From Octopus vulgaris (Eukaryota): a stretch of DNA of 64,000 bases. Positions within the stretch are counted from its first letter, which is position 1. Each line of letters opens with the position of its first letter. The notes under the pieces were generated by a model that ran no database searches, was not told where the DNA came from, and worked only from the letters and a program-made list of their open reading frames with translations. The position numbers and the translations under genes are program-made. Below, in pieces: positions 1-64,000 of the stretch. The stretch is from positions 44,454,001-44,518,000 of the forward strand of contig OX597818.1 of assembly GCA_951406725.2 (NCBI GenBank). The letters run 5' to 3'.

Positions 1-159
1 TTCTCAGCTGTATCCTCTCCTCTTACAACCAATCTGCTCATCATACCAAACACCCTTAATTGAAGTGAAAGCATTTGACCATTTGCACACTGAATCCCCT
101 GCTCCACCTGTACTTATCTCATGGATGTGCATGGCTATTTTTTTTATTGTTTGTTCCTT

Positions 160-452
160 CTTGAGTCACACCTGGCTCATAAGGGCCGGTTTCCCGGTTA
201 CCTTGGCTTATAGGTTCCCCACATGGACGGGACGGTGGTCCATCGTAGGTGAGCTGCAAGATGCAGGAGGAAAGAGTGAGAGAAAGTTGTGGTGAAAAAG
301 TCAGCAGAAGTTCGCCACTACTGTCTGCTGGAGCCGCGTGGAGCTTAGGTGTTTCACTCATAAACACACACATCGCCCGGTCTGAGATTCAAACCCGCGA
401 TCCCTTGACCGTGAGTCCGCTGCTCTAACCACTAGGCCATGTGCCTTCACAA
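160..452 (-). mobile_element. tRNA-derived SINE, head C + tail 1 (V-domain-like)
   Basis: Minus strand starts GGCACATGGCCTAGTGGTTAGAGCAGCGGACTC (A box) with a B-box-like GGTTTGAATC. Near-identical copy at 14130-14410. Confidence 0.8.
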
Positions 453-454
453 TG

Positions 455-690
455 TGCATGGCTTAGTGATAGGAAGGTAAGATTGTGAGTTCGATTCCTG
501 GACTGGGTGATGCATTGTGTTCTTAAGCATATCACTTCATTTCATGTTGCTCCAGTCCACTCAGCCTGTAAAAATGAGTAATCTTGTGACTGACCAGCGT
601 TCTATCCAGGTGGGGCATTTACATGTCACAGAAACCAGAAAACAGACCCTTATGAGTTGGCATGACCCAAGAAGATAACTTTACTTTTTG
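455..690 (+). mobile_element. tRNA-derived SINE, head D + tail 1 (degenerate)
   Basis: TGGCTTAGTG...GAGTTCGATTCC boxes, TTGCTCCAGTCCACTCAGC core, tail GACCCTTATGAG. Confidence 0.65.
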
Positions 691-1002
691 TTTTACTGTA
701 CCTATCTTATACCCTTCTATTTCTTCTCCTACACACTGATCCTATGTATTCTGAATCCTTTCTGCCCTTGCCATCAATATCCTGCAACCCCTTCTTACTC
801 TATTCTTCCTAACCATGATTCTTTAGTGGAGATGGGTGGGTTTGCCCTCTTGCAGTCTTTGCCCACATGCTCTGAGTCTTTTGTCACTATGCTCTCTTCC
901 TTTCACCTTCTTGGGCATGTTACATTGAGAATATGTTCTGACACCTCCTTCTCCTCCACCTCCTTCTTCTCCTCCATGTTCTCTGTTATTCTCTCAAATA
1001 CC

Positions 1003-1185
1003 TATTTCTTTACTGCCCACAAGGGTCTACACACGGAGGGGACAAACAAGGACAGACAAACAGATTAAGTCAATTATATCGACCCCAGTGCGTAACTGGT
1101 ACTTAATTTATCGACCCCGAAAGGACGAAAGGCAAAGTCGACCTCGGTGGAATTTGAACTCAGAACGTAACGGCAGATGAAAATA
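1003..1185 (-). mobile_element. SINE family B (3' part)
   Basis: Minus strand GAGTTCAAATTCC...GACTTTGCCTTTCGTCCTTTCGGGGTCGATAAATTAAGTACCAG; many copies in the window. Confidence 0.75.
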
Positions 1186-1980
1186 TTCTCTCAACTACCA
1201 CTCACGAAGACAATAAAACTGTTCCTTCCATTATACTGTAACTTTCAACGCCTCACTGAATCTCATCATTCTCCCATTCTACTTTGCAATGGTGGAGACT
1301 CCTTTCACACAGTGTGTTACAAAGCAATCTCTTTTGTGTAGGTGGAATGAAAAAAAGTATTCAGAAGTTCTGTGATGTGGTTGGTGAATCAAGTAGAGAC
1401 AATGCAGGGTTTTGAAAGGCTAGAAAACTTTGAAAGTGCAGATGCCAAGAAAAAAATGCACCCTGCATACTGTAAAATGGTTGGTGTTAGAAAAGGCAAC
1501 CATGCATAAAGCATAACTTGCTAGATTCTGTTGGATTGTCTCACCCATTTTAGCACCCACAAACACACACACACACAAGCATGCATGCACACACACACGT
1601 ATGCATGTACACACACACTGATACACACATACACACACACAAACTGCTCAAACACTAGAAAAGTTGCTGTGTTACTACATAGCCAATATATCATTGAAAA
1701 TATCTTAGTTACAGAATTACTAAATATTGAATATCCCCTCTACTTTGATCATACTTGCATTTACTGATAAAAAAATTCATCTGAACTGAGAAATCAAAAA
1801 GGCTTTAAATCAGAAATTATGATGGACAGATTAGGTTAATACAGCTGATTATTTCAATCCAAGAGACCGTTTCAATTTGATAATTACGAATAATAATTAT
1901 GATAATTATTTATGATTGTCAAATTCAAATACTTCCTTTCTATATAATAAATTTAGATAAATACAAAATAACAGTAATAA

Positions 1981-2112
1981 ATCCAGCTGTAGAAACACTG
2001 CCAGATCAGACTGGAGCCTGGTGCAGCCTCCTGGCTTCCCAGACCCCGGTCGAACCATCCAACCCATGCTAGCATGGAAAACGGACGTTAAACAATGATG
2101 ATGATGATGATG
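1981..2112 (+). mobile_element. Repeat family E 3' end with (GAT)n tail
   Basis: ATCCAGCTGTAGAAAC...AACCCATGCTAGCATGGAAAACGGACGTTAAAC followed by (GAT)n; more than 10 copies in the window. Confidence 0.75.
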
Positions 2113-2113
2113 A

Positions 2114-2154
<41 letters not shown>

Positions 2155-2157
<3 letters not shown>

Positions 2158-2712
2158 CCCTGATGCAGTACCAAGCAGTGGCTCTCATGGCTTCTGATCT
2201 TAACTGATTGGAAGTGTTATCATGTACATTGTTTTGTCTTGGTATAAAAGATGGGCTACAGCAAATATTCTGCTCAATACCACAGATTTGCTTGTCAGTT
2301 GTTTGACCTTAACCAGTTGAGCATGTCCCTTAGTGGCTGACGATATGTGCATCTCTGATCACGAGCAGAAGTAGTGGGGGAGCATCATAGCCATGTGTTG
2401 AGAGGGATTCTTTGGGGTTTGAATAATTCACCTCTGGAAACATGGGTGGTTCTTTCAACATCCTTAAACAACCCTTATTCAGGGACCTTTTGAGCAGGAT
2501 GGGCTACTCAACCTGAAGAAAATTCTAACTGGGTCCCACCTGCAAGGTCATGTGCTGTTTATCTTGATATGAGATCACCATGTCGCGTACATATGGTTGT
2601 GATGCATGTGCCTGGTGTACCCTTATCAGACGGGTAGTCATGATGGGTATATTGGGCTTCGTATATTTTACCCCAGTGTCACTTTGATGGCATGCACTGC
2701 TCTCTCACTCAA
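2155..2712. repeat. Unclassified interspersed element between (AAT)n tracts
   Basis: GC-richer ~560-bp block bounded by (AAT)n on both sides; no long ORF; possibly a LINE 3' UTR. Confidence 0.4.
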
Positions 2713-4735
2713 TAATAATGATAATAATAATAATATTTATTTATCTATTTCTTTTATGACTAGGTATATATGAAATTATCACTTCGCTGCCAACAAGGAA
2801 ACTAGAGACAAGAACATATATTATCATTTGTGACACATAGAAATGTAAGTCGCTGATTTCCCCAGGTATATAGATATTCTAATGTCATTTTTATTCATTG
2901 TTGTTACTAAGTGTGCTACAGTTAACTGTAGCTTATATCAGGTCTTAAGTCACTGTGCAGAAAGTAATAAGATTTCAGCCATGAAAAGAGATTTAGGAGA
3001 ATTGTTTTCAGCAATGATATTTGGGATTCCCGTGATATCTAAAACCAGATAAACAGAAGTGTTATAAGTAAGCACACTGTAATACAATGCCAAAGCTGAC
3101 ATGGCAGTACCCTTATAATTTGGTTAACTTGTTGATTGTATTGTATTGTATGGTGAGCAAATTATATTCAAAGCCTCAATAAAAACACTATCTTTTTATT
3201 GTCATATAAATTACAGACTCTATACACAAAGTAAATAAAATTCTTGCTGAGAAATAATAACTTTATTTTCTGATACAATTTATGATAAGTAGTGTTGGTT
3301 ATAGAATACAAGTTCAGCGAATAAATCTATTTATGGCATGTTTGGATATTGGAAATTTGGTTTTATTATAAAATCATTGAAAATAAAAATGACTGTGATA
3401 AATGACTGTTTGTATTAAAGAAACTGTGTAATTTTGGTAGTGTCTACTAAAAGTTAACTCCATCAGCTGAGGGTATATGAGCAGTCAGCTGAAATAATGT
3501 AACGAAAATAGTTTGTGTTGTTCATCAAATCAATGAAGCCAAGTCAGAAGGGGAGTAAGATCTAAATTAGGATTGTGGATTCTAAAATTATGTAGACTAT
3601 ACAAAAACATTCCACTTCTGAGAGGAAAGGGATATGTAGACTTTCACAATATAATTAATGATGCATAACATGCTTATATTTAGAATGAGGATTAAGCCAA
3701 TGTCTGCATATGAATCTGAAATAACAAATGAGATGCTATTGGTATATTTGTGGTTGGAAATTTTCTATGCAGCAAAAGTGGCTAAAAAATCCATAGAGAA
3801 GACATGAAATTTTATATATTTATATATATATATATATATATATTCTAATCACTGCATCCAATGCTGTCTGAGTATCGAGGCAATGATACTGGACATATCT
3901 GTATCTTATCACCCTTGCAATAATTTTTATTTGATCTCTCATTCACCCACCTCAAAACGCCAATGTATAAATGTTTGTATTAGATAAATTTGTAACCAAT
4001 ACAGCCAACCATCACTCATCACTATTGCTACCATCACTCCCTCTCCCACTGGGAAACATGTAGCTGCCAAAACTATTTCTCTTCCATTCCCTCTTACTCT
4101 GTTTCTCCCTTCATACTCTCACTGCATTCACCTACTCATCCTGGCTCTTCTGTCATCATTCTCTCTCTTCTTTACTCTCTTGGTCATGTTGCCTTGTGCT
4201 AACAGAAACCCAGACATATACCAGCAAGAGATGATCTGGATTAGACAAACTCATTAGAGTAATAACTACTCTGCAAGCACAGCATCGTCTTCCAAGAGCA
4301 GAGACATAAGAGTTAAGAATGCTAGTCAAAAAATGTCATAATCTGTCTACCTTACAAAAGGGAAGAGTTGAAAAAAATTCAGATCTGTTGTTCATACAAC
4401 ATCGGGACAGTATTCAAAAAGAGGTCTACCAGACATTTTTCATGAACAAAACATAAGAGATCATAACTAAGAACACTGCAATTGTGGCAGTGAATATAAA
4501 TGTGAAATAAGTACCACCTAAAATTAAAGTTAGAAACATTAAAAAAGTTATGATTTATGGGGAGATAGAAAAATCAGGCATGGTTGGTTGTGAAGAGAAA
4601 AGGGAAACCATCAACCCTTGTGGAACAAAGTCAAGATAATAGATAAACAACACTGTAAGATAAAATGACTGAAAGGAATCAGTGTATATACTGGCCTGAT
4701 AGCCTCCTCAGTAGGTCCACTATACAGATGTATAC

Positions 4736-5012
4736 CATCATCATCATCATCATTGTTTAACATCCGCTTTCCATGCTAGCATGGGTTTGACAATTTTGAC
4801 TGAGGGTTGGCAAGCCAGATGGCTGCACCAGGCTCCAATCTTGATCTGGCAGAGTTTCTACAGCTGGATGCCCTTCCTAACGCCAACCACTCCGAGAATG
4901 TAGTGGGTGCTTTTTACGTGCCACCGGCACGGGGGCCAGTCAGGCGGCACTAGTAACAACCTCACTTGAATCTTTTTACACGTGCCACTGGCACAGGTGC
5001 CAGTGAAGCGAC
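4736..5012 (-). mobile_element. Repeat family E
   Basis: (CAT)n then GTTTAACATCCGCTTTCCATGCTAGCATGGG...GGATGCCCTTCCTAACGCCAACC. Confidence 0.75.
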
Positions 5013-5104
5013 CATGTATAAATGAAATAAAGCCACTCTTGATTACAGCAAAATTATTAAAAATATTACTAATAATTTGTGCAACTGACGTATTATTTTA
5101 CTTC

Positions 5105-5860
5105 CTCCAGGGATAAGCTATAGAAACTAAAAGCTGAAGTAGCTACGTGTATTCTACCTAGCAACAATAGAAAACAAAATAATACCTAGAGCCAAACATA
5201 CAATATACATTAGATATATAGATGATATACTTGTTGTACTGGACACATCAAAAGATGAGAAATTAAAGAAAGGCCTGGAGAGTAATCCACTAATAAAATT
5301 CAACACCCAAAACAATGCTAATTCAATTCCATTAGTGGACACAAACATTCAAACTGAAAACAATAGATACATTATGCCAGTTTACACAAAAAATAAATGA
5401 ATGTATATATCTACATGTCCACGTTAGGGAAATCACTAATAAGGGGATCGTTTAGATTTCTCTGACCAGACGAGACATTACATAAAGAAATACAGAATAT
5501 AGAACAATTGCTAATTGACATTGGATACTTAAACAAACTTTTAGATTAAGCTACTAATGAATAGAAACACAAATAGAATGAAACCAATATATTAGACAGT
5601 AACCTTGTTAAAGTACATCTATTATATACTAATACATACCAGGTATCAGAAGAGAATAACCCACTATAGAAGAATCTCATAAAATGAAATAGATGCTGAC
5701 ATTAGTAATAAATTATAAAAAACAATAAAATCAAAAAATTTGTTATTAACAATATACTAAAAAGGCATGTAAACTTGAAAACAAACTTAGAATGACCGAA
5801 TAAGAATAATAAATTTGACTGTAAAACTGAAAGTTGCAATCTTCACAATTCCAATAGTTA
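5105..5860 (+). pseudogene. Degenerate Penelope-like element reverse transcriptase
   Basis: Fragments QG*AIETK (cf. QGIAMGT), RYIDDILVV (from 5212) and NPLIKFNTQNNANSIPLVDTNIQTENNRYIMPVYTK (cf. PLE 'IKFT.E...IPFLD...VYRK'); stops and frameshifts present. Confidence 0.65.
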
Positions 5861-5865
5861 CATTT

Positions 5866-6062
5866 ACTCTTTTTACTCTTTTACTTTTTTTCAGTCATTT
5901 GATTATGGCCATGCTGGAGCACCACCTTTAGCCAAGCAAATCGACCCCAGGACTTATTCTTTGTACGCTTGGTACTTATTCTATCGGTCTCTTTTGCTGA
6001 ATTGCTAAGGCACGGGGATGTAAACACACCAGCATTGGTTGTCAAGTGATGTTGGGGGGACA
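5866..6062 (-). mobile_element. SINE family A, 3' half
   Basis: TTCAGTCATTTGA..TGGCCATGCTGGAGCACC...GGTTGTCAAG matches other family A copies. Confidence 0.8.
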
Positions 6063-6169
6063 AACTGGAGTCTGGAGAGCTCTACAGCTGGCCAGTTCTT
6101 ATCAAACTGTTCATCCCATGCCAGATGATGATGATGATGATGATGATGATGTGTGCAATATATTTATAT

Positions 6170-6670
6170 CACAAGGCGATTTAGAAAAGGAAAATACGGA
6201 CACTTAAAGAGCCAAACAGGATCAGGAAAGTATTAGTTGAAGCATTTGAAAAGAAGGTGAGGGAGATGAATAGTTCCCATGAGACAAGCCACTGAGGGTT
6301 ACAGGCCAAATCTATGACTGGAACGAGGTGGAACAGTACTGTAGACGGAGCCATAAAAGCTAAGAAAGCCCTGGAAAGACCGGAAGTAAGAGGTTAACAG
6401 AGAAGAAGACCAAGTAGTTGTATTTAGTAAGGAAAGAGGCAGAAAATATGAGGTTGTCAATGCTGAGCATCATAAAGATCAAAAATGTAAGGCTTTCTGG
6501 ATTGCATGATAGTATACTAGAGAAAGTCAAGATATCATTGGAAAGAAGTGTGAATGGAATGATAATGACATACTTGCCTTTATTAGCATTGAATAGAAAG
6601 AGGTGTGGAAGGGGTTACTGAATGAATAAGTAGACCCAACAAAGACCCTGCCATTTAAGTTGACAGTAAT
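6170..6670 (+). mobile_element. Highly degenerate LINE (RTE-like) ORF fragment
   Basis: Purine-rich block with remnant W/K/R-rich RT-upstream-like coding; many stops. Confidence 0.3.
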
Positions 6671-6677
6671 CTAGTGA

Positions 6678-7000
6678 AGGCAAGTGGCTTAGTGGTTAGG
6701 GCATTTGGCTCATGATTGTAAGGTTGTGAGTTTGATTCCCGGCGACACATTGTGTCCTTGAGCAAGATACTTTATTTCACGTTGCTCCAGTCCACTCAGC
6801 TGGCAAAAATGAGTTGTACCTGTATTTCAAAGGGCCGGCCTTGTCACACTTTGTGTCCTGCTGAATGTCCCTGAGAACCACGTTAGGGGTACGCGTGTCT
6901 GTGGATTGCGCAGTCACTTGCGTGTTAATTTCATGAGCAGACTGTTTCGTTGATTGTATCAGCTGGGACCCTCGTTGTCATAACCGACGGAGTGTGCTCC
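6678..7000 (+). mobile_element. tRNA-derived SINE, head D + tail X
   Basis: TGGCTTAGTGGTTAGGGC (A box), GAGTTTGATTCCC (B box), TGTGTCCTTGAGCAAG core; tail shared with 43495-43690. Confidence 0.8.
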
Positions 7001-7144
7001 TAATTTAGTGGCAAGCAGAATTAAGGATATAAAAGCATAAAATATCTGTGAAATAGAGTACATGCTAGTCACTTGCATAGCCAATCAGGTAATACAGAGA
7101 GGTGTCATAGCCACTTACAGGTATTGCAGTATCATTGTTAACAA

Positions 7145-7362
7145 CTGGCCGTTTGCCAGCCTGCTCTGGCCCCATGTGCTGGTGGTACGTAAAAAACACC
7201 CACTACACTCATGGAGTGGTTGGTGTTAGGAAGGGCATCCAGCTGTAGAAACACTGCCAAATCAGACTGGAGCCTGGTGCAGCCTCCATGGCTTCCAGAC
7301 CCTGGTTGAACCGTCCAACCCATGCTAGCATGGAAAACTGACGTTAAATGATGATGATAATG
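7145..7362 (+). mobile_element. Repeat family E
   Basis: GGAAGGGCATCCAGCTGTAGAAAC...(GAT)n tail. Confidence 0.75.
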
Positions 7363-8231
7363 ATTAACAACTATAAGAGCAAAAGAAATGTACCAGAGCG
7401 AGGCAATTATAGAGACATCAAATCTGTTACTGTGTTCTTAATGCAAATATATACTTCTACTACATGTTTTATATAACGTCAGTGATCAGGACATGATAGA
7501 TTAATTCATAATTTACAAGAACTACTAATTAAGAATACTTGAATTTAAATAGCTACTAAACAGGGACTATAGTTTTATCTGAAAATATTTTGATTCCATA
7601 GGAAAAACAAGAGGATATGACTTTTAATCGTACATTATTTGTAAAAGCACATGAATGGATATTTTAACAAGGTTTCAAGTGCTTCTTACCAAGAGATCTG
7701 GAATCACTCTGCATAAACACTAGAAATGTAAATGAACAACAATAAGCATGAGATTCTAAAAATAACTGTAGAGTTCTAGTGAAAGTGATGATAGATTATA
7801 CAAAGACATGTGCTTGATCCAGATTTAAGTATGAAGGGTTGTGATTTTAAGAGTTATTATAGTAGTGTTCTGGGAATTTACAAGTGAGTCTAGGTGTTTG
7901 TTCATGATTTTATTTGTAGCTGCAGGGGGATATGCGATTAGAAGCAGACTGCAACTTTCAGCTTTTCCCATGTCATGACTAAATGCAATTTCTATTTTAA
8001 TATTTAATTTTGCATTGTTTATAAATAAACATTGTTTCCAAATTGGATAGACTGGGCAGTCAAAAATAGTTTCTGTCTTTCCAATCGTTATAACAAAGCA
8101 GAAATAAAAACAAAAATTAATTAACTTTCTCCTTTTTCTCATGCCTTAAGATAATTCTAATTTTGATAAATAAGGCAGGCTCTACAATACATAAAAAGTT
8201 TCACTCATGTGTAATCTAACATCTTACTTTC

Positions 8232-8262
<31 letters not shown>

Positions 8263-8589
8263 CTTTCATGCATTCTCCCTCCATGTATGTATTGCTTGTA
8301 TGTTTGCATTTTTGGCCAGAGACTCCACCATCAATTTGGTGCTGAACTTTCATATTTTCAAAAGAAATGCTCAGTCAAGAGAAGGAAGTATAGTACAGTT
8401 CCTATATAAAGAGAAGACGACCTAACTGATATTTTGACTCTCATCCTCTCACTTCATGAGTTTTGGAGCTACCATTAAAACTGGATATAATACATCCTCT
8501 CCTATACTTACCAGGTTGGCTTTTAAAGAATATGAGTTAGTCAATATTCAAATGATTAACAGATTTTTCAGATGATTTATGTGTGTAAA

Positions 8590-8922
8590 TCATCATCATC
8601 ATCATCATCATCATCGTTTAACGTCCGTTTTCCGTGCTAGCATGGGTTGGACGGTTCGACCAGGGTCTGGGAAGCCAGGAGGCTGCACCAGGCTCCAGTC
8701 TGATCTGGCAGTGCTTCTACAGCTGGATGCCCTTCCTAATACCAACCACTCCGTGAGTGCTTTTTATGTGCCAGGGGAGGCTGGCAGTGGCCACGATCAG
8801 TTGGTGCTTTTTACGTGCCACCGGCACAGAAGCCAGTCAAGGTGGCACTGGCATCGGCCATGTTCAGATGGTGCTTTTTACGTGCCACCGGCACAGAAGC
8901 CAGTCAAGGCGGCGCTGGCATT
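8590..8922 (-). mobile_element. Repeat family E with internal ~60-bp tandem units
   Basis: (CAT)n start; repeated GGTGCTTTTTACGTGCCACCGGCACAGAAGCCAGTCAAGG. Confidence 0.75.
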
Positions 8923-9884
8923 GGAAAGTCTTTACAAATGTTTTACAGTATACATGATCCAGAAAAATCTTTCCGTAAAATTAATTTCTGGAGTATTGTG
9001 TATTGCAAAGATGGACTGATGACCCAACATTCAACCCACATTATTCTGAAGAAATAAAATCAAACTCACCATCACCTGCTAATGAAGCACTTGTCATTTT
9101 ACACCATTGAAATACATCATTCTACATACTAGGTGGACTTGGCCTTTAGAGGTGTCTTGCTATTTTTGCATGTGCCTATGTATGCATGTGCATGTGCTTA
9201 TACAGGCACATACATATGTATGGATACATATGTGTGTGTGTGTGTGTAAGAATATACATATGTATATATAAGTATGTGTCTGCATGTAAGTAAGCGTATA
9301 TCATCATCAGTCATTATCATCTAGCATCTGTCTTCCATGCTGGGATGAATGGTTTGACACGATCCAACAAACTGGAGAAGCTTGTTTAAGCTTCACTGTC
9401 TGCTTTGTTGTGATTTATACAGCTAGATATTCTTCCTAACACTAACCACTCTACAGAGTGTTCTTGGCGTCTTTTTGTCTCCAAGGCACCAGCACTAGTG
9501 GGGTCATCAGGTAACTCACAAAGCAAAGAAAATCCCCTTCAAATGAGCTTGGATGCAATAGAGAAGAAGGTGGCTTTTACGCTAGGTGTTGAGAAGCTAA
9601 GGTATGATAGAGGGACAAGAACTGGTGTCTTGCAAAAGAGGAGATACATGGCTACCATGCATTATATAAGGGTGGGTGGCTGGAAGTAGCTGAAGTATGC
9701 AAGATGTTTTACAGGAATTAGAATGTATAATATATTGTTTTTGCCTATTCTGATCATACTATTTGTGTAAAAAAAGAGAGTTCACCCAGGAATCATAAAT
9801 GGTTTTCAAAGAAAAACAAATTTACATATGTTATTAAAAGTATCTGGTGAGAGACTGATATAGTTTACTTCTATCCTATATATA

Positions 9885-10055
9885 AGCGCAGGAGTGGCTG
9901 TGTGGTAAGTAGCTTTCTTACCAACCACATGGTTCTAGGTTCAGTCCTACTGCGTGGCACCTTGGGCAAGTGTCTTCTACTATAGCCTCAGGCTGACCAA
10001 AGACTTGTGAGTGGATTTGGTAGATGGAAACTGAAAGAAGCCCGTCGTATATATG

Positions 10056-10102
<47 letters not shown>

Positions 10103-10325
10103 TTGTGTGTCTGTGTTTGTCCCCCTCAACATTGCTTGACAACCGATGCTGGTGTGTTTACGTCCCCGTAACTTAGCGGTTCGGCAAAAGAGACCGACAG
10201 AATAAGTACTAGGCTTACAAAGAATAAGTCCTGGGGTCGATTTGCTTGACTAAAGGCGGTGCTCCAGAATGGCCACAGTCAAATGACTGAAACAAGTAAA
10301 AGAGAGTAAAAAAAGAAAAAGAGAG
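9885..10325 (+). mobile_element. SINE family A, full length (tRNA head, CORE-like CCTTGGGCAAGT, central TA/TG microsatellite, GAGTAAAA tail)
   Basis: GCGCAGGAGTGGCTGTGTGGTAAG...GGTTCAGTCC...GACTGAAACAAGTAAAAGAG; about 20 copies in the window. Confidence 0.85.
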
Positions 10326-10875
10326 TATAAAATATATTTATAGAATATATCTAAAGATTTTAGTCAACCCCGTATGTAATATAGACAGATATAAACAGCA
10401 TGTCCTTGTATACAATATCTTTATCAACTGCAACAAAAATATCAGCCAGACTAGCTTTAATCTTGTGTTAATATTTTATCAGTGACTGGGTGTCTGCTCT
10501 GCTGTCCACAAAGACACTGCTTATAAAAACCCACTATCACTAAAGGCTTGATTATATAAGATAGACCAATTTGCTTATATAACACTTGCAGTCTGATTAA
10601 ATATTCATTAATATACTTTAGGATTAGTAACTCTGATTGTTGCTACACTGGGAGCCATTTTAAAGCATTACTCAAACTCATATATCTGATACACAAATAC
10701 TAGCTGCAAGTGTTTCAATATATGCATCTCAGTTTCAGCATAATATATAACCTATAATGATTTTTTAAAATATTTACTGTAGACACTAAAATCTCAAAAT
10801 ATAATTAATCTAAGCTCTTTAATAAAATTAAAGATAGAAAAGCTATGTAAAGCAACAGAGTATTCAGCTACAAAA

Positions 10876-11273
10876 TCTCTCTATATATAAAGCTGAAGTT
10901 GTCAGTGTATGGCAGGTTTGGTAGCCTTCAAATAACACTATCTCCTCTGTGACCCTGCAGCGCAAGTTAATCAAAATTGAGAGTATGATAGAAGAAGGCT
11001 TGCTCTTCATTCTGTAGAAGAAAAAATTCAAATCGGGCCATGTTAAGACCAAAAATTATTTACATCAAAAAGGTGCTTTTTTTCTATGAAAATCCATATT
11101 TTTTATGATTTTTGGACTGCTGTGTCGCCATTTTTTGGTGTATTTCAACCCGAAAAATGTTCACTTAAAGAGAATAACAAGCTACATCATGCAAAATTTT
11201 TACTTTTCAAAAGTTCCAATTCTAAAGTGTCGAAAAGAAAACAAACCCAAGCAATGCCGGGTGATACTGCTAG
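10876..11273 (+). mobile_element. Non-autonomous Helitron
   Basis: 5' TC after A, subterminal hairpin remnant CCCAAGCAATGCCGGG, 3' CTAG before T, no TSD; second copy at 27086-27477. Confidence 0.8.
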
Positions 11274-12129
11274 TACAATAATATAATTCAAGGCAGATTC
11301 TGTTTGTTTCCTTTATGGAGTACACCCACACCTTAATAAAAAAATTACACTGGACAGAAGGATATTTTCCACCTAATTAAGGAATTTGAACTTCTTTGTT
11401 TTTCTGAAGAATTCCTGAAGCTGAGAGAAAGATTGATATAGTAACTTAAAAATAATTATAAATAAATGAATCAGAAAGTGAATGAACAGAAAAGAGTTTG
11501 TTAAGCTTCATTGAGAAAAGAGAAGCAGTGATGCAAGATAGCAACATAATTACTAAATATTGCATATAAATACCTGAAATACTTTCAATATAATAACAAG
11601 ATGTCTTGCTAGACTTAATAACAGGTGTATAATATTAGCAACATCACTCCATATTTTTAGGAAAGTTACTGTAGATGCTTAAAATTGCTTAAAATTGGTA
11701 CTATTTCATAGACTGATAATTATTATAACCTTGCATACCTCTATTTTTGTATGTGATTCAAAAAAGTAAAAATTAAATAAAATCTTTTATATTTGTTTTT
11801 TCATTATTTGCATGATTTGGTTTTCTATAAATTCAGGTATTCGTTTTCGTTTTTCCTGTTTCAGCTCAGAGCTGTGGCCATGCTGGTGCACCGCCGTTCA
11901 CATATAAATTCTTTGAAAAAATATTTTACGTTCCCTTTCTTCAGCCAATGCAACTATTTCTTATCAAAACAAATTGATGCAAACAGTGTCAATTGCTAGT
12001 AAATAACCATTTTTTCCTCCTTGTGAAAGGTTTTGATTTTACTAAATTTTTACTAAATGTTCTCTAAACATCTTGAATCAGTCCTTTCTTTTATTAGTTT
12101 CTTTCACAAACACACATTCACATATACAA

Positions 12130-12438
12130 ATAAACATGTATGTATGTATGTATGTATGTATGTATGTATGTATGTATGTATGTATGTATGTATGTATGTA
12201 TGCATGGATGCACGCATGCATGTATGTATGTATGTATGTGTATGTATGTATGTATGTATGTGTGTGTGTGTATGGATGGATGGATGTATGTCATTGTTCA
12301 GTTTTATTTCAAGATTTCTTGCCAATAGAGAAAAGGCTGATTTCTAACCTAGATTCAAGGCTCCTTCATTGGAATTTCAACATCAACAACAAGGTATTTT
12401 TGTTTGTTTGTTTGTTTGTTTGTTTGTTTGTATGTATG

Positions 12439-12472
<34 letters not shown>

Positions 12473-12700
12473 TGTATGTATGTATGTATGTATGTATGCA
12501 TGCATGCATGTATATATGTATATATATGCGTAGGTTTGTATGTTTTGCTTTATGTATGTATTCTCATGCACATAGTTGCATATCTAGACATGCTCATATA
12601 TATATATACACACACATACATATATGTATGTATGTACATACGTGTGTATGTGTGTGTGCATGTATGTATGTTTGTATGCATGTACATGCATACATGATAA
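12130..12700. repeat. Compound (TATG)n/(TTTG)n/(TG)n microsatellites
   Basis: Visible directly; source of the spurious MYVC/HTYI ORFs. Confidence 0.95.
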
Positions 12701-12971
12701 GCTTTTGCACAGTTTCTATCTTACTGACACTGTTGAAATGGTGTAATAAAGTAAGTATCATACATAATCCTTCACTCAATTTAAAAGATGCTTATATATC
12801 ATTGACAACCATAGATGGTATGGTAGTAGAAGGTGATGCAAACGACATAATTGTTTCTATAGATAAACAGCTTCTATCATAGCATTGTCCTCCCCATTTA
12901 ATTAATTGCTATTATTCACGAATGTATATTAATACACTCACTATGCATTCTTTATCATTATCTATCTAGTA

Positions 12972-13172
12972 CAGTGGTTTTCAACCAGGGTTCCGCTAGT
13001 TCAGTCCAGGGGTTCCGCAAGAAGTTTCAAAACTGCTAAAATCGGCAGTAATTTTTAAGTCTCCTGTGCAGATATGTGTGCATAAGACTATTAAATTATT
13101 GCACAGGGGTTCCTCGGGCCAGTGGAATGTTTCCTTGGGGTCCCGCTCCAGCAAAAAGTTTGAAAAGCACTG
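12972..13172. mobile_element. hAT (Charlie-like) MITE
   Basis: TIRs CAGTGGTTTTCAA / TTGAAAAGCACTG; exact 8-bp TSD ATCTAGTA at 12964-12971 and 13173-13180. Confidence 0.9.
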
Positions 13173-13189
13173 ATCTAGTATGTTAACAT

Positions 13190-13770
13190 ATCAAACCTTT
13201 ACTTCTTGCCATATTCTGAATGCCTTACTTCCCTGGGCATAGATACATTGAAACTCTGACATCTGGTGTCTGCCAAGTCAGATGCCAGATGTCAGAGTTT
13301 CAATGTATCTATGCCCAGGGAAGTAAGGCGTTCAGAATATGGCAAGGAGTAAAGGTTTGATATGTTAACATATATAAAATTATTAACCATCTTACAAACA
13401 ATAACTCTGAGCACCTTTTCAAACTCCATCTGTCTAACACTCGTGGACATGTTTAAAAAGTCAGAAAACAGCACAGCTTCCATGGCTTTCGGAAACATTT
13501 TTTTCACGTTAAGAGTGGCTGAAGCATGGAACAAACTGCCGGCATCAGTTGTTAGTTTTCAGAGCACTGCATCCTTCAAAACTTCAATGCTTCCTGAGAT
13601 TCGCCAACACTACAACTGATTTTCTCCCCTCCATACACATGCAAACATGTATCTGACTCATACACTGTTCACTTCCCAGACATTTGTACATTACTGCATG
13701 TGCTTTATACGCACTTTTGACAAGTTGTGGTGCACCTGAGCACTGTATACAATAATTTCATTATTATTAT
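13190..13770 (+). mobile_element. CR1-type LINE 3' end containing an internal inverted duplication
   Basis: Remnant ORF2 C-terminus LPYSE(C/R)LTSLGIDTLKL...YKIINHL...FFTLRVAEAWNKLPASVV, 3' UTR and (ATT)n tail. Confidence 0.8.
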
Positions 13771-14129
13771 TTTTATCTGAAAATATCAGCATTAGACATT
13801 TCATTTTTCAAATGTCATCTATGTAACAAGGAAGGGCAGGTAATCTACTTGTGGTCAAGTTCTTTTACCATCACTCTTTATTACTTTACCTCTCCACTAC
13901 CACTATCACTTACTATCTGTTAGCATCTACAATTTGCTGTCCCACAATCTTGCATCTTCATTACTATCCAGTCATTGCTTACTCTCCTTTACCATCACCC
14001 ATATTCAATGCTATCCCAAAATACTACTCATGCTGTTCCTTATCCAGTTTCCTTACCAATAACCAGTATGTGGCTCTCACTGTCTCTCTTCTGCAACTCC
14101 TTCCTTACAACTCCTTTCCCTTCCTTCTC

Positions 14130-14410
14130 GAGCCATACCTGGCTCACAAGGGTCGGTTTCCCGGTTTCCTTGGCATATAGGTTCCCCACCTGGATGGGAC
14201 GCCAGTCTGTCACAGGTGAGCTGCAAGATGCAGGAGGAAAGAGTGAGAAAAAGTTGTGGCAAAAGAGTCAGCAGAAGTTCGCCTTTACCTTCTGCCGGAG
14301 CCGTGTGGAGCTTAGGTGTTTCACTCATAAACACACACATCGCCCATCTGAGATTCGAACCTGCGATCCCTCGACCACTGCTCTAACCACTAGGCCATGT
14401 GCCTCCACAA
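14130..14410 (-). mobile_element. tRNA-derived SINE, head C + tail 1
   Basis: Homologous to 160-452. Confidence 0.8.
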
Positions 14411-14939
14411 CTCCTTTCCCCATCACACTCATACTCTCTTTCCTTTCATCCTTTTGGTTTCACTTTCCTATTCATTTCATTGGTCATATTTATCTTGAAA
14501 GAACAATGATAACATAGAGATGAGTGGCCTCTCTGGTGTTGAAGGGGGCAAGGCAATCACCAATAATGGTAGCATGATAAAATACATCCAGTATACCTTG
14601 TACTGTGGTTGGTAAATGACACAACATATGGCTGAGAACTCTTCTTTATTTTAGAGGATGTGTCCCCACTCCAAAAACTGGTGCTACTATAAAATGCATA
14701 ATGTACAAACTCTTAGGTGAAAAACTAGGAAAGGCATCTGCGTGTAGAAACCACATAAAAAATGGAATGTACAAATATGATTTGGCCCTCTGACTTGTCT
14801 AAACTGGTAATAACTCTTAATAAGTTGGACTGTTCCAACTCAGTACACATGAAAAGTCTTTACCCTACATGTGAATGCAGAAACAATGGCATTCTAGGAA
14901 TAGAGAAAAGAGGACAACTTTCTAATATATAAAGTACAT

Positions 14940-15111
14940 AGGCGCAGGAGTGGCTGTGTGGTAAGTAGCTTGCTAACCAACCACATGGTTCCGGGTTCAG
15001 TCCCACTGCGTAGCATCTTGGGCAAGTGTCTTCTGCTATAGCCCCGGGCCGACCAATGCCTTGTGAGTGGATTTGGTAGACGGAAACTGAAAGAAGCCTG
15101 TCGTAGATATG

Positions 15112-15148
<37 letters not shown>

Positions 15149-15348
15149 TTGTCCCCCTAGCATTGCTTGACAACCGATGCTGGTGTGTTTACGTCCCCGT
15201 CACTTAGCAGTTCGGCAAAACAGACCGATAGAATAAGTACTGGGCTTACAAAGAATAAGTCCCGGGGTCGATTTATTCGACTAAAGGCGGTGCTCCAGCA
15301 TGGCCACAGTCAAATGACTGAAACAAGTAAAAGAGAAAGAGAAAGAGT
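14940..15348 (+). mobile_element. SINE family A, full length
   Basis: GGCGCAGGAGTGGCTGTGTGG...GACTGAAACAAGTAAAAGAG. Confidence 0.85.
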
Positions 15349-16249
15349 ACCACAGTATGGACGAGTTAATGGAAAATGAGAAAAATTTGTCAATTATAAA
15401 GCTTACTTTTGAGGTATGCAGAAAAAGTCTATTTATAAGTGTTCAAATGGAAAAGTAGGTTTTATAAGAAAAGTATCTTTTGGATGATAAAAGTTAAGTA
15501 TAGTTTTATCCATTTATTGCTACTGGTGCAGACTCACTGTACTTTATTTTTTGCAGTAAACAATAAGTTGTTACTTTTATAAAATGAAACATTCTTCCTA
15601 AAAGCACCGAATAATCTTGTTATAACTCTAAATTTAGAATAGTAAAAGTAATAGCAAAAGTATGACAATTGTTAAGCTGATTCTCAGAGCTTATAGAATA
15701 TGAAGAAAGAGTAGAAGGTAGATTCTCAAGCATTGGCTTTTATAAGATTTTAAAAAATATTTTCGATGATTTTTTTATTTTACTGTCAAAAAAAAAAAAA
15801 AAAGAGACTGAAATGAACCTTTTTTTAAATGTTTAGTGGAAAAAAATATATCTATTTTGTCACAGCTTTCACAGACAGTGAGGTGAAAGTTTTTCAAAAT
15901 TACTGAAGGACCTTGAAAAGGATGTCACAGATCTACTGCCTTTGTTTCACCAGCAACATCTGTTTTAATAGTAAAAGGCACACTACTATTGATAGTGGCT
16001 ACAGCTGCTTGCTTTTAATAGCATTGATATATTTTATAGATGTAAGAAAATTTGCTCTGACAAACAGCTGAATTTTTGAAGAGTAGGAAGTGATCCATTG
16101 AGCATTGGCAGTATCACCAGGTGAAATGATTGGTGGCATTTCATCTGTCTTTAAGAATTTGAGCTCAAATTCTACTGTGGTCAACTTTACCTTTCATCCT
16201 TTTAGAGTCAATAAAATAAGTACTCCACAAGGGCCAGACCATCAATTGA

Positions 16250-16682
16250 GAATTTTACTGTGACATTTTGAAGCATTTGAGAGAGGACATTTGGTGAAAG
16301 CAACTGGAACCGTGGTGTGTGAAGGATTATATTCTTCAGGGCAACAATGCACTCTGTTGTTGAGCTCTCCTCACTTGATAGTTTCTTGCCAAAAGCAACA
16401 TGGTATTATTTCTTCACCCATCTTATTTGCCAGATTTAGCACCTGTGGGCTTCCATCTCTTCTCTAAGATGAAAATGCAACTCAAAGGTTGCCATTTTAA
16501 CACTGTTGTTGAGATCACAGAAGGTCTCCAACTCGTTTATAGAAAACAACTTCCAGGTTAGATTCCCAAAGCGAAGGAATTCAGTGCAAGGTAACTATTT
16601 CGAAGATGATATTAAAACTCAGGTAAACAAGTTATTTTTATTAAACATAACTAGTCCAGGAACCTTTTGATATCACCTCATG
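16250..16682 (+). pseudogene. mariner transposase C-terminal remnant with probable right TIR
   Basis: FLAKSNMVLFLHPSYLPDLAPVGFHLFSKMKMQLKGCHFNTVVEI resembles mariner HPPYSPDLAP.DF.LF..K..LKG..F. Confidence 0.75.
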
Positions 16683-17174
16683 TTATTAACCAGATCATAT
16701 ATCTGGAGAACTTTTTAAGCACCAAACTTTGTAAAATGGTTTGTAGTTTGAGAAATTAAGCTGTTTCTGACTGGAATTACTAGTAATAACTGAAATTTAC
16801 TCTTGCTATGGTGAATTACTTGGTTCTGTGATATTTGCTCTTAAAAATTTTGAAATTTCTGAATCTATAAATTCTTTATCTTCCTCATTACTTTGGCGAC
16901 ATTTAGCTGTGACAAGTTTCTAGTTCGGAATGAAAATTCAAGAAAATTTTAGCAGGTTTTGTAGCCACTTGTTGTTAAGTTAATGCTATAATCACAAAAA
17001 GATTCCAGTCTATGATAGATAACTTTAATTTATTTATGTAATTTAAAAAAAAACCCAAAAAACAAAATAAAAAAAAACAAAAAAAAACATTAAGCATCAG
17101 ATCAGCACATTTTAAATAAACCAACTTAGTAATACAAAATCAATATTGTAATTCAGAAAGATACCAATCGTTTT

Positions 17175-17825
17175 ATCTTTTATTTTTCCCTTGTTTCAGT
17201 CACTGGACTGTAGTCATACTGGAGCACCACCTTGAAGGGTTTAGTCAGACAAAGTGACCCCAGTACCAACGTTTTTAAGCCTGAAACTTATTCTATTGGT
17301 CTCTTTTGGCCGAACTCCAAAGTTACATAGATGTAACCCGTTGTCAAGCAGTGATGGGGTAAAAACACAAAAACACACACACACATTGATATATACATAT
17401 ATATATATATATATATATGATGGGTTTCTTTCAGTTTTCATCTACCAAATCCACTCACAAGGCTTAGGATAGCCCAGGGCTATAGTAGATGACACTTGCT
17501 CAAGGTATCATGCAGTGGGACTAAACGTGTAACAATGTGGTTGGGGACTGGTGAGCCAGGAGGCTGTATTAGGTTCCAATCTTGATCTGGCAGAGTTTCT
17601 ACAGCTGGATGCCCTTCCTAACACCACCCACTCTGAGAGTGTAGTGGGTGCTTTTACATGCCACTGGCATGAGGGCCAATTAGGCGGCACTGGCAATGGC
17701 CACGCTCAAATGGTGTTTTTACGTGTCACCTGCACAGGAGCCAGTCCAGTGGGACTGGCAACAACCTCGCTCAAATGTTGTTTTTCAAGTACCACCAGCA
17801 CAAGTGCCAGTAAGGTGACGCTGGT
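17175..17825 (-). mobile_element. Degenerate family A SINE followed by family E element
   Basis: Homology to other copies in the window. Confidence 0.65.
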
Positions 17826-18396
17826 GCACAAGTGCGAGTAAGGCAAAAAAAGTTTTTTAATTTAAATAAAGTAAAATGAATTATTTTCCTTTTCCTTTAA
17901 TTAGTATCAGGCATGATATAAGTTTTGAAGTTTAAAACAGTTTTTTTCTATAAATATAAGCATAATAAGCATGCATCTTCATAAAAAGCAAAAGATGAAA
18001 ACTAAAGACAACATAAAATGATGTGCTGACACTTCACACCTGATGAAGTAAACTGTTGCAATGAATTAAATTACTAGGTAACTGGTATGTATTGAAGTGT
18101 GGCAGTAAAACGGAATTTAATCAAACGGCTAAAAAGTCTTCAATTTATTTAATTTAATACATTTTCAGACAGCTGACAGCTTTCTTTTTCTCAGAAATAA
18201 GAACAATATCAAAAGTAAATTTACCACAACCTATTATTCCATCAGTTTTTAATTCTCTCTTTAATTTACCGTCATCGCTGTCATCACTGCTGTCAGTGAT
18301 GCTGTCAAAACTACCACCCTTGATGTTATTATTACTACATCCAACTTGCAATATTACATTGGGACTGACAATCCCAAGGTAATCAAGACTGTTTAA

Positions 18397-18617
18397 CCCT
18401 TTCATTACCAACCCCGGCTGAAACCGGCTCTGTCTCTGAGTACAAATGCCTTGTTTTCAAAAGTTTTGAATTAAAATCTTCCACCAAACCTTAGTCACAA
18501 TTTATGTTCCTAACACTTGCTGAATGATAACTAAGTTATTTTACTAAATTCTTTGTTATATTTAAAGTAATAGAAAGAAACACAGAGCATCTCAACAGAA
18601 ATACAGTAACAAAAGGG
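18397..18617. mobile_element. piggyBac-type MITE
   Basis: TTAA at 18393-18396 and 18618-18621; TIRs CCCTTTCATTAC / GTAACAAAAGGG. Confidence 0.85.
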
Positions 18618-18847
18618 TTAATGTTATAAATAATCCCAGATCCAGTTCCTGCATACTGCCTACTATTCATTTGGTTAGTATTATATCGGAAACATATTGG
18701 TAACTAGTGAACTTGCAAGAGAATGATTGATATGTATAACTAACAGATATTCACATTTAGTTTACAACAACAGACCATTTCCCAGACCATAGCCAAATAT
18801 AATTCTTTTAAAATAGTCATCTATATATCATAATTAGTGAAAATACT

Positions 18848-19237
18848 TAGTGGCTGTGTGGTAAGAAGTCTGCTTCCCAAGATTATGGTTTCAGTTCAAT
18901 CCCACTGTGTGGCACCTCAGATAAGTGTCTTCTACCATAGCCCTGGGCCAACCAAAGCTTGGTGAGTGGATTTTATAGACAGAAATCGAAAGAAGTCCAT
19001 CATCACCATCATCATCATCGATTAACATCCATTTTCCATGCTGATATGGGTTGGATGGTTCAACCGGGGTCTGGGAAGCCAGGAGGCTGCACCAGGCTCC
19101 AGTCTGATCTGGCAGTGTTTCTACAGCTGGATGCCCTTCCTAACGCCAACCACTCCATTAATGTAGTGGGTGCTTTTTACGTGCCACCAGCACATGGTGC
19201 CAGACGAGGCTGGCAAACGGCTATGATCGGTTGGTGC
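18848..19237. mobile_element. Family A 5' half (+) abutting family E (-)
   Basis: Homology to other copies. Confidence 0.7.
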
Positions 19238-19649
19238 AAAAAATAAGCACACTCTCAAGGATAAAGCAGTAATGTATTTATATGCAATTAAATATGTGTC
19301 TGGTCATAGAGTGACCAATGGTTTCACATTCATTTATATATACATACATATATATAAAAGAAAACAAAAAATGGAACAAGATCCACAAACAAACAAACTG
19401 ACCAATATTGGTTAATTATTTTTATGTTATTTTATGTTTTGTATTAAAAAATAAGTAACCGATGTTGGTCACTTTCTTTCTTTGTTGGTCAAAAGTTTTC
19501 TCCAGTTTCTGCTTATTTAAATTTGATTCCTGATAAACTTTTTTTATCGCTATTACCTGGGTTAACATAGGTAAATGATACTGGTAACAAGAACAGATAT
19601 TCTTATCCCTTAGACAGTTATTCCAACCGCTAACTCCGCTTACCTTTTA

Positions 19650-19679
<30 letters not shown>

Positions 19680-19681
<2 letters not shown>

Positions 19682-19889
19682 CTCTATTACTTGTTTCAGT
19701 CATTTGACTGTGGCCATGCTGGAGCACTGCCTTTAGTCGAGCAAATCAACCCCAAGACTTGTTCTTTGTAAGCCTAGTACTTATTCTATTGGTCTCTTTT
19801 TTGCCGAACCACTAAGTTATGGGGACGTAAACACACCACCATCGGTTGTCAAGCGATGTTGGGGGATAAAGAAAGACACACAAACATAT

Positions 19890-19931
<42 letters not shown>

Positions 19932-20093
19932 TACGGGCTTCTTTCAGTTTCCGTCTACCAAATCCACTCACAAGGCTTTGGTCGGCCTGAGGCTAGAGTA
20001 GAAGACACTTGCCCAAGGTGCCAAACATTGGGAATGAACCCGGAACCATGTAGCTGGTAAGCAAGCTACTTACCACACAGCCACTCCTGCGCC
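19680..20093 (-). mobile_element. SINE family A, full length
   Basis: Ends on the plus strand with CACACAGCCACTCCTGCGCC. Confidence 0.85.
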
Positions 20094-20125
<32 letters not shown>

Positions 20126-20282
20126 GTATATATATATATCATCATCATCATCATCGTCGTTTAACGTCCGTTCTCCATGCTAGCATGGGTTGGACGGTTC
20201 GACCGGGGTTCTGGGAAGCCAGAAGGCTGCACCAGGCTCCAGTCTAATCTGGCAATGTTTCTACAGTCTAATCTGGCAATGT

Positions 20283-20320
<38 letters not shown>

Positions 20321-20634
20321 GCATAGACACACATGTACACATTCCACTCAGAATCATTAGCAACATTTAAATGCTCATTTCACAGTGCCTGCATGGGTGG
20401 CAGGTCTTTTTCAACATCACAAGTTGCCAATCATCATGGCTCTTTATTATCTTCATTTCAGCATTTTGAAATTAGTTTTCTGACAGTGAGAATGAAGAAA
20501 GTTCAGGGAACTATTAGCAACAAATAGTATGCCTGTAACAACACATAGTATGTGAAATTGTTGTTTCTTTTTAATTTTGCGTTTTAAGTTTAAGTTTAAA
20601 TTTAGTGACATATAAATATTAGTATCTCTTCCTC

Positions 20635-21030
20635 TTTCTCTTTTATTTGTTTCAGTCATTTGACTGCAGCCATGCTGGAGCACTGCCTTTAATCGAGCAA
20701 CTCGACCCCGGGACTTATTCTTTGTAAGCCTAGTACTTATTCTATCGGTCTCTTTTGCTGAACTGCTAAGTTACAGGGACATAAACACACCAGCATCGGT
20801 TGTCAAGCAATGCTAGGGGGACAAACATACACGCACACACACATATATATATATATGCATATATACAATGGGCTTCTTTCAGTTTCCGTCTACCAAATCC
20901 ACTCACAAGGCTTTGGTCGGCCCGAGGCTATAGTAGAAGACACTTGCCCAAGGTGCCACACAGTGGGACTGAACCCGGAACCATGTGGTTGGTAAACAAA
21001 TTACTTACCACACAGCCACACCTGCACCTG

Positions 21031-21062
<32 letters not shown>

Positions 21063-21228
21063 TACGACGGGCTTCTTTCAGTTTCCATCTACCAAATCCA
21101 CTCACAAGGCTTTGGTCAGCCCGAGGCTATAGTAGAAGACACTTGCCCAAGGTGCCATGCAGTGGGACTGAACCCGGAACCATGTGGTTGGTAAACAAGC
21201 TACTTACCACACAGCCACTCCTGCGCCT
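20635..21228 (-). mobile_element. SINE family A with a tandemly duplicated 5' half
   Basis: The ~170-bp tRNA/core half occurs at about 20866-21030 and again at about 21064-21228. Confidence 0.85.
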
Positions 21229-21373
21229 ATACTGTATTGGGTTTAAAATTTTCTTTTTTTATATTTCATATACTGATTTAATCAGAAAGTTTAAGTCAGT
21301 TAAAATGACAGATAGGTGAATTTTACAAACACACCAGCTCAAAAGACAATGATACATTAAATGTTTCACTTAC

Positions 21374-21443
21374 TCTCTTCAGGACCTTCAGTGTCTGGAA
21401 CCTCTTTAGAATCCTTTCTCTTGATTAAACTGCCTTTCTTTGA
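21374..21443 (-). CDS. Internal coding exon (70 nt, phase 0/1): SKKGSLIKRKDSKEVPDTEGPEE + 1 nt
   Basis: Minus strand reads tttaatttcag|TCAAAGAAAGGC...CCTGAAGAGA|gtaagt. Strong splice signals, open frame, phase-compatible with the 59112-59264 exon. Confidence 0.72.
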
Positions 21444-21779
21444 CTGAAATTAAAAATGAAATGAATAAAAGGAACAGAATAAATAACATCACCATTGTTT
21501 ACATCGACATCTTCAGCATTTTAATGTCTACTTTTCCATGCTTACATGGGAGGGATGGAATTTGTTGAAGTAGACTATCTTGGGCCAGATGACCTTCCTG
21601 TTACCAACCCTCACCTGTGTCCAAGCATGGTAATATTTCCCCCCATGGCCAGAAATGTTTTTCACAGAAGACTAGAATGATTATCACTTATATGATGGTG
21701 ATATTCATTTACAATCGTTATATGATTTGTGTGATGTCAAGACAAGAGTAGACACATATACATATGTGTACATATATAG

Positions 21780-21940
21780 TTGTAAGCATGGTTGTATGGA
21801 ATAAGTTTGCTTCATAACTACATGGTTCTGGGTTCAGTCCCACTGCATAACACCATGGGTACATGTCTTCTACTATAGCTTCGGGCCAACCAAAGCCTTG
21901 TAAGTGAACATGGTAGACAGAACTGAGAGAAACCCACCTC
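21780..21940 (+). mobile_element. SINE family A 5' half (degenerate)
   Basis: CATGGTTCTGGGTTCAGTCCCACTGC...CCAAAGCCTTGTAAGTG. Confidence 0.7.
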
Positions 21941-22011
<71 letters not shown>

Positions 22012-22074
22012 TCTACATGTGTGTGTGTCTTTGAATCTGTGCTTGACCTGGTGTATTTACATTTGTGTAACTTG

Positions 22075-22418
22075 GGGCCTTGGAACCCCCTTCGGTCATG
22101 ACACTGACCATGGGATTGCACCTAGAAAGTTACCCTCCCAGGCACAAGTCCGGGCAAGGTTGTTTATGGAAGACCAGCAGTCGCCCATGCATACCGGCCT
22201 CCCCTCTCCACACCACCAGTATTATCCAAGGGAAAGGCAATAGCCGATACAGCTTGGCACCTGTGACGTCGCAACTCATTTCTACAGCTGAGTGGACTGG
22301 AGCAATGTGAAATAAAGTGTCTTGCTCAAGAATACAACATGCAGCCCGGTCTGGGATTCGAGCTCACAACCTCACGATCGTAAGCTCGACGCTCTAACCA
22401 CTGAGCCATGTGCCTTCA
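22075..22418 (-). mobile_element. tRNA-derived SINE, head D + tail Z
   Basis: Minus strand GGCACATGGCTCAGTGGTTAGAGCGTCGAGCTTACGATCG...GCTCGAATCCC; core TTGCTCCAGTCCACTCAGCTG. Confidence 0.8.
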
Positions 22419-23309
22419 AATATTTTCTGTAACTAGTAGTCTGACAAAATAAGAATGATAGAATAACTACCAGGCTTAAAAAAAGTATAAGTACTGGAGT
22501 CAATTCATTCAACTAAAAAGCTTTTTCAAGGTGACACTCTGGTATGGCTGTAGTCTAATGACTGAAACAAGTAAAAGATAAAAGCTATAAAGCATGTGTG
22601 CATGTGTGTGTGTGTGTTGGTGTATGGCTGGCTTCTTCTAGTTTTTGTCTACCAAATCCATGCATAAAGGCTTTGGTCAGCTTGAGGGTTATAATAAAAG
22701 ACACTTGCTGAAGGTGCTGTGCAGCAGAACTGAGGCTGAGACCATATGGTTGAGTAGCAGACTTCTCAACCACACAGCCACACTTGTGGCTTTAAAAAAA
22801 CAATAAATAAATGTAAAAAGTATGAGGAAAATAGCAATGGATATGAAAAAAAACAGATCAACATACAGACGGATAGGTACATAGGTTATATGAACAGACA
22901 AGCACACATACGCAAATGAAATGGAAACTGAAACACATGGCCATATATACATACACACTTTACTCCACACAAGGACACATATGGAGACATGTGTCCACAC
23001 ATATAGAGATGCACATCCATACATACATGGTACATAGTTGCAAAACACAAATACACACACACAAGGAGACAGAGGTGCATGCATATACAAACACACACTC
23101 ATACACACACATACATAAAAAATACACAAACACGGACATGCAAGCACATGAATATGCAGAATACATACATACAGATGTACACACATACATATATACATAT
23201 GCATACATACACATGTATACATACACATACATACATACATACATACATACACACATACATGCATGCATGCATAAGCATGCATATGCACACTGACCCACAC
23301 ACATGTGCA

Positions 23310-23490
23310 CAAACAAACAAAAAGGAACGCAGTGTAAATAACAGACGGAGTCAAGACTATTGAAAAGGTTGCAAGACACAATGAAAATTTTAGGAAAATA
23401 AAAATAAGAAATAAGTGGAAATTTTACCGGTGAGTGTGTTACATTATAAGGCACAAAAAGAAAATGACTCTCCCCAGACACAACAGAATA
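23310..23490 (+). mobile_element. Single arm of the 37.7-38.1 kb palindromic element (CpG-decayed HHR-like motif)
   Basis: Matches about 37905-38080; contains CTATTGAAAAGGTTGCAAGACACAATGAAAATTTTAG. Confidence 0.7.
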
Positions 23491-23519
23491 ATACTATCAG
23501 TAATATCAGGTAATGGCCA

Positions 23520-23725
23520 GTTAAACTGGCCATATCTGGCCCAAATATTCTACCTGGTTTATGTTCAACCCAGCCAGATCCAGCCTCTTACACCTACCCT
23601 ATGATGTCATTCTAAAAAATATCACATAATCAAAATTTTAAAGCTGTGAGATAATGCATGAGGAATTCAAAACAATGTAGATGAATAAACATTACATTTG
23701 ACAGAGTAATCTGAATGCTAAAAGG
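23520..23725. mobile_element. Truncated piggyBac-type MITE (second family)
   Basis: Ends in AATGCTAAAAGG followed by TTAA; left TIR not seen. Confidence 0.5.
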
Positions 23726-24329
23726 TTAAGCTCAGTTACTAAATAAACCCACACATCCATTCTAGCTATATTTAAACCAGTCAAGTTGTGAACTCTGTAA
23801 AAAAAAAACAAAAAAAAACTACTTTCATGTTTGACATACTAAAATATTCACACCTACTTAATTGGGATCCTAAAATATAAGGCATCTGTTGCATCAACAC
23901 TCTAAAAACACTTTGTTGCTTTTTTTTGCTAACACTGTAAAATAAAAATACAGTTGTTTAAATTTTTATATCTGTTTTTGAGTTCAGTGCCTCAAGAGCA
24001 GAAACGTGCTGTCTAGGTAGGCAAAGCGGTGGCTGAACTAAAGTTATATACATTAATTATGAAATATAAAATGTAAATTTTATGTAATATAAAATGTAAA
24101 TGCAAATGATTTCTAGTTCATTGTAAAAATGCAAATTTTATGTAAGAAGTTCAGTGCATAATTTAATAAACGGTTCTTGTTTTGAAGGTAGACAGATACA
24201 ATTTACATATACTTACATTCATGTGTGTGTGTGTGTGTGTACATACACACATACGCATATATACATGCACATACATTATTATTCATAATTCTCTTACAAA
24301 TATCAATTTTGTTTTAGCTGCTAAAGAAT

Positions 24330-24603
<274 letters not shown>

Positions 24604-25489
24604 TTATGCAGTTATGCAAAAAATATAAATATGCTTGTATACATGTGTATGAAGGTATAACCCACTAAACTTACTTACATAGATCTGTGTGTGTGTGTGT
24701 GTGTGAATATGTCTATACTTATTTGTCAACTTTATCAACAGTCACACACATATGTACATACATATATATTATCAACACACATACATACACACAGTTAACT
24801 AAGATTTGGGTAAAATCCTTGTAGAATGTTATGCAAAGCTTGTCTACATTTATCGGCTACCTGATGTCATCATACAATAGAAAAGCTCCTGCTGCAACAA
24901 ATTTAATCTCTCCCATACAAGCATGAGTGAAATGATGAGAGGATCTAATGAAGGATTTATTTAAACAATCGCCTGAGAAAGTGAATTTTACACTGTTAAT
25001 GTATGATAGATTACACAACACCTCACCAATGCACTAGCTGTGTAAAAATGCATTAATACATTTGTAGTGATTTTAAATGAATAATGTTGTTCAACCCATT
25101 TTCTATCATTTATCTACATATATTAAGACATAAACATATATAAGTATGCATATATATATATATTTGTCTCATTTGGTCTAAAGTCGTATGACAACCACCG
25201 TTATATTATATTTTGTTTAACCGTTACCGTTTTCAATTTCGTTTTCGTCTCTCGTATTTACATCCGTCTCGTGCGTTCACATTCCTGTCTTCTACCAAGA
25301 AATCTAATGCTTACAGCTTAGTTTTTTTTCTTGGGGCTGGCCGAGTTGGAGCAAATATCAGAATTGAACAGCCGAAATTTGCTATGATGATTCGGTGTCT
25401 GACTGAAGATTGAAGGCTTCAAATGATTTGTCTGTGTTCCGTGTTTGTCCCTTCCTGTATTTCACGTTCTTTATGTATAAAACATTTAT

Positions 25490-25576
<87 letters not shown>

Positions 25577-25676
25577 TAGTAATAGTAGGACAACAAAAGA
25601 AAGAATCAAACCTTGATATTATGTAAATAGAGGAATTTAGCTGTAATATAATATGTGACAATCATTCGGTTGCCAT

Positions 25677-25737
25677 AATAAGACTCCAAGTTTCAGATGT
25701 CAGGGCAGAAAACTGCTCTGACATCTCGTCAGTTATT
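25677..25737 (-). ncRNA. Minimal type I hammerhead ribozyme motif (Penelope-associated type)
   Basis: AAUAA-CUGACGA-GAUGUCAG(AGCAG UUUU CUGCC)CUGACAUC-U-GAAAC UUGGA GUC/UUAUU; helices I-III all pair. Confidence 0.75.
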
Positions 25738-25747
25738 AAAATAATGT

Positions 25748-25792
<45 letters not shown>

Positions 25793-25795
<3 letters not shown>

Positions 25796-26196
25796 TCTTT
25801 TACTTTCTCTTTTACTTGTTTCAGTCATTTGACTGTGGCACTGCCTTTAGTTGAGCAAATCAACCCCAGGACTTATTCTTTGTAAGCCTAGTACTTATTC
25901 TATCAGTCTCTTTGCCGAACCGCTAAGTTACGGGGACATAAACACACCAGCATTGGTTGTCAAGCGATGTTGGAGGGACAAACAAAGACACACAAACATA
26001 TACACACATTCATATACATATATATATACATATATACGACGGGCTTCTTTCAGTTTTCATCCACCAAATCCATTCACAAAGCTTTGGTCAGCCCGAGGCT
26101 ATAGTAGAAGACACTTGCCCAAGGTGCCATGCAGTGGGACTGAATCTGGAACCATGTGGTTTGTAAGCAAGCTACTTACCACACAGCCACTCCTAT

Positions 26197-26198
<2 letters not shown>
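25793..26198 (-). mobile_element. SINE family A
   Basis: Homology to other copies. Confidence 0.85.
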
Positions 26199-26235
<37 letters not shown>

Positions 26236-27085
26236 TATGAGGAAAGCAGAAAATCGAGATCAAATTGATGAATAATTGATTTGTGCGCAAAGAAGCGTAA
26301 CAAGATAAATACACACATACACAGATATACATACCGCCCTCCTAGTCCCCTTAACGCCCCCCTTCTATCTGATAAACTCTATAATCCACTTTATTTTACT
26401 TTTGATGTTTACTGTAACAATTTAGTCATTTTCACTCACATATATAAAAAAAATATATAGAAATATATACATATATGTGTGTGCGTGAGTGTGTGTATAT
26501 ATATAAAAATATATAGTATAACATAGTTTATTGGGGTGTGTAATATTATAGATGAGATAGAGCCCACCCCTCTATGCATGTTGCATAATTTAATTTAACA
26601 TTGGTTATACATTCTTAACCCCTAGAGAAATACATACATAAACATTTAAATCACTTGATAAATCAATAATTGCTGCCTCTTAACCACAAATACTTAATAA
26701 CTGTCCCATTCCACATTATACACTCCTAACATGCACTGATATAAGAGACCGACATAAGGGCCCTTACAGCATATATCCATTGTTTACCTTTTCGCTCCAG
26801 CGATTAACAGTCTCTTGATGGCCAGCTTTTTGTTTTTGAAAATTAACTGACCAATAATATCCTCTTACTGTCCAGACCAGTCCTACTCCTGACCTGGCGT
26901 TGTTTCAGGTATACTACCTACTTACAATAATTAGTAAAATGCATATGAAATCAATAAATAATAAATTATAGTCAAATGTTATTATTTAGTTCTATAACTA
27001 CTGGTATTTCTAATTTTATTTCTTATTTTTTATTTTACATTTTGTCCTAATCAAATAGTTGACCTGCTCATATAGTTGTTATATA

Positions 27086-27477
27086 CTAGCAGTATCGCCC
27101 GGCGTTGCTCGGGTTTGTTTCGACCCTTTAGAATTGGAATTTTTGAAAAGTAAAAATTTTGCTTTATGTAGCTTGTTATTCTCTTTAAGTGAACATTTTT
27201 CTGGTTGAAATACACGGAAAAATGGCGACACAGCAGTAAAAAAAAATCGGAAAAAATAGGGATTTTCATAGAAAAAAAGCACCTTTTTGATGTAAATAAT
27301 TTTTGGTGTTAACATGACCCGATTTGAATTTTTTCTTCTAGGGAAGGAAGAGCAAGCCTTCTTCTATAATACTCTCAATTTTGGTCAACTTGCACCGCAG
27401 GGTCTCGGAGGAGATAATGTTAGTTGAAGGCTACCAAACCTGCCATACACAGACAACTTCAGCTTTATATATATAGA
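27086..27477 (-). mobile_element. Non-autonomous Helitron (copy 2)
   Basis: Minus strand A|TCTATATATATAAAGCTG...CCCGAGCAACGCCGGGCGATACTGCTAG|T. Confidence 0.85.
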
Positions 27478-27660
27478 TTTAACCCATGCATTTCCCCCAT
27501 ATTTAGGAATATACCACCAAAATATTATAACTATCCCAACTCTATTTCTAAATTCTAGTTGGTCAAAAGTTTCCCAGTGGGTCAGCATGTAGCATGAATT
27601 GATTACCACTGTTCCCACTTTCTCCTTCTTCTTCTTTTTACTTTTATTTTATTTACTTTT

Positions 27661-27713
27661 CTGCTCTGATGAAGTTCCATGATTCATATTGGTATAATTA
27701 ATTACTTACAATG

Positions 27714-27778
<65 letters not shown>

Positions 27779-27830
27779 CATTGTGGTGGTTAAGCCCAAG
27801 AATCATGCTAACGGGAACAGCTGTAAGTTG
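27661..27830 (+). ncRNA. Degenerate hammerhead-like motif with (ATT)n inside helix II
   Basis: CUGAUGA-A-GUUCCAUGAUUC...GAAUCAUGCUAAC-GGGAAC-AGCU-GUA. Confidence 0.4.
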
Positions 27831-28069
27831 AGATTCTGTCATTTTGCAATTAATTACTAAATGATAATTATTGGAAATCAATTGTTATTCATCAATTTGA
27901 TTTCCTTTTTCTGGTTTCCTTGAGTATTGATAAACCTTAGTTTATTCTTGTCCTCACCTATCATTTATGAGCATTAATACCAATGCTCATGATTAAATAT
28001 ATGTGAATTCATTGGATACAAGTATCCCTTAGATGGTTGTTATAACCTCTAACTTAACTCATATATGTG

Positions 28070-28111
<42 letters not shown>

Positions 28112-28324
28112 TGTGTGTGTGTGTATATATATATATATATGATTGACTGCTAAATCCATAAGTTTTTTATTCTCTCTGTTTATTTCCTTGAGTTCATTTC
28201 TGTTGAAGAGCATAGGCTCAAAGCATAAAACACTTTCTCACCTTTCCAAGCATCAAACTAATACTCCTGCTTGTTGTTTATACACCTGTCTTCATCTTTA
28301 ATTTTTCTGTAAATTTCAACTATG

Positions 28325-28381
<57 letters not shown>

Positions 28382-28756
28382 ATATATATATATACACACA
28401 CACACACATACATACATACATACATATATATACACACATGATGATAATGATGTACATATATGTATGTGTGTATGTACATATGTGTGTTGATGTATGTGGA
28501 TGTTGATACTTTGACTGTCATGATTTGATCACAATCAGTAGTGATTTTTATATTTTATTATTGAGGTTATCAAATGAAAAACCCCATACTTGAAAAACAG
28601 GTGGGAGTTGGCAAGAAGGAGACCATCTGGCCATAAATTACTATTTCTAAATCAGTTCCCTTCCAAAGCTTAGTAGCATAGAAAATCAGACAATAAATGA
28701 AAGAGAAAATGTATGAGATATATATATATATATATATACAAATGTACAAACAGAAA

Positions 28757-28950
28757 GGATTTATTCATAATTTTCCTATAAAATGCAGTTTTCATCCTGG
28801 TTATAAACAAACCTTCCTCAGGGTTTAAACTTCTCTAAATAAACATCTGTTGGTAACACACAGATTGAGAAAATAAAACGGTCTATGAAGACACCTGTTG
28901 GCAATAACTGAAATAAAACTGCATTTTGCAAGAAAATTATGAATACATCC
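28757..28950. repeat. Degenerate fold-back element
   Basis: GGATTTATTCATAATTTTCCTATAAAATGCAGTTTT pairs with AAAACTGCATTTTGCAAGAAAATTATGAATACATCC. Confidence 0.65.
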
Positions 28951-30328
28951 AATAGAAAGCATTCTTTTGAATTCTAATTCCTAGATTAATGATTAGGCTT
29001 TTCTAAATTACACACACATGAACACACAATATATATTTCAGTTTTGTCAAAAATCGTCAAAATATTTTTTACGTATTTTCTCAACATGATAAAGCTTTTA
29101 TTAACACCTACTACCTATTCTGAAAATTTATTCACAGCTCAGGTCTACTCTAGAGTTTATTCCATTTGTTTTCATTCTGATGTTGACAAGATAAATGCCA
29201 ACACTTGCTGATTCAATTGTCTTTTTGTAAAACCAGAATTACCAAGTTCCTAATGATAAGAATTTTCTGTTTTATCTCAGTCTGTGTTTGGTTCATAGAA
29301 CTGGAGTTTATCAATGATTCCGATAGGAATTTTATTAGAGCTGTATCATTCAAACACTGTTCTAGTTAGATTCAAGCTGAATAACCTGAGACCTCTACAT
29401 GAAATATAGCATGAGTTGATAATTTCAACTAGAGATATACCATAATTATGTAGACACGTTTGATAATGATTTTATTGATCTTAGAAGGATGAAATGCTAA
29501 ACTAACTTATGGAACTATATCAGTTCCAAGTGCTACTGATGGTAACACGACTATCTTGCTGTCAATATAGAACATGTACAAATATCTTGTTATTAGCATT
29601 ATAAAACACATGCAACTATATTGCTGATATTAATGTTACATGTATGCAGCTATCTAGGCATTTCTACGGGTATGAAGTAGACAGCTGAAAGAGTATTTCA
29701 AATTAATTAATAGTGGGTTGACATTGCTACATCAATTAACATTCATAAACTGCAGTACTTTCCCTCAGCCATATTATAGAGGATGAGATCAGGAGAGCAG
29801 AAAATAGATATTAAGCGATCAACGAAGATCTGTGTTCAGCTTTTCATTACTAATAATCTTTGCTAGAATAGAGACAAATGTTTGAGTATATAAAAAGAAA
29901 AACAATTCAATGGTTCCTATTTTTCATTTGTTAGAAAAATGAGTTAGTCAGTGCTATTGATAAAACTTGTAGGTCTTGTCAGGCTAATTAGATAGATATG
30001 AACAATATTTTGTTTGAACTTCTGGCGAATTTCTGATGCGCTAGAAATACATAATTAGAAAGATGGTTGCTGCTCTGTGAAGCTATGAATGGGTGAGGTG
30101 TTTAACTGATGAACGAGATACAGTAAGGATGATGAGAGAATGTTGGGTGGAATTGGTGATGGTATACACAAAGAGAAGTCATTGTTGTAGCAGTCAAAGA
30201 ACCAGAAGAACCAGAACAGCACATTTTGGGCAGTAATAGTAGAACATTGATGAGTAAGCAAGATTGTGCAAAGATGGTAATAGTCCCAGGTCAGATATGA
30301 AATGTAGGCCACATTTTGAACTGCTTTT

Positions 30329-30536
30329 TAATAATATTGAAATTATTGTATACAGTGCTCAGGTGCACCACAACTTGTCAAAAGTGCGTATAAAGCATAT
30401 GCAGTAATGTACAAATGTCTGGAAAGTGAACAGTGTATGAGTCAGATACATGCTTGCGTGTGTATGGAGGGGAGAAAATCAGGTGTAGTGTTGGTGAATC
30501 TCAAGAAGCATGGAAGTTTTGAAGGATGCAGTGCTC
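30329..30536 (-). mobile_element. CR1-type LINE 3' end (same family as 13190-13770)
   Basis: Reverse complement of about 13562-13770. Confidence 0.8.
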
Positions 30537-31359
30537 CTTAAGTATTTAGTGATTAGTGTTAAATGATTTATGTGTGAGTTACAGCTGCATGTAATACACA
30601 TGATGTACTTGAAAGTACAAGAACAAAATAAAATAAACTATTAATAAAAATTGTAATTCTTTATCAAAGTGTTCTTCTTTACCATTAGCATGGAAGAGTA
30701 GGGCTATCGAAATCACAACCCCAACTACTCCCTACACTCTGTCTTGGCTTGTAAGGGAATCTTTATTAATTAGTTGTAAAACATTCTTCTGGATATTGTC
30801 AAGTATTTCAAATGCATACAAACCTCACCAATCCATGTTTGTGTTCTAATGTTGATCACATATGAGCTTTGTAAAGAAATAGAAAGTGATCAGATTTGAA
30901 GAATTTTGGAGGATCATGAAAGAAAACCTAGTCTTTCTGGTGTGTTTTTGGTAATGTTATCTCGATTAAATCTTGGGAGTTTAATAAATTATTTCTGTAT
31001 AAGCAGATTACATACAGTGTTGGCTAAAAACTACAGATATACTCTGTAGTTCATAAAAGCATTGAAATAAAATGTTATTCATACAATGTTAATTTATTTA
31101 TTGAATTACTGGCTAAGAAATCATGATAATTTGCAAATTTGTTTATCAGTTTTACTTCAACACAAGACTGAAACTAATCCAATTTCTCCTTGTTTTTCTG
31201 TTCACAAACCTGTTGTATATGAAGATGAGATATCTACATCAACCTTTTACATACAATATTAGCTGAAATCTATAGAGTTAATCTGCACTACATAATAGCA
31301 TTGTAACATCTAAATTACCTGGATATAATTATACTTGGCTACTGTTCATTTCAGAACAA

Positions 31360-31570
31360 AACAATCCTTTCTACTAAAGGCACAAGGCCTGAAATTTTGG
31401 GGATTAGTCAGTTAAATCAACCCAAGTGTTTCACTGGTACTTAGTTTATTGATCCCCCCCCCCCAAAGAATGAAAGGCAAAGTTGACCTCAGCAGAATTT
31501 GAACTCAGAACATGAATGAAATGCTGCTTGGCATTTCACCTGGCATGCTAATGATTCTGTCAGCTTACCA
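31360..31570 (-). mobile_element. SINE family B (degenerate)
   Basis: AAAGGCAAAGTTGACCTCAGCAGAATTTGAACTCAG. Confidence 0.65.
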
Positions 31571-31581
31571 TCTTTGAGCAA

Positions 31582-31640
<59 letters not shown>

Positions 31641-31679
31641 TAATAATAATGATAATAATAATGATGATAATAGTATGAG

Positions 31680-32160
31680 CAAACTCCAGAAGGAGTCACT
31701 GGAAATGAGAATTGCAAAATCCTGTGGGTTGCAATGATCCAGTGTGATCACCTGACCAGACATTGGAAACTGGACATTGTTGTGGTGAATAAAAAAGAAA
31801 GAACATGTATGAAAATTAACATAGCATGCCCCAGTAACAACAGAAAAATAAACAACTCTGACGATTTGAAGTGGGAAATACAAAGGTTGCAGTCAATGAA
31901 GAGAGTAGACATAATACCAATAGTAATTGGTGCTCTTGGAAGTATCAGCACTCAACTACCAGCATGGCTGAAAGAGATTGGTGCAAGTGTGAAGGTAGAA
32001 CACCTACAAAAATCAACATTGCCTGGAACTGCTAGAATTCTTCTCAGGGTTCTTGAAGCATGACCAGTAAAGAAGTGTCACCTTAGTCTGCTGGCTGTGG
32101 ACAGCTGACATTGATACCCAGCAAAATAAGCTGTGAATTTTCATATAACAACAACAACAA
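31680..32160 (+). mobile_element. 5'-truncated non-LTR retrotransposon with restriction-like endonuclease (R4/Dong-like)
   Basis: MIQCDHLTRHWKLDIVVVNKKERTCMKINIACP...IIPIVIGALG...LQKSTLPGTARILLRVLEA resembles the R4/Dong RLE C-terminus; preceded by (AAT)n. Confidence 0.75.
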
Positions 32161-33413
32161 TAATGATTTCAAATTTTGGCTCAAAGCTAACAGTTCTGAG
32201 GGGAGTGGCATCAACCTGCAATGCTTGACTGGTACCTTATTTTCTCAACCCTGAAGGGATGAAAGGCAAAGTTGACCTTGGTAGAATTTGAACTTAGACT
32301 GTAATACTGGTAGGTATTTTGTTTGATGGTCTAACTATTCTGTCATTGGTCACCTTTTTGAGCAACAAAATGATAATAATTTAAAACTAAACTGATTTAG
32401 AGAAAATGCTTATTAAATAAAATCTTTTCTTGGATGGAAATATCAATATTATTAAAGAGGATTCCAGTCTGTATTTGAATGGTTTAATTCCATTTTCAAA
32501 TCTGATAGCATAACCATAATAATAGCAGATAATAATACTTCAACAGAAACTCAGTAAAATTTGATATCAGTGTGCATTTTTAAATTAACTTAGTAATATC
32601 ATTTCAGATCACGTTTTAGAATACATAAACCAGTTATATTTAAATCACTGGGGTGACAGCAAGAAAGATTGAAAAGAAAAAATCTAGAAGAATAGATTAT
32701 GAAAGTAATGTATGGCTTATTTTATAAGCATGATATAAATGAAAAAGTATGAGGAGAAAGTAGAAGAAAAGAACAAGAGAAAGACAAGGAGAAGCTATTA
32801 AAGCTTGAACAATCTGTAACAACACAAAGATCAAAGTAAAGATTATTGTCCACTCATAAAAGTATACATCATCATTATCTTGATGTTAATGATGACATGT
32901 CCATCATGTATTCATTCCTATCTGCTTATTGAGTCTTTGGAAGTCTGACAGAAGCAAATATTTTTCTGGACAGCATCAACAGATACTGACATCAATAAAT
33001 AAAGACACAAAGCACACCACCTACTTTATAGATTGCTAGTTAGAGCTTCAATCCAAAAATTCAAAAATACTTTCAAAATATAATGGCATTATTTCTCTTT
33101 AATATATTGAAATCATAAAGATATCAAAAGATGTTTTCATGATGAAAGTGTCCAATGCTTTTGTTGTTAGCATAAGAAACAATAACTGATCTTAGTGATT
33201 GTTACAAAGACAATAGTATTATATAGCTTTGCATGTTGTTATTATAGCTTTTGTCCAACATGCTGAATAGAGAAGTAATTTCTAAATTTCTGAAAGTCAA
33301 AAGACTGAATACAGTTATTACTTTTAAATAAACGGTGAAAAAAAAGCAACCTCGAAATAAAAACAAGACATATTTAGTTATAAGTGAATTTTGGAGTAAT
33401 TTATCAACACAAC

Positions 33414-33828
33414 TTATTTCTTTACTGCCCACAAAGGGCTACACACAGAGGGGACAAACAAGGACAGACAAACGGATTAAGTCAATTACATCGACCCCAG
33501 TGCGTAACTGGTACTTATTTAATTGACCTCAAAAGGATGAAAGGCAAAGTTGACCTTGGCGGAATTTGAACTCAGAACATAGCGGCAGACGAAATACCGA
33601 TTTCTTTACTATCCACAAGGGGATAAACACAGAAGGGACAAACAAGGACAGACAAACGGATTAAGGTGATTATATCAACCCCAGTGTGTAATTGGTACTT
33701 ATTTAATTGACCCCGAAAGGCTGAAAGGCAAAGTCGACCTTGGCGGAATTTGAACTCAGAACATAGCATCAGACGAAATACTGCTAAGAATTTCGCCCGG
33801 CGTGCTAACGTTTCTGCCAGCTCGCCAC
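33414..33828 (-). mobile_element. SINE family B, tandem dimer
   Basis: Two consecutive copies; the distal one carries the tRNA-like head GGCGAGCTGGCAGAAACGTTAGCACGCCGGGCG. Confidence 0.85.
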
Positions 33829-34758
33829 ACAACTATAACCATTAATAGAGTAATAGGAATTCATGAGGACTAATATGGGTTCTATTAGCTTCTCAGACAT
33901 TTCAAACATACACTGCATTTGTTCTCTTTATGAATGTCTTTCATTTTTCTGTTAGCACAACTTGGCAGGTATTAAAAACCTTATGCTTTCAAGTTAAAAT
34001 GTACAGGTATGAAACCATACCAATATGGTAAATGGTGAATTACTTTTCAAAGGTGAAATATGTTATTTTTTTTAAAATTAAGCAATTGGAAAAATGGAAA
34101 AATGGAAAAAATTACTTAACCTTTTGTGATCAGAGGTGACAAGCCCTTTTGAAATGAGAGAGGGAGGGAATGAGAAAAATGATGTTCATGTTTTATAAAA
34201 GAGTATTGTATAAGTGAAGCTAACTTAGCTTACTGGGAGCTTATTATCTCTACTATGACACTCATCGACTTAAGCAGGTAATATGGAGGATGGTGTATAC
34301 CAGGGTTCAGTTCTTAGCTTGCTTCTCTTTACTGTAGTGCTCTAGGTCATAACAGAAAACTCTAAGGAAATTCCAAACCTAGAATCAAGAGCATCAAACT
34401 AAATTGAGCAAGGACTAAAGTATTAATTAGTAGGAAGACAGGGTCTTACAATGAATAAGTAAAAAAGACAGGACCTTACTGCTCTGAAAGAACTGCTCAA
34501 TATGCAGAAAAGGAGTAGATAAGAATTCCATACAATGGATCTAGTACAAAATGTGAGTGCCCAAGAAGTGTAAAAGGATCACAGATATGCTGGCAGGAAA
34601 GGGAGTCTTCACATTTAGTAGATACACAGAAGTAGTTAGTAGTAAATGTAGACACGAAATAAATTCTTTTATATGTTTAAAAGACTCTCAAGAAGTAGTT
34701 GATAGCTTTCATTATCTAATTATCAGTAGACATGTGTGTTCCAAAAACATAGTTGTCA

Positions 34759-35160
34759 GAGGTGCAGGAGTAGCTGTGTGGAAAGTAGCTTGCTTATGAA
34801 CCACATAGTTCCGGGTTCAGTCCCACTGCGTGGCACCTTGGACAAGTGTCTTCTACTATAGCCTTGGGTTGACCACAGCCTTGTGAATGGATTTGGTAGA
34901 TGGAAACTGAAAGAAGCTCATCGTATATTTGTATGTGTGTGTGTATATGATTGTGTGTCTGTGTTTGTCCCCCAACATTGCTTGACGACCAATGCTGGAG
35001 TGTTTACGTCCCTGTAACTTAGCGGTTCGGCAAAAGAGACTAATAAAATAAGTTCTAGGCTTACAAAGAATAAGTCCTGGGGTTGATTTGCTCAATTAAA
35101 GGCGGTGCTCCAGCATGGCCACAGTCAAATGACTGAAACAAGTAAGTAAAAGTAAAGTAA
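34759..35160 (+). mobile_element. SINE family A
   Basis: Homology to other copies. Confidence 0.85.
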
Positions 35161-35753
35161 GAATGTATGGAAAAAAATTCAGTGAACTATTATCACTGGC
35201 GGAAAAAGATGTGTTCTCTTTGAGTGAAGAGGACATTGTATTATTTTGATACAAATCATACTCTTGCATAGAAATGAGACATGAGTCTTGAATATAAGGA
35301 TGTCTAGAAAGTATGCAAACAGCTAATGCCAATCCGACTCATAAAAGATATTGTATCAATAATATATAGAGAAATAGACCATTAACAATTTGGAATGGAA
35401 TAGATCAAAAGTACAATCAATATAATTCATAGGTTACCGATAATTAAGTCTGTTATATGCTATCAATTCACTGTGTTCATTGTCACCGAACAGTGATATA
35501 ATGTTAGGAACTATAGAGATTGGAATATATGTTTGACAGTTTGTTGGTTAAAAGATACGTAACTACTTGTGTAAAGGAAATTTATCAAATATCAAATTTT
35601 TTTATGGTTATTGAGGCTTGGCTAAGTTTAAAATTGTTTATTGTGGATTGTTAAATTAAATTAATTATTTTTCAGTTAAATATCTTAGCTTAGGACTCTA
35701 ATTATTATGTTTTATAGTAGCTCAAACACAAAAGAACCCCAAACTTTTTTGTG

Positions 35754-35965
35754 TCATCATCATCATCATCATCGTTTACCGTCCGCTTTCCATGCTAGCG
35801 TGGGTTGGACGGTTCGACTGGAGTCTGGGAAGCCAGGAGGCTGCACCAGGCCCAGTCTGATCTGGCAGTGTTTCTACAGCTGGTTCTTTTACATGCCACC
35901 GGCACTGGTATCACAACTACAATTTCCATTGATTTTTTTATCGATTTCACTTGCCTCAACAGGTC
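35754..35965 (-). mobile_element. Repeat family E (internally deleted)
   Basis: Homology to 54125-54712. Confidence 0.7.
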
Positions 35966-37703
35966 TAAAAACTAAATAAATAGAGCTCAGTAAAAAAAAA
36001 GTTGTTTCAATGTCTATTTTATGAGTTAAAAGGTTGACACTTCATCTCCATTCCCAAGTATTGCTCTGTGTCAAAAGCAAAAATTCTTTGCCTTTGATTA
36101 CCCAATCTGTCTATTAGTAAATAAAATCAAAAAAAATTGTTGAAAGTAATCAAGAACACTTGAAGAGCTGAATTGAAATATTACTATAGACAAATATGAT
36201 GTCTAGACAGAAGCAGATCTTATGAAATGCCATGAAAGCTGGAATAAACCTTAGTATGACCTTACCCAGAAAGTAATACACTGGTCAGTGGCAGACAACA
36301 TATACAAGAATTTGTACAATGCCATCAGCCATATGAAGCAGTTTGCTACCACATAATTCAGAAGCATCACCAGAAAGCTACACTTCATAGCACACATACC
36401 CTTCAACAAAAAATATGAAATAAAACATAACAAAATACAAAGACAACACCCAAAGATAATAACCACCGCATTTAACCAAAATACAGAAAGCATGACATTA
36501 GTTTACAAATAGCAGTTATTACAAATTTTTACGCGAAGCAATTATGGACTGTGCTTATCCTACTAAGACAAAAGAAACTATATGCCATGAACAGGTACAA
36601 ACTATTAACCTAGCCACTCCCACACAACACGCACACACGCACACATACATACACACACGTACAAACACATACATACAACAACTAAGCAGGTGGGGTAGTC
36701 ATTTTGAGCCAAAGAACTCCCTAGAATTACATGTTCAAACTTTTAAGACACAATTGGCAACACATCAGAGCATTACTAGAATACTAATCTATTTTCTTAT
36801 CTGATTTACAGAAACAAAAAATAGCCACCATGTCAATATTCACACACACACATTTATGGTTTAGCAATTTGTTTTAATTTTAGGCAATGTAAGATAACCA
36901 CTACAGGTAGCATCCAAGAGTCACCTGTTTTAGCACAGAAACTTCTAGTTTGGGAAGTAGGCCTAACATAGTACCCAATTTAACAATACAGCCTGGTCCT
37001 TGGTTACCTTCAGGATATATGTTCAACCCAGATATAAGCTCTGTCAATCACACCAGTCTAGAAAGGCCTGAAAACCTTATGAATATTGCTTCCATTCCCT
37101 TGTATAGTGTTTCTTTTCTGCCTCTTGTACTACAACAGTTTCTACACCCCTGTACTAGCAAGCTGTGTACCACTTCCACAAAAATATCTCACCCCATACA
37201 CCATCTTCTCCTCTTCTAACAATCTCTGCTCTTTACTTTATCCTCTACACTCACCGCTAAATGCTTTACTCAATATCATCTGAACTACAACCCTCTAGAC
37301 CATCTACATTTTAATATATTTTATTTAAAAATATTGTCAAGAAAAATTTAAGCTGAAGACCAACTGCAAAACCATGTTAGTCTGTGAGGGCCAAGAAGAG
37401 TTATGAGTAATGCTTCACCACCTTAAAATAGGTGTAAAAGAAAAAACCCTCAAAGTTATGCACCAATTGGATCTATCTTGTTCATATTTTCTGAAAGACC
37501 TTCTCTTGCTAGGTGATTTTCAATAGATTTCTCAGGCTGTTCATGTGGAAGCAGTTTAAATGAAACACTATGTAAATGTCATTAAATTCTGAGTTCAAAT
37601 AGACTGTTGTATAACAATTGACAAACTTACAATCATCCAAGTTGTTTCTAATTCTAAGCTTTACTAGAGAATGCCTTATCTTTTCTATTTCTAATTAGAC
37701 ATG

Positions 37704-38135
37704 GTCTATTGTGTCTGGGGAGAGTCATTCTCTTTTGGTGCCTTATAATTTAACACACTCACCGATAAAATTTCCACTTCTTTCTTTTTTTATTTTTCTA
37801 AAATTTTCGTTGCATCTTGCAACCTTTTCAATAGTTTTGACTCTGCCCGTTACTCATACTGTGTTCCTTTTTGTTTGTTTATGCTTGTTTATGCAAATTG
37901 TTTAAACAAATAAAAAGGAATACAGTGTGAGTAATAGACAGAGTCAAAACTATTGAAAAGGTTGCAAGATGCAACGAAAATTTTTGAATTATAAAAAAGA
38001 AATAAGTGGAAATTTTAGCGGTGAGTGTATTAAATTATAAGGCACCAAAAGAGAATGGCTCTCCCCAGACACAACAGAATATGCTTTAACACACGAACTC
38101 ACATAAAGAATCTTGCAAAACAAATCCAAAAATGA
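37704..38135. mobile_element. Palindromic non-autonomous element with an HHR-like motif in each arm and an 11-bp TSD
   Basis: Arms about 37709-37888 and 37903-38073; AATTAGACATG at 37693-37703 and 38136-38146. Confidence 0.8.
37798..37834 (-). ncRNA. Minimal hammerhead motif, U3-A8 core variant
   Basis: CUA-UUGAAAA-G-GUUGCA AGA UGCAAC-GAAA-AUUU/UAG; palindromic AAUU helix III. Confidence 0.55.
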
Positions 38136-38647
38136 AATTAGACATGTGATATACTGAAATGTTTCAAGATGTTCTAGGTAAGGCCAAGCAATGGAAATTC
38201 ATATCTAATCACCAAGTTTGTTTTTGAATTTTTGAACTACAGGTGTTGAGAATTAATACTTCACTTAAAAAGTGCCTAGCCTAAAACTATAAGTTCTACT
38301 GTTATGATGATTGCAACATCTAATTGAAATCCTAAAACAGTGATAAGGAACAGAGGCTTAGCCATATTAAAATCTACAGTCTCATCACTTAATAATCTAT
38401 GTTAAGTATTAAAATGTATTTAAATTCAATTTTAATGCATCAATTGAACTTACAGGGCCTGTCAATATGATAAAGGAATATTTTTTTAACACTGCTCTGG
38501 AAATCTATCTGGTTTATGCAAACAGATTATGATATATACAGTTTAAAGACAAAGATAATAAAATTAGTAATTACTAATGGTACAAACATTTTCATAGTCT
38601 GTGTATACATGTTAAGCAAAACGTTTATTGATAAAATTAATATGCAC

Positions 38648-38992
38648 AGGTACGGCAGTGTGGTTGAGAACTTGTTTCCCAATTATGTGGCCTTGAGTTC
38701 AGTTCCATTGTGTGGTACCTTGAGCATGTCTTCTATTATAGCCTCAGGCTGACCAAAGCCTTGTGAGTTCATTTGGTAAACAGAAACTGGAAGAAGCCTA
38801 TCATATACATACATACATAGGCATAGGAGTGGCTGTGTGGTAAGTAGCTTGCTTTTGAACCACATGGTTCCAGGTTCAGTCCCACCGCATGGCATCTTGG
38901 GCAAGTGTCTTCTACTATAGCCTCAGGCCAACCAAAGCCTTGTGAGTGGATTTGGTAGAGAGAAACTGAAAGAAGCCCGTTGTATATATGTA

Positions 38993-39047
<55 letters not shown>

Positions 39048-39255
39048 ATATGTTTGTGTGTCTGTGTTTGTCCCCCCAACATCGCTTGACAACCGATGCT
39101 GGTGTGTTTATGTCCCCGTAACTTAGCGGTTCAGCAAAAGAAGCTGATAAGATAAGTACTAGGCTTACAAAGAATAAGTCCTGGAGTTGATTTGCTCGAC
39201 TAAAGGTGGTGCTCCAGCATGGCCACAGACAAATGACTGAAGCAAGTAAAAGAAT
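38648..39255 (+). mobile_element. Family A 5' half followed by a full family A SINE
   Basis: Homology to other copies. Confidence 0.8.
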
Positions 39256-40240
39256 ACATACATACATACATACATACATACATACATAGACACACATACA
39301 TAGATGCAATTTTAGCATGTCCAGTGATTACATAAGAGGCTTCCATGTCTTATATTTTATAGCAAACCAATAAAATCAAACCTCACCATCAGACAGTTTC
39401 TAATCTTCTGTGAAAAACTTGTCAGACCGTGGAGCAATATTACCTTGTATAGAAGCTGAGTGGAAATCCTTTGTGTATATATATGTATGAGTGTATGCAT
39501 GTTTTTATGTTTGTCTCTCACTCCTGCTTGACAGTTGGTGTTGGTTTGTTTACACCCCTGTACCTAAGCAGTTTAGCAAAAGAAACTGATAGAATAAGAA
39601 CCAAACTTTAAAAAAATATGTACTGAGATCAGAACATATATCCTGAACATATATCCTGAAGGTAACCAAGGACCAGGCTGTAATGTTAAATTGGGTACTA
39701 TGTTAGGCATACTTCCCAATCTAGAAGTTTCAGTGCTAAAACAAGTGACTCTTGAATGCTACCAGAGTCACTGCATGGTTGCAGTCCAATGACTGAAACT
39801 AGTAAAAGATATCTACAATATCAAAATATCCAGTAATGATGTTTGCAGACATTGAAGTCTCACAATATTAGTTTTGTTTTTGTTTTTGAATAAGCAGTTT
39901 TATAGTTTAATGAAGTGAGATAATATTGCAGTAGAACGAAAATAAAGAAATTAGTAAGATAAATAATAAAGGGTGGTAAAGTGGGAGCAATAATAGTGCA
40001 TGAAATGAAACACTTTTCAGCAATTAAGTTTTGAGTTCAAGTATTGCCAGTGTCGATAAAAAAAAGATATTAGTCCAATACTGGGATCAGTTTAATCAAC
40101 CAGACCCTTTTTTCCCAAATTTGCAGTCCTTGTACATTCTACTGTTTCACTTTGATGTATTTTTGTATATGTGTGTTTGGTTACTCCTCTTTATACCACA
40201 AGGACTCAGAAATAGATAAGTACAATCAATTACATAATCT

Positions 40241-40276
<36 letters not shown>

Positions 40277-40765
40277 GCATCACCACCACCACCGCCACCT
40301 ATATATTAATTCCAGATGGAAGTACGGTGAAGTCAGCCCAAGAGGATTTCAAATCACAGAGGCACAGAACTGAATATTTTTAGACTGCTCTACAGCTTCT
40401 CCCACTCTGCTGTCTTTGTATCTGAAAATAATTACATTTATCTTATTTTATTTAATCTTGGTTAATGGTAGTCAGTATTGCTAGTTAATAACAACTTTCT
40501 TTTGAATTCCAAACTAAAGAATGTGAACACAATCACTAATACAGTTTCCATTACATTTCTATAAATAGTTTAATAACTTTGAAGTCAGTCAATTTGAAAC
40601 GGTAACAAAATTAAAAATACGACTGTGTATCTGTTTATATTTGTGTACTCTTAATAGAATATCTCCCAAATGTATGTTTAAAAATCTATTTTTGATTCAG
40701 AGGTAAAAAAAAAAATCTTGCTTTTATGAACATCATTGTTATTGCCATTACTACTTGAATGTTTA

Positions 40766-40985
40766 AGGTGGCAAGCTGGCAGAATCATTAGCACGTTGGG
40801 CAAAATGCTTAGTGGCATTTCGTCTGTCTTTACAGCCTGAGTTCAAATTCCTCTGAGGTCAACTTTGCCCTTTATTCTTTCTGGGTCGATGAAATAAGTA
40901 CCAGATAAACACTGCAGTCGATGTAATTAACTAGCCCCCTCCCCTCAAAATTTCAGGCTTTGTGTCTATAGAAGAAAGGATTATT
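40766..40985 (+). mobile_element. SINE family B
   Basis: GGTGGCAAGCTGGCAGAATCATTAGC...GAGTTCAAATTCC...GGTCGATGAAATAAGTACCAG. Confidence 0.75.
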
Positions 40986-41134
40986 ACTTGAATGCTTTCC
41001 CAAATGTTTCAATGCTGGATTAGATTAAAAAAAGTTTGAAATACAAATATCCTTCCATACATCATGCCTTCAAGAAATTCTCAGTTAGAGGTTCTTCCAG
41101 ATGAAATGAACTGTTGTTTCTAGAATAACACCAG

Positions 41135-41365
41135 CACCAGCACCACCACCAGCCATTCAAGAATTTGAACCTGGAGATCTCCATTTCCAGCGACTTTGAG
41201 GGCCACCTCCCAGTGGTGTTAGATGTCAACAAAGAGCCCTCGACTACAACAAGACGACCAAAGTTTTCTTTTTTTCCAAGGTCTGGGGTCTCCTGCCCCT
41301 AAGCCCTAGACCATCACCTAATCACCCTTACCTGTCTTGTTGCTTAACAACAACAACAACAACAG
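41135..41365 (+). repeat. Interspersed repeat ending in (CAA)n; inverted copy at 62215-62450
   Basis: CAGCCATTCAAGAATTTG...CCCTAAGCCCTAGACCAT...TTGTTGCTTAACAACAAC. Confidence 0.7.
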
Positions 41366-41811
41366 CACCACTACCATCACCATTCGATGTCTGTTTTCTT
41401 TGTCGGCATCAGTTGGATGGTTTGACAAGGTTTGATAAGCTGCAGTGCTGTGTCAAGCTCCAGTATCAGATTTGACATGGTTTCTATGACTGGATGCCCT
41501 TCCTAACACCAACCACTTTACAGTGTGTATTGGGTGCTTTTATTGTGCTACCAGCACAAGTGAAATTATGAAATAACTTGCAAGACAGAAAAAGAAGAAA
41601 GGAAAATGTCTTCATAACTAAGTGTATGTGTTTGTGTGTGTGTGTGGGGGGGAGTATTTGGGAGTGGAAGGTGGCTTTATATCAGGTGCTGAGAAACTGA
41701 AGTATGACAGTAAGACAAGCAAAGTTGTCTTGCTATAGAGGAACTACATGGTTAACCCATATTATATAAGGTAGGTGGGTGTAGCTGGAAAAAAAAAAGA
41801 AAACCACAAAT

Positions 41812-41978
41812 AAGGTGCAGGAATGGCTATATGGTAAATAGCTTGTTTACCAACCACATGGTTCCGGGTTCAGTCCCACTGCATGGCACCTTGGGCAAGT
41901 GTCTTCTACTATAGCCTCGGGCTGACCAAAGTCTTGTTAGTGTATTTGGTAGACGGAAACTGAAAGAGGCCCGTTGTA

Positions 41979-42026
<48 letters not shown>

Positions 42027-42235
42027 GTATCTGTGTTTGTCCCCCCAACATTGCTTGACAACCGATGCTGGTGTGTTTACGTTGCCGTAACTTAGTGGTT
42101 CAGCAAAAGAGACCGATAGAATAAGTACCAGGCATACAAAGAATAAGTCCTGGAGTCAATTTGCTTGACTAAAGGCAGTGCTCCAGCATGGCCACGGTCA
42201 AATGACTGAAACAAGTAAAAGAATAAAAGAATAAA
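41812..42235 (+). mobile_element. SINE family A
   Basis: Homology to other copies. Confidence 0.85.
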
Positions 42236-42825
42236 GAGCTAAACTGTATTCTTTCTCCACCTCATACCATAATTTTAGTTATGTTTATTTTGTATATCAA
42301 TGATCACAAAATTTCAGTTCTTGAGGGTGAAAATTAAAGCAGAGCAGATGATTTTATAGCATACACCAGCACTTATTGGGTTCATTGTAAAGAAAAAAAG
42401 GAGAGAATTAGCCATGTGTATAATCTTCACAAACATTAGAACTTCAAATGATTAAGAAAGAAAAAAAAGCTACACTTAGCACCAGCACTTAAGATGTCAA
42501 ATCACAGAGAAATAAAATTAGATTAAGCTGGATTTGTTTATAATCACCTTATTTTTAACACCTGAAGCATTTCTCTATCTTAGTGAAATTGGAGTGTGAA
42601 ATGATGAAGAATCAAGTGCATCGTATACCAGAGGTCTCAGACAGGAGTTAAAAGCATGATAAAAAAAAAAAAAATGGACTGAAGAGAATATTAAAGCTGA
42701 AAAGATTACCAATTATCAAAGAAAAGTAATATTTAAGAAATAAGAGAGACAACATGAGGATGGTAAAAGTTGTCAAAGTGGCCTGCTTGATGAGCAATAT
42801 ACACATATGTGATTTAAGTCTTTAA

Positions 42826-43032
42826 TAGGTGCAGGAGTGGCTGCGTGGTAAGTAGCTTGCTTACCAACCGCATGGTTCCGGGTTCAGTCCCACTGCGTGG
42901 CACCTTGGGCAAGTGTCTTGTACTATAGCCTCAGGTCGACCAAAGCCTTGTGAATGGATTTGGTAGATGGAAACTGAATGAAGCCTGTAATATATATGCA
43001 TATATGTTGGGGTGACAAACACAGATGCACAA

Positions 43033-43096
<64 letters not shown>

Positions 43097-43244
43097 GTGT
43101 GTGTATATGTTTGTGTGTCTGTGTTTTTCGACCCTGAAAAGATGAAACGTAAAGTCGACCTCGGTGGAATTTGAACTCAGAACATAGTGGCAGACAAAAT
43201 ACCGCTAAGCATTTCGCCTGGTGTGCTAACGATTCTGCCAGCTC
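42826..43244. mobile_element. Family A 5' half (+) joined to family B 5' part (-)
   Basis: Homology to other copies. Confidence 0.75.
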
Positions 43245-43494
43245 GAGACAGATTTCCACAACCGGTAGTGGGCAGATCTTGACATCTCATACCAGCTTTC
43301 ATACCATCAGCTATTGCCTTGTTCACTGATGGTTGTGGTGTCGAGGTCTGCTGACCAACTGCAAAAAAACGGATGCTCTTGCTGTTCTGATGACTGCTGC
43401 TTTTATAGGTACACAACCAGCTCTGATTGGCTGCTGTTGCCAAATCCCAACTGTGCTAATCAATGATAACTAAATATGGCTTCCTCAACTCCTT

Positions 43495-43882
43495 GGATGG
43501 AAGCACTCCGTCGGTTACGACGATGAGGGTTCCGGCTGATCCGAATCAACGGAACAGCCTGCTCGTGAAATTAACGTGTAAGTGACTGAGCACTCCACAG
43601 ACACGTGTACCCTTAACGTAGTTCTCGGGGATATTCAGCGTGACACAGAGATGACAAGGCCGGCCCTTTGAAATACAGGTACAACAGAAACAGGAAGTAA
43701 GAGTGAGAGAAAGTTGTGGTGAAAGAGTACAGCAGGGATCACCAGCATCCCCTGCCGGAGCCTCGTGGAGCTTTTAGGTGTTTTCGCTCAATAAACACTC
43801 ACAACGCCCGGTCTGGGAATCAAAACCGCGATCCTATGACCGTGAGTCCGCTGCCCTAACCACTGGGCCATTGCGCCTCCAC
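43495..43882 (-). mobile_element. tRNA-derived SINE, head C + tail X
   Basis: Minus strand GGAGGCGCAATGGCCCAGTGGTTAGGGCAGCGGACTC; tail homologous to about 6812-6995. Confidence 0.85.
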
Positions 43883-44679
43883 CCTCGACTCCTTACTAGT
43901 CCATTCAGTGAGCACATTTATCTTTTTCTTTGTCACAAACTGGTGTTAAAATGAATGTCAAATAGTATTTTAACAAGTAGAGATGATGAAAGTAGAGAAG
44001 AGAAAGAAAAAAAAAACGAGAGGAAGCAAATTACAGATTATTCCCTATGATCAGATGAAACATGATATAAAGTATTGAAAATTAAAAAAAAATTAAAGGT
44101 GATATCCTTTAATTGACAACTATTCAGGAAATGATTGCCGGATGAGAAATGAACAGAAATAATAAGTGATAGAAAAATGTCTGTATGTGGAATTTAAAAA
44201 AAATCTGTATAATATAAATGTGGACAAAAATTTATAAAATTCATCTGTAAAAATAAATCTTTAATGATTTATTTGTGGTGCAAAAATACTGAATGTTGAC
44301 CTAACCAAGTGACTATACATAGAAATTGAACACAAATTAAAAGCAGCAAAAGCATTTGGCTAAAGTTTAAACACACACACACACTCACCACAACCACCGT
44401 CTCTGCTGTTATCACTGCTGCTATCATTTTTGTCGTTGTCATTAGTTTTGACTGGAACGTTAAGATTGAACAGGCAATTATGTAAAACTTACAAATCCCA
44501 GTCAAAGAGATTTTATGAATTTGACTCTACTTTTGACATTGAGTCTTCCCATATCAGTAAATGACTTATTTTGTCATTTTTTAAATTGCTTTAAAATAAC
44601 AACTTTTAAATAGGCATCCCTCTCTCTCCTCCCTCTCTCTCTGTATATATATATTTTAAATAAATATATATATATATAT

Positions 44680-44711
<32 letters not shown>

Positions 44712-44770
44712 TTAACGTCCACTTTCCATGCTAGCATGGGTTCGACAAACCCACATATGTGTGTGCATGT

Positions 44771-44820
<50 letters not shown>

Positions 44821-44959
44821 ACATGTACATGCACACGCACACAGAATTTCTCTGGTATATATATTCCTCCCTGGACATGATGCTAGTCTGTTGCAGGATA
44901 ACTCATTTCTTCTAGCTGAGTGGACTGGAGCAATGTGAAATGAAGTGGAGGCATAACGT

Positions 44960-45710
44960 TGCCATCACTATTGATCATGCCAAATCACCATGATGTTGAC
45001 TGGATATTTGATTTTATCAGTCTTGGTACATGTTTTGGGGACACAGCAAGCCAACATTTGTTCTGTGTGTTCATCATCTGATCCTGGCAGAAACTTTTGT
45101 AATATGAAAAAAACCAAAGCATGTTTGGTTGGGGGAAAGATGCTTGAGTTTGTTCAAAAGCTTTGTTCAAAAGCTTTCTTCTTGTCCTCGAAGACTTGGG
45201 ATAAAAATTGACTCATTCTTATCTTGTATGAGAAATACCAAATGTCTTCATGCACTACCTGCCTGGTAAGAAACTTAGACACTTCCTTATCCCTGGCAAT
45301 GGGCCTGATTGACTTGGAAGGATCGTTGTCAATCATAGCGTGGATCTCACCAACTAATTCAGGAGTTCTTTTCTTATCAGAATGATCAGAGTGAGTTTTC
45401 TGATTTGCCGTGCCTTTGTAATCACCATTAGACTCTCATCCAACTTTTTCCAAATCCTCTGCACTGTCCTAAGATTGACACCCAAATGCTCTGAAATGTT
45501 CGTTATTGGAGCTTCCGGTGTGAATACCAAGCAGCACAACATGTCGTTTTCAAATTTCTGGAAGAGTAAATTGCATCATGGTGCTGTTTTTTATACAGAC
45601 AGTGCCCGACTGACCCTACTATACTGTATGGTCGACAAAATCAAAAACAAACAATGCACATGTGTGAAATAAAAATTATAGAATGACAACAATTTACCCA
45701 TTGCACCCGG
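44960..45710 (-). pseudogene. Tc1/mariner-superfamily transposon remnant with left TIR
   Basis: Minus strand begins TA|CCGGGTGCAATGGGTAAATTGT; HTH remnants ISEHLGVNLRTVQRIWKKL and MIDNDPSKSIRPIARD...VHEDIWYFSYK. Confidence 0.75.
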
Positions 45711-46184
45711 TATGTGTGTGTGTGTGTGTGTGTGTGTGTATAAGGCCATTATCAAATACTGAAATGTGTGTGAGTGTGTGTATACTTGTGCTTTCTTCTC
45801 TTGACATTGCATGAATGAAAGCTATAAATGAGTGTTACTGTCATACAAACGGTCTCATTCACTTCCAGTGTTCTGCAAATCATATCTGGCCATGGAGAAA
45901 TACTAGCTCGTTTGGAAACAGGTGAGAGTAGGTGACAGGAAAGGAAACCAGCTGCAGAAGATCTGCCTCAATAAACTTCATCTGGCCCGTCTAAGCATGG
46001 AAAAGTAGATGCTAAAATGATAATGGTGGTGATGATGATGTACATTTTTCTCCTTGGAAGGTCTGTGTTATATTTAACTTGCTTTTGTATATAAGTTGTT
46101 GTGTTGTTTTTGCTTGTTGTGAAAGCATTTATAGTGTTGGGGTGGGTTTATTCTGTATTTAGACTGTAAGTAAAGTTATAAGCC

Positions 46185-46358
46185 TTTACTCCTTTATTTG
46201 TTTCAGTCATTTGACTGCGGCTATTTAGTCGAGCTAATCGACCCCAGGACTTATTCTTTGTAAGCCAAGTATTTATTCTATTAGTCTCTTTTGCTGAACT
46301 GCTAAGTTACGGGGACGTAAACACACCAGCATCGGTTGTCAAGCTATGTTGGGGGGGA

Positions 46359-46412
<54 letters not shown>

Positions 46413-46566
46413 CATACATATATACAACAGGCTTCTTTCAGTTTCCGTCTACCAAATCCACTATAGCCCAAGGCTATAGTAGAAGACACTTGCCCAAGGT
46501 GCCATGCAGTGGGACTGAACCTGGAACCATGTGGTTCGTAAGAAACCTACTTACCACACAGCCACG
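46185..46566 (-). mobile_element. SINE family A
   Basis: Homology to other copies. Confidence 0.8.
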
Positions 46567-47291
46567 TCTGGTAGTTTTCTTTTTTTTTCTTTGAATAATC
46601 ATTGACATTGAGCATCTGACATCAGACCTTCTGTTTCTGCCTTTAGTCAAGAAGAAATTACTAACTTTCATTTTGGCTCATTTTCTCCTGGCTAGTCGTA
46701 CATAAACTGATTATGGAAAGGCTTTTCTTTCTATTTTTACATTAGTTTATAATAATATTATCTTCTTTTGTTTTTTGCTTTAACCTCTTCTGTTACTTTT
46801 TATCAAACTAATTAGCTCTTAGTTTATTGTTTCCTTACACAGAAAGAAAAATAAATGAATTTTTTCATGCTAATCAAGCTATTTTCTTTTTTAGCTTCTA
46901 AGTATTTTCCGAAACTCATTACAGTTACTTAATAACTTTTCTTCTGTATTTGTATCAGGTTTCCTTCATCTCATGAGTAAGATGGATTTTATTCTAAGAA
47001 TACTGACTTTAGAAATTTGGGGCTTAGAACACAGAAAGTAATCTTCTTGGTTTTCCCATCAAGGCTTTCACTTCACTTAATTTCCAGTTTATTATTTAAG
47101 CTGTAGCTAGACTGGAATGGCTAGGGTATTTATCCCTATAATCTTATTTCAGATATTAAGTTTAGTTTTGATTTCTCCTTCATATATTCTTGTTTCATCT
47201 ATTTCTGAGTACCTGTATAGGTGACAGTGATCTGTTCTCTGACTTCAGTTTTTATTTCATCTCTTTGATATCACTGCAAAATCTATATACA

Positions 47292-47628
47292 TAGGTGCAA
47301 GAGTGGCTGTGTGGTAAGTAGCTTGCTTACCAACCACAAGTTTCCGGGTTCAGTCCCACTGCGTGGCACCTTGGGCAAGTGTCTTCTACTATGGCCTCGG
47401 GCCGACCAAAGCCTTGTGAGTAGATTTGGTAGGTGGAAACTGAAAGAAGCCTACCATACATATATATATATATGGCGTTAGGAAGGGCATCCAGCTGTAG
47501 AAACATTGCCAGATTAGACTGGAGCCTGGTGCAGCCTTCTGGCTTCCCAGATCCCCGGTCGAACCGTCCAACCCATGCTAGCATGGAGAACGGACGTTAA
47601 ACGATGATGATGATGATGATGATGATGA

Positions 47629-47671
<43 letters not shown>

Positions 47672-47890
47672 TGTATGTATATGTTTGCTGTATGTCTGTG
47701 TTTGTCCCCTCAACATCGCTTGACGATCGATGCTGGTGTGTTTATGTCCCCGTCACTTAGCAGTTCGGCAAGAGAGACTGATAGAATAAGTACTAGGCTT
47801 ACAAAGAATAAGTCCTGGGGTCAATTTGCTCGACTAAAGGCAGTGCTCCAGCATGGCCACAGTCAAATGACTGAAACAAATAAAAGAATA
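47292..47890 (+). mobile_element. SINE family A with family E nested at 47473-47631
   Basis: Family E sits within the central (TA)n of family A. Confidence 0.85.
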
Positions 47891-48062
47891 AAAAAATACA
47901 GTTTTTTCAAGCTTCTCCAACATAGTGTCATCACTTAGATATAATTCTAAATCATCCACAGACATAAGGTTTCTTATATTTTGTCCAAAGCCTTTTAAGT
48001 ACTGATGATTTGATTCAGCAAATTTGTTTATGGTACCAGAGCTAGAAAGAAAAGAAATGAGT

Positions 48063-48477
48063 ATACTCTTTTACTCTTTTACTTGTTTCAGTCATTTGAC
48101 TGCAGCCATGCTGGAGCACCGCCTTTAGTCGAGCAACTCGGCTCCGGGACTTATTCTTTTTGTAAGCCCAGTACTTATTCTATCGGTCTCTTTTTGCCGA
48201 ACCGCTAAGTGACGGGGACGTAAACACACCAGCATCGGTTGTCAAGCAATGCTAGGGGAACAAACACAGACACACAAACACACACACACGCATATATATA
48301 TATACATATATACGACAGGCTTCTTTCAGTTTCCGTCTACCAAATCCACTCACAAGGCATTGGTCGGCCCGGGGCTATAGCAGAAGACACTTGCCCAAGA
48401 TGCCACGCAGTGGGACTGAACCCAGAACCATGTGGTTGGTTAGCAAGCTACTTACCACACAGCCACTCCTGCGCCTA
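48063..48477 (-). mobile_element. SINE family A, full length
   Basis: Homology to other copies. Confidence 0.85.
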
Positions 48478-48969
48478 TAAAGATTTTCCCTGAAAAATTC
48501 CTCTTCTTGGAAAGAGGGTGAGTTTTTATCACCTTCTTTTAGGTATGCAGTGTTATTGATGTTTCCTGTTTAGCTGTGTCATACTTGATATAATACCTTA
48601 GTATCGGAGCTACTTCAGTTAAATATAATGTTTCTTCTTATTTCTAGGAGTGTGCTATAATTCTGTCAAAGACTTCTTGCTAAATCAATCCATGCCTTCC
48701 TTAAGGTGTGTTTCTGTCTTTTTCTTTTTTTTTTGTTTTCAAATGATTGCTCAGTTTACCAATAACTGTTTTTCACATCCATATATCTTCTTCTGAGAAT
48801 CCCTTTTATTGTCATTATTTTCCAGATATAAAATACACCTGCTGGAGAATACAGATTACAGGTGTTTTTGCTGAGGAATTAATGCTGTTTTTGCTTACGT
48901 TAATTAAATACTTGATTCTGATTTCCACCATAGTAACATAACTGCTGCTGCTAAAGCTTCAGGAGTAAC

Positions 48970-49025
<56 letters not shown>

Positions 49026-49074
49026 TTTCAAAAAGTATTGACGTAACTCTTCACAAAGGTAAACAGTCATGACT

Positions 49075-49299
49075 AAGAGTGCGATTCGATTGTAAGATAT
49101 TTTATTAGTTGAATGATATTTCGACAGTACGTCTGTCTTTGTCAAGTTCAAAATAAGAAGTGATAAAAATTCAAAATTACAGAAATTTAATCTTATTTTA
49201 TTTTGAATTCTTATCACCTATTTTGAAATTGACAAAGACAGGGGTACTGTTGAAATATCGTTCAACTAATAAAATATCTTACAATCAAATCGCACTCTT
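49075..49299. mobile_element. Fold-back element with HHR-like motifs (49109-49151 minus; 49223-49265 plus)
   Basis: ~100-bp arms between (ATT)n arrays; two-arm consensus UUGAAC-UUGACAA-A-GACAG(5 nt)CUGUC-GAAA-UA-UC/GUUCAA. Confidence 0.75.
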
Positions 49300-49310
49300 C
49301 GTTTTGACAA

Positions 49311-49361
<51 letters not shown>

Positions 49362-49363
<2 letters not shown>

Positions 49364-49712
49364 GGCTGCAAGCTAGCAGAATGCTTAGTGACATTTCATT
49401 CATCTTTATGTTTTGAGTTTAAATTATACCTTTCATCCTTTCAGGATGGGGCTGATATAATCAATTTACCCCTTCTCCCAAATTTACTAGCCTCATGCCA
49501 AAATTTGAAACCCTGATTATTATTGGTGGCAGAACCATTAGCATGTTGGGTGATATGCTTAGTGGCATTTTGCCTGTCGCAATATTCTGAGATTCAAATT
49601 TCGCTGAGGTCAACTTTGCCTTTCATCCTTTTGGGATTGATAAATTAAGTACCAGTGAAACATTGGGGTCAATGTAATCGACTACTCCAGCCTTGTGCCT
49701 ATAGTAGAAAGG
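49362..49712 (+). mobile_element. Two degenerate family B SINEs
   Basis: CTTTCATCCTTT..GG..TGATAAATTAAGTACCAG. Confidence 0.65.
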
Positions 49713-49737
49713 ATTATTATTATTATTATTATTATTG

Positions 49738-50018
49738 TTTTTTTTCCTTCTTTCTTCAAATTTTCTTCCGTTTCTCGCCGAGTGTTTTCCCTACACCTAA
49801 GGTAGAGAAGCTAACTGTAGGCATTCCTTGATTACACACGCAAATTCATAGGTAAAATATATATTTTAAAAATTAATGAATAAAGAAATTCATGAATGGA
49901 TATTGTTTTCACAGCGATAATGCTCTTCTCAGTACGAGTCGTTCCAGCGAACACGATTTTTTGCACTTCCTGTAGGGATGGTAAGCCTGGTATCATTTTC
50001 AAGTAGTATTATTATAAC

Positions 50019-50049
<31 letters not shown>

Positions 50050-50400
50050 ATTATTATTACTATTCCACAAAGTCTGACTACATTGTTAAAGCAAGAAGAT
50101 TATATATTGACAATAGAAACAAACAGGGTAAAAATCATAGATGTTTCAATACCAGCACCAAGAGATAATAGAGTGGATACCAAAGAAGTTGAAAATATAA
50201 TGGAAATATTAGGACCTAACCACAGAGCTGAAGAGATTGTAGAAGACTAAATGTCAATTATTCCTGTGGTAATTGGTGCACTTAGCACAACACCTTAACT
50301 GTTATCTAGGAGGGTGAAGAATACTGGAATTGAAATTTGCATTGTCAATCTGCAGAAAAATGCAGATTTGAGGAGAGTTGTGGTTTTGAAACCTCAAGAT
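49738..50400. mobile_element. Two R4/Dong-like RLE 3' remnants (minus 49738-50005; plus 50062-50400) around (ATT)n
   Basis: Plus strand IIDVSIP..DNRVDTKEVE...IIPVVIGAL...NLQKNA; minus strand LQEVQKIVFAGT. Confidence 0.55.
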
Positions 50401-50597
50401 AATATAGCATACAATAATGATAATGATGATGATAATGAGGGTAGAACATGTTCAGAAAACTGCTTCATTGGGGACAGAGAAGATCTTGAAATTGGTACTT
50501 GGGTATTAAGTAGCATGGAAAGAGACCCTGTGAGACCTTTGACAAAAGGTTGTTGTCAGCTCTTATAGAAACTGAGAGTGCTAAGAAGCGAAACAGA

Positions 50598-50637
<40 letters not shown>

Positions 50638-50849
50638 GTTTGAACTTTTGGCACAAGGCCAGCAATTTTGAGAGGTAGGTATTAATTGATACGATAGACT
50701 CCAGTACTAGATTAATACTTTATTTTAATGACCCCCAAGGGAATGAAAGGTGAAGTTGAGTTGGAAATGTAAAGAGCTAGAAAAAGGACTGCTTGGATTT
50801 GAAGGTGATCAGAGTCATAGGGTGGTATAGTTTCTAACCTTTTAAGGGG

Positions 50850-51150
50850 GGCAAAAATCAACACATACATCCAACAGCAAAGTGGGCAGTACTCCAAGTC
50901 TGCTGAATGCTGTGCAATTGGAATATAACATATATTGGTCATATTTGCTGCCAGCTACTTGAACTATCATGTTTGGTGCTATTCCAGGCAAATGTATCCA
51001 CGTGAAAGACTGTGTCAGCAGTGGTTTGATGATATAAAACAGTGGATGGGCAACCAATCTAAACATTACCTGCTGAGAATTGCCTTTAAACTAACTAGAG
51101 AGGTGAGTACTTGTCAAAGAAATCACCAGGGTTTGTTGAATGGATAGAAA
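50850..51150 (+). mobile_element. Degenerate RTE-like LINE 3' fragment
   Basis: Remnant 'GH I...PRERLCQQWFDDIKQWMG' resembles the RTE C-terminal RGR..W.D.I..W motif. Confidence 0.45.
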
Positions 51151-53305
51151 AAGTAGGAGGATTATGGGCGATTTTCTATTGTTTATTATTTTGTAATCCT
51201 TTTCTATGGCACATTTTGAATTATATGTATGTTTAGAGCTTTCTGCCAGTTAAAAGATAAATCTTTCTGATTCTTGCACAAGATCAGCAATTTTAGAGGG
51301 AGAGTGTTGGTTAATTACATCGACCCCAGTGCGTAACTGGTACCTAATTTATCAATCCTGAAAGGATGGAAGGCAAAGTTAACCTCAGTGGAAATTGAAC
51401 TCTGATCATAATGAGTTGGAAAAAACAGTGCTAAACATGCCCAAATGATTCTACCAACTCACTACTTTCAAATAAAGAAATAATAAAAACAATAATTATT
51501 TTCTTTGACTCACTTGTTCTACTTACTACTAAATGTTTACGAGTCTAATTTCATGGTAGTGTAGAGAACAGTAGCAAGGGCATCCAGTGAAATTAGTTAT
51601 TCCAACAAGAAATGTCAGAAATATATGTGTCTGTGAAAACTATAACACTTAGAAGAAACTAAAGGTAAAAAATAAAAAGATTAATTGAAATATGGGTCAC
51701 ACATATGTAAAGAAAGGCTTCAAGTAATTAGATAATGAAGTGATAATGTGAAGCTATGAGGCACTTATCAATTATGCTTTTTATTTCGAGCCCCAGGCTT
51801 AAGTGTCATTGCAACTAATAATTGTATTAAAAAAAAATGAAAAACGAAGAACAAAATCTTTGTGAGTGTAATTGAATTGGTAACTGTAAAATTTTCTTCT
51901 GAAGTTATATTTATCATAGAAATTGAAACTATAGTTCAAAAATATCTAAAACTAATTTCCAGTGAAAATTAAGATATACAGATACTATATTACCAATAAA
52001 AACTATTGGATGAAAGAAAAGTGCTCTTACATTTAGCATCAACAACATTTCGAAAATGGAACATGATACTGAAAATGATCAGACTGTTACCAAAGTGACT
52101 GTGTATTATTTCTGTTATGATACTGCCACAACAGTTGTGTTATATTCATTACCATTCAGAAGACAATTCCAGCCAGGTGAATAACTTTCTCATTTGGGAA
52201 AACTTGGCAGCGCTTCAGTTTTTGAAGCCCACTCTTCAAACATGTGTCAACTAAAAGATGCAAGTTTGCATAACAAAATATTGGAGGTAAAATGAGAAGC
52301 AAAAGTATCAAACCACAACTTAAGGACAGCAGTTACTCTCTGACAACTAAATCTATAATAGTAGTTAGCTTACAGTACTGACTTGGTTTACACTAGTTAC
52401 TACTATCTCACATCAGCTACTACCGTCTTGAGAAGTATCAATTCTAATTTATATAAGTGGAGTGATTACATCAAGAACAGAGTTATTTCTTAGACGGGTG
52501 GTTCTCAACTGAAGAGTTGGGTATCCATACCCACTACAGTTAGGGAAATCAAAGGCTGGGATATGGAACTTGATCTCTATTATTGTTTTCTATAAATAAA
52601 TATAATAAAATCCTTCTGATTTTCTTTCTTCTTCTGTTTCTCCTGATTATCCAGTAAAATTAATTTATTGATAACTGTTTAAGGACTGATAATTGTGACA
52701 ATTCAACATTATTAAGGTATTGAGATATATTGGGCAATGCTTTCGGTACCTGGAATTGCATAGAGGTTCTGAACCCACGTTTCAGTAGTTTACATATCCT
52801 TAATTAGTTTTCTAAAATAGCAACATTTTCTATTTACCATTTATTCAGGGAGAAAAGAACAACATTCATGGTTCTTTAGGTATTCTTCTTTGCCGCTAAG
52901 ATTGATGAAAAGAAGTTATCCCTCAGACTGGAGGCCTGACATAAATACTTGCAAACCAGGTGGTGGAGTTAAACTAGGTTATAGATTAAGTCTACCACTC
53001 AAGAACTCATAATTCAAAGACACAGAATAGACGCCAGAAGGCATCTGGTCCAAACAATTCTTCCAGTTCACTGTTCAGGAGTAGTAGAATTGTTAGAAGA
53101 CATTACTTACACCTGATTCTACTAGATTTCTAGTGTGGGTCATAGGTCACAACTGAGTTTTATAAATGATTTATAAATTATTCCAAACTGAAGTATTTTC
53201 TACTATTCAAGAAGAAACCTAATTATTTACAAAAAAGAAAATCCATGGCTGTATAAAGATTGTAGTAGGAATATTTCGTTTTCATTTAATTATACTAAAT
53301 AAATT

Positions 53306-53857
53306 CAGTTCTATGTTTAAGAGATAAGGAATTAAGTACATTATTTACATTATTTACATTCGACAGATATTTGTCCCCATCTTGTTTGTTGTTAACACAA
53401 CATTTCAGCTGATATACCCCTCCAGCCTTCATTAAGTGTCTTGGGGAAATTTCGAACCTGGGTTCTTATTCTTAAGGTATTTTTTGATGTTGTTATTATT
53501 ATTATTATTATTACTATTATTATTGTTATTATTATTCAGGTCGCTGCCTAGAATCAAACTCGGAATCTTGGGGTTAGTAGCCCGTGCTCTTAACCACTAT
53601 GACCATGGGCATATGGCGTAGTGGTTAAAAGCACGGGCTACTAACCCCCAAATTCCGAGTCCAATTCCAGGCAGTGACCTGAATAACAATAACAATAATA
53701 ATAATAATATTGAAAAATACCCTGGGAATGAGAACACAGGTTCGAAATTTCCCCAAGACACCTGATGAAGGCTGGAGGGTATATCAGTCGAAACATTGTG
53801 TTAATAAGAAACAAGATGAGGACAAATATCCAGCAAATGTAAGTAATGTAAATAATG
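53306..53857. mobile_element. Palindromic tRNA-headed, hammerhead-tailed element, copy 1 (13-bp TSD)
   Basis: Head-to-head arms centred near 53604; TACTAAATAAATT at 53293-53305 and 53858-53870. Confidence 0.85.
53757..53802 (+). ncRNA. Minimal type I hammerhead motif
   Basis: GACAC-CUGAUGA-A-GGCUG(10 nt)CAGUC-GAAA-CAUU/GUGUU. Confidence 0.6.
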
Positions 53858-54124
53858 TACTAAATAAATTACTATTTATTCAATGTGAGAAAGGAAACAC
53901 CCTTGGGCCATTTAGTTTCTGGTTTGGCCTCTAAGACTGATGAGAGGAAGTTATCCTCAGACCAGAACCTGACCTGATGCTTTTGACTGAATGAACTCTA
54001 CCAAAGATACCCAAAGACCAGGTGGTGGATATACCCAATAGAGTTGGGTATATTTAGTAGAGTTCACTCTTCTAAAGGTACCCAACAAACCAGGCTATGG
54101 ATTATATCTACAACCAAGGAATCT

Positions 54125-54712
54125 TCATCATCATCATCATCATCATCATCATCGTTTAACATCCGTTTTCCATGCTAGCATGGGTTGGACGGTTCAACTG
54201 GGGTTTGGGAAGCTAGAAGGCTGTGCCAGGCCTAGTCTGATCTGGCAGTGTTTCTACAGCTAGATGCCCTTCCTAACGCCAACCACTCTGTGAGTGTAGT
54301 GGGTGCTTTTTATGTGCCACCTGCACAGGTGCCAGACGAGGCTGGCAAACGGCCAGAATCGGATGGTGCATTTTATGTGCCACCGGCATGAGGGCCAGAC
54401 GAGGCTGGCAATGGCCACAATCGGATGGTGTTTTTTTACGTGCCACCGGCATTGGGGCCAGACGAGGCTGGCAACGGCCACAATCGGATGGTGCTTTTTT
54501 ACGTGCCACTAGCACGGAGGCCAGTCAGGGCAGCGCTGGTAATGGCCACGTTCAGATGGTTCTCTTATGTGCCACGGCACTGGTATCACAGCTACAATTT
54601 CCATTGATGTTGATTGATTTCGATTTTGATTTTGATTTTTGATTTTTGATTTTCACTTGCCTTAACAGGTTTTCACAAGTAGGGTTTGTGTCACAAGAAG
54701 GAAAGGTATGCA
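54125..54712 (-). mobile_element. Repeat family E, long copy with about four ~60-bp tandem units
   Basis: (CAT)n start; repeated GCCAGACGAGGCTGGCAA.GGCCA.AATCGGATGGTG..TTTTA.GTGCCAC. Confidence 0.8.
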
Positions 54713-55039
54713 TAGCTAGCTACAAGTACCACAAGGCAACTCATCCAATGCCCTAACAACTCTGTCACTGCTCTATGTTCTAACGATTTTAACAATGAAT
54801 GGAGAATTATGGAAATACAAACATTAAACAGCCTTTTAACATTATTTACTCATTCATTTGCTAAAAAAATAACAGAAATCACAAAGATTATGTTTGAGCA
54901 TATATTTCTTGTTAAATGAAATGAAATATGAACATGAAGCCTTAATGAGTTAGTTATTATCACTGAATATGTGGAAGGTTTAGAGAAGAAATTCCAGTTA
55001 TGGAAGCAAAAATTAGAAACTTTATTCTAGTTTCTGCTT

Positions 55040-55403
55040 GGCGTGGCTGTGTGATAAGAAGTTTGCTTCCCAACCATTGCATGGCACCTTGAGCAAGTGT
55101 CTTCTACTATAGCTATGAGTCAACCAAAGCCTTGTGAGTGGATTTGGTAGAGGGAAACTGAAAGAAGCCCTTCATATATGTGTGTGTGTATGTGTGTGTT
55201 TGTGTGTTTGTCCCCCCCACCATCGCTTGACAACTGATGTTGGCGTGTTTACATCCCTGTAACTTAGCGGTTCAACAAAATACACCGATAGAATAAGTAC
55301 TAGGCTTACAAAGAATATGTCCTGGGGTCGATTCATTCGACTAAAGGGTGTGCTCCAGCATGGCTACAGTCAAATGACTGAAACAAGTAAAAGAATAAAA
55401 GAA
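55040..55403 (+). mobile_element. SINE family A
   Basis: Homology to other copies. Confidence 0.8.
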
Positions 55404-56508
55404 TATCTGAAATTTTCATCATACACCTGCAATGTGGTCACTGCATAGGAGATGCATCATTGACCCAATTACAGTTGTATGACAAAAGTTTGACACCTCT
55501 AGAAATTAATGGAATATGATTTTAACAAATTTTGTGTTTTTAAATGATAAAAATGGCTCTTCCATGATGAAATAAAAAATTATTTTGTAAAATATTTCAG
55601 ATGATTCTAAAACGTTCATAACTGAATATTAATATATTGGAATAACATAGAAAGCTATCACACATTTGTTTACATTTAAAATTTAGGTAGATTTACATAA
55701 AAAATAAATTCTAGCAAAAGAATACATAGCAATGAAGCAGAATGAAAAAAAATGAAGCAAGCCCGACAAAGTCATCTGATAAAAGGAGAAAGATAAATAG
55801 GAGGTGTGTGATGTGTGATTGAATACCACATTCACATTACACACACAGACACACAAATAAATGATCAAGTAAATAAAAAAATACACAAGCCTAGTATAAA
55901 TCAGATTTGTAATATTATATACTAGTAATATAACCTACGTTTCTTCAAGGAAAATGTAATCCGACGTTGAATAAATGCATGTATATGTAAACAAACATAC
56001 ATTCACCCAGAGCCACTCATCTTTCATTTCTTGGAAAGAAACGTAATCACATCCGAAACAACACGTGTATGTAAATATCCGTGTATTCCTATAACTGAAT
56101 GCAGATAGGTATCTACATATACCATCATTGCCATAGTCACCAACACTGCCTTCTTCCACCACCACCACCACCACCGCCGCCACCAATAAAGGGACCTTAG
56201 AACCTTATGCATTCTCCATGCACACACACACACACACACACAGTGCATTCATTTAGATTTATTATTTCGGCTCATACCACTCTTGTAGTGAAACCATGAA
56301 ATCCGTTCATACAATTATTTACAAACTTAATCTACATATATCTCTACTTACACTTACTCAAAAATATTCACACTAGTTTATGTACCAATAACATAACCCA
56401 ACTGAAGGTTATTGATAAAAATAAAATAACCATAATAGATAATATAGACCACCCTATAGAAAATAGGTCATCCTATACAATATAAACTATCCTAAACAAT
56501 ATAGAACT

Positions 56509-56658
56509 GTACATTATTTACATTTGACGGATATTTGTCCACATCTTGTTTGTTGTTAACACAATGTTTCAGCTGGTATACCCTCCAGCCTTCATCAGCT
56601 GTCTTGGGGAAATTTTGAACCTGGGTTCTCATTCCTAAGGTATTTTTCAATGTTGTTA

Positions 56659-56699
<41 letters not shown>

Positions 56700-57055
56700 A
56701 TTATTCAAGTCACTGCTTGGAATTGAATTTGGAATCTTGGGGTTAGTAGCCCACACTCTTAACCACTACACCATATGCCCATAGTTGTGGTGGTTAAGAG
56801 TGCAGGCTACTAACCCTAAGATTCCGAGTTCAATTCTAAGCAGTGACTTGAATAATATTAATAATAATAATAATAAAAACAATATCGAAAAGTACCTTAG
56901 GAATGAGAACCCAGGTTCGGAATCTCCCCAAGACACCTGATGAAGGCTGGAGGGTATATTAGCTGAAACATTGTGTTAACAACAAACAAGATGAGGATAA
57001 ATATCTGTCAAAAGTAAATAATGTACATAATTCCTCATCTCTTAGATATAGAACT
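56509..57055. mobile_element. Palindromic tRNA-headed, hammerhead-tailed element, copy 2 (opposite orientation)
   Basis: Arms centred near 56781; HHR at 56932-56977 (+); ATATAGAACT repeated at 56499-56508 and 57046-57055. Confidence 0.85.
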
Positions 57056-57165
57056 TTCGGGGTCGATAAATTAAGTACCAGTTACGCACTGGGGTCGATG
57101 TAATCGACTTAATCCCTTTGTCTGTCCCCTCTATGTTTAGCCCCTTGTAGGCAATAAAGAAATAA
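57056..57165 (+). mobile_element. SINE family B 3' part
   Basis: TTCGGGGTCGATAAATTAAGTACCAGTTACGCACTGGGG. Confidence 0.75.
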
Positions 57166-57384
57166 GGGATTTGTAAATATTGATGCATATTTACATATCC
57201 CATATTAGATACTAGCTCCTGTGGAGGGGTCTTCATTGGGCCTTGGGCCCAACAATGACACTTCATGCATTGAGTACATATTAAATTTTATTAAACTTGA
57301 ACAATATTTTTCAAGCAATGAACAATTTTCACCAAAACAATGATATAATTTGTTGACTTGCGACAGATTGCAAAGCTGCATGAT

Positions 57385-57478
57385 AAACAACATGTTTTTG
57401 TCTCCTCATTTAGGGTCAGTACAAATAGCTTGTTTCCATTCCCTACCCTTGAACAACCAACATATAGCTGGCTGTAGG
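57385..57478 (-). pseudogene. Helitron/PIF1-type helicase C-terminal remnant
   Basis: SQLYVGCSRVGNGNKLFVLTLNEETK resembles helicase motif VI GQLYVA.SRV and the following Helitron residues. Confidence 0.6.
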
Positions 57479-59111
57479 CAACAATAAACTTACCGTTTAA
57501 AAGTTCAACGATAATTCTTCTGCTGCCACTTAATTTAAAGACAATTTGATGCACGTAGGGCCTTACTTTTCATAGGAATTACAACTGTGTTTCGTGGTCT
57601 GCTACCACAATAGCTCCTTTATAGGATCCAGTTAGCTCAAGACATCATCAGGAGGAACCACATCTGGTTTCAGCCCCTACTCCTCTACCGTTTTGACGTG
57701 GTGATCCCCCCCCCTTTCGGAGGTGTCTTCAGCTCTGGTGTTGGGTGCATGTCTTCTTTTTTCTTCTTCTTTCTTCTGTTCCCTGGCCTCTTCGATGTAT
57801 TATCAGCGAGAGTCAGCCGGTGACTGACTGTCTTGTCAAATTTTTCCCTTTAAATACCTGCCACTAGGCTCCAGCATCAGCCCCGACAAGTTGTCATGTG
57901 ACACTGTCTCACTTTAACTGACTAATGAAGGCACGTAGTTTTAGCCTGCAGATTCTCTAAACAACCGTCACCTATTATTTGTAGTAGCTAGTATGTATCC
58001 AAACTCCTGTTCGTAGTTTGAAGGAAAAGTTCACCACTATTGCTAAACACTATTTTAAAGTGTGATTTTTATGGTTTGGAATTGCTATAAACGTATTTGA
58101 CCATAAAGATGTTTGAAATTTAATATTTTTGAAGTTAATAATAAAATTAATTGAATCTATTTTCTTGCAGTCAGAGTGCACTAAGTTTTCATAGCTCCGA
58201 TGGCCGACAGCATGAAAATAGGTCTGACAAATTTTATTAATATCTGAAAATGTACTAAGTTTCCAACATTTTTATGGTAGAGAGTTATGAGAGGTAATAT
58301 CGTATGAGAGAGTGAGTTCAAGACATATTTCAGTTCTGAACGTTATGAAGCACTGTTTATGGTTAAATTACTAGATACAATTATAATATTTAGAGAAAGA
58401 TTTTTTTTCAAAATGTTTATTTTGGAAATTACTTTTGGAAATAGTTATAACATTTAGAGAAATATTTTTTTCAAAATGTTAGGATTAAGAGAAAACCAAG
58501 AATGAAGAATAGTAGAAGAGTCATTGAATAGTGAGAGAGAGGTAAAACATGAGGAACAGCAGAAGTGTCATTAAATAGTGAAAGAGGGGGTCGGAGTAAA
58601 GTTGAAAAAGTGTGACACACTGACACACTGATATTTGCTTTCGCATTTATTATTATAGATTGATATGTAAAAATTTGCATGCAGACACACGTTTCCTGCA
58701 AATTCTGTCTCTCTTACACTCACATTGGTTGGCCTGAGGTTATAACACTTATTTAAGTCACTTATTTAAAATACTGTGCAGTAAAACTAAAATTGAAACC
58801 ACATGGTTAGGCAGTAGGGCAAATTGAATTTCCAAGTCCCTTTTGACACATATTATTTTCCCTTTCTCAAGGAAACGGATGACAGTTTTCTCAAAGTTTT
58901 GGCTATGTAATTTTCATTGGATTATTTACATTACATACACACACATACAAGTTCATATCACACCACATTTAATTATAATTGAGAAATAAGACCCATACAA
59001 AGGGTTAAAATTTTTTTCATGAAATCAAAGCTACAATAATATTTGTCTTTTTTACATACATTATAATAATGATAAACATATATATATAGAAGAAAAATAA
59101 GGAATTCTCAC

Positions 59112-59264
59112 CAGTCGAGTGGGTTTTGGCTCTCCACTATTACTCTTCAAGCTTTTAACTGCTTTTTTCCACATGCCTTTGATACTTGCAGAGGAATGTG
59201 CTTTTTTTGATTCTTGATCAGTTCCTTCAACAGCACCATTGTGCTTCGGGCTTAAGACTTCGAT
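59112..59264 (-). CDS. Internal coding exon (153 nt, phase 0/0) of an unidentified host gene: IEVLSPKHNGAVEGTDQESKKAHSSASIKGMWKKAVKSLKSNSGEPKPTRL
   Basis: Minus strand reads ttcttttcag|ATCGAAGTC...ACTCGACTG|gtgaga. Canonical acceptor and donor, open frame of 51 codons, non-repetitive protein-like sequence. Not in the supplied ORF track. Confidence 0.8.
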
Positions 59265-60374
59265 CTGAAAAGAATTGTAATAAATAAATTTAGGAAAGAA
59301 TTCATAAGATTTAAAGCAATATATTTTATATGTTCGTGCGTAAGTTGCACTATTTCATACTTCATTTTAACTGAAAAACTGGGGTGCAACTTATATAAAA
59401 GACGAAACTGGTATCAAGTTTGTATATAAAGGGAAATAAATTTGTACCAAGATTTAACACTAGATAATGGGTGCTACTTAAACATGAGAAAATAGGGTAA
59501 GCAGAACTAAATATTGGGTTTCAATCATCTATTATATAAAATCTGTTCAGCCCGTGTGTGTGTCTTCTAGCATCTCGGGCATCCTCCATCCAATTGTGCT
59601 CAAATTTGATATATAGATACCGATGGTATCAGGGCGTGTATAAGTCTTGAAAAAATTACATAAATCGATTCCAGGTGAGAATGCTATCGATAAAGCCATG
59701 GGAACGTGCATTTGTACGCGCAAGTACATCAGCTGTTGCGATTGATACTACGCGTATGCGAGAAAAAAGCATGTGCAGTTTGTGCAAAAAATGCTGGCTG
59801 GCTTGAAATAATGCCACAGAATGCAGTATATTTAAGAGCCCAAAAAAGTAAGATGTAAAAGAGATATTTTCTTCAAACTTGGCATGAAAGAAGGAAAGAC
59901 TATTTGGTTTCTCAAGAAGTTTTTTTTTTGCCTTAACTTCGTTTAACAAAACTAAAAATTATATTGAAATAAAGGCATGCTTAATTATTTTTTAATGAGA
60001 AGAAAACACTGATTGCTTTTTATTCAGCAGATATAATTCAGCACCGTCCTTTTGCTCATAATTAATATTAATGATGATAATAGTGATAAGTACTGCAGTG
60101 AAAAGAAGGAAAACAAACAATAAAGATTTGTCTCAAATATTGCATTTCCATGGTTGAGCCACTTATCTCAGCACCAAGTGGCAAAAAACGGTAACTTTCC
60201 TCAGCATGTAAACATATTTTTTTCATCCATTTCCACTATGTCTACTAAGTTTTACAGTGAAACAATGCTAGTATTAAGTATGAGTGATTGAATTAACACC
60301 AGTCCGTGAATAGTGTAACTGATTTTGCTTAATTACATAACAGACGATTGTATAATCTGGTTATTTGTATTTTA

Positions 60375-60970
60375 TTATTTACTTGTTTCAGTCATTGGAC
60401 TGTGGCCATGATAGGGCATCAGGCAGAAGGTTTTCGTAGAACAAACTGATCCCAGTATGTATTTTTAAAATTGTGTATATATTCTATCGATTCTTTTGCT
60501 GAACCACTAAGTTATGGGGATGTAGAAAAGAAAACCAACACTAATTGTCAAGAGGTGAGAGTGACAAACACAGACACAATGATACATGTACACACACACA
60601 CACATGCACATGTACACAGACACAATGATACATGCACACACACACACACATGCACATGTACACATACACAATGATACATGTGCACACACACATGCACATG
60701 TACACACACACAATGATACATGTGCACACATGCACATGTACACACATACAATGATACATGTGCATGCACACATGCACACACACACACATAAATGACAGGC
60801 TTCCATGAAATTTCTGTCTACCAAATTCACTCACAAGGCTTTGGTCAGCCTGGGATTAAAGTAGAAGATACTTGACCAAGGTACAGCACAGTGAAACTGA
60901 AACCCAAACCCTGTGATTGCTAGCAACCACATAGTTTGGGTTCTTAACTACACAACCATGCCTGTGCCTG
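60375..60970 (-). mobile_element. Degenerate family A SINE with an internal minisatellite
   Basis: SINE flanks; repeated ACAATGATACATG(T/C)..CACACACATGCACATGTACAC at 60570-60785. Confidence 0.75.
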
Positions 60971-61409
60971 CATAAGTATGGAACCCTTTAGCATCTTGAC
61001 AAGTCAACTGCAGAAGCAAATAAAGTAAAATTTGGTGAAAGCATATCACTTTGTTGTTTTCAGTATTGACATTAGCCACTTTGCTACACGTGGAAGCTGT
61101 CAATATGGTACAGAGAATGAGGAGTTAGGAGAAGTCAAGGCTCTTGGAGTCTTGAACTGCAAATGATGTAGCCATTAGGGAAGTTAAGATTAGAATACAT
61201 CTAGTTAGTTGATAATCAGGCAAACATACAAGCCAGATAGGTTTCACACTGACTACAAAACAGGACAGGCAGCTTGTTTGGAATACTAGAATCTTAGCGG
61301 AACTTTTGTTATCACTAATTCTGAGAAGAAAGAGATATGGAAATGTTACCATGGGAGGTTGCTGAATATGGAGAGTACATGTGTGTGTGTGTGTGTGTGT
61401 GCATGTGTG

Positions 61410-61685
61410 GAGAGGTCAGTAGCATTTTGGGACACTGTCATATTTTCTGATGAGTCCAGATTTGCTGTATTTCCTGACAGTGGTCAAGTGTGGGTTTGGA
61501 GACTCTGTGATCAAGAATTTGATGTGAAAAGACTGCAGCCAACAATGAAACATGGTAGCTATTTTGTGATGGTTTGGGGAGCAATTTGGAGCAATGGTTG
61601 ATTAGACCTGGCGAAGTGTGAGGGAAACATAAACTCAGATAAATAAGCGTCTATATTACAGAAAGGACTCCTTCCAATCTCCAGT
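61410..61685 (+). pseudogene. Tc1 transposase fragment (first catalytic D region)
   Basis: [13 protein letters not shown]...VWVWR...[18 protein letters not shown]...EGNINSDK. Confidence 0.85.
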
Positions 61686-62214
61686 GGTACATGTGTGTGT
61701 GTGTGTGTGAGAGAGAGGTCTACCAAGGTAGACCCAGCAGTAGTTTGACAGGAGCTGGCTAACTGGAGGGCTGCACCAGGCTCCAACTGTCTGTTTTAGC
61801 ATGGGTTTTATGGAGAGAGAGAGAGAGAGAGAGGTCTACCTAGGTAGACCTAACAGAGGGAGCAGCTATTCAAGATAATAGTCATACATACAAAAGTGCA
61901 ATTAAAGAGACAAAGGCAGAAAAGCAGCTGGAACATCGGGGATAGTTGTTGAGCTGTTGAAAAATATCTGGCAAAATATGACACATGCTGCTCTCTTACA
62001 TAATGAGGTAGTACAAGGAAGAGTCATTTCCAATGACTGATTGAGCAGTGTTATTATCAAGTGCAACAAAGACAAAATAGAGATGCTTTAGATGGAGACA
62101 ACTACATGCGTATCAAATTGATGGGCCAAGTAATGGAAGTAACATTCATATAGGAAATGGTAAATCATGAAATTTCAATAGATCATGGTCATGGTAGTCT
62201 TCACAGCTGTTGGT

Positions 62215-62450
62215 GCTGTTGTTGTTGTTAAGCAACAAGATGGGTAAGGGCGATTTGGTAATGGTCTAGGGCTTAGGGGTAGGAGACCCCCAGACCTTGG
62301 GGAAAAAAAAAACTTTGGTCATCTTGTTGTAGTCGAGGGCTCTTCATTGACACCCCGACACCACTGGGAGGTGGCCCTTGAAGTCGCTGGAAATGGAGAT
62401 CTCCAGGTCCAAATTCTTGAATGGCTGCTGTTGGTGCTGCCACTGCTGCT
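62215..62450 (-). repeat. Inverted copy of the 41135-41365 repeat
   Basis: Reverse-complement homology. Confidence 0.7.
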
Positions 62451-62469
62451 TGTTTTTTGTTTGTTTGTT

Positions 62470-62802
62470 GAGTGTCTCAGGACTGTCTGCAGTCCGAAAC
62501 GTGGTCCTTTGCTATTTGTAAGACCCGCAGAAGAGAAAGCAGGTCAACCCCCAACACCGAGAGCATCGACGGATGGATGTGCATCCAGGCTCAGCGGCTG
62601 CATAGGAAGTCACGGACAAGAAACAGGGAGAAACTTGGAGCAAAAGAGTACAACAGGGGTTGCCACCACCCCTTGCCGGAGCCTCAAGGAGCTTTAGGTG
62701 TTTTCGCTCAATAAACACACACAACGCCCGGTCTGGGAATCGAAACCGCAATCCTCTAACCGCGAGTCCGCTGCCCTAACCACACGGCCATTGTGCCTCC
62801 AC
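62470..62802 (-). mobile_element. tRNA-derived SINE, head C + tail Y
   Basis: Minus strand GGAGGCACAATGGCCGTGTGGTTAGGGCAGCGGACTCGCGG...GGTTTCGATTCCC; 3' tail unrelated to the other copies. Confidence 0.8.
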
Positions 62803-63029
62803 TGCTGTTGGTGCTGCCACTATCACCACCATCTCTACCACTACTGCCACCATTGTCATCATATGTTCACTTAGAAAAGCAGACATATGATGACAATGTG
62901 TTGAGCTTTCAAATGTTATTGCTTCCTGTGTGAATTTGGTTGTGTTGGAATTTCAATCACCATGGCTGTACATTTAAACTCAGAGAAATGGAAAATGGTT
63001 CAAACTTGTGATGCGGGATCAGAATCTTC

Positions 63030-63520
63030 TTCTTTAGGCACCATGTCCAGAATGTAGGACATGGGTGATTATGTCCTGCCACGATTCTCTGTTCTTTGTT
63101 ATCTGCAACAGTTCCACTTCCTGATATTTAATGCTTCTTTCTTCCAGCCCGTTTGTCAAGTTTCACATCTATATCATCCTTCTCCTTCCTCTGGTTCTTT
63201 TCCCTTCAATCTTTCTTGTCACCTTTAAATTCTCCAACTCCTCTTTCCTCATCACAGGATCAAGAAATCTCAGTTGCTTGGCCTTTATCTCATGAAGCAG
63301 TTTTCTATTTACCACAGCCTGGGTCATCACTTCTTCATTAGACACTTTGTCCATGCTATCCTAAATATTCTCCTGAAGAACCACATTTCACAGCTCTCTA
63401 GACACCTTCTCATTTCTGATGTTATAGACCATGCCTCACTTCCATATATTCACACAAGGTAGACACAGCAGTTCAATATATGGGTTTTAATGCTCAGAGT
63501 ACAGTTTCTCAGGGTGTTAT
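63030..63520 (-). mobile_element. RTE-clade LINE 3' remnant
   Basis: MDKVSNEEVMTQAVVNRKLLHEIKAKQLRFL..VMRKEELENLKVTRKIEGKRTRGRRR. Confidence 0.8.
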
Positions 63521-63537
63521 GCAATTTTGAGAATACC

Positions 63538-63940
63538 CTCTTTTACTCTTTTACTTGTTTCAGTCATTTGACTGTGGCCATGCTGGAGCATCACCTTTAG
63601 TTGAGCAAATTGACCCCAGGACTTATTCTTTGTAAGCCTAGTACTTATTTTATTGGTTTCTTTTGCTGAACAGCTAAGGTACGGGGATGTAAACACACCA
63701 GCATAGATTGTCAAGCGATGTTGGGGGGACAAACACAGACACACAAATACATACATATATATATATATACATATATACGACGGGCTTCTTTCAGTTTCCA
63801 TCTACCAAATCCACTCACAAGGCTTTGGTCAGCCCGAGGCTATAGTAGAAGATACTTGTCCAAAGTGCCATGCAGTAGGACTGAACTCGGAACCATGTGG
63901 TTGGTAAGCAAGCTACTTACCACATAGCTACTCTTATTCC
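63538..63940 (-). mobile_element. SINE family A
   Basis: Homology to other copies. Confidence 0.85.
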
Positions 63941-64000
63941 TACGAATGCAGATTTTTGCCAGTACTATTCATCTTTTGATCTCCTTTACAGATCTTGCAT

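Follow-up and report, generated by a model that had tools for sequence, protein, structure and literature searches.

In the Anolis element PAc, as described in PMC11167929, the ORF opens at stem II of the hammerhead, reverse transcription starts 111–118 nt inside it, both strands are extended, and ORF sequence beyond the tail is required. For Penelope elements at large, the formation of the inverted/tail structures has been called undefined (PMC8557442, in its treatment of these structures). In the account of Kojima (PMC10886601), non-LTR retrotransposons use Pol II, and Pol III is argued to be too weakly processive for autonomous elements. Here, we analyzed 64,000 nucleotides of Octopus vulgaris (OX597818.1; the window), which contain two insertions with the inverted/tail structure already known for Penelope. 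Their unusual feature is a tRNA-derived head with A and B boxes inside the pLTR.

Two window insertions and the element behind them

The first-pass annotation described two palindromes, each a head-to-head inverted repeat. Both are present as described, in opposite orientations and with the same asymmetry, together with their A boxes, B boxes, (AAT)n tracts and hammerhead motifs and the 13-bp TSD of copy 1 (Table 1). Copy 2 has no clean TSD, as the 10-nt direct repeat at 56499–56508 and 57046–57055 coincides with the end of the element's own tail; a SINE-like fragment adjoins this copy on the right. A local duplication was considered as the origin of the two copies and rejected, since their flanks are unrelated and a 9-nt duplication is found in both arms of copy 1 but not in copy 2. 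The family is genome-wide, as the annotation had supposed, with 3612 exact 30-mer matches (none for the reversed control), which is far more than chance would give, and roughly 11,000 insertions. A separate search, with window positions 4300–4900 as the query, returned matches swamped by an unrelated repeat.

Table 1. Features of the two insertions, in window coordinates
Feature	Position	Strand
Copy 1, inverted two-arm insertion of Penelope pLTR	53306..53857	
Copy 1, left TSD (13 bp)	53293..53305	+
Copy 1, right TSD (13 bp)	53858..53870	+
Copy 1, tailed arm; at the centre, cut ~10–15 nt inside the head	53306..53603	−
Copy 1, one-sided ~31-nt tail; early ORF codons in the autonomous element	53306..53336	−
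Copy 1, hammerhead motif of the left arm; decayed in core and helix III	53394..53440	−
Copy 1, tailless arm; reaches the first base of the head	53604..53857	+
Copy 1, tRNA-like head; A box 53614–53624, B box 53657–53667	53604..53681	+
Copy 1, (AAT/AAC)n spacer, head to ORF start	53682..53709	+
Copy 1, ATG opening the family's 835-aa ORF; frame passes through the hammerhead; ORF body absent here	53728..53730	+
Copy 1, minimal type I hammerhead motif; predicted cut 53797/53798; helix III CG decayed to CA	53757..53802	+
Copy 2, inverted two-arm insertion, orientation opposite to copy 1	56509..57055	
Copy 2, tailless arm; A box 56763–56773, B box 56720–56730, hammerhead motif 56558–56603	56509..56780	−
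Copy 2, tailed arm; B box 56826–56836, hammerhead motif 56932–56977, tail 57026–57055	56781..57055	+
10-nt direct repeat of copy 2 tail end; ambiguous TSD	56499..56508	+

The head and the hammerhead were identified by direct comparison; on the window elements, ARAGORN called no tRNA, and Rfam called neither a hammerhead nor a tRNA. The head is identical to the genome's tRNA-Arg(TCG) at 49 of 73 positions, the best match among 30 genomic tRNAs (z 8.4), and its A and B boxes are intact, which bears out the tRNA-like assignment of the annotation. The hammerhead was checked against the PLE-type features listed in PMC4209133. It has the core CUGAnGA...GAAA...UH, the extra base before 10.1, the G10.1–C11.1 pair and the palindromic 15.2–16.2, in agreement with the annotation, which had described a minimal type I hammerhead whose helix III is palindromic with CG. 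The annotation had also proposed that the CG is ancestral, and among natural copies it does prevail, with C in 117 and G in 100 of 155 arms; the four window arms have all lost it, and in the left arm of copy 1 the core is broken as well. The predicted helix III self-duplex has an energy of −5.7 kcal/mol with CG, compared with 0.1 and −1.4 kcal/mol in the decayed forms. Folding of the full arm predicts stem II with P 0.94 and stem I with P 0.02. Few 5′ ends fall at the hammerhead cut (position 195), with no clear peak by informal inspection.

Reading upstream of apparent solo arms located the autonomous partner in the same genome; a GIY-YIG family search had returned other PLE families, none matching the arm. 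The partner is a 2.7-kb unit with an 835-aa ORF for RT and a GIY-YIG-type endonuclease (EN), a single frame that was reconstructed from 44 copies. Its order is head with A and B boxes, (AAT)n, ATG, hammerhead, tail, RT, EN, stop, ~25 nt and the next head. Specifically, 28 of 30 ORF ends continue directly into a head, and the tail of the arm continues into the ORF start. The RT domain matches RVT_1 (E 5.8e-8), and the ORF profile matches TERT chains weakly (E 0.004), group II-like RTs being better. The EN segment, for which Pfam gave no match, aligns to the PF01541-annotated P0066 with 26% identity (E 2e-13). By eye, the RT–EN linker is without the Cys cluster present in another family (L157); according to PMC8557442, Penelope/Poseidon elements differ from Neptune and Nematis in having no additional zinc finger there. 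In addition, the family has pLTRs, partial tandems, an inverted 5′-truncated copy and a one-sided 30–40-nt tail. By these shared features, the element is assigned to the Penelope/Poseidon type. That each arm is a pLTR of this autonomous element is close to certain, and the annotation was right to invoke Penelope machinery. A scan of viral_contigs found no relative.

RNA start and polymerase

The 5′ ends of the arms accumulate at the head. Among 62 arms at risk, 50 start at positions 0–8, a rate of 0.09 per nt compared with 0.001–0.004 in most bins, with about nine of the 50 (position 7) possibly inflated by palindromic overlap at the centre. Head-anchored loci start at positions 1–8 in 24 of 30 cases, and two run upstream; genome-wide, there are ~17,000 heads versus ~2,000 just-upstream segments. 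In 15 of 55 pairs, one arm starts at 0–8 while its partner starts past 28. The RNA 5′ end thus probably lies at the head. Since the RNA likely starts at this borrowed tRNA-like sequence, the protein-coding element may be read by Pol III.

The sense strand of the unit is free of TTTT, with none in 2733 nt versus 5.05 expected (P 0.003), and the ORF has none versus 2.9 in a codon shuffle (P 0.03). The signal is modest: the order-2 Markov expectation is only 2.1, GGGG and CCCG are likewise absent, and A5 runs are depleted as well. Other GIY-YIG PLE families of the same genome have 5–15 TTTT per 1.5 kb, while among 62 relatives in which no tRNA head was detected, 4 are also TTTT-free in the ORF region. 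The strict A/B pattern occurs in relatives at one of 80 metagenome loci, outside the pLTR, with 13 flanks read by eye. Older sister copies in the same genome carry a homologous segment that is heavily decayed, with B-box-like words in ~6 of 12.

Judged from sequence, Pol III transcription of the whole protein-coding unit is a possibility that falls just short of an even chance. Its boldest form, which we offer tentatively, is an autonomous 2.7-kb retrotransposon that would be transcribed end to end by Pol III from a promoter of tRNA origin acquired by its pLTR, its ORF purged of terminators. As its RT would begin less than 280 nt from the RNA 5′ end, it would shed ~10,000 palindromes that resemble SINEs. 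An RNA made by Pol III would lack a cap, which leaves its translation unexplained. In reads from three raw-read runs and one contig set, of 24 runs listed, both mates are about equal and the 3′-to-5′ drop in depth parallels genomic copy number, so that these reads carry no information on promoter or start.

An unlikely alternative keeps the element and the insertion mechanism but has Pol II start at the head, the tRNA-like segment being a relic captured in the 5′ leader. Its promoter would be internal or a TATA-like word with a CA start, which is found ~30 nt upstream of the head where units are in tandem and would be supplied by the upstream unit. Consistent with such a promoter, TATA-like words occur in several related pLTRs, and the only mapped Penelope promoter, that of D. 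virilis, resembles the TATA-less internal promoters of LINEs as characterized in PMC2377424; a capped RNA would also account for translation. However, a Pol II start leaves unexplained the coincidence of the start with the tRNA 5′ end, the A and B boxes kept intact despite no tRNA fold being called, and the absence of TTTT.

It is improbable that Pol III transcribes only the short A/B-box copies, which would be mobilized in trans as a single-arm, SINE-like by-lineage, with the ORF RNA made by Pol II. Head-start arms outnumber ORF-linked arms ~7:1, solo arms that start at the head and have a TSD exist (L051 and L084), and in the Schistosoma element Sm-alpha, as described in PMC6765202, a Pol III promoter is coupled to a hammerhead. 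However, 59 head-start and 34 ORF-linked arms show no private subfamily variants and no difference in age (three of the 59 are in fact ORF-linked), the short copies are without the ORF sequence beyond the tail that PAc needs in the experiments of PMC11167929, and the TTTT-free ORF is left unexplained. Among 30 head-anchored loci, we found no candidate parent SINE, which would share the head but differ in its body.

We give little credence to a third alternative, namely that no RNA starts at the head and that RT on a long tandem RNA stalls or folds back there. A hairpin of −9.6 kcal/mol is predicted at the head start of the long RNA (about −9 to +14), which could be an RT stop or fold-back site, and in our own reading ~15 of 59 listed junctions have a short fold-back piece. 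Against a stall, ~20 of the 59, in the same reading, start at 0–4 without such a piece, the pieces are copies of the head itself and not of upstream template, and some microhomology joins imply cDNA ends at 0–2, before the hairpin could close.

Probable remaking of the palindrome at each insertion

Of the 114 loci sampled, 70 are inverted pairs. In 61, a tailed arm is paired with a tailless one in inverted orientation; two tails are seen in none, and only 18 loci are near-full palindromes. The outer ends are fixed, one tailed and one tailless, while the centres vary, with 53 different start pairs among 55 one-tail insertions. The centre common to the two window copies therefore does not recur genome-wide, a result that the annotation itself had said would count against it. 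As it had anticipated, the TSDs are variable, mostly 8–14 bp; an exact TSD of at least 8 nt is present in 32 of 60 insertions, compared with 2% of shuffled pairs.

The two arms of an insertion resemble each other. They have 48 rare variants in common, compared with 13.3 ± 4.3 expected and a maximum of 31 in 2000 shuffles, and their subfamily sites are concordant in 36 of 42 and 68 of 71 cases. CpG sites are discordant between arms in 14 of 16 cases; because CpG decay is mostly discordant, gene conversion was rejected as the main cause of this likeness. Left and right arms have no fixed difference except one end position, either arm can be longer, and short fold-backs occur at the joint. The palindrome is very probably remade at each insertion, which is the known Penelope inverted/tail signature, and a single RNA is the likely source of both arms each time.

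A SINE/retrozyme hybrid that moves as a whole palindrome with divergent Pol III promoters, as the annotation had proposed, or a foldback/MITE DNA transposon, is largely refuted and barely credible: the best full-length matches do look alike and have fixed outer ends, but the search selects for such copies, and the variable centres, the few near-full palindromes, the absence of arm-specific sequence, the source variants shared by the arms and the continuation of arms into the ORF all speak against it. The head is a tRNA-derived 5′ head as in a SINE2, but the arm is the partner's own pLTR and not a separate non-autonomous lineage, since short arms equal ORF-linked arms in variants and divergence. 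Equal TIRs with a fixed TSD length, as in a MITE or foldback element, do not fit ends that differ by ~30 nt and TSDs of variable length, and the head-to-tail tandem of hammerhead units of a non-LTR retrozyme is seen here as tandem arrays of 220–290-nt units at 3 of 58 junction loci, inverted pairs being dominant.

The explanation that we favour, pLTR insertions remade from a head-started RNA with a Pol III step, has about even odds as a whole. Transcription would start at arm position ~0–2 of an upstream pLTR. The RT–endonuclease, probably a dimer as modelled for PAc, would nick both strands ~8–14 bp apart, and RT would prime at two internal RNA sites, the tail end at ~279 and a site at ~247. 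The tail end lies 115 nt after the hammerhead core A9, a geometry that matches PAc. Each cDNA would then have no more than ~280 nt of template left before the RNA 5′ end. It would terminate early or run off, in some cases with a brief fold-back, and the two would be joined head-to-head through microhomology. The short copies would be mostly sterile by-products, because they are without the ORF stretch beyond the tail.

Significance and relation to known systems

If the Pol III reading is true, the element breaks the rule, as stated in PMC10886601, that autonomous retrotransposons use Pol II and SINEs alone use Pol III; it would show how an autonomous element can directly give rise to SINE-like copies, and would raise the question of how an uncapped RNA is translated. 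With or without Pol III, the ~11,000 short insertions document in vivo how the inverted/tail structures of Penelope arise. In this record, two tails never occur together, the two arms come from one source, either arm can be the longer, and the joint has short fold-backs. A family of this kind may be divided by automatic annotation into a SINE or MITE on the one hand and a Penelope element on the other.

Our searches of an open-access library found no Penelope element with a tRNA head. PAc (Frangieh et al. 2024, PMC11167929), as far as its description there extends, also has RT plus a GIY-YIG-type EN at the C terminus in one ORF, which likewise overlaps the pLTR hammerhead, and its two fixed ends, which a tail of ~30 nt separates, stand equally far from the ribozyme core. 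The Penelope/Poseidon PLEs outlined by Craig et al. 2021 (PMC8557442) also have partial tandems and an inverted 5′-truncated copy. Unlike PAc as described, the octopus element has a pLTR that opens with a head of tRNA origin, which carries A and B boxes, and with (AAT)n. Arm 5′ ends pile up there, the sense strand is TTTT-free, and the ATG is not at stem II but precedes the ribozyme core by ~38 nt.

The high-copy SINE-like elements Sm-alpha and Sj-alpha of Schistosoma, in the summary of PMC6765202, also have a Pol III-type promoter followed by a hammerhead. The same source describes them as non-coding and often in tandem, whereas in the octopus the module serves a protein-coding element as its pLTR and is inserted as inverted pairs. 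Animal non-LTR retrozymes (PMC7761336; bioRxiv 10.64898/2026.07.22.740005) are non-coding, PLE-related and equipped with a type I hammerhead, and the few octopus tandem arrays recall them. Retrozymes are head-to-tail tandems and are described without promoters, whereas most octopus copies take the form of inverted pairs or of solos headed by a tRNA-like sequence. Finally, the TRIMp3 elements Cassandra, Helenus and Ajax (Kojima 2024, PMC10886601), as presented there, also carry a small-RNA-derived Pol III promoter inside a terminal repeat; they are short non-autonomous LTR elements, whereas the octopus element is autonomous, 2.7 kb long and of the Penelope type.

Origin of the arm

The window holds two head-to-head inverted insertions (see table). 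As the first-pass annotation had described, they lie in opposite orientation and share one asymmetry, with one arm per copy carrying ~30 extra bases, the tail. Their arm pieces are 85–91% complementary. Every arm reads outward as a tRNA-like head, (AAT)n, a hammerhead motif and an end. The proposed target-site duplication (TSD) of copy 1 is present, and copy 2 has none beyond a 10-nt repeat identical with its own tail end.

Repeat features of the window in and around the two insertions
Feature	Window position	Structure	Remarks
Copy 1	53306-53857	Two ~250-300-nt arms, head-to-head	13-bp TSD
Copy 2	56509-57055	Two ~250-300-nt arms, head-to-head	Orientation opposite to copy 1
Old direct repeat flanking copy 1	52835-52990 and 53870-54030		Identity roughly three-quarters
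Foldable segment	53975-54081	Folds as hairpin
Fragments that we take to be SINE-like	57056-57160 and 55040-55400		The first adjoins the copy 2 tail and may have removed the right flank of copy 2
Abundant (CAT)n-headed repeat	54120-54600 and 4737-5010	63-nt tandem units	3789 candidates genome-wide
Piece of the endonuclease region from an older sister Penelope family	4340-4725 (+)	Decayed	61-67% identical to the present ORF

Two conclusions, which we hold with high confidence, are that the arm is the terminal repeat (pLTR) of an autonomous Penelope element and that the palindrome is remade at each insertion. Upstream of the head, the sequence passes into a conserved ORF end at 13 loci, of which 2 duplicate others in the set. 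A near-full natural copy (L211), interrupted by stops and frameshifts, consists of an inverted arm, a partial pLTR, a 2.3-kb ORF and a full pLTR. Its reverse transcriptase (RT) matches RVT_1, and its C-terminal segment, missed by Pfam, aligns with a GIY-YIG-annotated protein; the linker between RT and endonuclease is without an extra zinc finger, which, by the criterion in the available text of PMC8557442, points to Penelope/Poseidon. When 44 copies are reduced to their column majorities, the resulting unit is 2733 nt long and contains one frame of 835 codons, which has its ATG at about arm position 123 and continues through the hammerhead and the tail; a relative with 57% identity (P0019) has a similar N-terminal peptide. 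The Penelope machinery proposed in the first-pass annotation is supported by this joining of the arm to an ORF of RT and GIY-YIG type, with 28 of 30 loci chosen by the ORF end running into the head.

The 58 loci with tail-to-ORF junctions are mainly partial tandems with template jumps. According to the available text of PMC8557442, inverted truncated copies, partial tandems and a one-sided 30–40-bp tail are a known signature of Penelope-like elements (PLEs). Three of the 58 (L368, L410 and L415) contain retrozyme-like head-to-tail arrays of 220–290-nt hammerhead-containing units cut from the element (pLTR plus ORF start). About 30 old copies similar to the sister-family fragment of the window occur in the source genome (G000), some with a homologous, decayed, head-like segment. 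A different, apparently young PLE family, comprising L157, L162 and many matches of the GIY-YIG family search, has a zinc-finger linker (Neptune-like by our own reading) and many intact 781-aa frames, and is possibly still active.

Variation among insertions

Judged by its repeats, the source genome (2.8 Gb, 227 contigs) may be that of an octopus. It contains 3612 exact matches to a hammerhead 30-mer, 2207 to a tail 32-mer, 3449 to a head 27-mer and 496 to the 31-mer directly upstream of the head, and reversed-motif controls gave 0 matches. Scaled by the exact-match rates of fetched arms (27/192, 15/75, 27/131 and 12/49, respectively), these counts correspond to ~26,000 hammerhead arms, ~11,000 tails, ~17,000 heads and ~2,000 upstream segments, totals that are rough since the samples are chromosome-1-heavy; the tail total is roughly the number of insertions. 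The divergence of arms from the 279-nt column-majority yardstick on which arm positions are counted is 5.6% over all sites and 3.6% once CpG is set aside. In RNA reads of organism B, loose ends accumulate at the same two outer ends. Thousands of 100–250-bp inverted pairs would give dsRNA hairpins in host transcripts, possible substrates of A-to-I editing.

A palindrome query in G000 returned look-alikes with a constant tail end, varying TSDs and differing centres. A fairer sample comprised 120 loci anchored only on the exact 30-mer or 32-mer, all on contig 1 (the first 30 tail matches, and 90 loci drawn from the hammerhead matches, of which 100 were listed and the first 97 used), and 114 loci were left after removal of 6 duplicates or near-duplicates. 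Among these listed matches, 61 of the 114 loci are head-to-head with one tail, 9 are head-to-head without a tail, no locus carries two tails, 1 locus is tail-to-tail, and the rule applied classes 43 as single-stranded; some of these 43 have an inverted piece of the head alone or a partner outside the fetched flank. Among the same matches, only 18/114 are near-full palindromes, and 55 adjacent one-tail pairs have 53 distinct start-point pairs, the more complete arm being the tailed one in 22, the tailless one in 26 and neither in 7; exact TSDs of at least 8 nt flank 32 of 60 insertions, compared with 2% of shuffled pairs. The tail-to-tail arrangement, rare and seen at L069 and L147, perhaps reflects insertion into the tail of an earlier copy.

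Variant sharing was assessed in 83 pairs from the 114 loci and 22 top-scoring loci, with both window copies included. The two arms have 48 rare non-CpG variants in common, compared with 13.3±4.3 under shuffling of partners, where the highest value among 2000 shuffles was 31. Subfamily sites are concordant within insertions (site 67 in 36/42, site 163 in 68/71), 14 of 16 tested CpG sites are not, and tailed and tailless arms differ solely at end position 248. Thus, each insertion took both of its arms from a single source, and the arms decayed separately afterwards. Together with the variety of start points and the scarcity of near-full forms, this contradicts the earlier view of the palindrome as the transposing unit. 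Because the tailless arm is sometimes the more 5′-complete, beyond what pure fold-back on the first cDNA gives, we infer two RT events on RNA; self-priming also occurs, as short fold-back pieces at some joints show. Tailless ends (arm position 248–253) often bear an additional AATAAT that repeats the final 9-nt unit, and A occupies position 248 in 30/49 tailless and 15/82 tailed arms, suggestive of RT stuttering where it begins.

The tRNA-like head, the hammerhead and transcription

The A and B boxes noted in the first-pass annotation are intact, and the head matches the G000 tRNA-Arg(TCG) best among 30 tRNAs (49/73 identical, z 8.4), yet ARAGORN and Rfam called no tRNA in the window copies, and likewise no hammerhead. 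Position 8 is reached by 62 of 193 arms, and 50 of those end at 0–8 (0.09 per nt; ~9 of them possibly artefacts of centre overlap). Elsewhere the rate is 0.001–0.004 per nt in most bins, 0.017 at positions 9–25 and 0.008 in the bin of the (AAT)n. In a head-anchored sample, 24/30 start at 1–8 and 2/30 extend upstream, and the genome-wide ratio of heads to upstream segments agrees with this pile-up. Many joints start at position 0–4 without a fold-back piece, the pattern that run-off at the 5′ end of an RNA would leave. The RNA probably starts at the head. A second, smaller 5′-end cluster lies ~47–62 nt upstream of the head (L098, L128, L146, L381, L393, L399 and L405).

A separate SINE/retrozyme hybrid, as proposed in the first pass, is not borne out. 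The arm belongs to an ORF-bearing element, and 59 head-start arms (3 of them ORF-linked on inspection) have variants in common with 34 ORF-linked arms at similar divergence (4.2 vs 4.6%), so that no distinct SINE lineage is seen in this comparison.

Transcription of the whole unit by Pol III has, in our estimate, slightly less than an even chance. In a terminator search undertaken after Pol III was guessed, TTTT was found neither in the majority unit nor in L211, with 5.05 occurrences expected in the majority unit by base shuffle (P 0.003), 2.9 by codon shuffle of the ORF (P 0.03) and 2.1 by an order-2 Markov model. The 44 natural copies have 0.48 per kb, with no site common to more than 3 copies; the count is 5–15 per 1.5 kb in other GIY-YIG PLE families of G000, and the median is 2.2 per kb among the 62 of 80 metagenome relatives that span 1.2 kb or more. 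Four of the 62 are free of TTTT; the pLTRs of two of these (L301 and L324) contain T runs. None of the 80 showed a tRNA head in its pLTR. However, the majority unit is also without GGGG and CCCG and is depleted in A5, a TATA-like word lies ~30 nt upstream of the head, and the head start falls inside a predicted hairpin; Pol III transcription would, in addition, leave translation of an uncapped RNA unexplained.

The hammerhead motif is composed of stem I (5 bp), the core, an extra A, stem II (5 bp, G10.1-C11.1), an A-CG-U helix III and a GUU site, in agreement with the PLE hammerhead features in the available text of PMC4209133. The CG of helix III, surmised to be ancestral in the first pass, is indeed the majority state across the family and is gone from all four window arms. 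The helix III self-duplex is predicted at −5.7 kcal/mol with CG and at about 0 to −1.4 kcal/mol when decayed, and stem I is predicted not to be favoured in the folded full arm.

Proposed insertion mechanism and related systems

For PAc, a Poseidon-type Penelope element of Anolis, the available text of PMC11167929 reports that both strands are nicked and extended, that RT starts at two internal sites bounding the tail, 111–118 nt into an ORF beginning at stem II, that the ORF is required over its first 172 nt, and that hammerhead cleavage requires protein and is dispensable for insertion in vitro. In the present element, the tail end is 115 nt past core A9. RNA initiated at the head by an upstream pLTR would, by analogy with PAc, be bound by the protein just past the tail; the protein would nick both strands and prime at ~279 and ~247, and two cDNAs, starting at most ~280 nt from the RNA 5′ end, would stop or run off and then join by microhomology, leaving an asymmetric palindrome between TSDs. 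Such an inserted palindrome likely cannot template again.

Searches of open-access literature found no Penelope element with a tRNA head; the main text of PMC13282606, as available, lists Penelope and SINE families and describes none. The closest known system for the mechanism is PAc, that for the Pol III-plus-hammerhead module is Sm-alpha (in the available text of the review PMC6765202), and that for a captured Pol III promoter is TRIMp3 (in the available text of PMC10886601).
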